This document shows positions 1-64,000 of a stretch of DNA of 64,000 bases, piece by piece. The position numbers and the translations under genes were made by a program. This DNA is from the human T2T-CHM13v2.0 reference genome, Homo sapiens. How positions within the stretch are numbered: position 1 is the stretch's first letter; every line of letters starts with the position of its first letter. The notes under the pieces are model-generated. The model did not search any database. It was not told where the DNA came from and worked only from the letters and a program-made list of their open reading frames with translations. The stretch lies in assembly GCF_009914755.1 (NCBI RefSeq), contig NC_060926.1; one strand, written 5' to 3'.

Positions 1-300
1 TTTTTGGTTTTGTTTGGGACAGAGTCTTACTCTGTCACACAGGCTGGAGTGCAGTGATGTGATCACAGCTCACTGCAACTTCAAACTCCTGGTCTCAAGT
101 GATCCTCCCACCTCAGCCTCCCAAGTAGCTGGGACTTCAGCTGTATGACACCATGTCCAGCTAATTTTATTTTTACTTTTTTGTAGAGGAAGGGTCTCAC
201 TATATTGCCCAGGCTGGTCCCAAACTCCTGTGCTCAAGCCATACTCCCACCTTGACCTCCCAAAGTTCTGGAGTTACAGGCCTGAGCCACCCTCCCAACC
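1..300 (-). mobile_element. Alu (AluJ-like)
   Basis: Reverse-complement Alu dimer with T-rich tail at window start. Confidence 0.85.
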
Positions 301-1016
301 TAGAGCAGTGTTTTTAATGACCAACTCCAAGGCTGAAAAAGAGTCAGTTGCCTTTCGCATATAATTTCTGGAATCATAATATTCTAATGCAGTTTGTAAC
401 TAAATTTATACTATTCAAAAAATCTAAACAAAACAGAACCGATGAGTTTGAATTATATTTGAAATATCAAGAACTTTGTAACTTCCAATCGATAAAATCT
501 TTAAAAGAAAATTAATCTTCTAAAAAAAAGAGGTTAAAAATAAACTAATTGGAAAATGTTAGAGAAGTACTTCCATAAACATGGGATACAAATTTCTGAC
601 ATGCTATTTGTGATCATGTTAATTTGCTAACCCTAGGAACTGCTTATTAATGGAAATATTTTTGCTGAGACATCTGCAATGCAGCTTTGATGTCTTGTTA
701 AACTATCAAAAATACAAGATGCAAATGCTGTATTCCCAAAGCAACTTAAAACTCTTCACAATACACACACATGGCATTTTAAATATTTTGTGATAAGAAT
801 GAATTACCTGTGCTCTCAATTCAAAAATGTGTACTTTGAAATAACTTTAAGAGATCATCAATTCTTTTTTAATCATAGAATAGTTTCCCTATGAGAAATG
901 CAAACTTTTTTTGGAAAATAGGTCAAGACACTGAGCATTTTTGACATCCTGGGACTCTTTAGAGAAAAGGATATTTTCTGAAAAATGGGTATAGTGCCAT
1001 TCCAGATATGCAGTTA

Positions 1017-1217
<201 letters not shown>

Positions 1218-1935
1218 AAGAAATGAGTTTAAGTGTCTAAAAAACAAGGAATATTAGCACCCAAGAAGTCTAATGACAAGAAGCTGTATTCTGCTAGCCA
1301 GAAGATGACCCAGAGGAAGAGATCAAATGCAGCCAAAAGTGGGATGAATGCAACCCTCCTGTGTATCATTTGTAATGATAGAAGCACTTCATGATTTCCT
1401 CATCGGCAAGCATGAGGGAGCTGGATGAAATGACTGCAGCATTTTCTTCTTACTCCACATGCCTGTGACTGTCTCTTTAACACCCCCTGGAGCCTGGAAA
1501 CTGAGTTCATCTACATTGCTGGAGAGGCAGAAGGCACAGCAGGAGATATATTAATTGGCTTTGGCATCTGGTGTGAGTTCAAATCCCTGTTCTAACATGT
1601 ACCAGCTGCGAAGCATTGGGGAAGGTTTTGAAGCCTTGTCTCCCTACAGATTCGGGAGCTGATATTTGCGAAGTGACTAACACGCAATAAGCACAGGGGA
1701 GGTAGAACCAGTTTTCAAAGGGATAATTCTTGTTCCTTCATCATTTGTATTTTTAAAAGATAAACTGAGACTGAAAAGTCAATGGCCATTTCATAAATAA
1801 CAGAGTCAGGCCCATAACGCAAGCCGTGTGACTCAGCTGTTCTTTCAACTTACAATTTATTAACCAAAGAACTCACCAATTCAGAGATGGGTTTGATCAA
1901 ATCAGCTACCTGACAATGGGAAATTTAAACGCACA

Positions 1936-1936
<1 letters not shown>

Positions 1937-1981
<45 letters not shown>
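1937..1981 (+). repeat. (CA)n microsatellite
   Basis: About 22 AC units. Confidence 0.95.
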
Positions 1982-1982
<1 letters not shown>

Positions 1983-3479
1983 CACCAGTTTAAATCTATT
2001 TCAAATTAGTTATGCTTACACCAAAAGGCAGAGTTCAGTTTGCGAGATCCCATCAGTGAGGATGGTGTAGCCCGACAGGAATTTTGAGAGAGACAAGGGT
2101 TCAAAGATCCAATGAGTTCCTGGACCAGGATCACCTGCAGATCCGGACTCCGTTCCTGTCTACCAGTGAGGCTGCTGTGACTCGAAGGAAGAGCCAAGAG
2201 GAAGGAGCCGGGGAAAGCTGGGGCTGCCTTGGCTGAGCACGTGTTTTATGCTCTCCACCAACCTTGTCTACGAGGGAAGATGGAGACAAATGCTGCCCAG
2301 GCCTGCGCAGCCGAGAGTGGTGGACACTGGGGGAAGCCGGTACCGCGGTGTGCGTGGAAAATGCATCAGATCTGGACTTAGACAACTGGAGTTGGTGTTT
2401 TTGTTCTGTCACTAGCTGGGTGGCTTTGGGGGAGAGAGAGGTCTCCAACTCTTGAATCTTCAGTTTTCTCAAAAATAGATAAAAATAGTCAATGGTTTAA
2501 AGGACAGTTATAAAAGTCAAATATGCTATTGTGTAAAAGTTATACATTTTCTGCATCTTAGCCTCCTTATTTGTAAACTAGGGAAAGTAACAGTATTCAC
2601 TGTGTAGGGTTATTAGGATTTAATGAGTTAATCCATGTGAAATGCTGATAGCAGTGTCTGGCTTGCAGCGAGCACTCCAATCGGTAGGCAGCTGGTTACA
2701 TAACACAGAAATGTCACCAGCCATTTCAACCCACTGTCCACTGTTACTGTTGCATTTATTGGCTTTTGGCTTTGGTGACTGACTTGTCGTTATGAAAGGG
2801 AAAAGGGCTCCTGTTTTGCCTATTTTCTTTTTTCCTTATGAGACCACAATCATTTAAAAAAAAAACTCTACAGCAGTAATAATTTTTAAAATGTATATAT
2901 TACTTATATATTAACATTAAGCATTAATACTGTTCAATAATAGAATATGAAGAAAAATACATATAGTGGTATTTGGGATTATAATCTTACACAGAATAGT
3001 GACAAGAGACATATGAAAGGGCAAGTGTATCAAAGCTAGATGACAATAAGACTGCAAATAAGATGAATTTATTCAACACTATGTACAAAGTTTAAGGCCG
3101 TGGTCTAATCCATGCATCATAATTGGATGAGTGATATCCATCGATCATTAGCCCGATACTGAACATTACTCCAAAATAATTAGTAGGAACAAAGATGTCT
3201 GATGTTAATAAAACAAGACTCTTTTTCTCCATAAGTATAATTCACATGGCTATAGATTTTTAAGTTTTACTTTTCCAAAACAGAAAGCCTTGAAGAGACT
3301 CCAAACCCTATTTTAAAACAAGAAAACTGATGATGATGATGATACTGATGATGATGATACAGCAAATAAAGCTAAAATTAAAATGTATCTTGGAAAAATA
3401 TGAGAATCAGCTCATCCCTAACTGGTAAGGAGCATTGACGGTAAGTATCACGTCAAGAGTGGGCGGCACCTGGAGCCAC

Positions 3480-3660
3480 ACTGGCTGGGCCCAGACCCTG
3501 GCTCTGCCACTCAGTAGCTGTGTGACTTTGGGCAATTCCTTAGCATCTCTGTGTCTCACTTTCTCATTTGTGAATTGAGAATAATAGTAACTATTTTATG
3601 CAGTTGTCATGAAGATCAAATTAGGTCTTAGAACATTGTCAGATACACAGTGTGTTCAAA
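3480..3660 (+). mobile_element. MIR SINE
   Basis: GCTCTGCCACTCAGTAGCTGTGTGACTTTGGGCAATTCCTTAGCATCTCTGTGTCTCACTTTCTCATTTGTGAA MIR core. Confidence 0.75.
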
Positions 3661-4493
3661 CACGGCAAGCCATTTTATTATAACAAATACATACAATACT
3701 TTAGTAAGTATCCAAAATGAGTACAGGATAAAGAATAACTGATAAAATAAATATTCAACACAAAATGTTGAATTTGGGGGTTCAGTTGAATATAAATCAT
3801 CCCGAGCCCATTAATACTGATAGAGATACAACTCCACATAACCACGCCATATATTAAAATCTCTTTCATTAAACCTAAGCAAGACACCATCAACTACAGG
3901 AGTTTTAGGAACCATTAAGAAAAAAAAATGTTGTCATAGATTTTATTGACTGCAAGACATATTCTAATTTCTAACAAGTCAGAATACAAAAAGAAAATAT
4001 GCATCTTAGAACCGAAGAAATTCTGATATGAGCAAACTGGAAAGTGGTCAGCAGAGTTAGACTGCAGAAGAGTGTGTTTAAGAACAAATATGCAGACACA
4101 AAGTCTAGTTTTCCCACTGGCTGCTGAGGTGGAAGATGTGTTTCTGGGACATGAGCGCTCACTTCTGGAGGGTTTAGCATCTCATTAATTACCAATCCCT
4201 GCTTACACCACAGAGGGTGTGGACTGGCATGGGAGCCCCCCAGGAACACATCCTGCCACATCTGCAAGAACAGGGAGAAGCCCCCAAGAGTTCCTGTTAC
4301 CACTGTTCTGGGAGAGAGAGGAGAACCTAAAAAACAGATAGCAATTGAGTGTTTATATTATAAATATTTATAAGCAAATCTTGAAAATTGAGCAGATTCT
4401 GGGTGGGTTTGATGATCTGAGAGTCCCTTGAATAAAAAGAATTCTAGAAAAGCTGTGAAACTTCACCTTTCCCCTATTCTTAACCTTACTTGC

Positions 4494-4600
4494 CTTTGGG
4501 AGGCTGAGGCAGGAGGATGACTTAAGGCCAGGAGTTTGAGAATGTAGTGAGCTATGACCACACCGGTTACACTCAAGCCTGGGCGAGACCACAACAAAAA
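4494..4600 (+). mobile_element. Old Alu/7SL-derived monomer fragment
   Basis: TTTGGGAGGCTGAGGCAGGAGGAT...CAAGCCTGGGCGA. Confidence 0.7.
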
Positions 4601-4879
4601 CCTTACCTGCCAACTGCTCCACGCTGGAAATTTATTTCGTTTCTTGGATTGTGGAAAGAACTGGCTTACTGAAAACCACACTTCTCTAAAACCCTTCTTC
4701 CAGTTAGGTGTTAAGATTTTAACAGCCTTTCCTATCTGAATAAAAACTGCACACAAAGTAAACTTAAGAGATGTCAACAACTCATCTGTTTGTTACAAGA
4801 TGAGTCTCCATGCTTCATCGCCTGTGGGGAATCCTCATCAGCGTCTAGTGGCAAAGACTCCTGTGTGCTCACCGAAACG

Positions 4880-5230
4880 CTCCCCTTCCTCCAGGGCACA
4901 CAGTCACATGGATTTCCCATGCACCCTGGCAGCTCAGCAGGAGTCCATGACTTAAGAAGGCCAATGGACTGTGGGTGAAGTCTGTGGACGGGGAAGCCAC
5001 ATGCGTCACTTCCAGGCCTGGGCGTGTGCATCCTCCACTCTCTTCCCCTGTGGGTGCAGAAGGCGGGGCAGAGGGCCCTGAAACCTTGGAGGTCGGTGGA
5101 GCCCAAAATGAAGGAGCGTGGGCCTCTGGGTCTTCATGTAAATTTAGGTAACACTGAACTGTCAGGTGAACAAGAAATAAACGTCAAATGTATTCAGTCG
5201 ATTAGATTTGGTGATGGTTGTTACAGCGGT
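4880..5230 (+). mobile_element. MaLR (MLT1-like) LTR remnant
   Basis: 3' end AAGAAATAAAC...GATTTGGTGATGGTTGTTACAGC typical of MLT1 LTRs; 5' limit uncertain. Confidence 0.55.
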
Positions 5231-5696
5231 TACCCTCCCTCAACATAATAAATTTTCAAACAACTCATAATGGCTCACTCATGTATAAAATATTCCATAT
5301 GAAATCCCGGGATAACATGCTTATTCTAGCTCAAGCTTAATCAGAGTAGTCCATCTGAGGGAGGAGATAGTAGAGGGCAGCAAGGGGTTGTCACTGAAGA
5401 TAACTAGCCTTGCTAAAAGAATGGTTGAAGAAGTGAGCTACAGATAGGGTAAATCCACATCTCAGACATTCTGTGATGGTCCTGATATTATCCTAAAGTA
5501 AAATGTAGAGTTGAACCATTTTAATTAGATTCTAGAATTCTATTAATTTATAAGATGGGCATTTCCACAAAGGACTAAACAAAGTACAAGAGGATTAAAT
5601 AATCATCCACATGGGAGGCACCGCCTTGCACTTTAAAATGATGGAGCTTATCAAGACTGGCTGTGGATATCTGTCCCTGGGAGGGTTTTTTCCCCC

Positions 5697-5828
5697 ATTT
5701 TTTTCCTTTTTGAGACATGTTCTCGCTATGTTGCCCAGGCTGGTCTTGAACTCCTGGGCTCAAGTGATCCTCCCGCCTCAGCCTCCCCAAGTAGCTGGGA
5801 TTACAAGTGCATGCCACCATGCCTGGCT
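5697..5828 (-). mobile_element. FLAM-like Alu monomer
   Basis: Reverse-complement left-arm-type monomer. Confidence 0.8.
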
Positions 5829-6006
5829 TAGGTCCCTAAGAGTTTGCAACAAAGCATGCTATTGTGGTTGAAAGATTTCCAAAAGCACAGCAGAAAAGCT
5901 TACAGGGGCCAGGCAGGTGACAGGGTGGGCAGAAAGTGAGAGGGAAGGTGGGACCTGTAAGGAGCTGTGGCACAACAGCACAATGTTAAGGGATTTACAT
6001 TCAGTA

Positions 6007-6290
<284 letters not shown>

Positions 6291-6377
6291 GTAATTTGAA
6301 GGCACTGTGTAGGATTTGTGGGCAGACACTCTCAGAGTTGCCCCCCTAGTTTATTCATTCACTTAACAAGTTTTAAT

Positions 6378-6677
<300 letters not shown>

Positions 6678-7037
6678 AACAAGTATTTACTGAATGTCCA
6701 CTGGCTTTCTGAGATCTAGGATTTGGTCTAAAAGATATCTCGAGGCTCTTTCCCAATCTATTGCTCTAAGAAATGTTTTACAGTAAACTAGGATGGTAAC
6801 CTAAAAAAGAAAAATATATGACAACCTAAAAAAAACTTAACAACACAAAATGACTGAAAAGAACTCAGGTAAAAGGAGAAAAACATACAGAACTTAAAAT
6901 ATAAATTAACTTCTTTCAAAATAAAAATAGTTTAATTTCCATCAAGTATAGCGATATGCAGTCTATAAATTCTCACAAACACAGCTTTAAAAAGTGCAAG
7001 TTGCAGGAACTATGATAAATTTGAAAATAACAATCTT

Positions 7038-7043
7038 TTTATT
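7038..7043 (-). terminator. Poly(A) signal of the alternative terminal exon (another AATAAA at 7142-7147)
   Basis: Minus strand AATAAA ~160 nt after the TAG at 7201, followed by T/GT-rich sequence. Confidence 0.6.
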
Positions 7044-7200
7044 AGACATCTGACCAAGAGGATGCTGTAAGATGCGCAATGTCAGGTTATATGGAGCTTA
7101 TTCACATGCTTCTTGCTATACTAAATATACACTAAATGGCTTTTATTTAAAATTTCATAAAAGGAACATTTCATTAAAACCAATTTAAATTCTACAACTA

Positions 7201-7413
7201 CTAAGAACAAATAAAACTAGTAGAGGTGAACAAATCTCTCTTCTCCAGTCGACTGGACAGCAGGATTACTGAGTAGTAGGTAGGCCGAGTCTTCTTCACC
7301 CCCTTATTATTTGGTGAGGAAGTCAACTGTGAGAAGTGACTCGAACTGTCAGAAGAAATGAGAAAAGTGCTTGGGTCTATGGGCAGGGTACTAAGATCTA
7401 CAGCGCCTGTTGC
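7201..7413 (-). CDS. KIDINS220: KIDINS220 alternative terminal exon, 70-aa alternative C-terminus
   Basis: cgttttctttcaag|GCAACA; phase 0; ATGAVDLSTLPIDPSTFLISSDSSSHFSQLTSSPNNKGVKKTRPTYYSVILLSSRLEKRDLFTSTSFICS*; two AATAAA downstream. Confidence 0.75.
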   Translation of the reverse strand, partial: ATGAVDLSTLPIDPSTFLISSDSSSHFSQLTSSPNNKGVKKTRPTYYSVILLSSRLEKRDLFTSTSFICS

Positions 7414-8277
7414 CTTGAAAGAAAACGAGGTAAATGTGTACAAAATGTTAAAATTAGAAAATGATCATGGATAATCAAGGTGGTATTATTTCAAAAGCTT
7501 CTTAATTTGAATAATATGGAGCATGTAATTCTACATTGCTTCTAAAAGGAAAGTTTCATTTACTCACGTTCTAAGAATTCAGTTTGATATGTTATTCCAT
7601 GTTCTGTCAAATCTCAGAAAAACGAAGAAAGGGTTCCTAGCACATACCACTAGTGTAAATAACACTACAAAAAGCATTTAACCTAAGAAAATGGACTTAC
7701 GTGCAATCTTGGTAAAAAGATGACTGCAGCTGAAGCTCCGCAGGCAGACTCAGAATATTTCGTGTGCTTTGAAGCAGGAACGCTTGTCTTTATATTACGT
7801 AATTCATGCTATTGCTCATTTAAGTTGGTCTTTCACTCCAGATAGGTTTTTATTGATTTTTAAAGGGTCATCCTTCGAATAGTTGGGTAATAATTGCTCC
7901 TACTTCTTGACTGACCCTTTTATTCTTATACATTCTTTCTTTTTCAAAATGCCACACTGTACTGGGAATTCAGATCTGCCCATCCTACAGCTACCCGGGC
8001 CCCACTCAAAAAGGGCTTCTGAGTTCCAGAAAGTCCTCGTCATGAAACATTCCACCTACAGCACGTGTGTGCGACACACACCAGACTCTGATGCCAGTGT
8101 AAGCCAAGGCTGTGATTGGCTAATCATTTTACTTAAAAGGTTTTGACCAGGTCGGTGACAATATTTAATTTCTAGCAACCATTTTAGAGGTTTCTTACTT
8201 AACTCCGTTTGTTAAAGTGGTGAGAATATAAATTCTCTAATTGGTGAGAACTTTTTTGAACAGCTGGCTTAAAATTA

Positions 8278-8600
8278 CAGCCATGCATCAGTTGACGACA
8301 GGGGTACATTCTGAGAAATGCGCTGTTGGACGATTTTGTCGTGGGAGCATCACAGAGCACACTTAAACAGACCTAGATGGTGGCACCCACTACACACCTA
8401 GGCTGTGTGCCATAACCTACTGCTCCTAGCTACACATCTGTACAGCACGGTACTGAATACTGCAGGCAACTGTCACCATGCTATCTGCATGTCTAAACAT
8501 AGAAAAAGGACGGTAAAAATATAGTATTAGAATCTTATGGGCCCACTGTCACAGATGTGGTCCTTTGTTGGCCAAAACGTCCTAACGTGGCATATGACTG
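8278..8600 (+). mobile_element. Tigger3a/MER7-like non-autonomous TcMar DNA transposon
   Basis: TA|CAGCCATGC...CATATGACTG terminal inverted repeats; internal CCTAGATGG, CTACACACCTAGGCT and TCTAAACATAGAAAA motifs. Confidence 0.8.
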
Positions 8601-9604
8601 CAGCTGACTTCGAAAACTAATTTTTTACATACCTTAGTTTAATCTGGATCCTCTGAAGAGCTATCTATCTCAAGGCCAGCATTTTCTTCCTAGGCATGAA
8701 AGGGTTTAAAATTATGTAAGATTGTAAATTCTCTATTTAATCAGTCTCAACCAGGGATTCTCAACCTTTGTGATAAGCCATTAAAAAAACTATCCAGTGC
8801 TGGCTGTTGTCTATACGTTTCTATTTTTCAATTCAGTTGCATAATTATGGCCTATGCTTAGAATTCTGAGGTAGGGAAGGATAGGGAGTACCACAGCCTG
8901 GAAACTCAAAACGCGATAGTCTCAGAGAGCCCACCTGAGTCTGCTCATGCTGCCCCCGCAAAAGAACAGTATCCCCACTGGTTTCTTCCCTTCCGCCCAG
9001 TGTCGGCGTGCGCCTGGAAGAGAAGGTGGGAATAAAGGAGGCTCGATGCTCAGTCTGGAGTGCTGGCCAAAGAAGTTAACTTATGGCACCTTCCCTTTTA
9101 CCCACGTATTCCCTCAAGTCACTCGCCCATGAAGGGGCACGGTGCCTTCTAGTGCTTTTCCTGGTAGATAGGTTGATTTTACTCAGGAGTTAGCCAGGAA
9201 TTCAGAGATTCCTGGATTTTTAAACTATGGGATACTTCTAAATAGGCTGAGAATTCCGGGTGTAACTAAAAATCACCTTTTAAATTTAGTCTTTTACCCA
9301 TAAGATTTACTTCCATTCAAAAAAATATCTTCTAATGGTTAGTATTTGTAAGAAAAAAATCATGATTACAAATGTATTTTACTGCAGCAGTCTAACATGC
9401 AAATGGTCTAAAAAGGTCTCGAGAGTAGCATTTTCGCAAGTAAGTTTCATTTAAAATTACTTGGCTAGGCAATCAAAATCATTCTGACCACTATATAAAC
9501 CCATATAAGTAAAATATAACACATAAACACATTTTGCTTTTAATATTGAAAATGTTGGTTATTATGAATGCTTAAATTTCCCAGTGTTGGAGAGCTGATC
9601 CCTA

Positions 9605-10110
<506 letters not shown>

Positions 10111-10618
10111 CCCCACAGGACTCTAAATGGATAGAATCTAAGGGCAAGATTAGAGCACCAATTTCTTTTTCTATCATTTTGCACCCAGTTTAAAGCAGAG
10201 TTTTGCATGTGTGAGAATCAGACTGAGCTATAAACAGATACACACACACATAGACGCACAGGTTCAAGGGAGATGGTCTATGACTCAATAACTCATCTGG
10301 TTTGTCAATTTCGGTATCAGTATGAAAAAGCAAACTTTTCCAGGAAGTTCATGGAATAAACTGATATCCTCCAGGTTCTGGATAACCTACCTTTTCTATC
10401 TACAGGAACGCACTGCACAGCGCTGCTGGGCGCTAGCATGCTGTGGGCACAAACGCTTCATAAAGCACCACTGAGGCACTGGGACTTACGAGCCACATTC
10501 TCTTAAAAAGACTAGTTGGGAGCAGTTCAGAACACTTCTGCCAACTGCATGACTGTACATGAACCTGAAAGTCTTTAACAAACTTCAGACATGTGACAAA
10601 ACAAACACACAAACTACT

Positions 10619-10624
10619 TTTATT
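10619..10624 (-). terminator. Poly(A) signal AATAAA, likely main site (second AATAAA at 10688-10693)
   Basis: Minus strand AATAAA followed by GU-rich GTTTGTGTGTTTGTTTTGT. Confidence 0.7.
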
Positions 10625-10783
10625 TTTAATCAAAATGTGAATCATCATAGTGAATAAAAATTCATGAGTCAGAATAGCATGCAATTTTTTATTGTTTTCT
10701 AAATCTATTTGTACACTTAATATGCTAGTATTAATTTCACAAACAGTATAAAGAATGTACTCCAATGATATTACGCGGCAACT

Positions 10784-10802
10784 ACTCACCTGAAAAAGAA
10801 AA
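10784..10802 (-). promoter_or_regulatory. Juxtaposed 3'/5' splice site (AG|GT, recursive-splice-site-like motif)
   Basis: Minus strand TTTTCTTTTTCAG|GTGAGT, junction 10790/10789; motif seen directly, use unproven. Confidence 0.5.
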
Positions 10803-12465
10803 CATTGTCTCTGAAATAATTCCTAATTATACAATTTTGCAAATAAGCACTATAAATGTTAAAATGTTAAGACTTCAGTGTATAATGTCAATAACATCCT
10901 GCCTTTTTAAAATTGCTTAAAACATTTGTTAAAGATCATGCAAAATAAACACTGTATTAAAATGCTAGATTACACTCAAACATCAAGGCAATGAAACACA
11001 AAAGAGCAACTATTTAGCACAATGACTGGCCCAGTAAATAACTTAATCAGCATATTAATAAAAACCCACTGAGTGATAAACATCGAAAATGTAACACTGA
11101 ATCTAGATAATAGCGCATCTGCGATCTCACCATCTACCGTCCTAACTGTGACTTGGGGTAAACCACCAGAATTCATTCTACATAAATGAGCTATGTTAAA
11201 ACGATAACAATATTTCATTGCATGATGACAGGGTACATTTCTAGTCCACACAGTACTTCAATGTGACCATTCTCTTAACTCGGCTAATAATTAATGGAAA
11301 GTACACTTTTACAGTCACAGCACTTATATAGATATATATATATATTTTACCCTTGCTTTGTTACATGTTTCCAAATTTTTTTTTAAAAAGTATTTCCTTT
11401 CTTATGATCCTTCCCCAGAACTAACATGCTGACTTAGGAACAGATGAAGTAGATAAAGTCTATCCTAGTATAGAGAGCAATGATTTAGTTTTACCTAATT
11501 AAATATTTCCTTGTCATTTATCAATTGTCACTGACCTTTTTGATGTAATTATTTCCTCATTCACTCATCTATAAATATTTATTAGTACCTATTATTACCC
11601 ATGTCTCCCTGATTTTCCAGAAAAAGAATTCATGTTTTTTTTTCTTCTCATTGCTAAGCTCACTTAGAAAAGTTGGGCACCATTTAAAAGAGTTGGAGAA
11701 CAGACCAGGGTGGCTTCTTGGGCACAGCTGGATGGTGCTGGAAGCCAGGCCTGGGATTTGGAGAGAAGAGTTTCCGACATATAAACCCACGGAGGTCACC
11801 AGCCCTCCCCGCATCTACTCTCCTAACAGCTCAGGACAGCCCCGTCACACTACTGCCAGCCCTGGTGACTCACTTTGTTGGCAATTTTTAAAGCCCTCTT
11901 CATTATGTACTTCCTACTCTTCAGAACCTCTGTGATAAGCAATACCCCTGCCATACAGAACGCTGGATCTCGGTTTACTCAGCCTCTCCCTGTAGCGTCA
12001 CAGGCTGTGCACTCACCTAGGTGAGCCCCTAAGAGCAGGGTTTGCTTCTGCTTCACCTAACGCCACGTCTTCCCTCAAATGTGTGGTCACCAAATGTTTG
12101 CAAAAAGGGTCTCTAGCTTTTTTTCTTTTTGGCACATTAAGCCCTTTAAAATACTTCTGACCTATCTTTATACTCAGATCTCACCTCGTCTCAAAAAGTT
12201 TTATGGGGTAATGCGCCAATGAAAGGTACAGTAGTATTAGTGAGTTCTGAAGCTTCTAATTACAAAGACCACAGAGGCTGGCTGGTGAGCCATGCTTCTC
12301 ATGCTCCCTTCTGTCACACTGCAGATGTCTCTTTTACCTCGGCCTCATCATCGGTTAGTTATCTGTCAGCAAAATGTAGAAAGGTGATGGGCGTGGATGG
12401 AGTCAAAATCCAGGACAATTCTGTCATAAGGGTACAGTAACACTCTTCTCCTTTGCTTGTTTTTC

Positions 12466-13728
12466 TCAAAGAATGCTTTCTCTTTCTTCTCCAAAGCCTG
12501 TGCTCTCAGAAGAGGCTGCTGCATGGAGCTCCGGAGGATCTTTGGAGAGCCTTGTGTAACTTGAACGTTGGCTTCGCTTATGTGTCATGCTTTTTAGATT
12601 CTCATTCTGAATAGTGGTTGGGTTGGGACTGGAACTAGGCCTCAAAATGACTTGAGAAGTCTCCCTAATTCCCTCCATCTCATCGAAATTTTGATTGGCT
12701 CTGTTGGCTGGAGCACTATTGTTGTTCAGAGTCACGGTGCTGGGAGTTCGGTTCAGGTTGTAGGCTTTCTGGCATGCAGGCCAGTTTTCTTCAGGGCTGC
12801 TGGCTATCAAGCTGCATTCGGAAGGGCTTTTCTTGTCTTCTGAACAAATGGACATCCGAGCTATAATTGGATCTTGCAGGCCACTCAGGCTATGTGGGAT
12901 TCCCCGCTTTCCGCTGTGACTGTCATCTTCCAGCTCTATGAGATTTGCCTTTTCAAGCTGGGAGTCATCCGCCACTTCATTGTGCAGAGAGTGATTGGGA
13001 GAACTTTCACTGGATCTCACTCCTGAATCCGATGAATCCTTTTTGTCAAGGAGCGCATCCGATAAATACTCTTTGGCTTTAATGAAGGTTCTGATCGGCT
13101 CAGCACTGTGTTCTGGAGACTTCGGCACTCTCTCTACTTTCCCTTCGGCTTTTCTGTCTTTGTCATCTTTGAGCAGTGGAGTGTTATCTGATTCTTCTGT
13201 GCCAGATTCATCCTCGTCACTTGGGAGTTTTTGATAGCGCAGCCCACTTCCCTTAAGCTTCAAATCTGTCTGGAAGAGGCTTGACCTTTCGGAAGATTTC
13301 TTGCCTGGGAGAAGCTTACTGCCTGACTGATCTGATTTTTCATCTTCTTCAGTGATAGGATCCAGGGGGGAAGCATCGTTGGTGGAAACCCCTGATGATG
13401 AATAATCGATAACATCTCCCCTCTTCATTAGAAAGGACTTCCTCCCATCATCGGGCTTTGGTTCACTATCCTTCCCCTTTTCTTGCTCTAGGTTTGAATG
13501 AATAGAGCCCCCTGATGAACTCTGACCCATGTAATATGTGCTATGTGGAGAAGATCTGCCACTAATGGTTGTAGACCCGGGGCCCCCTTCTAACTGGGAC
13601 ATCTGAGCAATGTATTCTCTATAGGCATCTCTATACTCGGCCTGCACCTTATCAGTAAGCTTTGAAATTTCAATACTGGAATCCTGGGAATTGAGACTCG
13701 AAAGACTTGGGGTTCTGCGAGTTTGTGA
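12466..13728 (-). CDS. KIDINS220: KIDINS220 last coding exon (~exon 30): kinesin-interacting region, low-complexity tail, PDZ-binding ERESIL
   Basis: ttctgtcttcacag|TCACAA; [36 protein letters not shown]...[10 protein letters not shown]; 420 aa + stop, same frame as the 393-aa ORF in the track. Confidence 0.97.
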
Positions 13729-14010
13729 CTGTGAAGACAGAAAAAAAATAATTTAAAAATTCAAATAAGAAGAAAAAAGGCATAAACATCAGCTTAGGAA
13801 ATATATATGTACACTAACCATTTAAAAAGTCATCAAAACATCAAATTCTTTTAAAAGAATTCTACATAACACAGATTAACAAAAGCTGTGACCTTATAAT
13901 GCTGTTACTAGAAAGCTTTCTATAAATTTTAATAAAATCAGTTTATTGTTAATATTTAAAAGTATGATTAAACACTGTATTAACAAATAATCTTAGCACT
14001 TGTTTCTGGT

Positions 14011-14143
14011 TTTTATTTCATTTTTAAGAGACAGGATCTTGCTGTGTTGCCCAGGCTAGATTCAAACTACTGGACTCAAGCAATCCTCCCGCCTCAGCCT
14101 CCTGAGCAGCTGGGACTATGGGCATGTCCCACATGCTCGGCCA
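14011..14143 (-). mobile_element. FLAM-like Alu monomer
   Basis: Monomer flanked by AGCACTTGTTT direct repeats. Confidence 0.8.
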
Positions 14144-15189
14144 CAGCACTTGTTTTTATAACTTCAAACGTTTAGCTTTTATTTAAGGCCAAAGTCAACT
14201 TCATTGATAAAATATAAAATGCAATGAGGCCAATAGTTGGGGCTTAGTAAACAGAAAAATAAAGTAGTTTTACAAGTTTATTTCCAATATTAAGTTTTAG
14301 AATTAGAATTTGCTTCAGATCCCAGAATAGCTAAGAAACAAGGAGCAAAAAGTACAGATGAGGAAAAAGAAGGAGAAGAATCAAGAAAGTTTAAGAAGGG
14401 TCAAGAGCAAAGGCTAAAACAAAAAAGAAGGAGCAAAGTGAATTTGTTGGGGACCTTCTCAAGGAAATAGGACATTTTCTTCCTTCCCCAAGGCGCTGCT
14501 CCTCCTCACCGCTGCCCTGCCCTGCCCACTCAGTGTTACTCGCTGCCGCCCGCTGTGCCTCCTCCCCCGTTGTTCTCCACACCCTGCTCTGCTTTTCCTC
14601 CTGCGCTCTCCTCACTCCCGCTACTCCTCCTGCATCTCTCACTTTGCTCTGTCCCTGCCCCTACCCCTACCCCTCACCTGGCCTCCTTCTTCTAAGAATC
14701 TCCAAAGGAAGAACGCGCCTACATCTAATGCCAGACCAGAAGAAACCAATATCCGTGAAGGGTGTGCAGGCGTCCTGGAAAACCAAAGGATGGTGCTCAA
14801 AGGGACACTATGTGGCCAGTGTTCCAATGAAGATGTACTTCAACCAACAGTTACTGAATGCAACAGGAAGATCGCCTGAGAAAGGCTGAATTTGCTGACC
14901 ACCCTAGCTCAAGTGGCCTAATCCCTATTGACTCTGCATGCTGTGACCCTGATGGATATCTCAGCTCTCATCAATGTCTACATGAGCTACTTTTTTGTTT
15001 GTTTCACTGACTGCCCCTCTCCACATGGATGCAGCTCCTTGAGTACAGGGAGCCCTCCATCTTGTCTCCTGTTCACTTAGGTATTCAGTAAGCATTTTCT
15101 GAATGACTGTCTAAATGCCCATATAATCTCAGTGAACTGAACGGTGTGCTTATTCTTCAATAATATGAAAAATGCCATTCAATAAATAC

Positions 15190-15426
15190 CTGCCAACTTA
15201 GATTACTGTGACGAGGGGCACCTTCATCCAGGCCAAGCGTGTTCAGCTCTTCGAAGCTGAAGTTGAGTGTGTAGGGCGTCTGGCTGGAGAGCTCGGTGTG
15301 AGGCAGCTCGTTGTGGGAAGCGCGGCGAGCAGGCTCACCGTGCGGGGCTGGGCCACTGCTGCTCTCACTGAGGAAACGTGGGTCTTCAGGGACCACGTGG
15401 CTTTCTGCGTTTCTCATTTCTAGTAC
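15190..15426 (-). CDS. KIDINS220: KIDINS220 penultimate coding exon (~exon 29)
   Basis: ttaag|GTACTA...TGGCAG|gtattt; 237 nt; VLEMRNAESHVVPEDPRF...PRHSNLSWQ. Confidence 0.95.
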
Positions 15427-15722
15427 CTTAACAGAAGAAAAACATAAATATTTACACTAACAAATCATATTTTAGAAGCTTTAGAAATATTTAGAAATAC
15501 CAAACATTATAAAGCTATTGCAACAGCAATGAGAAAGCATACTTCTGGTAAGTGAATTTCTAGTGAATTTGTTTTATACATCAGCTTATCTTTCATGTTC
15601 ATTAATACTAAAGGAAGCAATGGTAGAAACCACCATACATATACTACACTGCAATTTGTCCATTAAATTATTACTTCTGTTTAAAACTTAACTTGAGGAC
15701 AAAGAAAAATGCAGCTGGCTTG

Positions 15723-16127
15723 TGTCAAAACCAGAGCTGGCCAGGAGTAGGGCGGTAGGTCCAGATTTTATTCAGAACTATGGCAACAGGGGTAAGCAGT
15801 CTCACTACAGAAGGGAGTCCAACTCGGAATAAGCACGAATGAGTGGGGATCTACCACCAAGGGGCAGGGTGGGGGTCGTGGATGGAACATTACTAAGGGG
15901 AGGCAGCAGGAGTGGGGGACTCTTGGTACGCCGATGGCCAGGGTGAGCCGACATCACCTGGGGGTGGGGGGGTTAGTGAGGCGTTTGATCAAATACTGAG
16001 GGTGATCACACATGTAAACTGACTTAACAGGATTCTTGCTAAACCTGGGCAATGCAAGCCCTATAAGGATGAATGCTGAAGGTCAAGGCCTCGAAGGCTT
16101 TGAGGAGCCTGATGAGAGTTAAGGCAG
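15723..16127 (-). mobile_element. ERV1-class solo LTR (MER31/MER67-like)
   Basis: Minus strand AGCAAGAATCCTGTTAAGTCAGTTT, TGATCACCCTC, CTGAATAAAATCTG, ending TTTTGACA; family assigned from memory of the consensus. Confidence 0.65.
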
Positions 16128-16400
16128 GTGAAAGCATGAAGAACCGGCAGGCGGCCTCTTCCCCAAATCTCTGAGTGAAATGCCCAAAAAGGCAAAGGCT
16201 GCCAAGTGCTGCTGTGTGTATTTTCCACAACACAGGATTGCACATAAGTGTAAGAAGCAGTTTTTAAATTTAAAAAAATATGAAAAAAATACCAGTTTAG
16301 GCCAGTACTTATTGATACTGGTTTTCTACAATGTTATAAATAATTTTGAATGTTATCATAAAATAATGTTGTAAACATCACAATGTTACAAATATCTTAC

Positions 16401-16499
16401 TGTGCTTCTGAAAAGGTGCCAGTCTCCAAAATTCATATTCATCTCTTTCTTCAGCTCATCAATGTTACACTGAGCTAACACACGGCCATTTATGTTTGC
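16401..16499 (-). CDS. KIDINS220: KIDINS220 coding exon (~exon 28), SAM domain
   Basis: ctcag|GCAAAC...AGCACA|gtaaga; 99 nt; [33 protein letters not shown]. Confidence 0.95.
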
Positions 16500-16970
16500 C
16501 TGAGTAAAAATTAAAACAATTATGGGTATAAAGACAGAATGTGAAATATTCTGAATTACTAGTGATTGCCAAGTATGCTTATATTTAGTTTTAAATAAGT
16601 CTCTAGAGACCAGAAAGGCTGACCAAAAAAAAGGTTATCATCCCATATAATAATACAATAAACAAGCTGAATTTGAACAACATCAGCCACTTCATATTTT
16701 CCCAAATGTCTTAGGCATTTTCTGGGACCAACCGAAGAACTAACCCTCCTATTTCCAAAACTACCTATGCTGTCATGAGCAACAACAAAACTGTTAGTTT
16801 TTGTTTTCTAATCTTAGAAAATATGAACATGAACACAAGCTGCTGGGAGGGGACAAAGACATCTGTTCTCATAAGCGTGTTGGTCACTAACAACGTTCTA
16901 AATGAAGTAGGCCTGGCAAACTTGTTTATCCGTTATATTAGATACAGATATGAAGAATGCCCACCCACTA

Positions 16971-17292
<322 letters not shown>

Positions 17293-18613
17293 TCATAAAA
17301 AAGGAAGTTATTACTTTTGGTTCCCTGTAATTCTAGTTTCCCCTAAATGAAACAACAGCATTTTCTTTATTAATAATAGGTAGCTTACTGCTTTTATAAA
17401 ATGTAAAACCTGACTTTATTAACTGGGGCAAATTTATGAAATAGCTATGTTTATAATCAATAGAATGTTCAGTTTCCAAGTTAATCCTGAAGAAAACAGT
17501 ATACACAGCAAGTCTGTGACAGAGGTCCTGCTGCAACAATGCCGCGGAGCCCTAAGCACGGAGGAGGCCAGCGGCTCTGAGGGGCTTCAGAAAGCCGGGG
17601 TCTAGGAGCAAAGAGCTGAGTGGGGAGAAAACCACTACCCCGATGGGAACAAAATCATCACAAAGGACTCGTGTGGGAGACCCCGCTCTTTCCTGACACC
17701 AACCAGCTGCCTGAAGGAGAAAGTGGGGCTTATCCATGGAAAAGCCGGTGTTTGACTCATGCAAACAGGGACTAGCACGAGCCAGCTCTGTAAGGAAACT
17801 GACATTATCTGAAACCTTTCTAAAATTGGCTGAGATGAGTAAAATGGTGTCTACATATGCTCATAATTCTTTAAAAAACTTCTCTCAGATGTCATTCTTT
17901 CAAGTATATAAATATTAGAGGCTGGTTATTAACGTTCTACTTTATTACACAGTACTCTGATATAAAAAGTATACCTTAGTGAAATACCTACTATAAAGAC
18001 TTCGTTAAAACCTTCCCCCAAATCTCAGGCATCTCTAGCCAACTTCCTGATAGCTGCTAGAATTGCAATAGGATCTTAGAAGAAAAAAAAACTATGCAAA
18101 TGCATTAACCTTGCAAACCCAAACCTATGTGGTTTCATCAAATGTGACATGATCCTAAGTCCTACATGACATGAAAATGAGAATTTGGAGAAAATGAGGC
18201 AAGTGTGGCTTACTTTGATAATCACTAAATCACACTAACAAATATTACAATTAGAAAAAAATGTAACACAAAGGTTTTCGGTTCCACACTGGAAAGATGA
18301 GTTCTGTTTATCCCAATGGGAATCCCTCAGAGCTTTCTCTTTCTCATCAAGGCATTCTTTACTTGTATTACGTCATTTAAAAAAGAACATGGTAAGACAG
18401 CTACTTTATTTTGTTTTATCCATTTATAAAATAAGAGAAAACAGGGCAATTTTAGAATACAAACTAGTAAGAATTATGTTTTCCATTTAGAGCTTTCCCA
18501 TTTTAACAGGGAATGCATGTTTGGGAAGCTATACATAAAGTTTACACGACCCACACAGTCCTGTCTTCCGCCCCCAGCGCTGTCTCTGGTCCGTGTGTAA
18601 GTGGCTGCCTCAC

Positions 18614-18745
18614 CTTTTTGATCGTGGTACAATACTGAGGCAGCATACTCTGGTCCAGCCCTTCTATTTGTTTCAGCTTCTCACATACTGCATCCACATT
18701 CAGTGAATTCAGTAATACCACTGGGCCTGGGGCTGGGCCTGACCC
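18614..18745 (-). CDS. KIDINS220: KIDINS220 coding exon (~exon 27), start of SAM region
   Basis: tctag|GGGTCA...AAAAAG|gtgagg; 132 nt; GSGPAPGPVVLLNSLNVDAVCEKLKQIEGLDQSMLPQYCTTIKK. Confidence 0.95.
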
Positions 18746-19859
18746 CTAGAGAAGTCAAGGAAAAATACAGGTATGAATAAGCATTTAATGCCATCTATAA
18801 TGAGGTCATGTGACAGAGAAAAACTCATTAAGTTATACCATGAAGTAAAGTAAAAAAAAACAAATATGTTTAGCATGGTAAGGAAATACCATTAGGGAAC
18901 AGATTTAGTTACTGTTATAACCTAATGAGTAGCTTTTATTACAGCTGATACAGCCTGGTCAAAACCATTTTTTCTAAGAAAACAGAACATTTCATGAACA
19001 AAGCCTAGGTCAACTTCTCAAATGTTTACTGCCTAATCTCAAGAGAGAAGGGTGCCGTGCTTAATAAGAGGAAGAAGAGAGGTTAAAAAAAACACACACG
19101 CAAAAAGATGGAAAACTACTGATGCCAATATTATATGAATACAAAAAATAAACCTACAAAATAATTTTAAAGTACCTATACTAGACAATTAAGCAACTTT
19201 GAGTGTTTCTACAGACTACCTCAATGGTTACAAGAGCTGAAGTTTTCAGATCTTCATCATATTGTATCCAAGGGATCTAAAACTTCCTTTAGCATCTGTT
19301 AAATCATGATGTAAATACAAAACAACAGTATTAATTCTTAACACATGTGAAAGTAAATACCATCTATTAAAATTTGTTCTCATTTAAAAGGAAAGTCAAA
19401 ATAATTAAAAAGTCTAGTATTTATTTAGAAGAAAAACATTTTCGGAATGTGGATACTAACAAACCAGTTGTCCGTGGTCAATGATAAATGCATCTTCCCA
19501 GCACAGATGTGCTCATTGTGGTTTAGAGGGTGCATCAGCCTGGTCAAAATCAGGACTTTAAAGTCACAGAACAAATAACTAGTTAGTAGTAAACCTGAAC
19601 CAGAACTGTAACTTATCAGGTCTTATAACTTCCTATTTTCCTTTTTCCAACTTCTTTCACTTAACATAATGTTTTCAAGGTCCACCATGTCATAACATGC
19701 CAGTCCTTCATTTCTTCTTATTGCTGAGTCATATTTATCTTTTCTATCTTTCAAATGCTTTTATTCCTCAACCAGTCTCCTTGCTCTGGATACAGTTACA
19801 ATTGTTTACATTTTTTGTTGTTCAAAAAAATCACAAAAAAATAGTTTAATCAACAAAAT

Positions 19860-20700
19860 AACTAATGATCTTACTGGATTATGCCTCATAGATAAAATAA
19901 ATTTCCATGAGTCCATAGTAATATAACTAAATAATTGAAAAAAGTGAATTAATTAGGAAGCAGAGACAGCTTTTCTTTACAGAATTCCAATTAATAAATG
20001 TAGAACAGGAAAGCAGAAAATGACCATTAGGCAAACATAGTAACAGTGAGTGCACACATGATCCACAGACGGAAGCGAAAATTAATGGGCAAAAGTATAA
20101 GCAGAAACGGGATATTTGCAGAGTTTCAAAGTATCTCCTCCAAGATATTCACTAGTTATAGAAGGAACAATAAAACTTTACAGGCTGAAACCTGGCAGAT
20201 GCCACCTTAACCAAGTGACCAAGGTTAGCATTAGTGGTGGGAAGGCTTATGGACATCAAGAACCTTCAACTCTGATGCACTGGGAAGGGCATAGCATCAC
20301 TCCTGCAGTTTTCTAGCAATATACAGTCCCCTTGTAATCACGAGGAAACATCAGACAAACCCAAATTGAGGGACGTTCTACAAAATAACTAACCAGTATT
20401 CCTTAAAAGTGTTAATTAAGGTCATGAAAGATAAGGAAAGACCAAGAAACTGTCACAGATTAAAACAGACTAAGGAGAAATAAAATGCAACTGAATTGAA
20501 TCCTGGACCAGAAAAATGACATTTGTGGAAAAGCTGGTGAAATTCATATAAAGTCTGTAGTTTAGTTAATAGTATTATGCCAATTTTAATTTTTGCTTTT
20601 GATTATTATACTACAGTTATGAAAGATGTTTACATTGACAGAATAGCATTTTTTGCATCTTTTCTTTAGGGTTAAAATTATTTTAAAGTAAAAAATTTAT
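19860..20700 (+). mobile_element. Old L1 (L1MC/ME-like) 3' fragment
   Basis: CCTGGCAGATGCCACCTTAACCAAGTGACCAAGGTTAGCAT and ACATCAGACAAACCCAAATTGAGGGAC resemble L1M 3'UTR motifs. Confidence 0.65.
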
Positions 20701-21897
20701 TTCAAAAATCCCGAAATCTCTCTACTTCCGATTGTGCTAAAAACGACAAGTATAATAGACACGGATCAAATTAATCCTGTCAGCTTTGGAGGGAAAAATG
20801 TAAAATACTGAGGAGAATTTTATGTCTATGGAGAAGCTGAGAATTCAGCAACAGAGACATGTCAATAAAGACACCGCCCTTTTCCTTTAAAGCAAAAAGC
20901 TCTACCCAATGTTACTTTCACAATCTTTTTACAACTTCTACAATTTATCAGTTACTTTCAAGCATATTTTATCCTTCATTGGGGATTATGTAGAATATAT
21001 ATGTTACCTCTGAATTACTTTTAAAAGCTTTTTAAGAAAAGACAGACACATAGGGACATTAAGATCTTTGTAATTCCATCAAAACTATAGTCTGACCCTT
21101 ATTATAAGTTGGGCTTTATACAAGAGCTAAATTATCAATTAATGAAAATATGTTATAATATGCTTCTTTGAATAAAGAAGAAATGGTAATTACCTGCTAG
21201 ACCTTTTCTAAAATAATCATACATAAGAAAATTATTTTGAAACCACATGAATCTTATAACCAAAATAATAATTTGGGGGTGGAAATCTCATAAAAGGGAG
21301 GAGAAAGAGTGCAAAAATGATAAGGAAAGGGCAAAAAGCATATTCAATAATTCAGTAGGTAAATTCTTACTAGAAAATAAGCATATTACTTTGAGAATAC
21401 ACAGACTAGTTCAAATAATACTTTAATGTTTATCATGCATTCTTATTGAAATTATCTAAGTCAAGAAGAGACCATTTTAGCGTATTGATTTTAACATCAG
21501 AATTTGTTAAAATTTTTTTATGAATCAGAAAGCTGAATGCAGAAGATATTAGTGTGTTTAAACTGTTAAAAATAAACTACAAAATTTACACAGATCAGAA
21601 TTTCTCCAGGTAAAAGTAAAGCTATCAAAATACTGAAATTACCCTGAGGTAACTATATCACTGTGTATTGTAAGTAGATTAGAACTACACTCTGACACAT
21701 TATCATCTTTGGTAAATTTATTAAATAAGCACAAAACTGATTAGCCAGAAATGAGTGCCATGCAATGGCTGGAAGCAACTAATAAATCGAACGCACCTTA
21801 GTGAGCACAGATTTATAGACAGCCCAGCATGAAGTTGCCAATGATTGCTTCTAGTAGTCTAATAAGAAAAGTAAGATTTCATTGAGAGTTTCTGTAC

Positions 21898-21930
21898 CTG
21901 TCTCTGTTTGTTAAACCCAGAGTCACACAG
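21898..21930 (-). CDS. KIDINS220: Candidate 33-nt in-frame alternative microexon LCDSGFNKQRQ
   Basis: ttttattccttccttaaag|CTGTGTGACTCTGGGTTTAACAAACAGAGACAG|gtacag; phase 0-0, no stop; flanking TGCATG motifs. Confidence 0.72.
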
Positions 21931-23031
21931 CTTTAAGGAAGGAATAAAACACAGTGAAGGACAAGAGCATAAAGTAACACATCCGATGCACAACTATAAA
22001 TGTCTAACATACACAGGCAGAGCTTCATCATTCCTATTTCCTCCTCACTCTGAACGGACCACGGACAACAGCACACAGCAAGGAGCACACATGCATGCAC
22101 ACACACCCCCAACCACAGTAGCTGCATTCCATTCACATGTGCTTGGTCATCTTACAATTATACTCCTAAAAAAAATTATATTTTTTGTATTGAAAGAATA
22201 AATCATGAGCCATACATTTAATAAGAAAATGAGGTACATCAGATTGGCTATGAAAAGTCAATATTCGTAATATATGCAAGTTTAACATTAATTTAAAAAC
22301 ATTGAATAAGAAGGCTTAGTTACTTAGACTATCACATGATCATAAAATATCTAGCCACACTGTAGGTCATGTTCAGAAATACACTTTCAAATTTGAGTTT
22401 TGCTTCTTTGGGTATGTGGCACATAATAGATGCACTAAATACCATTTCATAAGAATGGCCCCAAGAGGCTTCTAGCTCGAGAAACAGACAAACCTTGCAA
22501 ACTGTGATGAACATAACCATTTCAGTGAGGTGGATTTTTAAAAACTCTAATCCAAAGCAAATAATCACTGCTGGCAGTTATTCTTCTGTACTTAGATTGA
22601 TAATAAATATTCTTAAAATGCTTAAAATGATCTAGAGATGACTGGCAATTTGTACCAAAGTTAATTTACAACACTGTTTTAGTATATTAAATGGCAGGGT
22701 TTTTGCTAGCCTGACGTTTGATGTCTTTCTTTTAACATATTCAATATCTGGGGCACTTCGTGGAAATCCTGTTTTCTAGTTTACACTATCGACCTTATTA
22801 TAAATAGGTTTTTAAAAAGCTGTCTGTAGAGATTTGCAAAAATACCAAAATAGGAGTGCTAAGGAAATTACAGTTTACTACAAGACATCCAAAACACAAA
22901 AGAAAGCTATTATTCACCTGATTGGAAAATATAACTTACTCTTCAAGCTACTTAAGAAATACTAGGTCAAAGCTGACAAATTAGGCATAACACTACATTT
23001 TAAGAGCAATCTTTTAAAAAACACAAGTACT

Positions 23032-23355
23032 GGCAGGGTGTGGTGGCTCACACCTGTAATCCCAACACTTTGGGAGGCCACAGTGGTGGATGACTTGAGG
23101 TCAGGAGTTCAAGACCAGCCTGGCCAACATGGCTAAACACTGTTTCTACTGAAAGTACAAAAATTAGCTGGGCTAATTTTTCACTGTGCGGTGGTGCACG
23201 CCTGGGTCCCAGCTACTCGGAAGGCTGAGGCAGGAGAATCACTTGAATCCAGGAGGTGGAGGTTGCAGTAAGCCAAGATTGTGCCATTGTACTCCAGCCT
23301 GGGTGACAGAGCGAGACTCTGTCTCAAAAAAACCAAAATGAAACAAAACAAAATA
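23032..23355 (+). mobile_element. Alu (AluS-like)
   Basis: Alu dimer; TSD AAAAACACAAGTACT on both sides. Confidence 0.9.
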
Positions 23356-23767
23356 AAAACACAAGTACTAAACTACTGCAATGAACATAATTTTGTTGTT
23401 TTTAAACTTTTAACTGTACTCTAGGATTTCATAACATTACTGTAATATTATTTCTGTGAAAATATCCCAATCAATTTAGTTGAAAATTGTTTAGGAAAAA
23501 AGTTTTCTTGAGTTGAAGTCTGGCACAAAGACTTTCAAGCGGGAAGTGAAAACAATTTTTCACTATACTTTAATAAGAGGCAAAAATGAGTAAATACTTT
23601 TCCAAATTCAAACAGAATAGTACAAATCCACTTCTAAGACACTTTAAAAAGTGTGAATGGTGTTAAAGCTGGTTGAGGCTACTGTGCAAAGTCGCTGAGA
23701 GCTGACAGGGAGGACCTGTCCTGAGCCTGAAGCCTAAACACAACCTAAAACGCCTTCGACTCCCTAC

Positions 23768-23803
23768 CTATGGCACCTTTAACTTTCTTGTCCACGTCTT
23801 CTC
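23768..23803 (-). other. KIDINS220: Microexon-like element (EKTWTRKLKVP*), candidate poison or degenerate cassette exon
   Basis: tctctcattgttcag|GAG AAG ACG TGG ACA AGA AAG TTA AAG GTG CCA TAG|gtaggg; an alternative weak donor AAG|gtgcca would give 27 nt. Confidence 0.5.
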
Positions 23804-23874
23804 CTGAACAATGAGAGACAGCTTAAGTTCTAAACCAGTGGTGAAAATAAAAATTGTCCACAGGTGAGCCCCAC

Positions 23875-24130
23875 TTTTTTTTTTGAGACAAGGTCTGCTC
23901 TGTCACCACGCTGGGGTGCAGTGCTGTGATCTTGGCACTCAACTGATCCTCTCACCTCAGCCTCTCAAGTAGGGGGACTTCAGGTGTGCGCTACCATGCC
24001 CTGCCTGGCTAATTTTTTTTTTTTTTTTTAAAGAAATGGTCTTGCTATGTTGCCTAGGCTGGTCTTGAACTTGTGGGCTCAAGTCATCCTCCTGCCTCAG
24101 CCTTCCTAAGTGCAGGCTTACTGCATGGGC
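23875..24130 (-). mobile_element. Alu (AluJ-like, internally deleted)
   Basis: Reverse-complement Alu with T tail at 23875. Confidence 0.85.
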
Positions 24131-25755
24131 CATCCCATGGGGACTTGTTTTCACTTTTTACTTGGTCACTCCACTGACTGGACCCTGTTTAATGAAAACC
24201 AAGACTTTCAGTTTTAATATCTTCATTCAATAGTTTTCATCAACATCTAAAGGTAAAGGTAACAGCACACTGGAGCTGTGTTAACACTGCCTTTGCAGTT
24301 CTGAAATTCTTTATGATTAAACTTTGTGCTAATTATTGTCATGCTTTTTCAACAAGTTATAAAAGTGATCTAAATAAAGCTGTCCAAAGGTAACGAGTAA
24401 ACCCTGTAGCTGAGGAGGTCAAGAAAGAATGACTTCATAAAACCGATAATTCCCTCGGTGGCCTTCAGGTCCACACTCTGTGAAGCAAGATTTTCATCAG
24501 TTTTCTTCACTGCTGTGTCCCACTAGAATAGCGCCTCTTACACTCAATAAATATTCGTTGAACTAATCGCTGATCACACAAAGCATCGGTGGTACTCAAT
24601 GTAAAATAATTCAGGGAAAAATGAAAGGATGAAGAAATGCTTTATTGCTCCTTTGAAAATGTGCTTTTCAATGAAACACAGTTACCACCAGGAGCAGCAT
24701 ACCTTAAATTAAGCCAAACTACAGAGCTTCGAGAGCAACTCTTTGAGATGACAGAACAACATGCCACTGAGGAGACCTGGCCAGACACAGGGCCTCAATA
24801 CTAGGTCCTTTGCTTCACTGGGGTCACAGAATCATGTGAATGCTGCCATTTCCTAGTGGGAACTGGACTCAAAGAAGGTAAAGGCACCAGTGAAAACATC
24901 CCTGGAAAGCTTTCAAAATTTTAAAGTATCTAAAGTATTCAAATAACCTAGAAATTCCTCTAAATTCTAAGAAAACAAACCGATTAACAACTTTAGGGCT
25001 AAGAAGCATCAACAGATAAAAAGGCTGCATGAATCTAAACTGATTGGAGTATTTGTACACCACTCCCATGACTGAGACAAAGATGATTTAACCAAAAACA
25101 GTTTGAGTTCTGCGTCTTTAAGGCTCCACGGATTCTGGCCTTTGGGCAGTAGTAGCAGTAGTAATAATAATAATGAAGTACTTAAAGTATGCTAAGGCTG
25201 ACTAATCCTTGAATCAGACCTGAGGCAGGTCTGCTTTTCCCAGTGAGAAAGCTGAGAATCAGAGGGGTAAAGTAATCTGTCCAAGGCAAAGAGCTCATCA
25301 CCAGGGTCTGTTTAACTCAAAAGACCAAATACCTGACTAAGTCGTGTTCAGGACGAACGGGGCAGAGCCACCAGCATGGTGGTGAGCGCCATGGTCTCCT
25401 GCATTCTAGTTCCAAATCTGGCACCCCTTTCCTGTGTCCCTCAGGTAAGTCTCACACATTCTATCTGTGCCATGTGGAGACTAGCACTCCTGGGGGACCC
25501 TCAAGAGGAAAGGCATGTGTAATGTGGGTTCCAGGATTCTGCTTTTATTGGTTTTACAAACTGGAGTTTTGATTAAGAGTTCATTTCTAAAAGCTTCTAT
25601 GCTTTGGAACTTTGAAAAACACTGTTCCTTTCTAGCCCTAATATTCTGGGAAGCATGTCTTGCATATAGTACTAATTTTTTAACCTGGTTTCACAAGATT
25701 TGGCATATATTTTTTCTCTATTATACAATTATTTTTAAAAAGCTAGCATGGAGGC

Positions 25756-25984
25756 TTATAGATATATCCAACTGTTTCACAGAAGTGAGGATTTGTTTTA
25801 TTAATATATTAATATATTTTATATTAACATCTTTTATATTACTATATCATTAATATATTATATATTTTATAATATAAATATGTTATATATTAATATAATT
25901 ATTTTATAATATATATTATTTATATTATATATTATTAATTTATATAAAACCTCACTTCTGTGAAACACTTGGATATATCTATAA
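25756..25984. repeat. 35-bp inverted repeat (34/35 match) enclosing a 159-bp AT-rich spacer
   Basis: Arms 25756-25790 TTATAGATATATCCAACTGTTTCACAGAAGTGAGG and 25950-25984 CCTCACTTCTGTGAAACACTTGGATATATCTATAA. Confidence 0.95.
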
Positions 25985-26110
25985 TTTATCTGACAAGTCC
26001 CTCCCTGGACATCACAAGCTATAAGCACTACAGTGTTCCTTAATGTGAGAAAACTCAATGATTTTTATAAGGATCTAATTTATAAAGGTGATTCAGATGT
26101 TCCTCATGGC

Positions 26111-26183
<73 letters not shown>
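26111..26183 (+). repeat. Poly(A)-(TA)n compound microsatellite
   Basis: A18 followed by about 27 TA units. Confidence 0.95.
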
Positions 26184-26185
<2 letters not shown>

Positions 26186-27254
26186 GATCATCTCTATTTT
26201 GAAAAGACCATAGCTGGTTAACCCCTTATGGCCTGGCTTTTTTAACACATTACCTTGTGACATGACAATTTGTCCAAAAACGTTTGTGTAGTTCTTGACT
26301 CTTCTGCAGGCTTTGTATAGAGACGGCTGACTGAGCAGAGATGGGACCAATGGGAAATCCCGTTGTCCAGAAACACAGAGTTTTCTGCTACAGAGCTCGA
26401 TGGGCTACACATACTTTTCTGCTAGGTACTCTCTGTTGGTCCAGCTACAAAGTTCTGGCAATGTTCCCATGTTCTGATTCTTTACCTTCCACCACAGCTT
26501 TCAATTTGGCATTGAACTAAGTGACTACTTAGTTTTTCTAGGCTTCGACAAAACAAATTTTACATTCTATTGTCGTTGTTAATTTCTTAAAAGCAAAGGA
26601 AGCTTAGTAAGCATCTATTATTTGTTATGCTAATCATAAAATGATCTTTTCATAGTAAAATAAAAGCAAATGATATGGTTATTCTACTAGACAAAGTCAC
26701 TAATATATGCAGAGCACCTTTGTTGAGCTTCTAAACACATCTCAAGAATCACACGATTTCCCCTTCTCCAAAAACTCATTTCAAAATTTGCCTAATGCTC
26801 CTTTACTGGTCCCTAAAAGAAACTACAGACACCTTTTAATGACATGTATTTGTCTACATTCTTGAGCATGGGAATAGCTACTATGTCAGCATGTCTGTGT
26901 CATTAAGGCCATTAACTTCTTCACAGTATCTGATTTTCTTCAAAACTTTGCTCAGGAATTTTAGCTCAGAGAATTGAATTGCATGCAATAATGTGTATGT
27001 TAAAGGCTCTCTGACTAAACTAAAGGTCATTCTTGCATATAGTGATGATGACCCATGGATTAAAGATCCTGTAAGCACTAAAGAGAATTATTGTGGTTTA
27101 CTGTGGATAACTGAAGTCACTGAAACACTTCAGCTGAAATGTTAAAATGACTTTAAAATAATCATCAACCTCTCAACGAAAGCACCACAACGGTTCTCTT
27201 TTTCTCTCCTATTAACATTAACTCAAAGGAAATTAAAGTTAAAAAGCTACTGCT

Positions 27255-27545
27255 GGCCAGGCACGGTGGCTCACACCTGTAATCCCAGCACTTTGGGAGG
27301 CCAAGACGGGCAGATCACAAGGTCAGGAGTTCGAGACCAGCCTGGCCAACATGGTGAAACCCCATCGCTACTACAAAAACACAAAAATTAGCCAGGCATG
27401 GTGGTGGGAGCCTGTAATCCCAGCTACTCAGGAGGCTGAGGCAGGAGAATCGCTTGAAACCAGAAGGCTGAGGTTGCAGTGAGCTGAGATGGCATCACTG
27501 CACTCCAGCCTGAGCAAAAGAGCGAAACTCCGTCAAAAGAAAAAC
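27255..27545 (+). mobile_element. Alu (AluS-like)
   Basis: Full Alu dimer. Confidence 0.9.
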
Positions 27546-27792
27546 AACCTATTGCCTGCTAAAATGCAAGTTTTAAGTTAAAAATTACAGATAAACTTAG
27601 TAATATTTCACCATGTTAATTCTAACTGCTATGCCACATTTCAACACAGCTATAGGCTAAACTGACCATATTACATGGGTGTAACATAGTCTGTAAATAA
27701 AACAACCAAAGTTAAAATACAAACTGGGTTCTTTTTTTTTTTTTTGAGACGGAGTCTTGCTCTGTCGCCCAGGCTCTAAATGAAGATTTTAA

Positions 27793-28150
<358 letters not shown>

Positions 28151-28883
28151 TAGTAATTTATGAGGTGATTCCCTCTACAAGGTTTTTCTGTTTATTTTTT
28201 GTTTTTTTCTTTTTGTTTTTTTTTTTTTAAAGAAACCTACCTTAAGGTGTTGGCAAAAAATAAATAAATAAATAAATAATTTCTTTTACATGCTGAACGA
28301 TCTTCTGTTTATCTGGAAAATTTATTTTAACAAATATATAGACAAAGAAAAGTATTATAACACTGCACTAAAACTCAGGCTAAGACTTAACTAAATGTAG
28401 ACACCTAGATTGAGTTATTAAAGATGCATTTTTAGTCTACACCATCTAGCTTATGTGTCTTTTTGTAGTCTCAAGGGTGATACTGGATACTTTTCTAAAA
28501 TATTCCACATGTGTAATAGCAACCACAGGCTTAACAAAAACAGTCAAAGGCAAAGCTAGAGCTCACACTGAGGAGCAAATACTACCAACGGAACACCCCT
28601 GACAGCTGATAGAAAAAGCCCTTCCTTATTGAAGAATAAAAAAAAACCCCATCCCATGTATTGAAAAAGGGGAAAAGCAGGAGGAAATAATGGGTGAAGT
28701 TAAACATCCGCTTTTTAATTAATTCAGGAACCATAATTATTAGCATTCAGCTACTCTACACTAGCTGCTCATCACACCACAAACGCAGAGTTAGTGAGCT
28801 GCTATCATCACAATTAAGACAGTCATTACTGAGGCAGAAGCAATGAGATGCCAGCGATCCACACCACAGGACTACTCCATTAC

Positions 28884-28940
28884 CCTCGAGGAGTCTGTGG
28901 GTGAAGAAAGCCCCTCAGCAGCATCCTCCTTGATAACTTC
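28884..28940 (-). CDS. KIDINS220: KIDINS220 cassette exon (~exon 26)
   Basis: gttag|GAAGTT...TCGAGG|gtaatg; 57 nt, phase 0-0; EVIKEDAAEGLSSPTDSSR. Confidence 0.92.
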
Positions 28941-29625
28941 CTAACAACACAAAACAGGAGAGTGTGGGTGAAAAGGGGAAGGGGGGAGCCAAACTGTGAA
29001 GACAAATGAACATGATGGTAAAATAATATACAACACTGAAACTCAACAGTTTATGTTTTTGCCTCCTGATTTATAAAAACATATTAATAGAGAGTTTCTT
29101 TTTTTAAACTATTACTTTTATCATCAGGAACCTCTAATATTTTGGGCACAAATGTCTTTATTAGATTCAATAGTTCATTGGAAGAATTTCCCTTATCTTG
29201 TTTAATTCCTGCCATTTGATTGAAATGTTCTTCCTTCAATACATCCTCTATTTTTTATATCATGGTGCTAATATTTACATACTATAAAGGTACTGTATAC
29301 ACATGTTCTTTAAGAAGATATTAGAAATTACCAAATGTAAAGGCTTAGTTTTAAAAGTTTTGGTAGCAAACACTATATTACAAGCCAGAAATTTCTGGCT
29401 ATAAACAAGTCAACATTTCTTCGCTGAGACTGCTAGTCATTTTCCTTCCATAGATATTTACCAGAAATGAAAATAAATACATTTTATGTTAGTAATAGGT
29501 TGTTTCTTAAAACTATGTTTAAAATCAGTTGCACTCTTTTACTATGTAAAGGAAATAACCAAACCTCAAATGCTATCTATGTTTATTATTAAATTAATAT
29601 TTGCGTTACCCTTTTATATACTTAC

Positions 29626-29739
29626 TAGGCCATTGTTCTGATCTCTGGGCAAACTCGTTTTTACTGATGGACGTGAGATGAGATGTTGGGAGCCGCCAGG
29701 GTAATACCTTGGCGTGTAAAGGTATGGGGCAAAGAATGG
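29626..29739 (-). CDS. KIDINS220: KIDINS220 cassette exon (~exon 25)
   Basis: catag|CCATTC...GGCCTA|gtaagt; 114 nt, phase 0-0; PFFAPYLYTPRYYPGGSQHLISRPSVKTSLPRDQNNGL; too short for the ORF track. Confidence 0.92.
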
Positions 29740-31850
29740 CTATGGAAAAACATGTAACAAAAAAGGGGTAAACAATTACAGAAATGAAAGTGTAATGAGA
29801 TTTTTCAAATGAAACCAATAAGATACAACTCCAAAACTTTAATGCAAATGACAAAACAAAAGAAAAAAAAGCCTCACTCATATTCCATAAGATGCTAAAC
29901 TCAAACTTAAGAAATATTACTTACATTTTTATATTGGTCATTTCATATAAGCTTTTTTCAGAAAAATGAGCAACTAAAGTTTTGCACTTTACAGTTTGAC
30001 ACGAGTTTCTCTCTATATTTAATATGTTTACAAGCTTACCATCTGTCAGGTTCTAAGCAGTTTAACCAATATTAACTCATAATCTTTTTAAAAGAAGCAG
30101 ACTGGAATCTTAATACTATTCCTTACCAATAAAAAAAGATTAGCCTAAATAAGACCAAAAAGTCTGGAATATATGAAAACACCCTGGCACAAATTCCAAG
30201 AATAATGTTATTACAAGTTCCTGGAGTTCACCTCTAGTTTACACCCTAGAGTTTATAACCTAAATAAGCAAGCATATTTTTTTTAAAAAACGTGGGGAAT
30301 CCACTGTTTATGTGAGATTTATAACAATGGCATACATTTGTAACCAGCTTCATATAAACAGAAGATATCAAATTATACAGGCTAAACATAAAGACTGCAG
30401 TTCATAAGGTTTTGTTACACTGAGGTGAAACCTTCCCCACCCTTTTTACTCCTGCCAGCTTAGAGGAATTATTCTGCTTTTAACACTAAAAAATCTCAAA
30501 TAACTACAGCAAAAAGTAGCTAGATTTAAAAACAAGAGAAAACTGTAAATGTTTTTAAAAATGATAAAATACTATTAAAAAGCATGATTACATTATTGTT
30601 ATTCATGAAATTAGTGAACATAGTATTTCAGGCTAGATGGTAAGGTAATCTTTCATTTTTTAAAATAAGCTTCTCAGTTTCAAATTTTCAGTTGGTATCA
30701 ACGGAGCTATTTTATGCAAACTTACACAGCAGATTTTAAGACTGGTAAATAAAAACCTGCATTTCACACTGCCTACCACACAGTTAAATTTTAAAAGATG
30801 GAATACATGATAAAATGCTATTATTCCACCTTTGTCTCCTTGTCCAAATAGAAAAACGGAGTAACATTTCTCGGGACTCTTTAAACAGTACCTAATTACT
30901 TATATGGCCACCATTTTTCAAAAACTGAAAGTTTAAATTCTAGAATCCTTTCTTTGTCACATTTATCCTAAATTCTCTTTCTTCCCAGCTCATATGAGAT
31001 GTATTTACACAGGCAGTTTAGGCACTAGGCTTCTATGACTAACTAGGTCCTATGTTTTCTCGAATTAGACTAAAGAGGGAGATAGCAAAAATAAGAAATT
31101 GCAATGCACCTTAAGAGAACAGTTCCAGAAAGTGTAACCCCAGGTTCATGCTCCATTTTCCTACAGGAAATATTAGTGTTTGAGGTCATTAAAGTGAGAA
31201 TATAGCTTGGGCCTACTAAACTTGACAGGGCCTGAATACCACTGATAATTAGTTGCATTTCATCTTTTCATCTGGGAAATTATCCTATTTATATTAACTA
31301 AAAAATTGTAGATGACTGAAGATAACTTGACATAAGACTCTAAAAATGGGCTACAGTGCTATTATTTGGAAAAACATCTGAGTTCCACAGCAGTACTTTC
31401 CCATTATTATCTCACATTTAAAAGACAAAGGTATATTAAGTATAGGTTTACTAAACTACTATAGGAATTTAAGTTTATCATTGTTTTAAATGCCAATATA
31501 AACTATTATACAAGATATAACAAATAGAACATTTGTTTATAAACAAACAAAAAACAGATTCCTTTGAAGCTAGGACAGTCACTGCTGACCCTGTGGAGTC
31601 CATTTACTTATCAAGAAACTAAATAAAAGAAAAAAAAATCTAATATTCAGACTCTCTTGAGACCTAGAACACATTAAAATTCTAAATTATTTTGATTTCC
31701 AAAAAGTCCTATATTTTACATTCAAACTTTACATTTTTCCTATGCTAAAGCCAAAGTACAGCTTTAAAACCAAAACAGAATCCACAAGCAGAAAACTGAG
31801 GTTTCCCTGTAACAAATTCTTAAAAATAAAGCTGCCTCCAACTTCCTTAC

Positions 31851-32074
31851 CCTGTTGTAGAAGGGATGCTGAGGGCCCGTCATGCCGCTGTAATAGCTGC
31901 TGTGAGGCTGTGGTGACACCACTCCACCTGCGAAGGGCCCATTGAAGGACGTGGAAGAGCACACGGATGGGGGCTGGCTGTACCCTGATGGCGCCCTAGG
32001 AGGACCCTCATGTAGAGGGAGCGGGGGGTACGCCAGTCCTCCAATACTGATCTGCTCTCTGGCAGCACGAACAT
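31851..32074 (-). CDS. KIDINS220: KIDINS220 coding exon (~exon 24), proline-rich region
   Basis: ttcag|ATGTTC...AACAGG|gtaagg; 224 nt; (D)[35 protein letters not shown]...QHPFYNR. Confidence 0.95.
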
Positions 32075-33204
32075 CTGAAAGATTCAATCAGACCCCAGAA
32101 GGCAAGAGAAAACAGGACATTAGGAATCAGTCCAATTATCACATTCTTCTTTAGTTACTAGGCAGAAACATGACTTTATCACTCTTGCCACGGATTCCAA
32201 CTAGATTAAAAAAGAAGACAGAAAATCTTGAAAACTCACAGGCCTTTTAGTGAGAAATGCCCAGCTACTTTGCAAAAAAGCATTTTCACCATTCGAAGTC
32301 ACCAATATCTGGATTCTTCTCTTCAGTTATTGGAACAATTGACTCTTCTCTAACTCTTAAAGGATTTAAGATATTCTAACAATTACTTTTATTCATAACG
32401 TTATCAAGTATTAATAACTCATATTTGTTGGGTATTAACACATATAATGTTAGCAAAGACTGTGGGTTTGCAAATTATGAGACTCATCCACCTCTGAACA
32501 ACAACAAATTCCACAGCCATGTAATACCCTTTGACATCAGCCTTGTAACAGGTACCTAGAAAATAGAATACAGAAGTAGTTTAAGGCGATCTCCTCACAG
32601 TTCCTGGAAAACTCAAAGGCAGGTCAGCAGAGCCATGTCATACAAAAGACTGTTTCAATGAAGGTTTTATGTGTGTGCACGTGCACAGAGTGGTACCTCC
32701 AGAACTTCATTTATTCCAAAGCCTTAATGTCACTACCCTGAAGCTCTAGTCCCCAGATTTAAGTTAATATCTGAAAAGTAATATAAAGATTTTCTTACTT
32801 CTCTGGATAGAGATCCCTGTTAAGAACCAAAGACTGGTGACAAGCAAATTACAATGAATGGATATCATGAAGTCATGACTGTATGTTAAAAGAAATCCAA
32901 TTCCAAAGTTCCAAAGGAAGGACTTGGGTGGGGGCGGGAGGGGTGGGGACAGGGATCATAATAAAGTGAGATCCACAAATACTAACAGGATTTTCTTTTT
33001 TTTTTTTTTTGTTTTTGTTTTTCTTAACATTCTCAAAAGGATGCCAAGACTCCTAATCTTTAATTTCATGAATTTTTCTGTGTAGTGCTTAGTTCAATAC
33101 CTCTTGGTTTTTCATAGAGCAGGAGAAATGTACACAAATAAGTTAGAAACATGAAAAATTCTTAGAACTTTAGATGAAAAATTAAATTTACTACTAATAC
33201 CCAC

Positions 33205-33383
33205 CTGCAATAATTTCCCGTAGTTTGGGATCTAGGTTTACAGTGCATGGCAAAAAGACTTTTACATCTCGAGCCACAAGAACTGGGGTCCTTGAAGACA
33301 AAAACACTTCAAAATTTCTTATATCTCCATCAATTTCAAGAAGTGGCTCAACATCCTTAGTTGTTGGAATATTCTTTGATATT
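33205..33383 (-). CDS. KIDINS220: KIDINS220 coding exon (~exon 23)
   Basis: tgaag|AATATC...TTGCAG|gtgggt; 179 nt; [59 protein letters not shown]; follows a ~19 kb intron with matching phase 2. Confidence 0.95.
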
Positions 33384-33512
33384 CTTCAAATAAGAAATCA
33401 ATGAAAAAGGTTATTAATGTCACTATTAGAAAGGTAAATTCTGCATGTCACCTGAAGTTACTTATACAACAATTACACATCTTGGTCTGATGGATTTGGT
33501 CTAATTACACAT

Positions 33513-33743
33513 CGGCTCACTGCAACCTCTGCCTCCAGGTTCAAGCGATTCTCCTGCCTCAGCCTACCTAGTGGCTGAGGTTACAGGTGTGCACTACCAT
33601 GCCCAGCTAATTTTTGTATTATTAGTAGAGACGGGGTTTCACCATGTTGGCCAGGCTGGTCTCGAACTCCTGATCTAAGTTGATCCACCCACCTCAGTCT
33701 CCCAAAGTGCTGGGATTACAGGTGTGAGCCATCATGCCCAGCC
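33513..33743 (-). mobile_element. Alu lacking its 3' end and tail
   Basis: Starts abruptly at CGGCTCACTGCAACC. Confidence 0.85.
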
Positions 33744-33769
33744 AAAAAATCTATTTTTAATTTTTAGGG

Positions 33770-34055
33770 TTTTTTTTGAGACAGAATCTTGTTCTGCCAC
33801 CCAGGCTGGAGTGCAGTGGTGCAGTCTTGGCTCATTGCAACCTCTGCCTCCCAACTCAAGCTTTCCTCCCACCTCAGCCTCCAGGGTAGCTAAGACTACA
33901 GGCTCATGCCACCATGCCTGGCTAATTTTTGTATTTTTCTATACAGACGAGATTTCGCCATGTTGCCCAGGAGGCTCTTGAACACCTGGGCTCAAGCATT
34001 CCATTCACCTTGGCCTCCCTATTGGGATTACAGGCATGAGCCACCTCATCCAGTC
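33770..34055 (-). mobile_element. Alu (AluJ-like)
   Basis: Reverse-complement Alu dimer. Confidence 0.85.
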
Positions 34056-34879
34056 TAAAAATTTTTTTTTTTAATAAAAGAGAAAGAAACTCAAAAAAGT
34101 AGTATGGTTACAAAAAAAGGTAACAATGAGTACGGCCAGAATTCTACTGCCTTTGGCCATGGCAGGACTTGGGTGGGAAAACAGAAGGAAAGACGCACAT
34201 GCACAGGTGTGTCATATGCTCGGGGTCACCTAAGCTGGCTAAGGGTCACCCCTCAATGAAGATTCATTGAGTTATTGCTTTACAGATGAGGACAGTGGCC
34301 TCAGACAAATTAAACAGATGGCCCAAAGTCACACAACTACGAAAGCAAATCTGACTGGTTCTGAAACCCATGTTTTAAATAGAATACCACAGTTTCTCCT
34401 TTGCAAAGAAAACAAGAAATCAAGAACTTATAAATAAATTACACAGATTAAAAAAAAGCTAAGTTTTTCCTTTTTTAAAAAGGGTTTTGTTTCCTATTGT
34501 AAAAGTAATATATGCTTACTATATATGTATATACGTAAGATAGAAAAACAGACAGGAAAAAACATACTTTAACCAATCAGACACAATACCTCCTAATATA
34601 ATATGTCACTTAGTCTTTTATTATGCAGAATGTTTTGTATAACTGAGTTCAAGCAATATGTAAACAATTCTGTATCATGCAGAGACTCTTGAATGTAAAA
34701 ATAAGTAATATTCAATTAAAAACACTTATTAAACACTACTGTATGAAACTGTAGTTTTTGTAGGTCAAAAATGGTCAAATGTTGACAATTCCTGATCTAA
34801 GGCAGTAAGCAAGAACGCATCACCGAGGGATAAAGGGAAGAAAAAGAAAGAGAAGTTAAAAGACAAGAGGTAGATGAGA

Positions 34880-35320
34880 AAACTAGAAACAAATCAAATG
34901 TCCACTAACAGATGGAAGGATAAATAAATAGTGGTATATCCACACAACGGAATACTACTCAGCCAAAAAAAAAATGAACTACTGATACAAAGAACATGGA
35001 TGAATCTCTCAATAAATTAATCCAACCAATAAAGAGTGTACAGCAATATGTTTTCATTTGTATAAAACTAGAAAATGCAAACCAATCTAAAGTATCAATG
35101 CAGAGCAAGGTTTGCTGTGAAGTTAGGAATGTGAGGCAGGAGGGAGACAAGGGAGGGTATCAAAGGAAGACGTGGAAAATTTTAGAACTGATGGAAACAT
35201 TTACTCTCTTGATTGTGGTAATGACTTTGTGGGTATATACATTTATCAAACTCGTGAGATTGGTCAATTTAAATATGGCAGTTTATTGTATGTCAATTAC
35301 ACCTCCAAAAGTTGTTTAAA
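34880..35320 (+). mobile_element. Old L1 (L1ME/MC-like) 3' end
   Basis: AAACTAGAAACAAATCAAATGTCCA...GTGGTATATCCACACAACGGAATACTACTCAGC...TATGTCAATTACACCTC. Confidence 0.7.
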
Positions 35321-37369
35321 AATCACTGGATATATCCTTCCAATTAAACAAGAATATTAACTGTTAGATTATACTAAGTGAGCACAGTTGCAGAGGAGCA
35401 GTAAGATTTTCACGCCCTTCAAAAAGTGAAATGGGAACCTTATTCTAATGTTAGTAACAGTTATATCATTTCTTTGGGACTAGCACTTTACTGCTCAGAC
35501 CCAATACTTGGCTAGTAGCCAAATATTGAAAGTCATCTAAGGGAAAAACCCAGAGAACACAATTAGCAAACAAGAAGAGAATAGGGTGCTGGGGAGAAAA
35601 TAAGGGTAGCAATTTTATCTTAATTAACTTCAGAAAGTCCGTTTTACAGACACAGACACATGCACAAGACAGAAAAGCCCTCTGAGATGGGGTTACTTTT
35701 AATACATTAAAATCGTGTTCAAACTGATTATTAAATATATTTAAAATGAAATGGAAAACCTGGAGAATGGTTGCAAGTGGTGATAAAATCAGAGCTTAAA
35801 CAGTTAAATAGGTAGTTCATCTATTGCAGGAGTTGAACACAAAATACTAAAAAGAGAAGCTAGAAAGATTTAGATAAAAACACACAGCTGACAAGTCACA
35901 TGAAACAAATTAACTGCATTTTAATGCCAGCTCTGCTTCTGCCTGAATGCAACAGTGTTCTCAGTATGATGAACAATGCTGCTGTTCACAAGCCAACAGG
36001 CTACTGCTGGCTTCCAGATTGAAGTCTCTATTCTAACCTTCTGAGCTCAATACATTAAACTCTTCTGCTGAAAGAGATATTTATGTAAATGATAATCTTT
36101 TGGCAGTGGGCCATCAAAATCATATGTGCCTTTATTTTTCAGATATTTTTCCAAAGGTTAGCATTTAAAGAATTTAAGTAACTTCACTTTTCAGTTAAGA
36201 GTGAATTTGAATTTCCAGCATTATGAATCATGTGAATTAAAGTTGCCAGCAGTTAAATGGCCCAAAGAAAGCATTATAAAACCTCAGGCATCAATGAGCT
36301 CCTAGTAAGTCTAAATGCAATTTCCTTCTATGCTACCAATCTAGCAATACTTGTTAATGCCAACATCAATGTAAGTTAAAAGCATTTTGATTATAAATGA
36401 CAGTGGTTTATACAAAGTCCATATTAATTCCTTGGCAGAAATTGCATAAACTATTCATATCACTTCCATTCAAAATGAGGTTTTAAATTACATAAAAGAT
36501 TTCTATTTTAAATCAAAATATAAACAGATTCTTAGAGCAGAATTTATGAAGAAAGTATTATTTATCACATTTTATCTAAAAGTAGCTGCCTAATAATGTC
36601 ATTATTTAGTAGGATGTTAAAAAATAAGACACAATTTGTTTAAAAATTTAAACAGAGAAAACTCTTAAATGCCTTAGAATTTTATTGCCTTGAAACAAAT
36701 TTAACTTCTAATAGACTCTCAAATACTTTCTACCAGTGAATGTCCATTTATTAAATACCATCCATGAACAGAACACTTTGGAGATTCTGGGAGACAGACA
36801 GAACACACAGACAGAAAACAGCCACTTGGCATTGCAGCCAAAAAGTCAGAAACAAAGAAAAAATGGAGTCCATTTATACACCCACTGCCATCTGTGAAAA
36901 GGCAAAAGCCCTGGATACCTCAGGAGCTGGCTACACCCTTCCATCTTCACCCTGTTAATTCCTACCCATCCTTTGTGCTCGGTGCAATTTCCCCCTCCTC
37001 AGAGAGCATCCTGGAGACCAACTTATGTTCCTTCATTACAAGCCCCCAGAGCATATATACTTTCTTGCATAATATGTATCATAATTCTGCACTAGTGGAA
37101 TTACTTTCTTAATGTTTATCTCCCAATCTAGACTGGAAATTCCATTAAAACTGGGAACAAGTTTAGTTTTTTCCACCACTGTATCTCCAGTGGCCTGCAC
37201 AGAATACTGTCGCAACACTGTTGTCCAATAAATATTTGTAGAAGGAATAAACTACACATGCACACAAAGGTGTTCTTCCTCAAGAACTCTACCCCTTTAA
37301 AATAGAATAATTTTCACCTTAATTGTCCTTTCTGATACTGACAAAACCTTGTGCTTGGGAAAGCATAGG

Positions 37370-38233
37370 TTGATCCATCTGGAGTCAATTTTGTACATGG
37401 TGTGGGGTAGGGGTCCAACTTCATTCTTTTGCATGTGGAAATCTAGTTATCCCAGCCCCACTTGTTGAAGAGTCTGTCCTTTCCCCCATCAAATGGACTT
37501 GGCATCCTTGCCAAAACCCAACTGGACATAGATGTATGGGTTTTTCTTGATTCTCAATTATATTCTATTGCTCTATATGTCCATCCTCATGCCTGTGACA
37601 CATTGTTTTGATTACTGTAGCTTTGTAGTATGTCTGAAATTGAGAGGTGTCAGTCCTCCAACTTTGTTCTTCTTTTTCAAGGTTGCTTGGTTATTTGAGG
37701 TGTCTTGCAATTGCATATGAACTGAAGGATCAGTTTCCTGTTTCTGCAAAACAAGGCTACTGGAATTTTGATAGGTATAATATTGAATCTGTAGATCACT
37801 TCAGGTAGTATTGACATCCTAATATTTAGTCTTCCTACCCATGAGCACAGGATGTCTTCCCACTTATTTAGATCTTCTTTAAATTCTTTTAGCAATTTTT
37901 TTAAGTTGTCAGTGTACAAGTCTTTAACTTTCTTGGTTAAAGTTATTCTGAAATATTTTATTCTTTTAGATGCTACTGTAAAATGAACTGCCTTCTTAAT
38001 TTCCTTTCAGACTGTTCACTGAAGGTGTACAGAAACACAACTGATTTTTGTGTGTTGATCTGTATCCTGCAAACTTTGCTGATTAATTAGCTCTAATAGC
38101 TTTCTGTGGGCTCTTTGGGATTTTTCTATATATAGAAGAATCATCCAATCTGGATTCTTTTATTTATTTTGCCTGTCCAATTGCAATGGCTACAGCTTCT
38201 AGTGCAATGTTGAATAGCAGTGGTGAAAGTGGG
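37370..38233 (-). mobile_element. L1M ORF2 (RT C-terminal) fragment
   Basis: ORF 37677-37919 [45 protein letters not shown] is L1 ORF2; the L1 resumes at ~38607-38685 and ~40216-40490. Confidence 0.9.
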
Positions 38234-38606
38234 TATCTTAGTTAACTCAGGCTGCTATAACAGAATACCATAGGCTGGGTGGCTTAAATAGCAGACATTT
38301 ATTTCTTGAAGTTCTGGAGGCTGGAAGTCAGAGATCAAAGTGCCAGATGGTCAGGTTCTGGTAAGGGCCTTCTTTTTGGTTTGCAAATGATCTTCTTCCT
38401 AGGTCCTGACATCAAGGACACTACAGAGAGAGAGAGAGAAGCTCTCTGGTTTCTTCTTAGGAGGGCACTAATCCCATACGAGGATTCCACCCTCATGACC
38501 TCATCTAAACCTAATTACCAAAGGCACCAACTCTAAATAATATCATACTGGGGGTTTGGGCTTCAACACGAAAATTTTGGCAGGACACAAACATTCGTAC
38601 ATAGCA
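38234..38606 (-). mobile_element. MLT1A-like MaLR solo LTR inserted in L1
   Basis: GCTGCTATAACAGAATACCATAGGCTGGGTGGCTTAAA...GGACACAAACATTC; L1 sequence continues on both sides. Confidence 0.8.
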
Positions 38607-38689
38607 GCAGGCATCCTTGTCTTGTTCTTTTAACTTAGGAGGGATAATTTCAGTCTTTCACCACGGAGTACGATGTTAGCTGCAGATAA

Positions 38690-40215
<1,526 letters not shown>

Positions 40216-41559
40216 CTGTCAATTTGCTGGTATTTTCAAGGAAAATACTTCTGGTTTCATTGCTTTTTTTCTATTGTTATTCTGCTCTCTGTTTTATGTC
40301 TCTCCACTCTAACCTTTATTATTTCCTTCCTTCTGCTAGCTTGGAGTTTAATTTGCTCTTCTTTTTCTAGCTCCTCGAGGTGTTAGGTTAGGGTGTTAAT
40401 TTAATATCTTTCTCTTTTTTTAATGTACGCATTTACAGCCATAAATTTCCCTCTGAGTACTGCCTTTGCTGCATCCCATAAGTTTTAATCATTCCTAATA
40501 TTCTTGTAAAAGTATTTTCATAACTATTCCATGAGTCACCTTTCCTACCATGTTGGAAAGAACATTAGCTTAGGGGGTCAGAAAGTAGACACTTTGTCTG
40601 CCACAGCCAAAGTAATAAAAGTACTAAGAGCTGAAGCTGTCCACATGCAGAAGACTGCATTAAGTACACAACAACTCTCAACAGAGAAAAGAACTTGCCA
40701 GAAGAGAAAAGAGGCATCTATGCTCGTGTGGTGGTCACAGAATATTCTCAAGACAACAATGCGAACAGTGCCAGGTGTTCTCACTGACACTCACTTTTCA
40801 AGGTCTACAAAAGTAAGTTTGCATTTTAGGCATCTTATTGAGTAACTACACTAGGAAACAACGAAGTGCTTATATATTCTGCAGGCCAAATAGATCATCA
40901 TGGCATGCCTTCTTCAAGTGTGTTTGTCTATTTCTGGTTTAAAAGAAGACATTTGCAAGTATCTAATGTGTTTGACTTATGTGTTTAAGGACGGTGTGAT
41001 TAGGGTTAAATAGTGCAAACCATAAAAGCACTTGTATAAGCTGCCCTGGAAACCATTGGCAGAGCTAAACAAAGTTATTATTTCACTTACTAGAAGAGTT
41101 TACTCGACATTAAACAAAAACTATTTCCCACCGAGGGTGTATATCTCCAAGATGACCTATTTGGCCAGAACATCAGGGCCCAAGATTATGTTTTTATATG
41201 AAGGAAGGAAACTTGTACGCATGTAATTTAAAGGATTAAAAAAACCCTTAAACTCAGTAGAATGTCATCATATACAAAAACTCTCTTTGGCTTTAAGGCT
41301 GCAATTCTGGCAACTAGATGGATGAAAAAACAATCAACAACCAGGGAGGGTAAAAGATAAAAACTCAAAAGGGGTATCTGCCTAGGTTCAAGTACAATAC
41401 TGGTAAGGCACTGTCTTCATTCATGTCTACGACGTCGAATGTTCTGAGGAAGGTACATTTAGGGGCTCTGTATCCCTCTTCTTATATAAACTCTAACAGG
41501 GAAACTATATTTAAAAGTTATGAAGAATTGAGAGGGAATTTTAAGAAGAACGAAGTGGC

Positions 41560-41770
41560 TGAATACCTACTGTCTGCCATTCTCTGAGGCAGGTGCTTTA
41601 CCTAGTTTATCTAACTTCTCTCTCTGCATCCCATAAGGTATTTATTATTTCCATTTTTAACATGAGGAAACTGAGGCTCAGAGAGGTAAGCAATGGATGC
41701 AACACCACCACAGACATAGCAGCAGAGCGGGTACCTGCTCCTGACTGCTTCAAAAGCTGCTGACTGCTCA
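41560..41770 (-). mobile_element. MIR SINE
   Basis: CCATTTTTAACATGAGGAAACTGAGGCTCAGAGAGGTAAG. Confidence 0.75.
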
Positions 41771-44194
41771 CTGCACCAGTTCAAACAGGAGCCACAGACA
41801 TGGCTCAAAATCCCTCAGGTAATGACTTACACGTTTTTAACTCCTTAAAACTATAATAGAAAAGAATGCTGTTACATATTACATTTTAACAAATTGAAGA
41901 AGATCAACAAATAAGCTGTGCTCATAAGTCATCCTGGGTTTTTCTTTTAGTTTCAGTTTTTTGCAGACTGAAATAAAGCTTCTCCTCCATCTTCATGCAC
42001 ATATTTAATTTCCTTCATCATTTTTTCAGAATCCAGATCAGCACTTTTTTGTTTACAAAATTATGCAAACCAGTACACTACACAACAGCCTAGAAGCCTG
42101 AGCAAAGACTGTAAAAATGATTTAAAAATTGCATGACATGACTTTCACCTAGTCAGAGAAGCAGAGAACACTTCAAATAATTATAAGAAATGTGAACAAC
42201 TCCAAGATACTATTGGTGATTCACCTATAAAACAATATTCCCAATCAATCTTTCAAGTTTCTAGATCAGATTAAATGAAAACATCCTGTCATCACAAAGA
42301 AAGTTTAAACACCGGTAACATTTCTGTCTACTCATGATTTAGGACTTTCTTAATGTTACAGTCCCAAAACTAATTAGAGAAATAAATAAATGTTTAAACC
42401 AATTTAGGATTGTAACAGTTGTCCACAATTCTCCAATTTTAATATTCTTCAGAATAGCTCATTTTTCTCACTAACTGAATTTGTTAGGAAATGTTATAAT
42501 TTGAATCAATAAACTTGTATTAATTCTGCTTCATTTATTGGACTTTTGCATAAGATCTGGAGACAGGCTTCCACTGGGAGTACAAGTCTAAAAAATAGTG
42601 TATTACTGCATGATATTTACCCAGTTACAACCATGCAAGTAATCAGATATTAGTAATTCAGGTGACAAAGCAATACTTTCAGCTAGGGTAATGAGAGAAG
42701 ACTTTAGTAAAGTGGTAAGAGAGGCAAAATAATTCATAACTGACTCCATGTGAAAATAGTGTCTATCATTAAAAAGCAAAGCCTGCTTTTTGGCATCAAG
42801 AGTTTATACTTGATATTTTAAAATGTTCCGACAAAAGTACATGAGATCAAATTTTCATAGCTGTTTTAGGCATCACTAGCAATATCATAAGTTGCTACCA
42901 AGTGATGAATTGTCCATGCAATTGTCGTCTTTAAGAAATCTAAAAGTGTATTACATTAATCATATATAGAACGCAAATGTTTGATAATAAAACTGAATGA
43001 CAGGCATAGAGAAAGGAGGCTCTGAACTCAAAGTAGATCTATGAATATGTTTCAGATTAAGGCAAAATCTTTATTATGCAAGTTCTCTTAAAAGATTTAA
43101 TGTTTAAAAAGTATAGAACTGAAGTTCTACAATGTTTAGGATTTAATATTTTTATATCTAAATGCAAATTTGTAAGCAGATCGATTTCTTTATGCTCCTC
43201 TTTTTTCATAGCCACTATTTTCCCAAAAGTTAATTTAAACTAATTTGAGGAGACAAAAGTAGTACAACACTTAAAAACTATGTCATATGAATAGATACCC
43301 ATTCATTTGCCTAGGATCGTGATTCTCAGTGCTGAAAAATGTCCTGAAGCCATTTTTTTTTTTAACAACAACAAAAAAGGAAATTCAACCTTTCATTAAA
43401 TTCTGACTTGTTTTTCTATGGAAGGGGAAAGCAAAATGTATTACATCTTATTTTTGGCCAAACATGCTAATAATGTTTGTAGTGAAATGCTCCCATCTTG
43501 TGGACTTTTTGAATATTGCTAACAGGAGCCACTTCTGCAGCATGGTTTTACACCAGCAGCTAGACATTTTCTTAGCATTTGAATTAGCTAGCATTTTTGT
43601 TACAAATCACTTTTGTTTATTCTTGTATTTTAAAAAGTCTTTAAATATTTTGATTTGAAATTCTGAAATCACAAACCTTTACTGGAAAAATCAACTTCTG
43701 GAAAAAGTTGGCTACTTGATCTGTCAAGGCATATGTAATTTTTTTGGTAAATTGAATTCTTTAATAATCAGACTTGTTTGAAAAATATAACTATACATAA
43801 TGCTCTTACTATATTATAAAATAAACTGTAAACCTGCACAAGTAATAATTTTTTTTACATATTAAACATGTATTTCTTACATATTAAAACATATATTTCA
43901 AGAAATTGTCTTTGGTATTAGTTTCCAACAATTCCAAACACTGTAGAACTTTGGAATGTTCTATATACTTTTTCAATGTTAAATCTTTTAAGATAACTCG
44001 TACAATAAGGGTTTTGGATAATGAAGATCTGGGTTAATATACCTGAGTTTTTCATGTTGACGTTAGAAACACATGACTTTGGAACACTTAATATTTTTTC
44101 TTCATTCTACGTTTGCATTAAACACTGAAAATGGCATTATGAGAGTAAAGTCTGAGAAAATACATTCAAAATCAAAAGTAAAAGAAAACCTATT

Positions 44195-44528
<334 letters not shown>

Positions 44529-45020
44529 CTAAAAAAAATTATAGCCATATAGTAGACATAGAAATGGTATAAAGGCTTAAACAAACAGATGTACCAGATG
44601 TTTAAGTGCTAAATATCAGAAGTGATTTTTTAAAGCTTTCCACACAAAACCTAGCACAGTTACTAGACACAATTAGAACTAAATAAAGCATTTATTTGAG
44701 ATTTTATATGTTGCTAAGTTGTTCGCGTTTTTCAACAGAAAAGATAAATTCAACACTGCAGAAAAATTTCTATCTGCTATAACATTCCCATTGATACCCT
44801 AATAAGTTATTCTAAATACTCATAGATATATCAATGAAAAGTTAAAATCTATCTGGAAATTAAAATATTTAGTTCTATATTTCTGGTATCTCAGACCCAC
44901 TGCCTAGCTGGCAGCTACAGAGGACAGGCTCCTGGCCCCAAGAAACAGACTTGGGGAAGCGCAGTTACAGCTGTGAGGTCTTAGGTAACTCCTGCTCTCT
45001 GCCTCTTAGGGTTAGAAGTA

Positions 45021-45229
45021 CAGGTTGAGTATTCCTTATCTGAAATGCTTGGGACTAGAAGTGTTTCAGATTTGGGAGTTTCGGCAGTACCAGCTGAGCA
45101 TCCCTAATCCAAAAATCCAAAATCCCAAATGCTCCAGTGAGCATTTCCTTTGAACATCACGTCGGCACTCAGTTTCAGATTTGGGGGCATTTCAGATTTC
45201 AGATTTTCAGATTAGGGATATGCAACCTG
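45021..45229 (+). mobile_element. Tigger4a/MER46 (Zombi)-like DNA transposon inserted in a MIR
   Basis: TA|CAGGTTGAGTATTCCTTATCTGAAA...TTTCAGATTAGGGATATGCAACCTG terminal inverted repeats. Confidence 0.8.
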
Positions 45230-45534
45230 CATTAAATGTGATAAGCTAGGTAAAGTGCTTAATCCAATGCATGGGACAGAATGAGGGCTCACATAATATA
45301 TTAGCTACTACTTTTATTAGACTGTGCCCTGCATATAATAAATTCTATAAATATTTGTTTAATAAATGAACACAATTAAAATGTTTAGCACAACAGAACT
45401 GGAGTCATCTAAGTACATGGCCTTTTAAAAACAATTCTGACAACAAGTCTCTAAGAAGAAACTGAGTCTCTAAGAAGACTCTGAAGTGAGAGGAACCTGT
45501 CTAGAAGTAGTCAATCCAAAGCAACTCCACCAGA

Positions 45535-46154
45535 ATGTAAATTAGTACAACCTCTATGGAAAACAGTATGGAGATTTCCTCAAAGAGCTAAATGCAGATC
45601 CACCATTTGATCCAGCAAGCCCATCACTAGGTATCTACCCAAAGGGAAAAGAGTCATTATATGAAAAAGACACTTGCACATATATGTTTATAGCAGCACA
45701 ATTCACAATTGCAAAGATGTGGAACCAACCTAAGTACCCACTGACTAATGAGTGGATAAAGAAAATGTGGTTTATATACACCATGGAATACTACTCAGCC
45801 ATTAAAAGGAACAAAATAACATATTTTGCAGCAACTTGGATGGAGCTTGAGGCCATTATTCTAAGTGAAGTAAAACAAGAGTGGAAAACCAACAACCATA
45901 TGTTCTTACTTATAAGTGGGAGCCAAGTTATGAGTAAGCAAAGGCATACAGAGTAAAATAATAGACTTTAGAGACTCAGAAGGGACAGGATGGGAGGAAG
46001 GCTAGGGAAAAAAAACTACATATTGGGTACAATCCACACTACTTGGATAATGGGTGCACTAAATCTCAGAATACACCACTAAATAATTCATCCATGCAAC
46101 AAAAAACCACTTGTACTCCAAAAGCTATTGAAATAAAAATTTTAAAAAACACAG
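45535..46154 (+). mobile_element. 5'-truncated L1 (L1PB/L1MA-like) 3' end with 15-bp TSD
   Basis: ORF2 C-terminus MFIAAQFTIAKMWNQPK; TSD AGCAACTCCACCAGA at 45520-45534 and 46155-46169. Confidence 0.9.
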
Positions 46155-47449
46155 AGCAACTCCACCAGACCATGGCATTCATAAATGGATTATGAATGTA
46201 AGAAACCTTAGAAATGCAGCTGAACTCAGAGTTACAGGGAATGCCTTCAAAAACATTGCTGTGATTTTAGCATCACCTGACATAAGGCAGAAGCCGCCAA
46301 GTGTTAGGTGAAATATACAGTCATCATTCAGTCAATGTGTACTGAGAAGCTACTATGTGTCCGGCCCAGGGATATACTGGTATATAACAAAAGAAACATT
46401 TTACCCATATTTAAGCCTAAAGAATGAAGTATCTGGATGGACGGTATTCTCTTCAAGATAAAGTGAGGCTTCTCATCTACCACCTCCCCAATTCATGCCT
46501 TCCTCAATCCAAAAGTTATCATCAGATTTCTTTATTCTTTCAGAAATACCCACTACTGCCTAAATACTGATCACTTGTCTAGAAGCAAAAAAATTCAGCA
46601 ATGTTTAAGAAAGTTACAGTTCATGAAGTGTATAGTCTCATTCAGGAGACAAATATTAAAGAAATAGCAATGCAAATATGTATAAGAAGGTAACTATGGC
46701 CAGTGTTATGAAAGAACACACTAGTACATAAAGGACTCATCTAATAAAGCCTCGAAGGATGGGGGGGCTTGGTAACAAAAGGCTTCCTAAGGCAGTAATA
46801 TTTAAGATGAGACCAGAAGAAGGAGGTGGGATGGGCCAAAGAGAAGAGCACATGAAAAGTAAACAGTAAGAGGGAGAAGGAGCCGGAGCCAGGCTGAGGA
46901 CACTGCGAACTCCAGCAGAAACCTGGTGCCTGAATACAGGTTTTGACCAATTATATCCTTTTGTCTTTAGAGCCCAATTTGATATGCACAGACCATCATT
47001 TGCACTTTATACTATCTATAAGTCAAAATCATTATTATTCTAAAAGCAACTCATTAGTTGCTCTCCTGCCCATGATATCTTTCCTACACCTAGCAGTCTT
47101 CAATGCCACAAAAATCACCTTTCATTCACTCTCAACCAGGGGTTTGTATATCAGAGAGCCAGACCATGGCAAGAAACAGGAAGGAAGGCAGTTTTTTAAA
47201 TGATACAAAAAGTTGGCTATAAATCCATCATTAAAAAATAAAGAATAAAACGATCCTAAGAAACAAGAAAGTATTGCGACAGGGGAGACACAAAGGGAAA
47301 TTAGTCTTATAAATTCTTGCAGATGTTTAGAATAACTAATTTTCTTTCAATACCCTGCAACAGGACTGTAGGTGAGGTTATTTACTTCCTAGCTCACATA
47401 GAAAATGCCACAATGTGCTATTTCTATAACCCAACTTTTATTATCTTTA

Positions 47450-47607
47450 AAAGACAAGGTTTCACTAGTCACCCAGGCTGGAGTGTGGTAGCTATTCACA
47501 GGCACAGTCATGGCACGCTGCAGCCTCCAACTCCCAGGCTCAAGTGATCCTCCTACCTCAGCCTCCCGAGTAGCTGGGATTACAGGCGTACTCCACCATG
47601 CCCGACT
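47450..47607 (-). mobile_element. FAM-like (7SL-derived) Alu monomer
   Basis: Contains the GCTATTCACAGGC 7SL/FAM-type segment. Confidence 0.75.
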
Positions 47608-47819
47608 CTATTAATCATTTCATCTTTACTGTGGGATAGCCAATTACTTTCTGAACTTTTCATTTACCTTAATTTTTCCACCCAGGTTCATTCCTATTCC
47701 CTTCCCACCGTGAGAGTCTCAAAACAAGCTCCCTTGAATCAACAGGCTTCCCTAACTCAGGCCAAGCTGCACTGATACAGCAAATAGGCCCTGAAGCATC
47801 AGGGTAATGGCCACACATT

Positions 47820-48390
47820 TTTCAAGACCCTGCAACGAATCCCCATCTTACTCAGGGTAAAAGCCAAAGTCCTTACCATGGTCCTCCAAAAGGGGTCCAT
47901 GAACCCCACTGGTGACCCGACCTGACCTCCTACTCACTTGCTTACTGCACCCCATCTCACCACATCAGCTCCCTTGTTGCTGTTCCTTCAACATTGATTC
48001 CAGGTGCTCTCTGGCCCGGAACTGTTCCCTCTGCCTGGAAATGCTTTCTCAGATACCTGCCTGGAAAACTGTCTTGCCTCCTTCAACCCTTCCTCAACTC
48101 TTCCCTTCTCCATGAGGACAATCCTGATCCCCTTACTTAATGCAGAACCTGCACTACTCTTCATCTCCTTAACTCTCTTCTACCTTTTATTCTTTCCACC
48201 ACACTTGCTGCCTTTAACATGCTAATTATGTATTATATATGTTGTTTATTACCCATCACTCTCTGACAGACTGCAAGCTCCTCGGGGCAGGGATCTTTGC
48301 TGGTTTTGTTCATGGATACACCCAAGCTCTCAGAACTGTGCCTGGTCCATAATAGGTGTCCAATAACTGTTTTCTGAATAAATGAATGAA
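47820..48390 (+). mobile_element. L2 3' fragment
   Basis: GGGTAAAAGCCAAAGTCCTTACCATGG...GGGCAGGGATCTTTG...TGAATAAATGAATGAAT tail. Confidence 0.75.
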
Positions 48391-51300
48391 TTTTAAGCTT
48401 TCTCCCCTTAATTTCTCTCACATCTTTGGATGTTGCTGGAAATCTAGTAACAACAACAAAATAAATAAGTAGCAAAATACACAAATAGGTAAACTAAAAA
48501 AAAGCCAAACACGTCAGTTTAATGCATTTCATTGTTTTCTCCACACAACAAAAGTAGGCATGATTTAAAGATACATCAAAATAAGCTAAAAAATTATGCC
48601 CTTCACCTTTATCTTTAGAAATCTCAATTGTCCAATTTTCACAAAGACATGGATAAAAATAATGCAAAGCCAGAAATGCACATTGAATGGTCAACATTAC
48701 ATCTGATTATGGCTATATTTATACAAGGTTTGCAGGCTCACTCTTCACACTGAACTTGGCAAATATACAAATGTCATTTATTTCTGTCCAGATAAAACAT
48801 GATTTCTATTATAGATGACACAATCTTTATTTCAGTAAAAACCTGCTTAGTTTCCTCTCCTATATGGGGAATTATCTTGTAATTTTACAAATAACTAGAT
48901 CAGGCTTTATCTTTAAAAAGATAAAGATATGGATAAAATATTGAACCTCTGCGGTCAAAGCAAGTGTGTTTTGAGAATAAAGATGGAAACAATAATTATA
49001 TAAAAGATAGTAATTTAATAAATTTTGAATGATGACAACACCAATACCTACAAATAAGTCATATATCAAAAACAAAGAATTTCATGAAGATTCTAAGCTA
49101 TATATAAAAAACACCAAAATAGCATGCATTAAACAGTTTTTGGAATAAATATTGCTAGTATCTCAAAAACTAAAGAGAAAAATTATCAGTACAAAGGATG
49201 GACTTTGTACTACAAAGGAGGTGAAGCAACAACTTCCTCTAAACTAACTAATGTTAAATTTTTCATGCTATCCACATTCATAACTTAAGTCCACATGCAA
49301 AAGAAACAAGCTTGTGCAATAATCCAGGCCAAATGATGGCGGGGAAGAGAGGGAAGGAGAGCTGATCATCACCCAGAAAATGATGGAGAGAGCAAGCAGG
49401 TTAGTGAGAGCTACAAGAGGTATGAGATGACTACATGTGATAAAATGAAGCTTATGAAAGCTTTGGGTGAATATCAGGAGAGGTTATCATAAAATATGAT
49501 GTTTTATTATGAGAATGTCCTAAATAATGTATAGAAATAACATTACTTGAATAATTTAAAAATAACAGGTCTATTAAAGTCATAAATTAGATGTCCATAT
49601 TGTCTGTACAGCAAATTGCTACTTCAATGAAATGGAAAATGGCTACTATTCTGAAGCACCCTTAGAACTTATTCAACTGTTCTTTAAACATCAAAATAAA
49701 GTACCAAAATAAAGAATGTTGTTATCCTTATCACAAACTTATTCTGACCATATCATGGCCTGGGTAAAAGATTGACTGAGCAGTGTCAAAACAGAAATTT
49801 AAAGCACTATCTTCATGAAAACTACTTAAATTCATTTTTTTAAAAACCACTATCATTCTGCTTTAAATGCCAGAAATAAAGTTTTAGATTAAAATATTTC
49901 AATGGTTGTCTAAAATGCTGCAATAAAAACTAGACAAAAAATTTTTAGTTTTTATTTTACTCCCTTTCTTACTAAATGTATGTTAAAAAAAAAAAAAACT
50001 CTCAAATGATCCAGACAAAAGCTTTCAACTCAACACATAATTGCAAGAAAATTACAATAATTGTACCAATTAAAACCATCTTGAATGAACAGTGTGTCAT
50101 CTTAATGTTCCCGTGGTTTACAGAGGGGTCTATTTAATTCGCTGAAATTGCTTTCCAGTGTTAGTATCAAATGTCATTTGTTAAAAGTTGAACAATTTAG
50201 AAAATAATTTAACAATTTCACCAAACACCAAGAACCAACATTTTCTTTTTCACCTGAATAAAGCCAGCAGATGTGTCATCAAATTGCTATAAAAATAAAC
50301 GAGGCTTTTTATGCATTAAAAAAATAAATTTTACTACTAGCGTTAAAAATACTATTTTCTGATTGTTTTTACCAAATCAGATTTCTTTAGTACAACAAAT
50401 GAATATCAATTACATACTGCTGCTTTTTGTCGGCTGTAAATAAAACTTTCTCTTATTCAAATGACAAGCAATAGCATCAAAGAACTCAACTACAGTTAAC
50501 TAGAAACATAATCATCTAGATTATTCTCACATACTTTAATATCTGGCTTTTCAATATGTTAATCAAAGTGTCTTCCTATAGTTTTTCATTCCAAATCCTT
50601 ATTATATATAATTATTTTAAGTCAATTCATACGAATTATCAATGATTGCTTACTATATTTTTTCTCTTCCTTAGACTAGCTACGAAATATTCTTTGTAAG
50701 TAGTTGCAGGCATTTAAGACTTAAATATACCTATTTCACCAGGAAGAGAAGAAAAGCATCTCAAAATCACCCCAAATCCAGCCCAGTCATAGATGGCAAG
50801 CCTGCCAAATGCCGAAGTTTAAAGTAATGAGTTGGTTTAATGGCAAAGCAAAGTTCACATCCCTCATTCTATCCCCACCTAACACCTCTGCACTTTCCAA
50901 AGTGCAAGAATACATAAGGCACCTAGCAAAGTACCTGACGTGAAGGAAGGAGGTCAGTAACACTAAGTGACTCGACCTCCTTAAGCAAGGACCCATGTGA
51001 GATAACTAGTTCTCCTGTGCCCAAGTTTACAAATTTCTTGAAATCTAGAAATACATTCCTGGAGTAATATACTACTCCTAAACCAATTCAGACAGGGTCT
51101 AAGAATCTAAAGCAGCCACAAATTCCTTCCACTACTGTTTCTTAAGACATCACTCCACAGTTCCTAAACGAAGGCTTATTCTTTTTTATGACACATTTTT
51201 ATTTACACACAAATGATAACAACAACAATCTTGAGGATAGATGAGAGTGTCAAGGGATTACCTGTTTACATTAAATAGGGCTTTATGTATAAATATAACA

Positions 51301-51858
51301 TGCGAAAAATAAACCTCATTATATTGGTATGAATTATTACGAGGCACTTAAATATTTTTAAAACTTAAGTTTTAACCGCTTAGCAAACGTTCATAATTAT
51401 ACAGCACTTGTATTATAATACAAACGTTTATTCACGAAATAAAACCTTGTATGTACAATAAAATATTGTACTACAGAACCAAGAGAAAAACGAATCATGC
51501 ATCTCACAATAAGATGATTTGTAAAACCTCAAAGACCAGATGCAATTCAGTACCACTTCTCAATAGGCAGACAGTAATTATACATCACTGCATCTACTGG
51601 AACACCTACTTGATACAGCACACAGGTTTAAACCACTAAACTACTTTCACATAAATTAAACAGCAAAACCTAGAAGAGCTCAAATCTGTGGACTAATACA
51701 ACAACATCTATAATTCTAAAACCAGTTATTTACTTAGAAAACATTAAATGTGTACATAAAAAATAGGAACTAGAAAAATAGGAAAACCATATACTGACAA
51801 TACTCTAAGGAAATAAAAGTTATCTGAAATCTTAGAAGTGTATATAAACTATACACTA

Positions 51859-52150
51859 AGGCTGGGCACAGTGTTTCACGCCTGTAATCCCAGCACTTTG
51901 GGAGGCCAAGACAGGAGAAATGCTTGAGCCCAGGAGTTTAAGACCAGCCTGGGCAACACTGCAAGTCCCCGCCTCTACAAAAAAATAAAAAGAAAGAGCC
52001 AGGAGTCCTGGTGCACGCCTACAGTCCTAGCTACTTGGGAGGCTGAGATGGGAGGATGACTTGAGTCCAGGAGTTTGAGGCTACAGTGAGCTATGATTGT
52101 GCCACTGTGCTCCAACCCGGGTGACAGAGAGAGATCCTGTTTCTAAAAAA
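51859..52150 (+). mobile_element. Alu (AluJ-like)
   Basis: Alu dimer. Confidence 0.88.
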
Positions 52151-52407
52151 TTTTTTAAAATTTTAAATAAACTTTATATACCTGAAAAAGGAAAAGTTTG
52201 TCCAAATAAAGTCATAGATTTTACATGACAGGATATATACCTGTGCTAATACAACTCCAAAATTATAATGGAATTAATAAGAATGATTAAATCCAGGAGT
52301 ATACATTTTATACATATTATTTTGTATTGTCTGCTTTATACGCGTTTTTTTTTTTTTTTTAACTCAACCTAAAATAAAGTAAAATACAAAGAGGTCACAA
52401 AAGGTAC

Positions 52408-52570
52408 CTTTCGTAGATGGTTTTTAATGTCATTTGATCTGGAATACCTTCAGTCTCTTCCAAATATAATATGAGCCATGAAGTCCGGTATGGCCACTGC
52501 TCAGTAAGGTTGATCCAGCTAGCAAGCCTGTCCCAGTTGAAACTAATCTGATTGGCTCTCAGTAATCGTC
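52408..52570 (-). CDS. KIDINS220: KIDINS220 coding exon (~exon 22)
   Basis: aaaag|GACGAT...GAAAG|gtacct; 163 nt; [54 protein letters not shown](R). Confidence 0.95.
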
Positions 52571-53915
52571 CTTTTAAAAAATACAAAAGCATTTTAAAAT
52601 TAATAGATGTGTGATAGCATGTTAAGTAAAACATTTAGTATATTCACAAATATTTTAAATTTCTAAAATTTACCATTTAATTTATACTACAAATTCAAAT
52701 CTAGTACTGCCATGGCTTCTAAAATCCAAAGAGCTGCATTAAGTAAAGCTTTTAGGGCTTAAACACAATTTTAATTCTAAAGCAATTTTTTGGTTGTTTG
52801 ATTTGCCACTGGTGAGATATACTTCTTCGACCACGTATATGCAGGCAAACATCTTTCAGAACTGTGTCACACAGTTCAACGCCACCCACGATCATTGAGC
52901 AGAACATCCATTCACCCACAATGGACCCCAATCCTCTAAAGTGCCATCTGCTGAGATCCTATTGATGGACTATAAACAGATCCAAATATGCCAGTCCATT
53001 CTCGTTGTAGTATAGATGAATGGGCAATCCCACAGGCTTTCATTTTCACATACTAAGGGTGGTCTATGTAAGTAACCTACCAACTGAGTTGTAATGTTTC
53101 TAATATTTATTATTTACGTATTTTAAAACAACCCTGTCTATTGCTGGGATTTTCTGAGGACTCTGATTTGCTGTTCTACCACTAGGCTTGTGTACATGTA
53201 GACAGTCGCAATCCTCAAACTTTCAGAACGGATGCCTTGTTTCATTGTATCATGTTTCACCATGATTTGGTAGAAATTCTGAGCTGCTGATACTGTTGTT
53301 AAATTTTCAAACATTGTCAATTTTACTTCATCATTATCTATTTTGTTTGTATGTAGACTAAGATACCTATTTGTTTTAGTTCCAATATGAGTTATTCCTT
53401 TCCCTACTACTAACAGATATATACATATAGATATATAGATAGATATAGATATACATATAGATATATAAGCCCCAATCCAATTCTTCCTATATCACCAGGC
53501 CCTCACTTCCTCAGCAAATCTGCTCATACACAGAAATTATATTTTCATGGCTGGATTCCTCTTCCCTGGAAGGTGAGATGTGAGCATTGATGGAGACATG
53601 GCTATGCTGGAGATATACACACAGTGCTGTGTGAAAAGAGAAAATGAGCACCAAATTTAGAAGCGGCAGTTAAGGGAAGATTTCCTTAAGAATATAACTA
53701 CTAAAAAGAAAAAGACAAAAAAAAAAGAATGTAACTAACCACTAGAACTAAGCGATGAAGGATGAACCCAAGTTAGTCTGGTGGGAAGGCACGGGCTGGC
53801 AGAGACAAGGGAAGCAGAGTGAGGACATTCAGACAAAAGGAACAGCAAATGCACCATGCATGCATGCAAAGTCATGAAGGAACCGGTAGACAGAGAGAAC
53901 TGGAAAACTATTTTA

Positions 53916-54229
<314 letters not shown>

Positions 54230-54231
54230 GC

Positions 54232-54331
54232 ATGAGTTAATAAAAATAAATATTCTATCCTAAGAATATATCTAGCCTATAATGAGTGAATAAAAATAAA
54301 TATTCTATCCTAAGAATATATCTAGCCTATA
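54232..54331 (+). repeat. 50-bp tandem duplication
   Basis: Two copies of ATGAGT(T/G)AATAAAAATAAATATTCTATCCTAAGAATATATCTAGCCTATA, one mismatch. Confidence 0.95.
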
Positions 54332-55147
54332 ATTAGCTAAAAAGAAAGCAATATCAAAAGAAAATTCTGAACAACGAATATGTCTAAGATAATTTTTTAA
54401 TCTTATCTTCCAAAATAATCCAATAAAACAAATTTGAAATAAAGTACATTTGATACAGCACAATTTTTAATTAGGAAACCACTCAACTAAATACTTATCA
54501 ATATTTATCTACTAAAACCTCAAATTCTTTTCTGATATTAATCTCTCTATTGAATGACTTTCCTAATAGCAACAACTATTTGCATGGTGTTGGGCGGGTA
54601 ACATACACTTTTGCATACATGGGAAATGGGGATTCAAGAGGCTAAGAAGTAACATGCCCGTGACTCAAACCCAAGTCTTTTGCCTTCAAATTCTATCCTT
54701 TCCAATAAAATATATTTCCCTACACACTTCCAACTAATGTTACTCAATGAAATGGAAAACATCACAAAAAAAGAAATCAAAATTTCATTAAACACACAGA
54801 TTTAAACCTGTAAGTTATTTTTCAACATAGCACTTTTAGGCAATGAAACTAATGGTGTTAGGGGCTTTTATAAAATGAAAATTTTACTTAGAAATTTTTC
54901 ATAGGCAGAGTTATATTTGATGAGACATAAAAGACAAATATCTCTGATTTAACAATTGGAAAGTCTACTGTATAGTCAGAATAATATTAGAGAAATTCGT
55001 ACATTTGAAATGTGGCTTTAGGAAGATATTTTCTTTCTATTCTGAAATGTGTAAACATCATTATTTTAAAAATGTGTATCTCAGTATCAACTATTAAATG
55101 ATGTTAATTTGGTCCTCTTTAGAGTGTCTGAAAATGTCTAAATATAA

Positions 55148-55699
<552 letters not shown>

Positions 55700-55764
55700 T
55701 AACAACAGTGTCCTAGACATTGTTCTGGGTACTGAGAAAACAGCAATAAGAAAGACAGATAGAA

Positions 55765-56095
<331 letters not shown>

Positions 56096-56149
56096 TTAAA
56101 TTCTACTGAGGGGAAACAAACAAAAACCAAAGAAACAAACAAACAAAAA

Positions 56150-57500
56150 AGTAAATGATGTAGTGAATTAGAGGTGATTTTTTCTGTTGAGTAAAACAAA
56201 GCAGGGAACAGGTAACGCAAAGCATACCAAAGAAGATGTCATTTTATACGAGATGGTGAGGGAAGATCTTGTAGAAAAGCTGACATTTAAGCAAAGACTT
56301 AAAAGGAAGTGAGAAACCCCATGATGCATATATCCAAAGAACAATCTGTACAGGCAGAAGAAATAGCAATTGCAGGAGGAGCCTTTTGATGGGAGCATAT
56401 CTGACATTTTCAAGGAACAGCAAAGAAGTCAGTAAGGGATGGAGGAGGAGAATGGTGGGAGATGAGGTCAGAAGGAGGAAGGGGATGCAGAAAATCAGAT
56501 CATAAAGGGCTTTGTAGGAAACTATAAGGACTTAGATTTTTGTTTTCAGTGAAATGAGGACACATTACAGAGTTCTGAGCAGAGAATAACATGACTGGCT
56601 TCTATTTTAAAAGAATCACTGTGGTTGCCGTATGGAGAATAGGCTGTAGAGAGAAAAAGACAGGAGTAGAGACCAGTTAGACTATTTCCATAATTAATAA
56701 AGGTAGAACATGATAATGTATCTGATGAGGGTGGTATGCCAGAAAATGGCGAACAGTGCTCATCTTCTGGAAATAGACTGAAAACAGTGCTACAGAATTT
56801 ACTAGTAGATTGGTGGTAGTATATGAAAGAAAGATCAAGATTTTCTTACTTAAGGAACTGGAAAAGAGTTGGATTAATAGATAGGAAAGACATGGATGGA
56901 TGAAGTTTGAGTCAGAGAATCAAACATTCAATTGTGGACATATTATGTGTCAGATATATATTGACACCATTAGATGTCAAACAAGCAACTGAAGAGCTAT
57001 AGGGCTGAAGATACATATTTGAGAGTCACTGGCATATAGATGGCATTTAAGCCTTTCAGAGTAAATGCGGTCGCCAAGGTAGCAGGTCTAGATAGAAAAG
57101 GAGAACTCCAAGAAACGCAACCAAGGGCATTCCAATGCTAAATGGCAAAGGGAGATGAAGGCTAACCACCAGCGCAAAAGGAGGAAATCCAGTCGGTGTG
57201 GCATTCTGGAAGCCAAAGGAGGAAAATTTTTCAAAGAGGAAGAGTGATCAACACACTGTCAAACACCACTAATGGGGTCAAATAAGATGAGCACTGGCCT
57301 GGCCACTGAATTTTATAACATGGAAGCCATTGGTGACCTTGAAAATGCAATTTTACTGAACTGAGAGCAAGAGATTATTGGAATAAGTTAGAGAAAACAG
57401 AGGGAGATTAATATGAGACACAGGGACAGACAAGTCTTTTGAGGAGCTTTGCTGAGAAATGGGGTAGTAGCTAGAGGCAGAGGTACAGTCAAGAGCAGCT
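56150..57500 (-). mobile_element. Long L2 fragment
   Basis: GGAACAGCAAAGAAGTCAGT, GGAGATGAGGTCAGA, GATGGCATTTAAGCC, GGGGTCAAATAAGATGAG resemble antisense L2 motifs. Confidence 0.7.
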
Positions 57501-58488
57501 TTTCTTGGGAAGGGAGCAACAATCTGTGTGTTGATGGGAGTAATTTTCGAGTGAGAGGGAAGGCCATCTCCTGTTTACAGTCTTGTTTTCATGACACACA
57601 TCATTCTGTGACGTTATATCTTTTGGTTTTCTCTACTAGGGCAGAGACTTTATCTTGTTCACTGCTTATCTCCACAATGCCCAGAAATGTTACCTGACAT
57701 AAGGCAGACACTCGCTACACATTTGATAAATGAATACATATATGTTGATAACATACTAAAACATTCCCATTGTTGAACATAAATACAGTGAGGCTTGAGA
57801 ACTCACTTAAAGGAACTTAAGTACCAAAAATATTGTAAGTATATTAGATACAACCTCACTTGGAATACAGTTCACAGCATGAACCCCAACAATATTAAAC
57901 ACAATTCTAGTATAACTATCATAATAGAGTTAACACTAGTAAATATTACAAAGTACCAACCAATACCCTGCAAAGAGACATATATTTTACAAACTAAATT
58001 ACAAGTATTTATGTGGTTGCCCTGAAGCTATGAGCAAGGAGGAATTCACAAGGCAGAATTCCATGCAGGGACTTCAGGCACAGGGCAATAATCCTCAATT
58101 TTATTGTCAATATTTTTTATTCAAAATATATGAAAATTAAAAAAAAAGCATATAACATCTGAATCTCAACATTTTAAATTATAAGCTTATACTCAGTAAT
58201 ACAAATCAGAATAAAATTATCTTTATAGTGAAAGAAAAACTTGAAGCAAAAGATTTTTTAAATAATAAAGTTTTAAAATAATGGTATACAGCCGACAGTT
58301 GATAATATCAGTTGACTTTTCATTGTCAAAACTAAAACTGACTTCACTAAGTGCACTTAATACAAATAAAGCCAGTATTCAGCAATGTAAACATATACAC
58401 ACAATACATACCTTTGTTTCTGAAATTAAATGGTTTTGTGAATGCTAAAGCTTATTATCTATCATAGACAATAAGAGACAAAAGTCAC

Positions 58489-58633
58489 CTGTCACAGAAA
58501 CAATATTAAGTAATCTTCTCATGGTCTGGGGACTGATGTCACTGAACCAGTCCTCGGTAACCAGCAGTTTTGTAAGATCAAAGGACATCTGGCGAGTGAT
58601 GGTCCTCTGCATCTGCCTTCTTCGGTAAGTGTC
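58489..58633 (-). CDS. KIDINS220: KIDINS220 coding exon (~exon 21)
   Basis: ttcag|GACACT...GTGACAG|gtgact; 145 nt; [48 protein letters not shown]. Confidence 0.95.
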
Positions 58634-59044
58634 CTGAAACAGCACGTCGTCAGTGAGAAGGAACCCACGCGTCCAGTCTAAGAACTTAAGGCTTTTTGAG
58701 ATGTTAATAAATGTTTATAACAAAAAAAAAATCCAAAGTTTTAGTCAAAGAGGAATATCATACAGTAATAAATTATTATCTGTGAGGTAGAATCTTCGTA
58801 AAGCAATTGTAAAGTCATATTCACAGCAACTGCATGAAATGCTATGGTTTAGCTTCAGATGCATTTTAAGTTACAGTGGTACAGTTAGAGGAAGCTCAAT
58901 GCTTTTAAGATTATAAGTAGGCAGAATTGTGTAAAGAGAATGATATTCAAACTCCATGGGGTCTGGCTATTTATAGAAACCCTTAAGTAATAAAGCAAAT
59001 AAGCCCTTGTCTGGTTTTAAGGATTCAGCATTTTGATTTTTAGG

Positions 59045-59340
59045 TTATTATTATTGTTAGACAGGGTCTCTCTCTGCCACCCAGGCTGGAGTACAGTAAG
59101 GCAATCATAGCTCGCTGCAACCTGGATGTTCTGGGCTTGGGCAATCCTCCCACCTCAGCCTTCTGAGTAGCTGGGACTACAGGCATGCACCACCACATCC
59201 AGCTAATGTGTTTATTTCTATTTTATGTAGAGGGTGTCACTATGTTGCCCAGGCTGGTCTTGAACTCCTGGTCTCAAGTGATCCTTCCACTTAATCCTCC
59301 CAAAGTGCTAGGATTACAAGCATGAGCACTGCACCTGGCC
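59045..59340 (-). mobile_element. Alu (AluJ-like)
   Basis: Reverse-complement Alu dimer. Confidence 0.88.
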
Positions 59341-60379
59341 TGATGTTTAGGTTATTTTAAAGTATGTGAAAACTAAGGGACAGCCTCTCTAACTATCCTC
59401 ACATCGCCACATGAACAAAAGGCACTCTTCAGGGTGGGTGGGCTAAAGGAATTCCATCTCATAAAAGGGGGAACAGGTACAACCAAGGTGTGCTCTTGTC
59501 TAAGGTCCCGATGCAAGGGAAGGATGGATGCAACCATGGGGCACCCAAGGGTGCCAGGCAAGAAATTAAAAATGGTAAGTTATATGCACCTCTGAATTTA
59601 GTGCTGTCAACTGTCATTCATCATATTAACTTTGCATCCATATCTGTAAAGGGTAGAGGCATAAAATCAAAATGTCACTGAAGACATTTTTTTAAAAAGT
59701 AAGACATCCAAACTTAATGGTAGCAAACCAGAAAAAAACATAATGCCAATACTAGCCCAACTTCACTGAGTGTGAGTGGCACTGTCACAACTGCCCTGCA
59801 AGTGAATATCTTCCTGTCATATGCATACAGACATATACACAGCACATGCCCTTGTTCCATACAAATAAGATGGGGAGGTCAGGGACAACCAATGTTTTGG
59901 AGAAACCCCCAGTGGCTGGGAAGGACACAAATTACTATGTGGTAGAGAAAAAAGAGTGAGCGTCCCACAAGCATTTAGGGAAGGCTGGCCAACAGGAAGA
60001 CAAAGCCAGGAGTTTTCTCACACTACAAACCTTTCTCCCCTACTGCTATGGTGGCAACAGGCATAGCTCAACCTGACCAGGAATGAATAGAGTGGTTCTC
60101 AACCCTGGATGAAATCATTTGGCAAGCTTTAAGATCCCAGGGATCAGGAGCAGCACCTGGGCTGAGAACAGGTTGGGACCCCTATACGAAGTACAGTTGT
60201 TAGGGTTCTAGGTGCAGACATTCCCTGAAACACATGAAGCTGAAAGGAAATTCAATGATAATGTTTATTTGAAGCGTTTAATGCAATATTTACAAAGTAT
60301 TATTTAAGTGGCATCATCTTTATTTGTATTAAATTGAATAGCAATACAAACATACAGCTCGAAGCCAATGGCATCTTAC

Positions 60380-60468
60380 CCGTCTATTGAGGGCTGTCTT
60401 GCTACCAAGTTTTGTCATCTCCCCAAGGCTGTTCTGTGAAACTCTTCTGTCAGCATCTTCCTGTATCC
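60380..60468 (-). CDS. KIDINS220: KIDINS220 coding exon (~exon 20)
   Basis: ttaag|GGATAC...AGACGG|gtaaga; 89 nt; (G)IQEDADRRVSQNSLGEMTKLGSKTALNRR; phases match both neighbours. Confidence 0.93.
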
Positions 60469-60636
60469 CTTAAATAATTTATCAAGACAGCATCACTTAC
60501 ACCAAAATTCTGTTGTATATGATATTTAAAGAAATGTGAAACAACAACAATATTTTTCAAGGTAAAAAGGAGAGTCGCCATAAAGAAACTACAAAACTAT
60601 TTCAAACTCAAAGTACTTTAGGAGCCTGAGCTTTAC

Positions 60637-60880
60637 CTGTAGTATCTGAGCATGGAACGTCTCCATTTGTTGCTGAAGTTACGAGAAATTTTCTTGCATT
60701 GCTTAGTCCACGACTATTAAGGAACACAGGCAAGTGGACTATGTTGCGCATGTAGTCATGGCCATTTATATTTGAATCCCGAAGCACACTATTGAGGTTC
60801 TGGTTAATTGCCTTTATGATAATATGTGGATCACTTGCAAAAATGGCAATGAACGGGCCTTTTGAAAACAGAACTCGGAC
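60637..60880 (-). CDS. KIDINS220: KIDINS220 coding exon (~exon 19)
   Basis: cacag|GTCCGA...ACTACAG|gtaaag; 244 nt; [81 protein letters not shown]. Confidence 0.95.
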
Positions 60881-61414
60881 CTGTGGCAGAAGAAATGTAC
60901 AGTTGTGACATACATTTTAAATTGTCCAAAAGAATAAGGCATCTCTTCAAAATATGTGCTACCTTTTGGTGACAATATTTCTAAACTACTATTTCTTTTC
61001 ATCAAAACTTACTCTGCACAAAAGCAAATTTTACTGACAGCTCAATCTAGGTTTGTTGTCATCTGACATAGATAAAACCTGCAAAGAAAATTAATATTGT
61101 CCTTCTTTCAGACATTTACAGTCTGCTAAAGAGGTAAATCAATGCACATGAGAAACATTCATGAATACAGATGCTCTATTCATTTTTCTCACAGTGCCAC
61201 TAAGCTAAAATTATTTAAATATCTTTGTGACTAAACATTTATTCTTGCTACATTTCTGTATAAAGAATGGTTGTTTTTACAAAAGAAAAATCACAAAATA
61301 GGAACTACTCAAACAAAAACCAATTCCGTTCTATTTTTAGATATTTGTGAAGTCAAACATTCTCTCAAGTGCCACAACATAACAATGGTGGCTTTTGAGG
61401 TGGCGCAAACGTAC

Positions 61415-61555
61415 AGTGTCCAGCATCTGAAGGACTTTGTCCTGCTCACAGGCATCTAATCCATCGATGATGACCACCAGCCTTGTCTGATTCTGAGTGA
61501 AGCTGTCAATGGTTTTTGCCATCCTGGCCATCAATTCCACTTCACATTTAAGAAC
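61415..61555 (-). CDS. KIDINS220: KIDINS220 coding exon (~exon 18), KAP P-loop NTPase Walker B region
   Basis: tacag|GTTCTT...GACACT|gtacgt; 141 nt, phase 0-0; [47 protein letters not shown] contains hhhhDxLD. Confidence 0.95.
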
Positions 61556-62248
61556 CTGTATTGCAAAGGAAGGTATAGAAAGCACTGAAGGAAGATCCAA
61601 GAAGCTTAAACATATTTCTTAGAAAGCGTGATAGAAAGTCATCTAATAGGAACAGAAGACATTCAAAGTCCTTGCTGCCAGTTGTGCTTCCACTTAAAAT
61701 AAGAGCGAGTGCTTCACAATTTACCAAGTGACTACACATAAATTACAGCAGCTGATCCTCAGAATGACACTGTGGGATAGACACTACCATATCTGTTCTA
61801 AAAAGAACAAACTGGGTTGAGTGACTAACTTGCCAAGATTAGAGGCTCTGAATGTGAAAAGATTCAGATCTGGATGCAAATCCAAATGATCAAAGCACTA
61901 CACTGCTGCTGGCTCCCTGATGGCATCTGACCTTTCACTTTGAAAAAGAAAATCCTGTATTATTTATTTTGGTGGTTCAATTTGCTATTTTTAAAAACAG
62001 ATATCTTTACTGGGCTCTAGAGGAACTTAATATTATTAGACAGTAGTTGCTAACTCTTTTGAATAACTTATAAAAGTCTATTTTATAAAAACATGCTACT
62101 GTTATGATGTTTCTCACTCCAAATATGTATTTCCACTGGAAAAATCTGGAATAGAACTCAAAATAAATAAAAGGACTGCTGGTTTCTGGTTCTACATATA
62201 TGTAAACACTTTGGAAGTGGCCACTCCTTGATTACGTAAGCTTATATA

Positions 62249-62307
62249 TGTGTGTGTGTGTCTGTGTGTGTGTGTGTGTGTGTGGTGGGGGGTGTGTGTG
62301 TGTGTGT
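62249..62307 (+). repeat. Interrupted (TG)n microsatellite
   Basis: TG runs split by TC and a G run. Confidence 0.9.
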
Positions 62308-62319
62308 ATAATGTACATA

Positions 62320-64000
<1,681 letters not shown>

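What the first reader, a model, noticed from the sequence alone, without database searches (positions are those of the whole stretch)
23768..23820. Degenerate or poison microexon EKTWTRKLKVP* in the alternatively spliced cluster
Seen: a good acceptor (TCTCTCATTGTTCAG) opens phase 0 into EKTWTRKLK. It then meets either a weak donor AAG|GTGCCA (27 nt, in frame) or continues VP-TAG|GTAGGG (36 nt, stop as last codon). Recalled and unverified: rodent Kidins220 has a small cassette exon resembling EKSWTRKQLME at this position, before the CDSGFNKQRQ exon. Inference: a coding microexon in other mammals has become a silent remnant or an NMD-coupled poison exon in this lineage, truncating the protein before the SAM domain.
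Basis: partly seen in the sequence, partly recalled or inferred. Interest (0 to 1): 0.72.

Follow-up and report, generated by a model that had tools for sequence, protein, structure and literature searches.

The report
Dead human copy of Kidins220 exon 27
This 36-base stretch in a KIDINS220 intron is the human counterpart of a small coding exon used in rodent brain, but in human it ends in a stop codon, so it is most likely skipped or gives only a short-lived faulty message.

Summary
Window 23803..23768 (minus strand) is a 36-nt segment with acceptor ...tctctcattgttcag|, donor TAG|gtaggg, an internal weak donor AAG|gtgcca, and phase-0 translation EKTWTRKLKVP*.

It is not a chance pseudo-exon.
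- It lies in order between the human orthologues of mouse exons 26 and 28.
- It is the best six-frame match in the 10.1-kb intron to the hedgehog microexon EQTWMRKLKMPW: score 44, next best 26, reached by 0 of 200 shuffles.
- It resembles mouse exon 27, EKSWTRKQLME, as printed in Schmieg 2015.

Hedgehog and degu have Trp (TGG only) where human has TAG. Methionine (ATG) stands where human GTG creates the internal donor.

Both splice sites score within the range of annotated exons. Inclusion would place a stop 468 nt before the last junction, which predicts NMD.

No human or other primate isoform among the 170 library proteins classified carries it, and neither does RefSeq. Schmieg 2015 called exons 27 and 28 "undetectable in the human genome"; both are detectable here, and exon 28 is intact.

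Best reading: a disabled, mostly skipped cassette exon, flanked by inverted Alus. Whether it acts as a regulated poison exon is untested. Interest is modest.

The parts
23768..23803 (-). 36-nt human orthologue of rodent Kidins220 exon 27 (EKTWTRKLKVP*)
   Evidence: Searches give the sequence and translation; best six-frame hit of the hedgehog microexon peptide in the intron, score 44 against a next-best 26, reached by 0 of 200 shuffles.
23768..23770 (-). In-frame TAG, the last codon of the exon; it aligns to Trp (TGG) in hedgehog and degu
   Evidence: alignment: 2 of 2 species that have a 12th codon carry W there.
23804..23823 (-). 3' splice site with pyrimidine tract agctgtctctcattgttcag|
   Evidence: score 4.1, rank 15 of 683 AG sites. 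Annotated exons in the window range from -4.1 to 9.3.
23759..23767 (-). Intronic part of the main 5' splice site TAG|gtagggagt
   Evidence: score 3.6, rank 10 of 608 GT sites. Annotated exons range from -0.3 to 7.5.
23775..23776 (-). GT of the weak internal donor AAG|gtgcca, which would give a 27-nt open exon EKTWTRKLK. The GT lies in a Val codon (GTG) where the other species have Met (ATG).
   Evidence: score -0.0, rank 61 of 608. M at this column in 4 of 4 library species and in the mouse peptide.
21898..21930 (-). Intact human orthologue of mouse exon 28 (LCDSGFNKQRQ), the next cassette exon downstream
   Evidence: One search gives the sequence ttccttaaag|CTG...CAG|gtacag; acceptor 3.7, donor 1.0; the orangutan partial isoform P0138 contains PCDSGFNKQRQ.
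28884..28940 (-). Upstream neighbour, orthologue of mouse exon 26 (EVIKEDAAEGLSSPTDSSR)
   Evidence: hub annotation; the mouse peptide.
18614..18745 (-). Downstream constitutive exon (GSGPAPGP...), start of the SAM-like domain region
23875..24140 (-). Alu-like repeat, sense on the gene strand, with its poly(A) end about 72 nt upstream of the acceptor
   Evidence: 13 other copies in the window at 66-85% identity..
23004..23367 (+). Alu in the opposite orientation, about 400 nt downstream of the donor; it forms an inverted pair with the upstream Alu
   Evidence: arms up to 79 nt at 70-88% complementarity; 169 predicted inter-Alu pairs.

Best explanation
The segment is the human orthologue of the small cassette exon that mouse and rat number as Kidins220 exon 27. 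Mouse brain includes that exon in the full-length m1 isoform. In the human lineage its last codon reads TAG where the ancestral codon was most likely TGG (Trp), so it can no longer serve as a coding cassette. It keeps a usable acceptor and a good donor. Any inclusion would therefore put a stop codon 468 nt upstream of the last exon junction, and the transcript should be removed by nonsense-mediated decay. Most likely the exon is skipped in nearly all human transcripts, as a dead cassette exon or pseudo-exon, and rare inclusion is unproductive noise. A primate-specific pair of inverted Alus that brackets it may help to keep it out. Shown here: the sequence, its position, its homology, the stop, and the splice-site ranks. 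Inferred: the direction of the TGG-to-TAG change, NMD of any inclusion product, skipping in human tissue, and any role of the Alus.
For: Order and phase: mouse exons 26, 27 and 28 correspond to human 28884-28940, 23768-23803 and 21898-21930, all phase 0 and multiples of three.

Homology: the hedgehog peptide's best six-frame hit in the 10,138-nt intron is exactly this segment, with score 44 against a next-best 26; the null mean is 21.3, sd 3.0, max 35, and 0 of 200 shuffles reach it. The Phodopus peptide's best hit is the same site, score 32, reached by 4 of 200 shuffles.

Mouse: the peptide ...SSREKSWTRKQLMEL... is printed in Schmieg 2015, where m1 was sequenced from cDNA and detected with that antibody in adult brain.

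The stop: 2 of 2 species with a 12th codon have W, which has the single codon TGG, one transition away from TAG.

Splice sites fall within the range of the window's annotated exons.

The stop lies 468 nt before the last junction and upstream of SAM_KIDINS220.

Non-use in primates: 0 of the primate isoforms returned (Homo, Pan, Gorilla, Pongo, Nomascus, Propithecus, Lemur, Nycticebus) carries it, although the Pongo and Lemur isoforms carry exon 28. The RefSeq table supplied with the task lists no exon between 18745 and 28884. Schmieg 2015 sequenced only three human brain isoforms and found no exon 27 or 28.

Alus: inverted arms lie on either side. The predicted fold has 169 inter-Alu pairs, with MFE -417.4 against a mean of -319.2 kcal/mol when the downstream Alu is shuffled (10 replicates). 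Per its abstract, Lev-Maor 2008 reports that oppositely oriented intronic Alus pair and shift a nearby exon towards skipping.
Against: No RNA evidence for human tissue could be examined, so 'mostly skipped' rests on annotation and one RT-PCR study. NMD would in any case hide included transcripts from both.

The splice sites are well kept, and the human peptide is the closest of all to hedgehog (8 of 11 identical). That fit also suits continued use, for example as a poison exon.

Two of the four library peptides do not support the homology on their own. For Mastomys the site is only second (24, behind a chance hit of 26; the top score is reached by 17 of 200 shuffles). For Octodon there is no significant match (95 of 200).

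The microexon is seen in only 4 of 170 library proteins, and three of those are computational gene models.

The splice-site matrix was typed from recalled frequencies; it is not MaxEntScan.

The Alu effect is a fold prediction on an isolated 1161-nt piece. In Lev-Maor 2008 both Alus lay in the same intron, not on either side of the exon.

I could not check whether the TAG is fixed in humans or particular to this assembly.
Confidence: 0.6

Rival explanations
1. Regulated poison exon. In human neurons the exon is still recognised by the machinery that includes exon 27 in adult mouse brain. Its inclusion now sends KIDINS220 mRNA to nonsense-mediated decay, which tunes protein dosage.
For: Both splice sites are kept and rank in the top 2-3% of sites in the intron. 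It is the only short AG...GT pair of that quality in 10 kb. The inferred G-to-A change that makes the stop sits at donor position -2, where A is the consensus base in the matrix, so the donor was not weakened. The stop lies 468 nt before the last junction. The mouse orthologue is included in adult brain.
Against: There is no exon here in the RefSeq table, which covers 16 transcripts. KIDINS220 has 0 occurrences in the supplements held as text of two poison-exon catalogues. It was not seen among human brain RT-PCR products. There is no UGC within 100 nt upstream and no GCAUG within 300 nt downstream (the significance of these motifs is recalled). Inverted Alus flank it.
Confidence: 0.25
2. Working coding microexon through the internal donor. 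Human uses AAG|gtgcca and inserts nine residues (EKTWTRKLK) in frame, avoiding the TAG.
For: The 27-nt form is open and in frame. The GT of this donor is derived: it is GTG in human where 4 of 4 library species and mouse have Met (ATG). A compensating change could look like this.
Against: The donor scores -0.0 and ranks 61st of 608, against 3.6 and rank 10 for the donor 9 nt downstream. No primate isoform in the library carries such an insert. It is not in RefSeq or in Schmieg's h1-h3.
Confidence: 0.05
3. Source of a truncated protein. The exon is included and the message escapes decay, for example by ending at a poly(A) site in the following intron. That would give a protein of about 1206 residues lacking the SAM-like domain and the C-terminal motifs.
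For: An ATTAAA lies 194 nt downstream of the donor. Truncated isoforms ending just before the SAM domain are annotated in other mammals, for example seal P0129, which reads through the exon-28 donor.
Against: A single weak hexamer in an AT-rich intron is expected by chance. No such human transcript is in the annotation table. Nothing was tested at the RNA or protein level.
Confidence: 0.05
4. Chance pseudo-exon with no evolutionary relation to any real exon.
For: Introns contain many AG...GT pairs. The Mastomys and Octodon peptides alone do not single out the site.
Against: The hedgehog peptide matches here at 7.6 sd above the shuffle mean, reached by 0 of 200 shuffles, and the match is bounded exactly by the splice sites, in the right phase, strand and order between exons 26 and 28. 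Seven of the first eight residues are identical to the mouse peptide.
Confidence: 0.03

Closest known systems
Mouse/rat Kidins220 exon 27 (Schmieg et al. 2015, PLoS One, PMC4470590)
   Same: Same gene and same slot between exon 26 (EVIKED...) and exon 28 (LCDSGFNKQRQ). Same phase and similar sequence (mouse EKSWTRKQLME, human EKTWTRKLKVP*). It is part of the exon 24-29 alternatively spliced cluster just before the SAM-like domain.
   Different: The rodent exon is 33 nt and open, and is included in the adult-brain m1 isoform. The human copy is 36 nt, as in hedgehog and degu, ends in TAG, and is not in any annotated human transcript. [quoted passage not shown]
Poison (NMD-coupled) cassette exons, such as SCN1A 20N
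   Same: A short cassette exon in an intron of a neurodevelopmental disease gene, whose inclusion introduces a premature stop well upstream of the last junction.
   Different: Known poison exons show measured inclusion, a response to NMD inhibition and often deep conservation. None of these could be tested here, and the gene is absent from the supplements held as text of the two catalogues I searched. What I know of SCN1A 20N comes from the abstract in the listing only.
Neuronal microexon programme (SRRM4/nSR100-dependent; recalled, no paper read here)
   Same: A short symmetrical exon in a neuronal scaffold protein, included in adult brain in mouse, lying in a disordered linker next to a domain.
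   Different: At 36 nt it is above the strict limit of 27 nt. The human copy has no UGC within 100 nt upstream of the acceptor. No KIDINS220 microexon paper was found.
Alu-driven change of splicing mode (Lev-Maor et al. 2008, PMC2533698; abstract read)
   Same: Two oppositely oriented intronic Alus close to an exon are predicted to pair. Alus are enriched next to exons whose splicing changed after the primate-rodent split.
   Different: In that study both Alus lay in the upstream intron and the effect was shown by experiment. Here they bracket the exon and the pairing is only predicted.

Membership tests
Orthologue of rodent Kidins220 exon 27 | Lies between the orthologues of exon 26 and exon 28 on the gene strand | tested here: met
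   The order on the minus strand is 28884-28940 (EVIKED...), then 23768-23803, then 21898-21930 (LCDSGFNKQRQ). The order is the same in P0078, P0102 and P0123.
Orthologue of rodent Kidins220 exon 27 | Sequence similarity beyond chance | tested here: met
   the hedgehog peptide's top hit is here with score 44, reached by 0 of 200 shuffles; the Phodopus top hit is here, reached by 4 of 200. The Mastomys (2nd rank) and Octodon peptides are not significant on their own.
Orthologue of rodent Kidins220 exon 27 | Same phase, length a multiple of three, AG/GT boundaries | tested here: met
   36 nt, phase 0, cag| and |gtaggg.
Orthologue of rodent Kidins220 exon 27 | Open reading frame through the exon (needed for a working coding exon) | tested here: not met
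   The last codon is TAG. The segment is therefore an orthologous remnant, not a working coding copy.
Poison exon (alternative splicing coupled to NMD) | Inclusion introduces an in-frame premature stop | tested here: met
Poison exon (alternative splicing coupled to NMD) | The stop lies more than about 50-55 nt upstream of the last exon-exon junction | tested here: met
   468 nt, or 501 nt with exon 28 included. The rule itself is established knowledge.
Poison exon (alternative splicing coupled to NMD) | The exon is actually included in transcripts, and these rise when NMD is blocked | not testable with these tools
   No RNA-seq tool was available. Indirect negatives: the RefSeq table, Schmieg 2015, and the two catalogues.
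Poison exon (alternative splicing coupled to NMD) | Conservation of the exon together with its stop in related species | not testable with these tools
   No primate or other mammalian genome DNA is reachable.
SRRM4-type neuronal microexon | UGC motif close upstream of the 3' splice site (criterion recalled) | tested here: not met
   The nearest UGC is at -117, inside the Alu.
SRRM4-type neuronal microexon | Length of at most 27 nt (strict) or at most 51 nt (loose) | tested here: inconclusive
   36 nt with the main donor and 27 nt with the weak internal donor.

The most novel reading that the evidence does not exclude
In the primate or human lineage a brain-specific coding microexon of KIDINS220 was converted by a single G-to-A change into a regulated poison exon. 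The neuronal signals that add 11-12 residues before the SAM-like domain in rodents would then lower KIDINS220 dosage in human neurons. That would be a species difference in a neurotrophin-signalling scaffold whose dosage and truncations cause human disease.
Probability: 0.15. Interest if true: 0.6.

Novelty: new member of a known kind. Interest (0 to 1): 0.35.

Why it matters
KIDINS220 is a disease gene. The abstracts listed link it to SINO syndrome and to ventriculomegaly. Mouse models are read across to human. The only study of its central splice cluster says that exons 27 and 28 do not exist in the human genome. The sequence shows instead that both are present. Exon 28 is intact. Exon 27 is disabled by a stop at its last codon but remains splice-competent. 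This explains why human has fewer isoforms than mouse (three against six). It also warns that the mouse full-length m1 isoform has no human equivalent. Finally, it marks a site where intronic variants, or changes in splicing factors, could cause unproductive splicing. If the exon is included and regulated, it would be a target for dosage modulation. If not, it is a tidy example of lineage-specific exon death.

Tried and rejected
- The sequence alignment of mouse, rat and human isoforms in Schmieg's S3 Fig could not be read, because the PDF holds pictures only. S1 Table gave only accession numbers. What h1-h3 contain is therefore known to me only from the text.
- A first version of the peptide-scan script timed out and was rewritten.
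- A protein search with a 175-residue fragment, meant to find Schmieg's partial GenBank proteins (m1-m6, h1-h3, r1-r7), did not return them. It gave an orangutan partial isoform and many short unrelated-looking fragments. I read 4 of the 35 hits as sequences and screened all of them by pattern.
- Literature searches for a KIDINS220 microexon, poison exon, or exon 27/28 found nothing beyond Schmieg 2015. A 2016 review only cites that paper.
- An Rfam scan of 21500-24500 on both strands found 0 families, so there is no sign of a structured RNA gene here.
- The regulatory-motif scan for RBFOX, UGC, YCAY, PTB and MBNL sites found nothing notable near the exon.
- Dating the TAG gain, the ATG-to-GTG change and the Alu insertions was not possible, because no eukaryotic genome collection is reachable with these tools.
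- MaxEntScan was not available. The splice scores come from a recalled frequency matrix and should be used only as ranks.

Full report
**What is there.** On the minus strand, which is the KIDINS220 strand, the window reads ...ttaagctgtctctcattgttcag|GAGAAGACGTGGACAAGAAAGTTAAAGGTGCCATAG|gtagggagt. The 36 nt at 23803..23768 translate as EKTWTRKLKVP*. The neighbouring coding exons are 29626-29739 (114 nt, PFFAPY...NNGL), 28884-28940 (57 nt, EVIKEDAAEGLSSPTDSSR) and 18614-18745 (132 nt, GSGPAPGP...). The weak internal donor AAG|gtgcca, which would give a 27-nt exon, is also present.

**Is it more than chance?** I scored every AG and GT on the gene strand of intron 18746-28883 with a position-weight matrix typed from recalled human splice-site frequencies. 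MaxEntScan was not available, so I use the scores only as ranks.
- The acceptor scores 4.1 and ranks 15th of 683 AG sites.
- The TAG|gtaggg donor scores 3.6 and ranks 10th of 608 GT sites.
- The internal donor scores -0.0 and ranks 61st of 608.
- For comparison, the 13 annotated acceptors in the window span -4.1 to 9.3 and the 12 annotated donors span -0.3 to 7.5.
- Only one AG...GT pair of 9-60 nt in the intron has both sites at least this good, and that pair is the segment itself.

**Homology.** A protein search with the last coding exon returned 120 mammalian KIDINS220 isoforms. Two further searches added 50 more proteins. I cut out the stretch between the conserved ...PFYNR and NINGR... 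anchors. The cassette order in other mammals is PFFAPY... (38 aa), EVIKED... (19 aa), an 11-12-residue microexon, (P/L/S)CDSGFNKQRQ (11 aa), then GSGP....

The microexon is present in 4 of the 170 library proteins classified:

| Species (protein) | Microexon peptide |
|---|---|
| Erinaceus X2 (P0078) | EQTWMRKLKMPW |
| Octodon X2 (P0123) | AKIQTSELWMPW |
| Phodopus (P0102) | DKSWMRKLQMR |
| Mastomys X3 (P0089) | ARSWTRKQLMQ |

All four of these proteins also carry the CDSGFNKQRQ exon.

For mouse, the Methods of Schmieg et al. 2015 print the peptide used to raise the m1 antibody, EVIKEDAAEGLPSPTASSREKSWTRKQLMELC. The m1 isoform was sequenced from cDNA and detected mainly in adult mouse brain.

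I then scanned all six frames of the human intron with each library peptide, using ungapped BLOSUM62 scoring.
- Hedgehog: the best hit is exactly 23768-23803(-), score 44. The next best is 26. The shuffle mean is 21.3, sd 3.0, max 35, and 0 of 200 shuffles reach 44.
- Phodopus: the best hit is the same site, score 32, reached by 4 of 200 shuffles.
- Mastomys: the site is only second, at 24, behind a chance hit of 26. The top score is reached by 17 of 200 shuffles.
- Octodon: not significant, 95 of 200.

Taken with the exact agreement of strand, phase, boundaries and order, I regard orthology as established. It rests mainly on the hedgehog, Phodopus and mouse sequences.

**What changed in the human lineage.** In the ungapped 12-codon alignment, human shares 8 of 11 residues with hedgehog. 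That is the highest of all pairs.
- Codon 12 is Trp in both species that have a 12th codon, hedgehog and degu. Trp has the single codon TGG, so human TAG is one G-to-A transition away. By parsimony, with one laurasiatherian and one rodent carrying W, the stop arose on the lineage to human after the split from rodents. I cannot date it more closely.
- The changed base is donor position -2. A is the consensus base there in the matrix, so the change did not weaken the donor.
- Codon 10 is Met (ATG only) in 4 of 4 library species and in the mouse peptide. In human it is GTG, and this creates the GT of the internal donor. Both of these inferences assume no hidden indels.
- Muroid rodents have 11 codons and the others have 12.

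**Consequence of inclusion.** With the main donor, the TAG would lie 468 nt upstream of the last exon-exon junction, or 501 nt if exon 28 is also included. By the established 50-55-nt rule such a transcript is an NMD substrate. If it were translated, the product would end about 18 residues before the Pfam SAM_KIDINS220 domain. In hedgehog that domain starts at residue 1226 and the microexon is at about 1197-1208.

**Is it used in human?** I have no RNA data. The indirect evidence points to no use, or very little.
- The RefSeq table supplied with the task lists no exon between 18745 and 28884 in 16 transcripts.
- None of the primate isoforms returned carries the microexon (Homo, Pan troglodytes, Pan paniscus, Gorilla, Pongo, Nomascus, Propithecus, Lemur, Nycticebus). 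Yet the orangutan partial isoform P0138 and the Lemur catta isoform P0125 do carry exon 28.
- Schmieg et al. sequenced only three isoforms from human brain, against six in mouse. [quoted passage not shown]
- KIDINS220 does not occur in the supplements held as text of two poison-exon catalogues.
- No paper in the searchable library mentions a KIDINS220 microexon or poison exon.

The caveat is that NMD would deplete exactly the transcripts in question from RT-PCR products and from annotation.

**The published statement needs correcting.** Both exons are plainly detectable in this assembly. The exon 28 orthologue at 21930..21898 reads ttccttaaag|CTGTGTGACTCTGGGTTTAACAAACAGAGACAG|gtacag, which translates as LCDSGFNKQRQ. 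It is open, with an acceptor score of 3.7 and a donor score of 1.0. Exon 27 is present but carries the stop.

**A possible reason for skipping.** The 260 nt from about 23875 to 24140 are an old Alu-like repeat. It has 13 other copies in the window at 66-85% identity. It is sense on the gene strand, and its poly(A) end lies about 72 nt upstream of the acceptor. The masked repeat 23004-23367, about 400 nt downstream of the donor, is an Alu in the opposite orientation. The two share inverted arms of up to 79 nt at 70-88% complementarity.

An MFE fold of the 1161-nt pre-mRNA piece predicts 169 base pairs between the two Alus. The energy is -417.4 kcal/mol, against a mean of -319.2 (range -333.9 to -303.5) when the downstream Alu is shuffled in 10 replicates. 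Per its abstract, Lev-Maor et al. 2008 showed by experiment that oppositely oriented intronic Alus pair and shift a nearby exon from constitutive to alternative. They also found that Alus are enriched beside exons whose splicing mode changed after the primate-rodent split. In that study both Alus lay upstream of the exon, whereas here they bracket it. This step is inference only.

The motif scan found no UGC within 100 nt upstream of the acceptor and no GCAUG within 300 nt downstream. From recalled knowledge these are typical of SRRM4- and RBFOX-activated neuronal exons. Whether the rodent exon has them is unknown to me.

**Verdict.**
- Most likely (about 0.6): a dead cassette exon. It is the orthologue of rodent exon 27, disabled by a stop at its last codon and skipped in nearly all human transcripts, with any residual inclusion unproductive.
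- A genuinely regulated poison exon remains possible (about 0.25), because the splice sites are so well kept.
- Use of the 27-nt open form, and a truncated protein that escapes NMD, are each unlikely (about 0.05). For the latter, an ATTAAA lies 194 nt downstream.
- A chance pseudo-exon is nearly excluded.

The kind of event, lineage-specific loss of a cassette exon or unproductive splicing, is well known. The specific human remnant appears not to be described, and it contradicts one sentence in the literature. Interest is modest.

Noticed in passing
window 21898-21930 (-): An intact human orthologue of mouse exon 28 (LCDSGFNKQRQ) with AG/GT boundaries. It is absent from the RefSeq exon table given with the task, and Schmieg 2015 declared it undetectable in the human genome. 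An orangutan partial isoform (P0138) and a Lemur catta isoform (P0125) include the equivalent exon. Human has Leu where most other mammals have Pro at the first codon; mouse appears to have Leu too, judging from the peptide.
   Followed up: partly
window 21722-21930 (-): Reading through the exon-28 donor gives LCDSGFNKQRQ-VQKLSMKSYFSY-stop, with an AATAAA 176 nt past the donor. A harbour-seal isoform (P0129, 1224 aa, a cluster of 64 members) ends with the matching tail ...QRQVQKFSVKSYSLFLLDY. This suggests a conserved alternative terminal exon that truncates the protein just before the SAM-like domain.
   Followed up: partly
window 23004-23367 and 23875-24140: An inverted pair of Alu-like repeats brackets the microexon. 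The predicted fold joins them by 169 base pairs.
   Followed up: partly
window 23801-23806 (-): The acceptor reads CAG|GAG, a tandem NAGNAG-type arrangement. A second AG three bases further on could remove the first codon; G at -3 makes it a poor site. The first residue of the microexon also varies between species (E, D, A).
   Followed up: no
library proteins P0066 (Castor), P0128 (Jaculus), P0095 (Lemmus), P0140 (Gekko), P0131 (Acomys): Other species show odd variants in the same cluster. Beaver has VMESSRSVQRQ in place of the exon-28 peptide. Jerboa has two extra residues (VM) before PCDSGF. Lemming reads VQKLL past the exon-28 donor. Gecko has a long unrelated insert. Spiny mouse has a read-through tail after exon 26. 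These may be model errors or real splice-site shifts.
   Followed up: no
library proteins classified: Exons 25 and 26, which are part of the selected human transcript, are themselves cassette exons across mammals. 47 of the 170 library proteins join ...PFYNR directly to the GSGP... exon.
   Followed up: no
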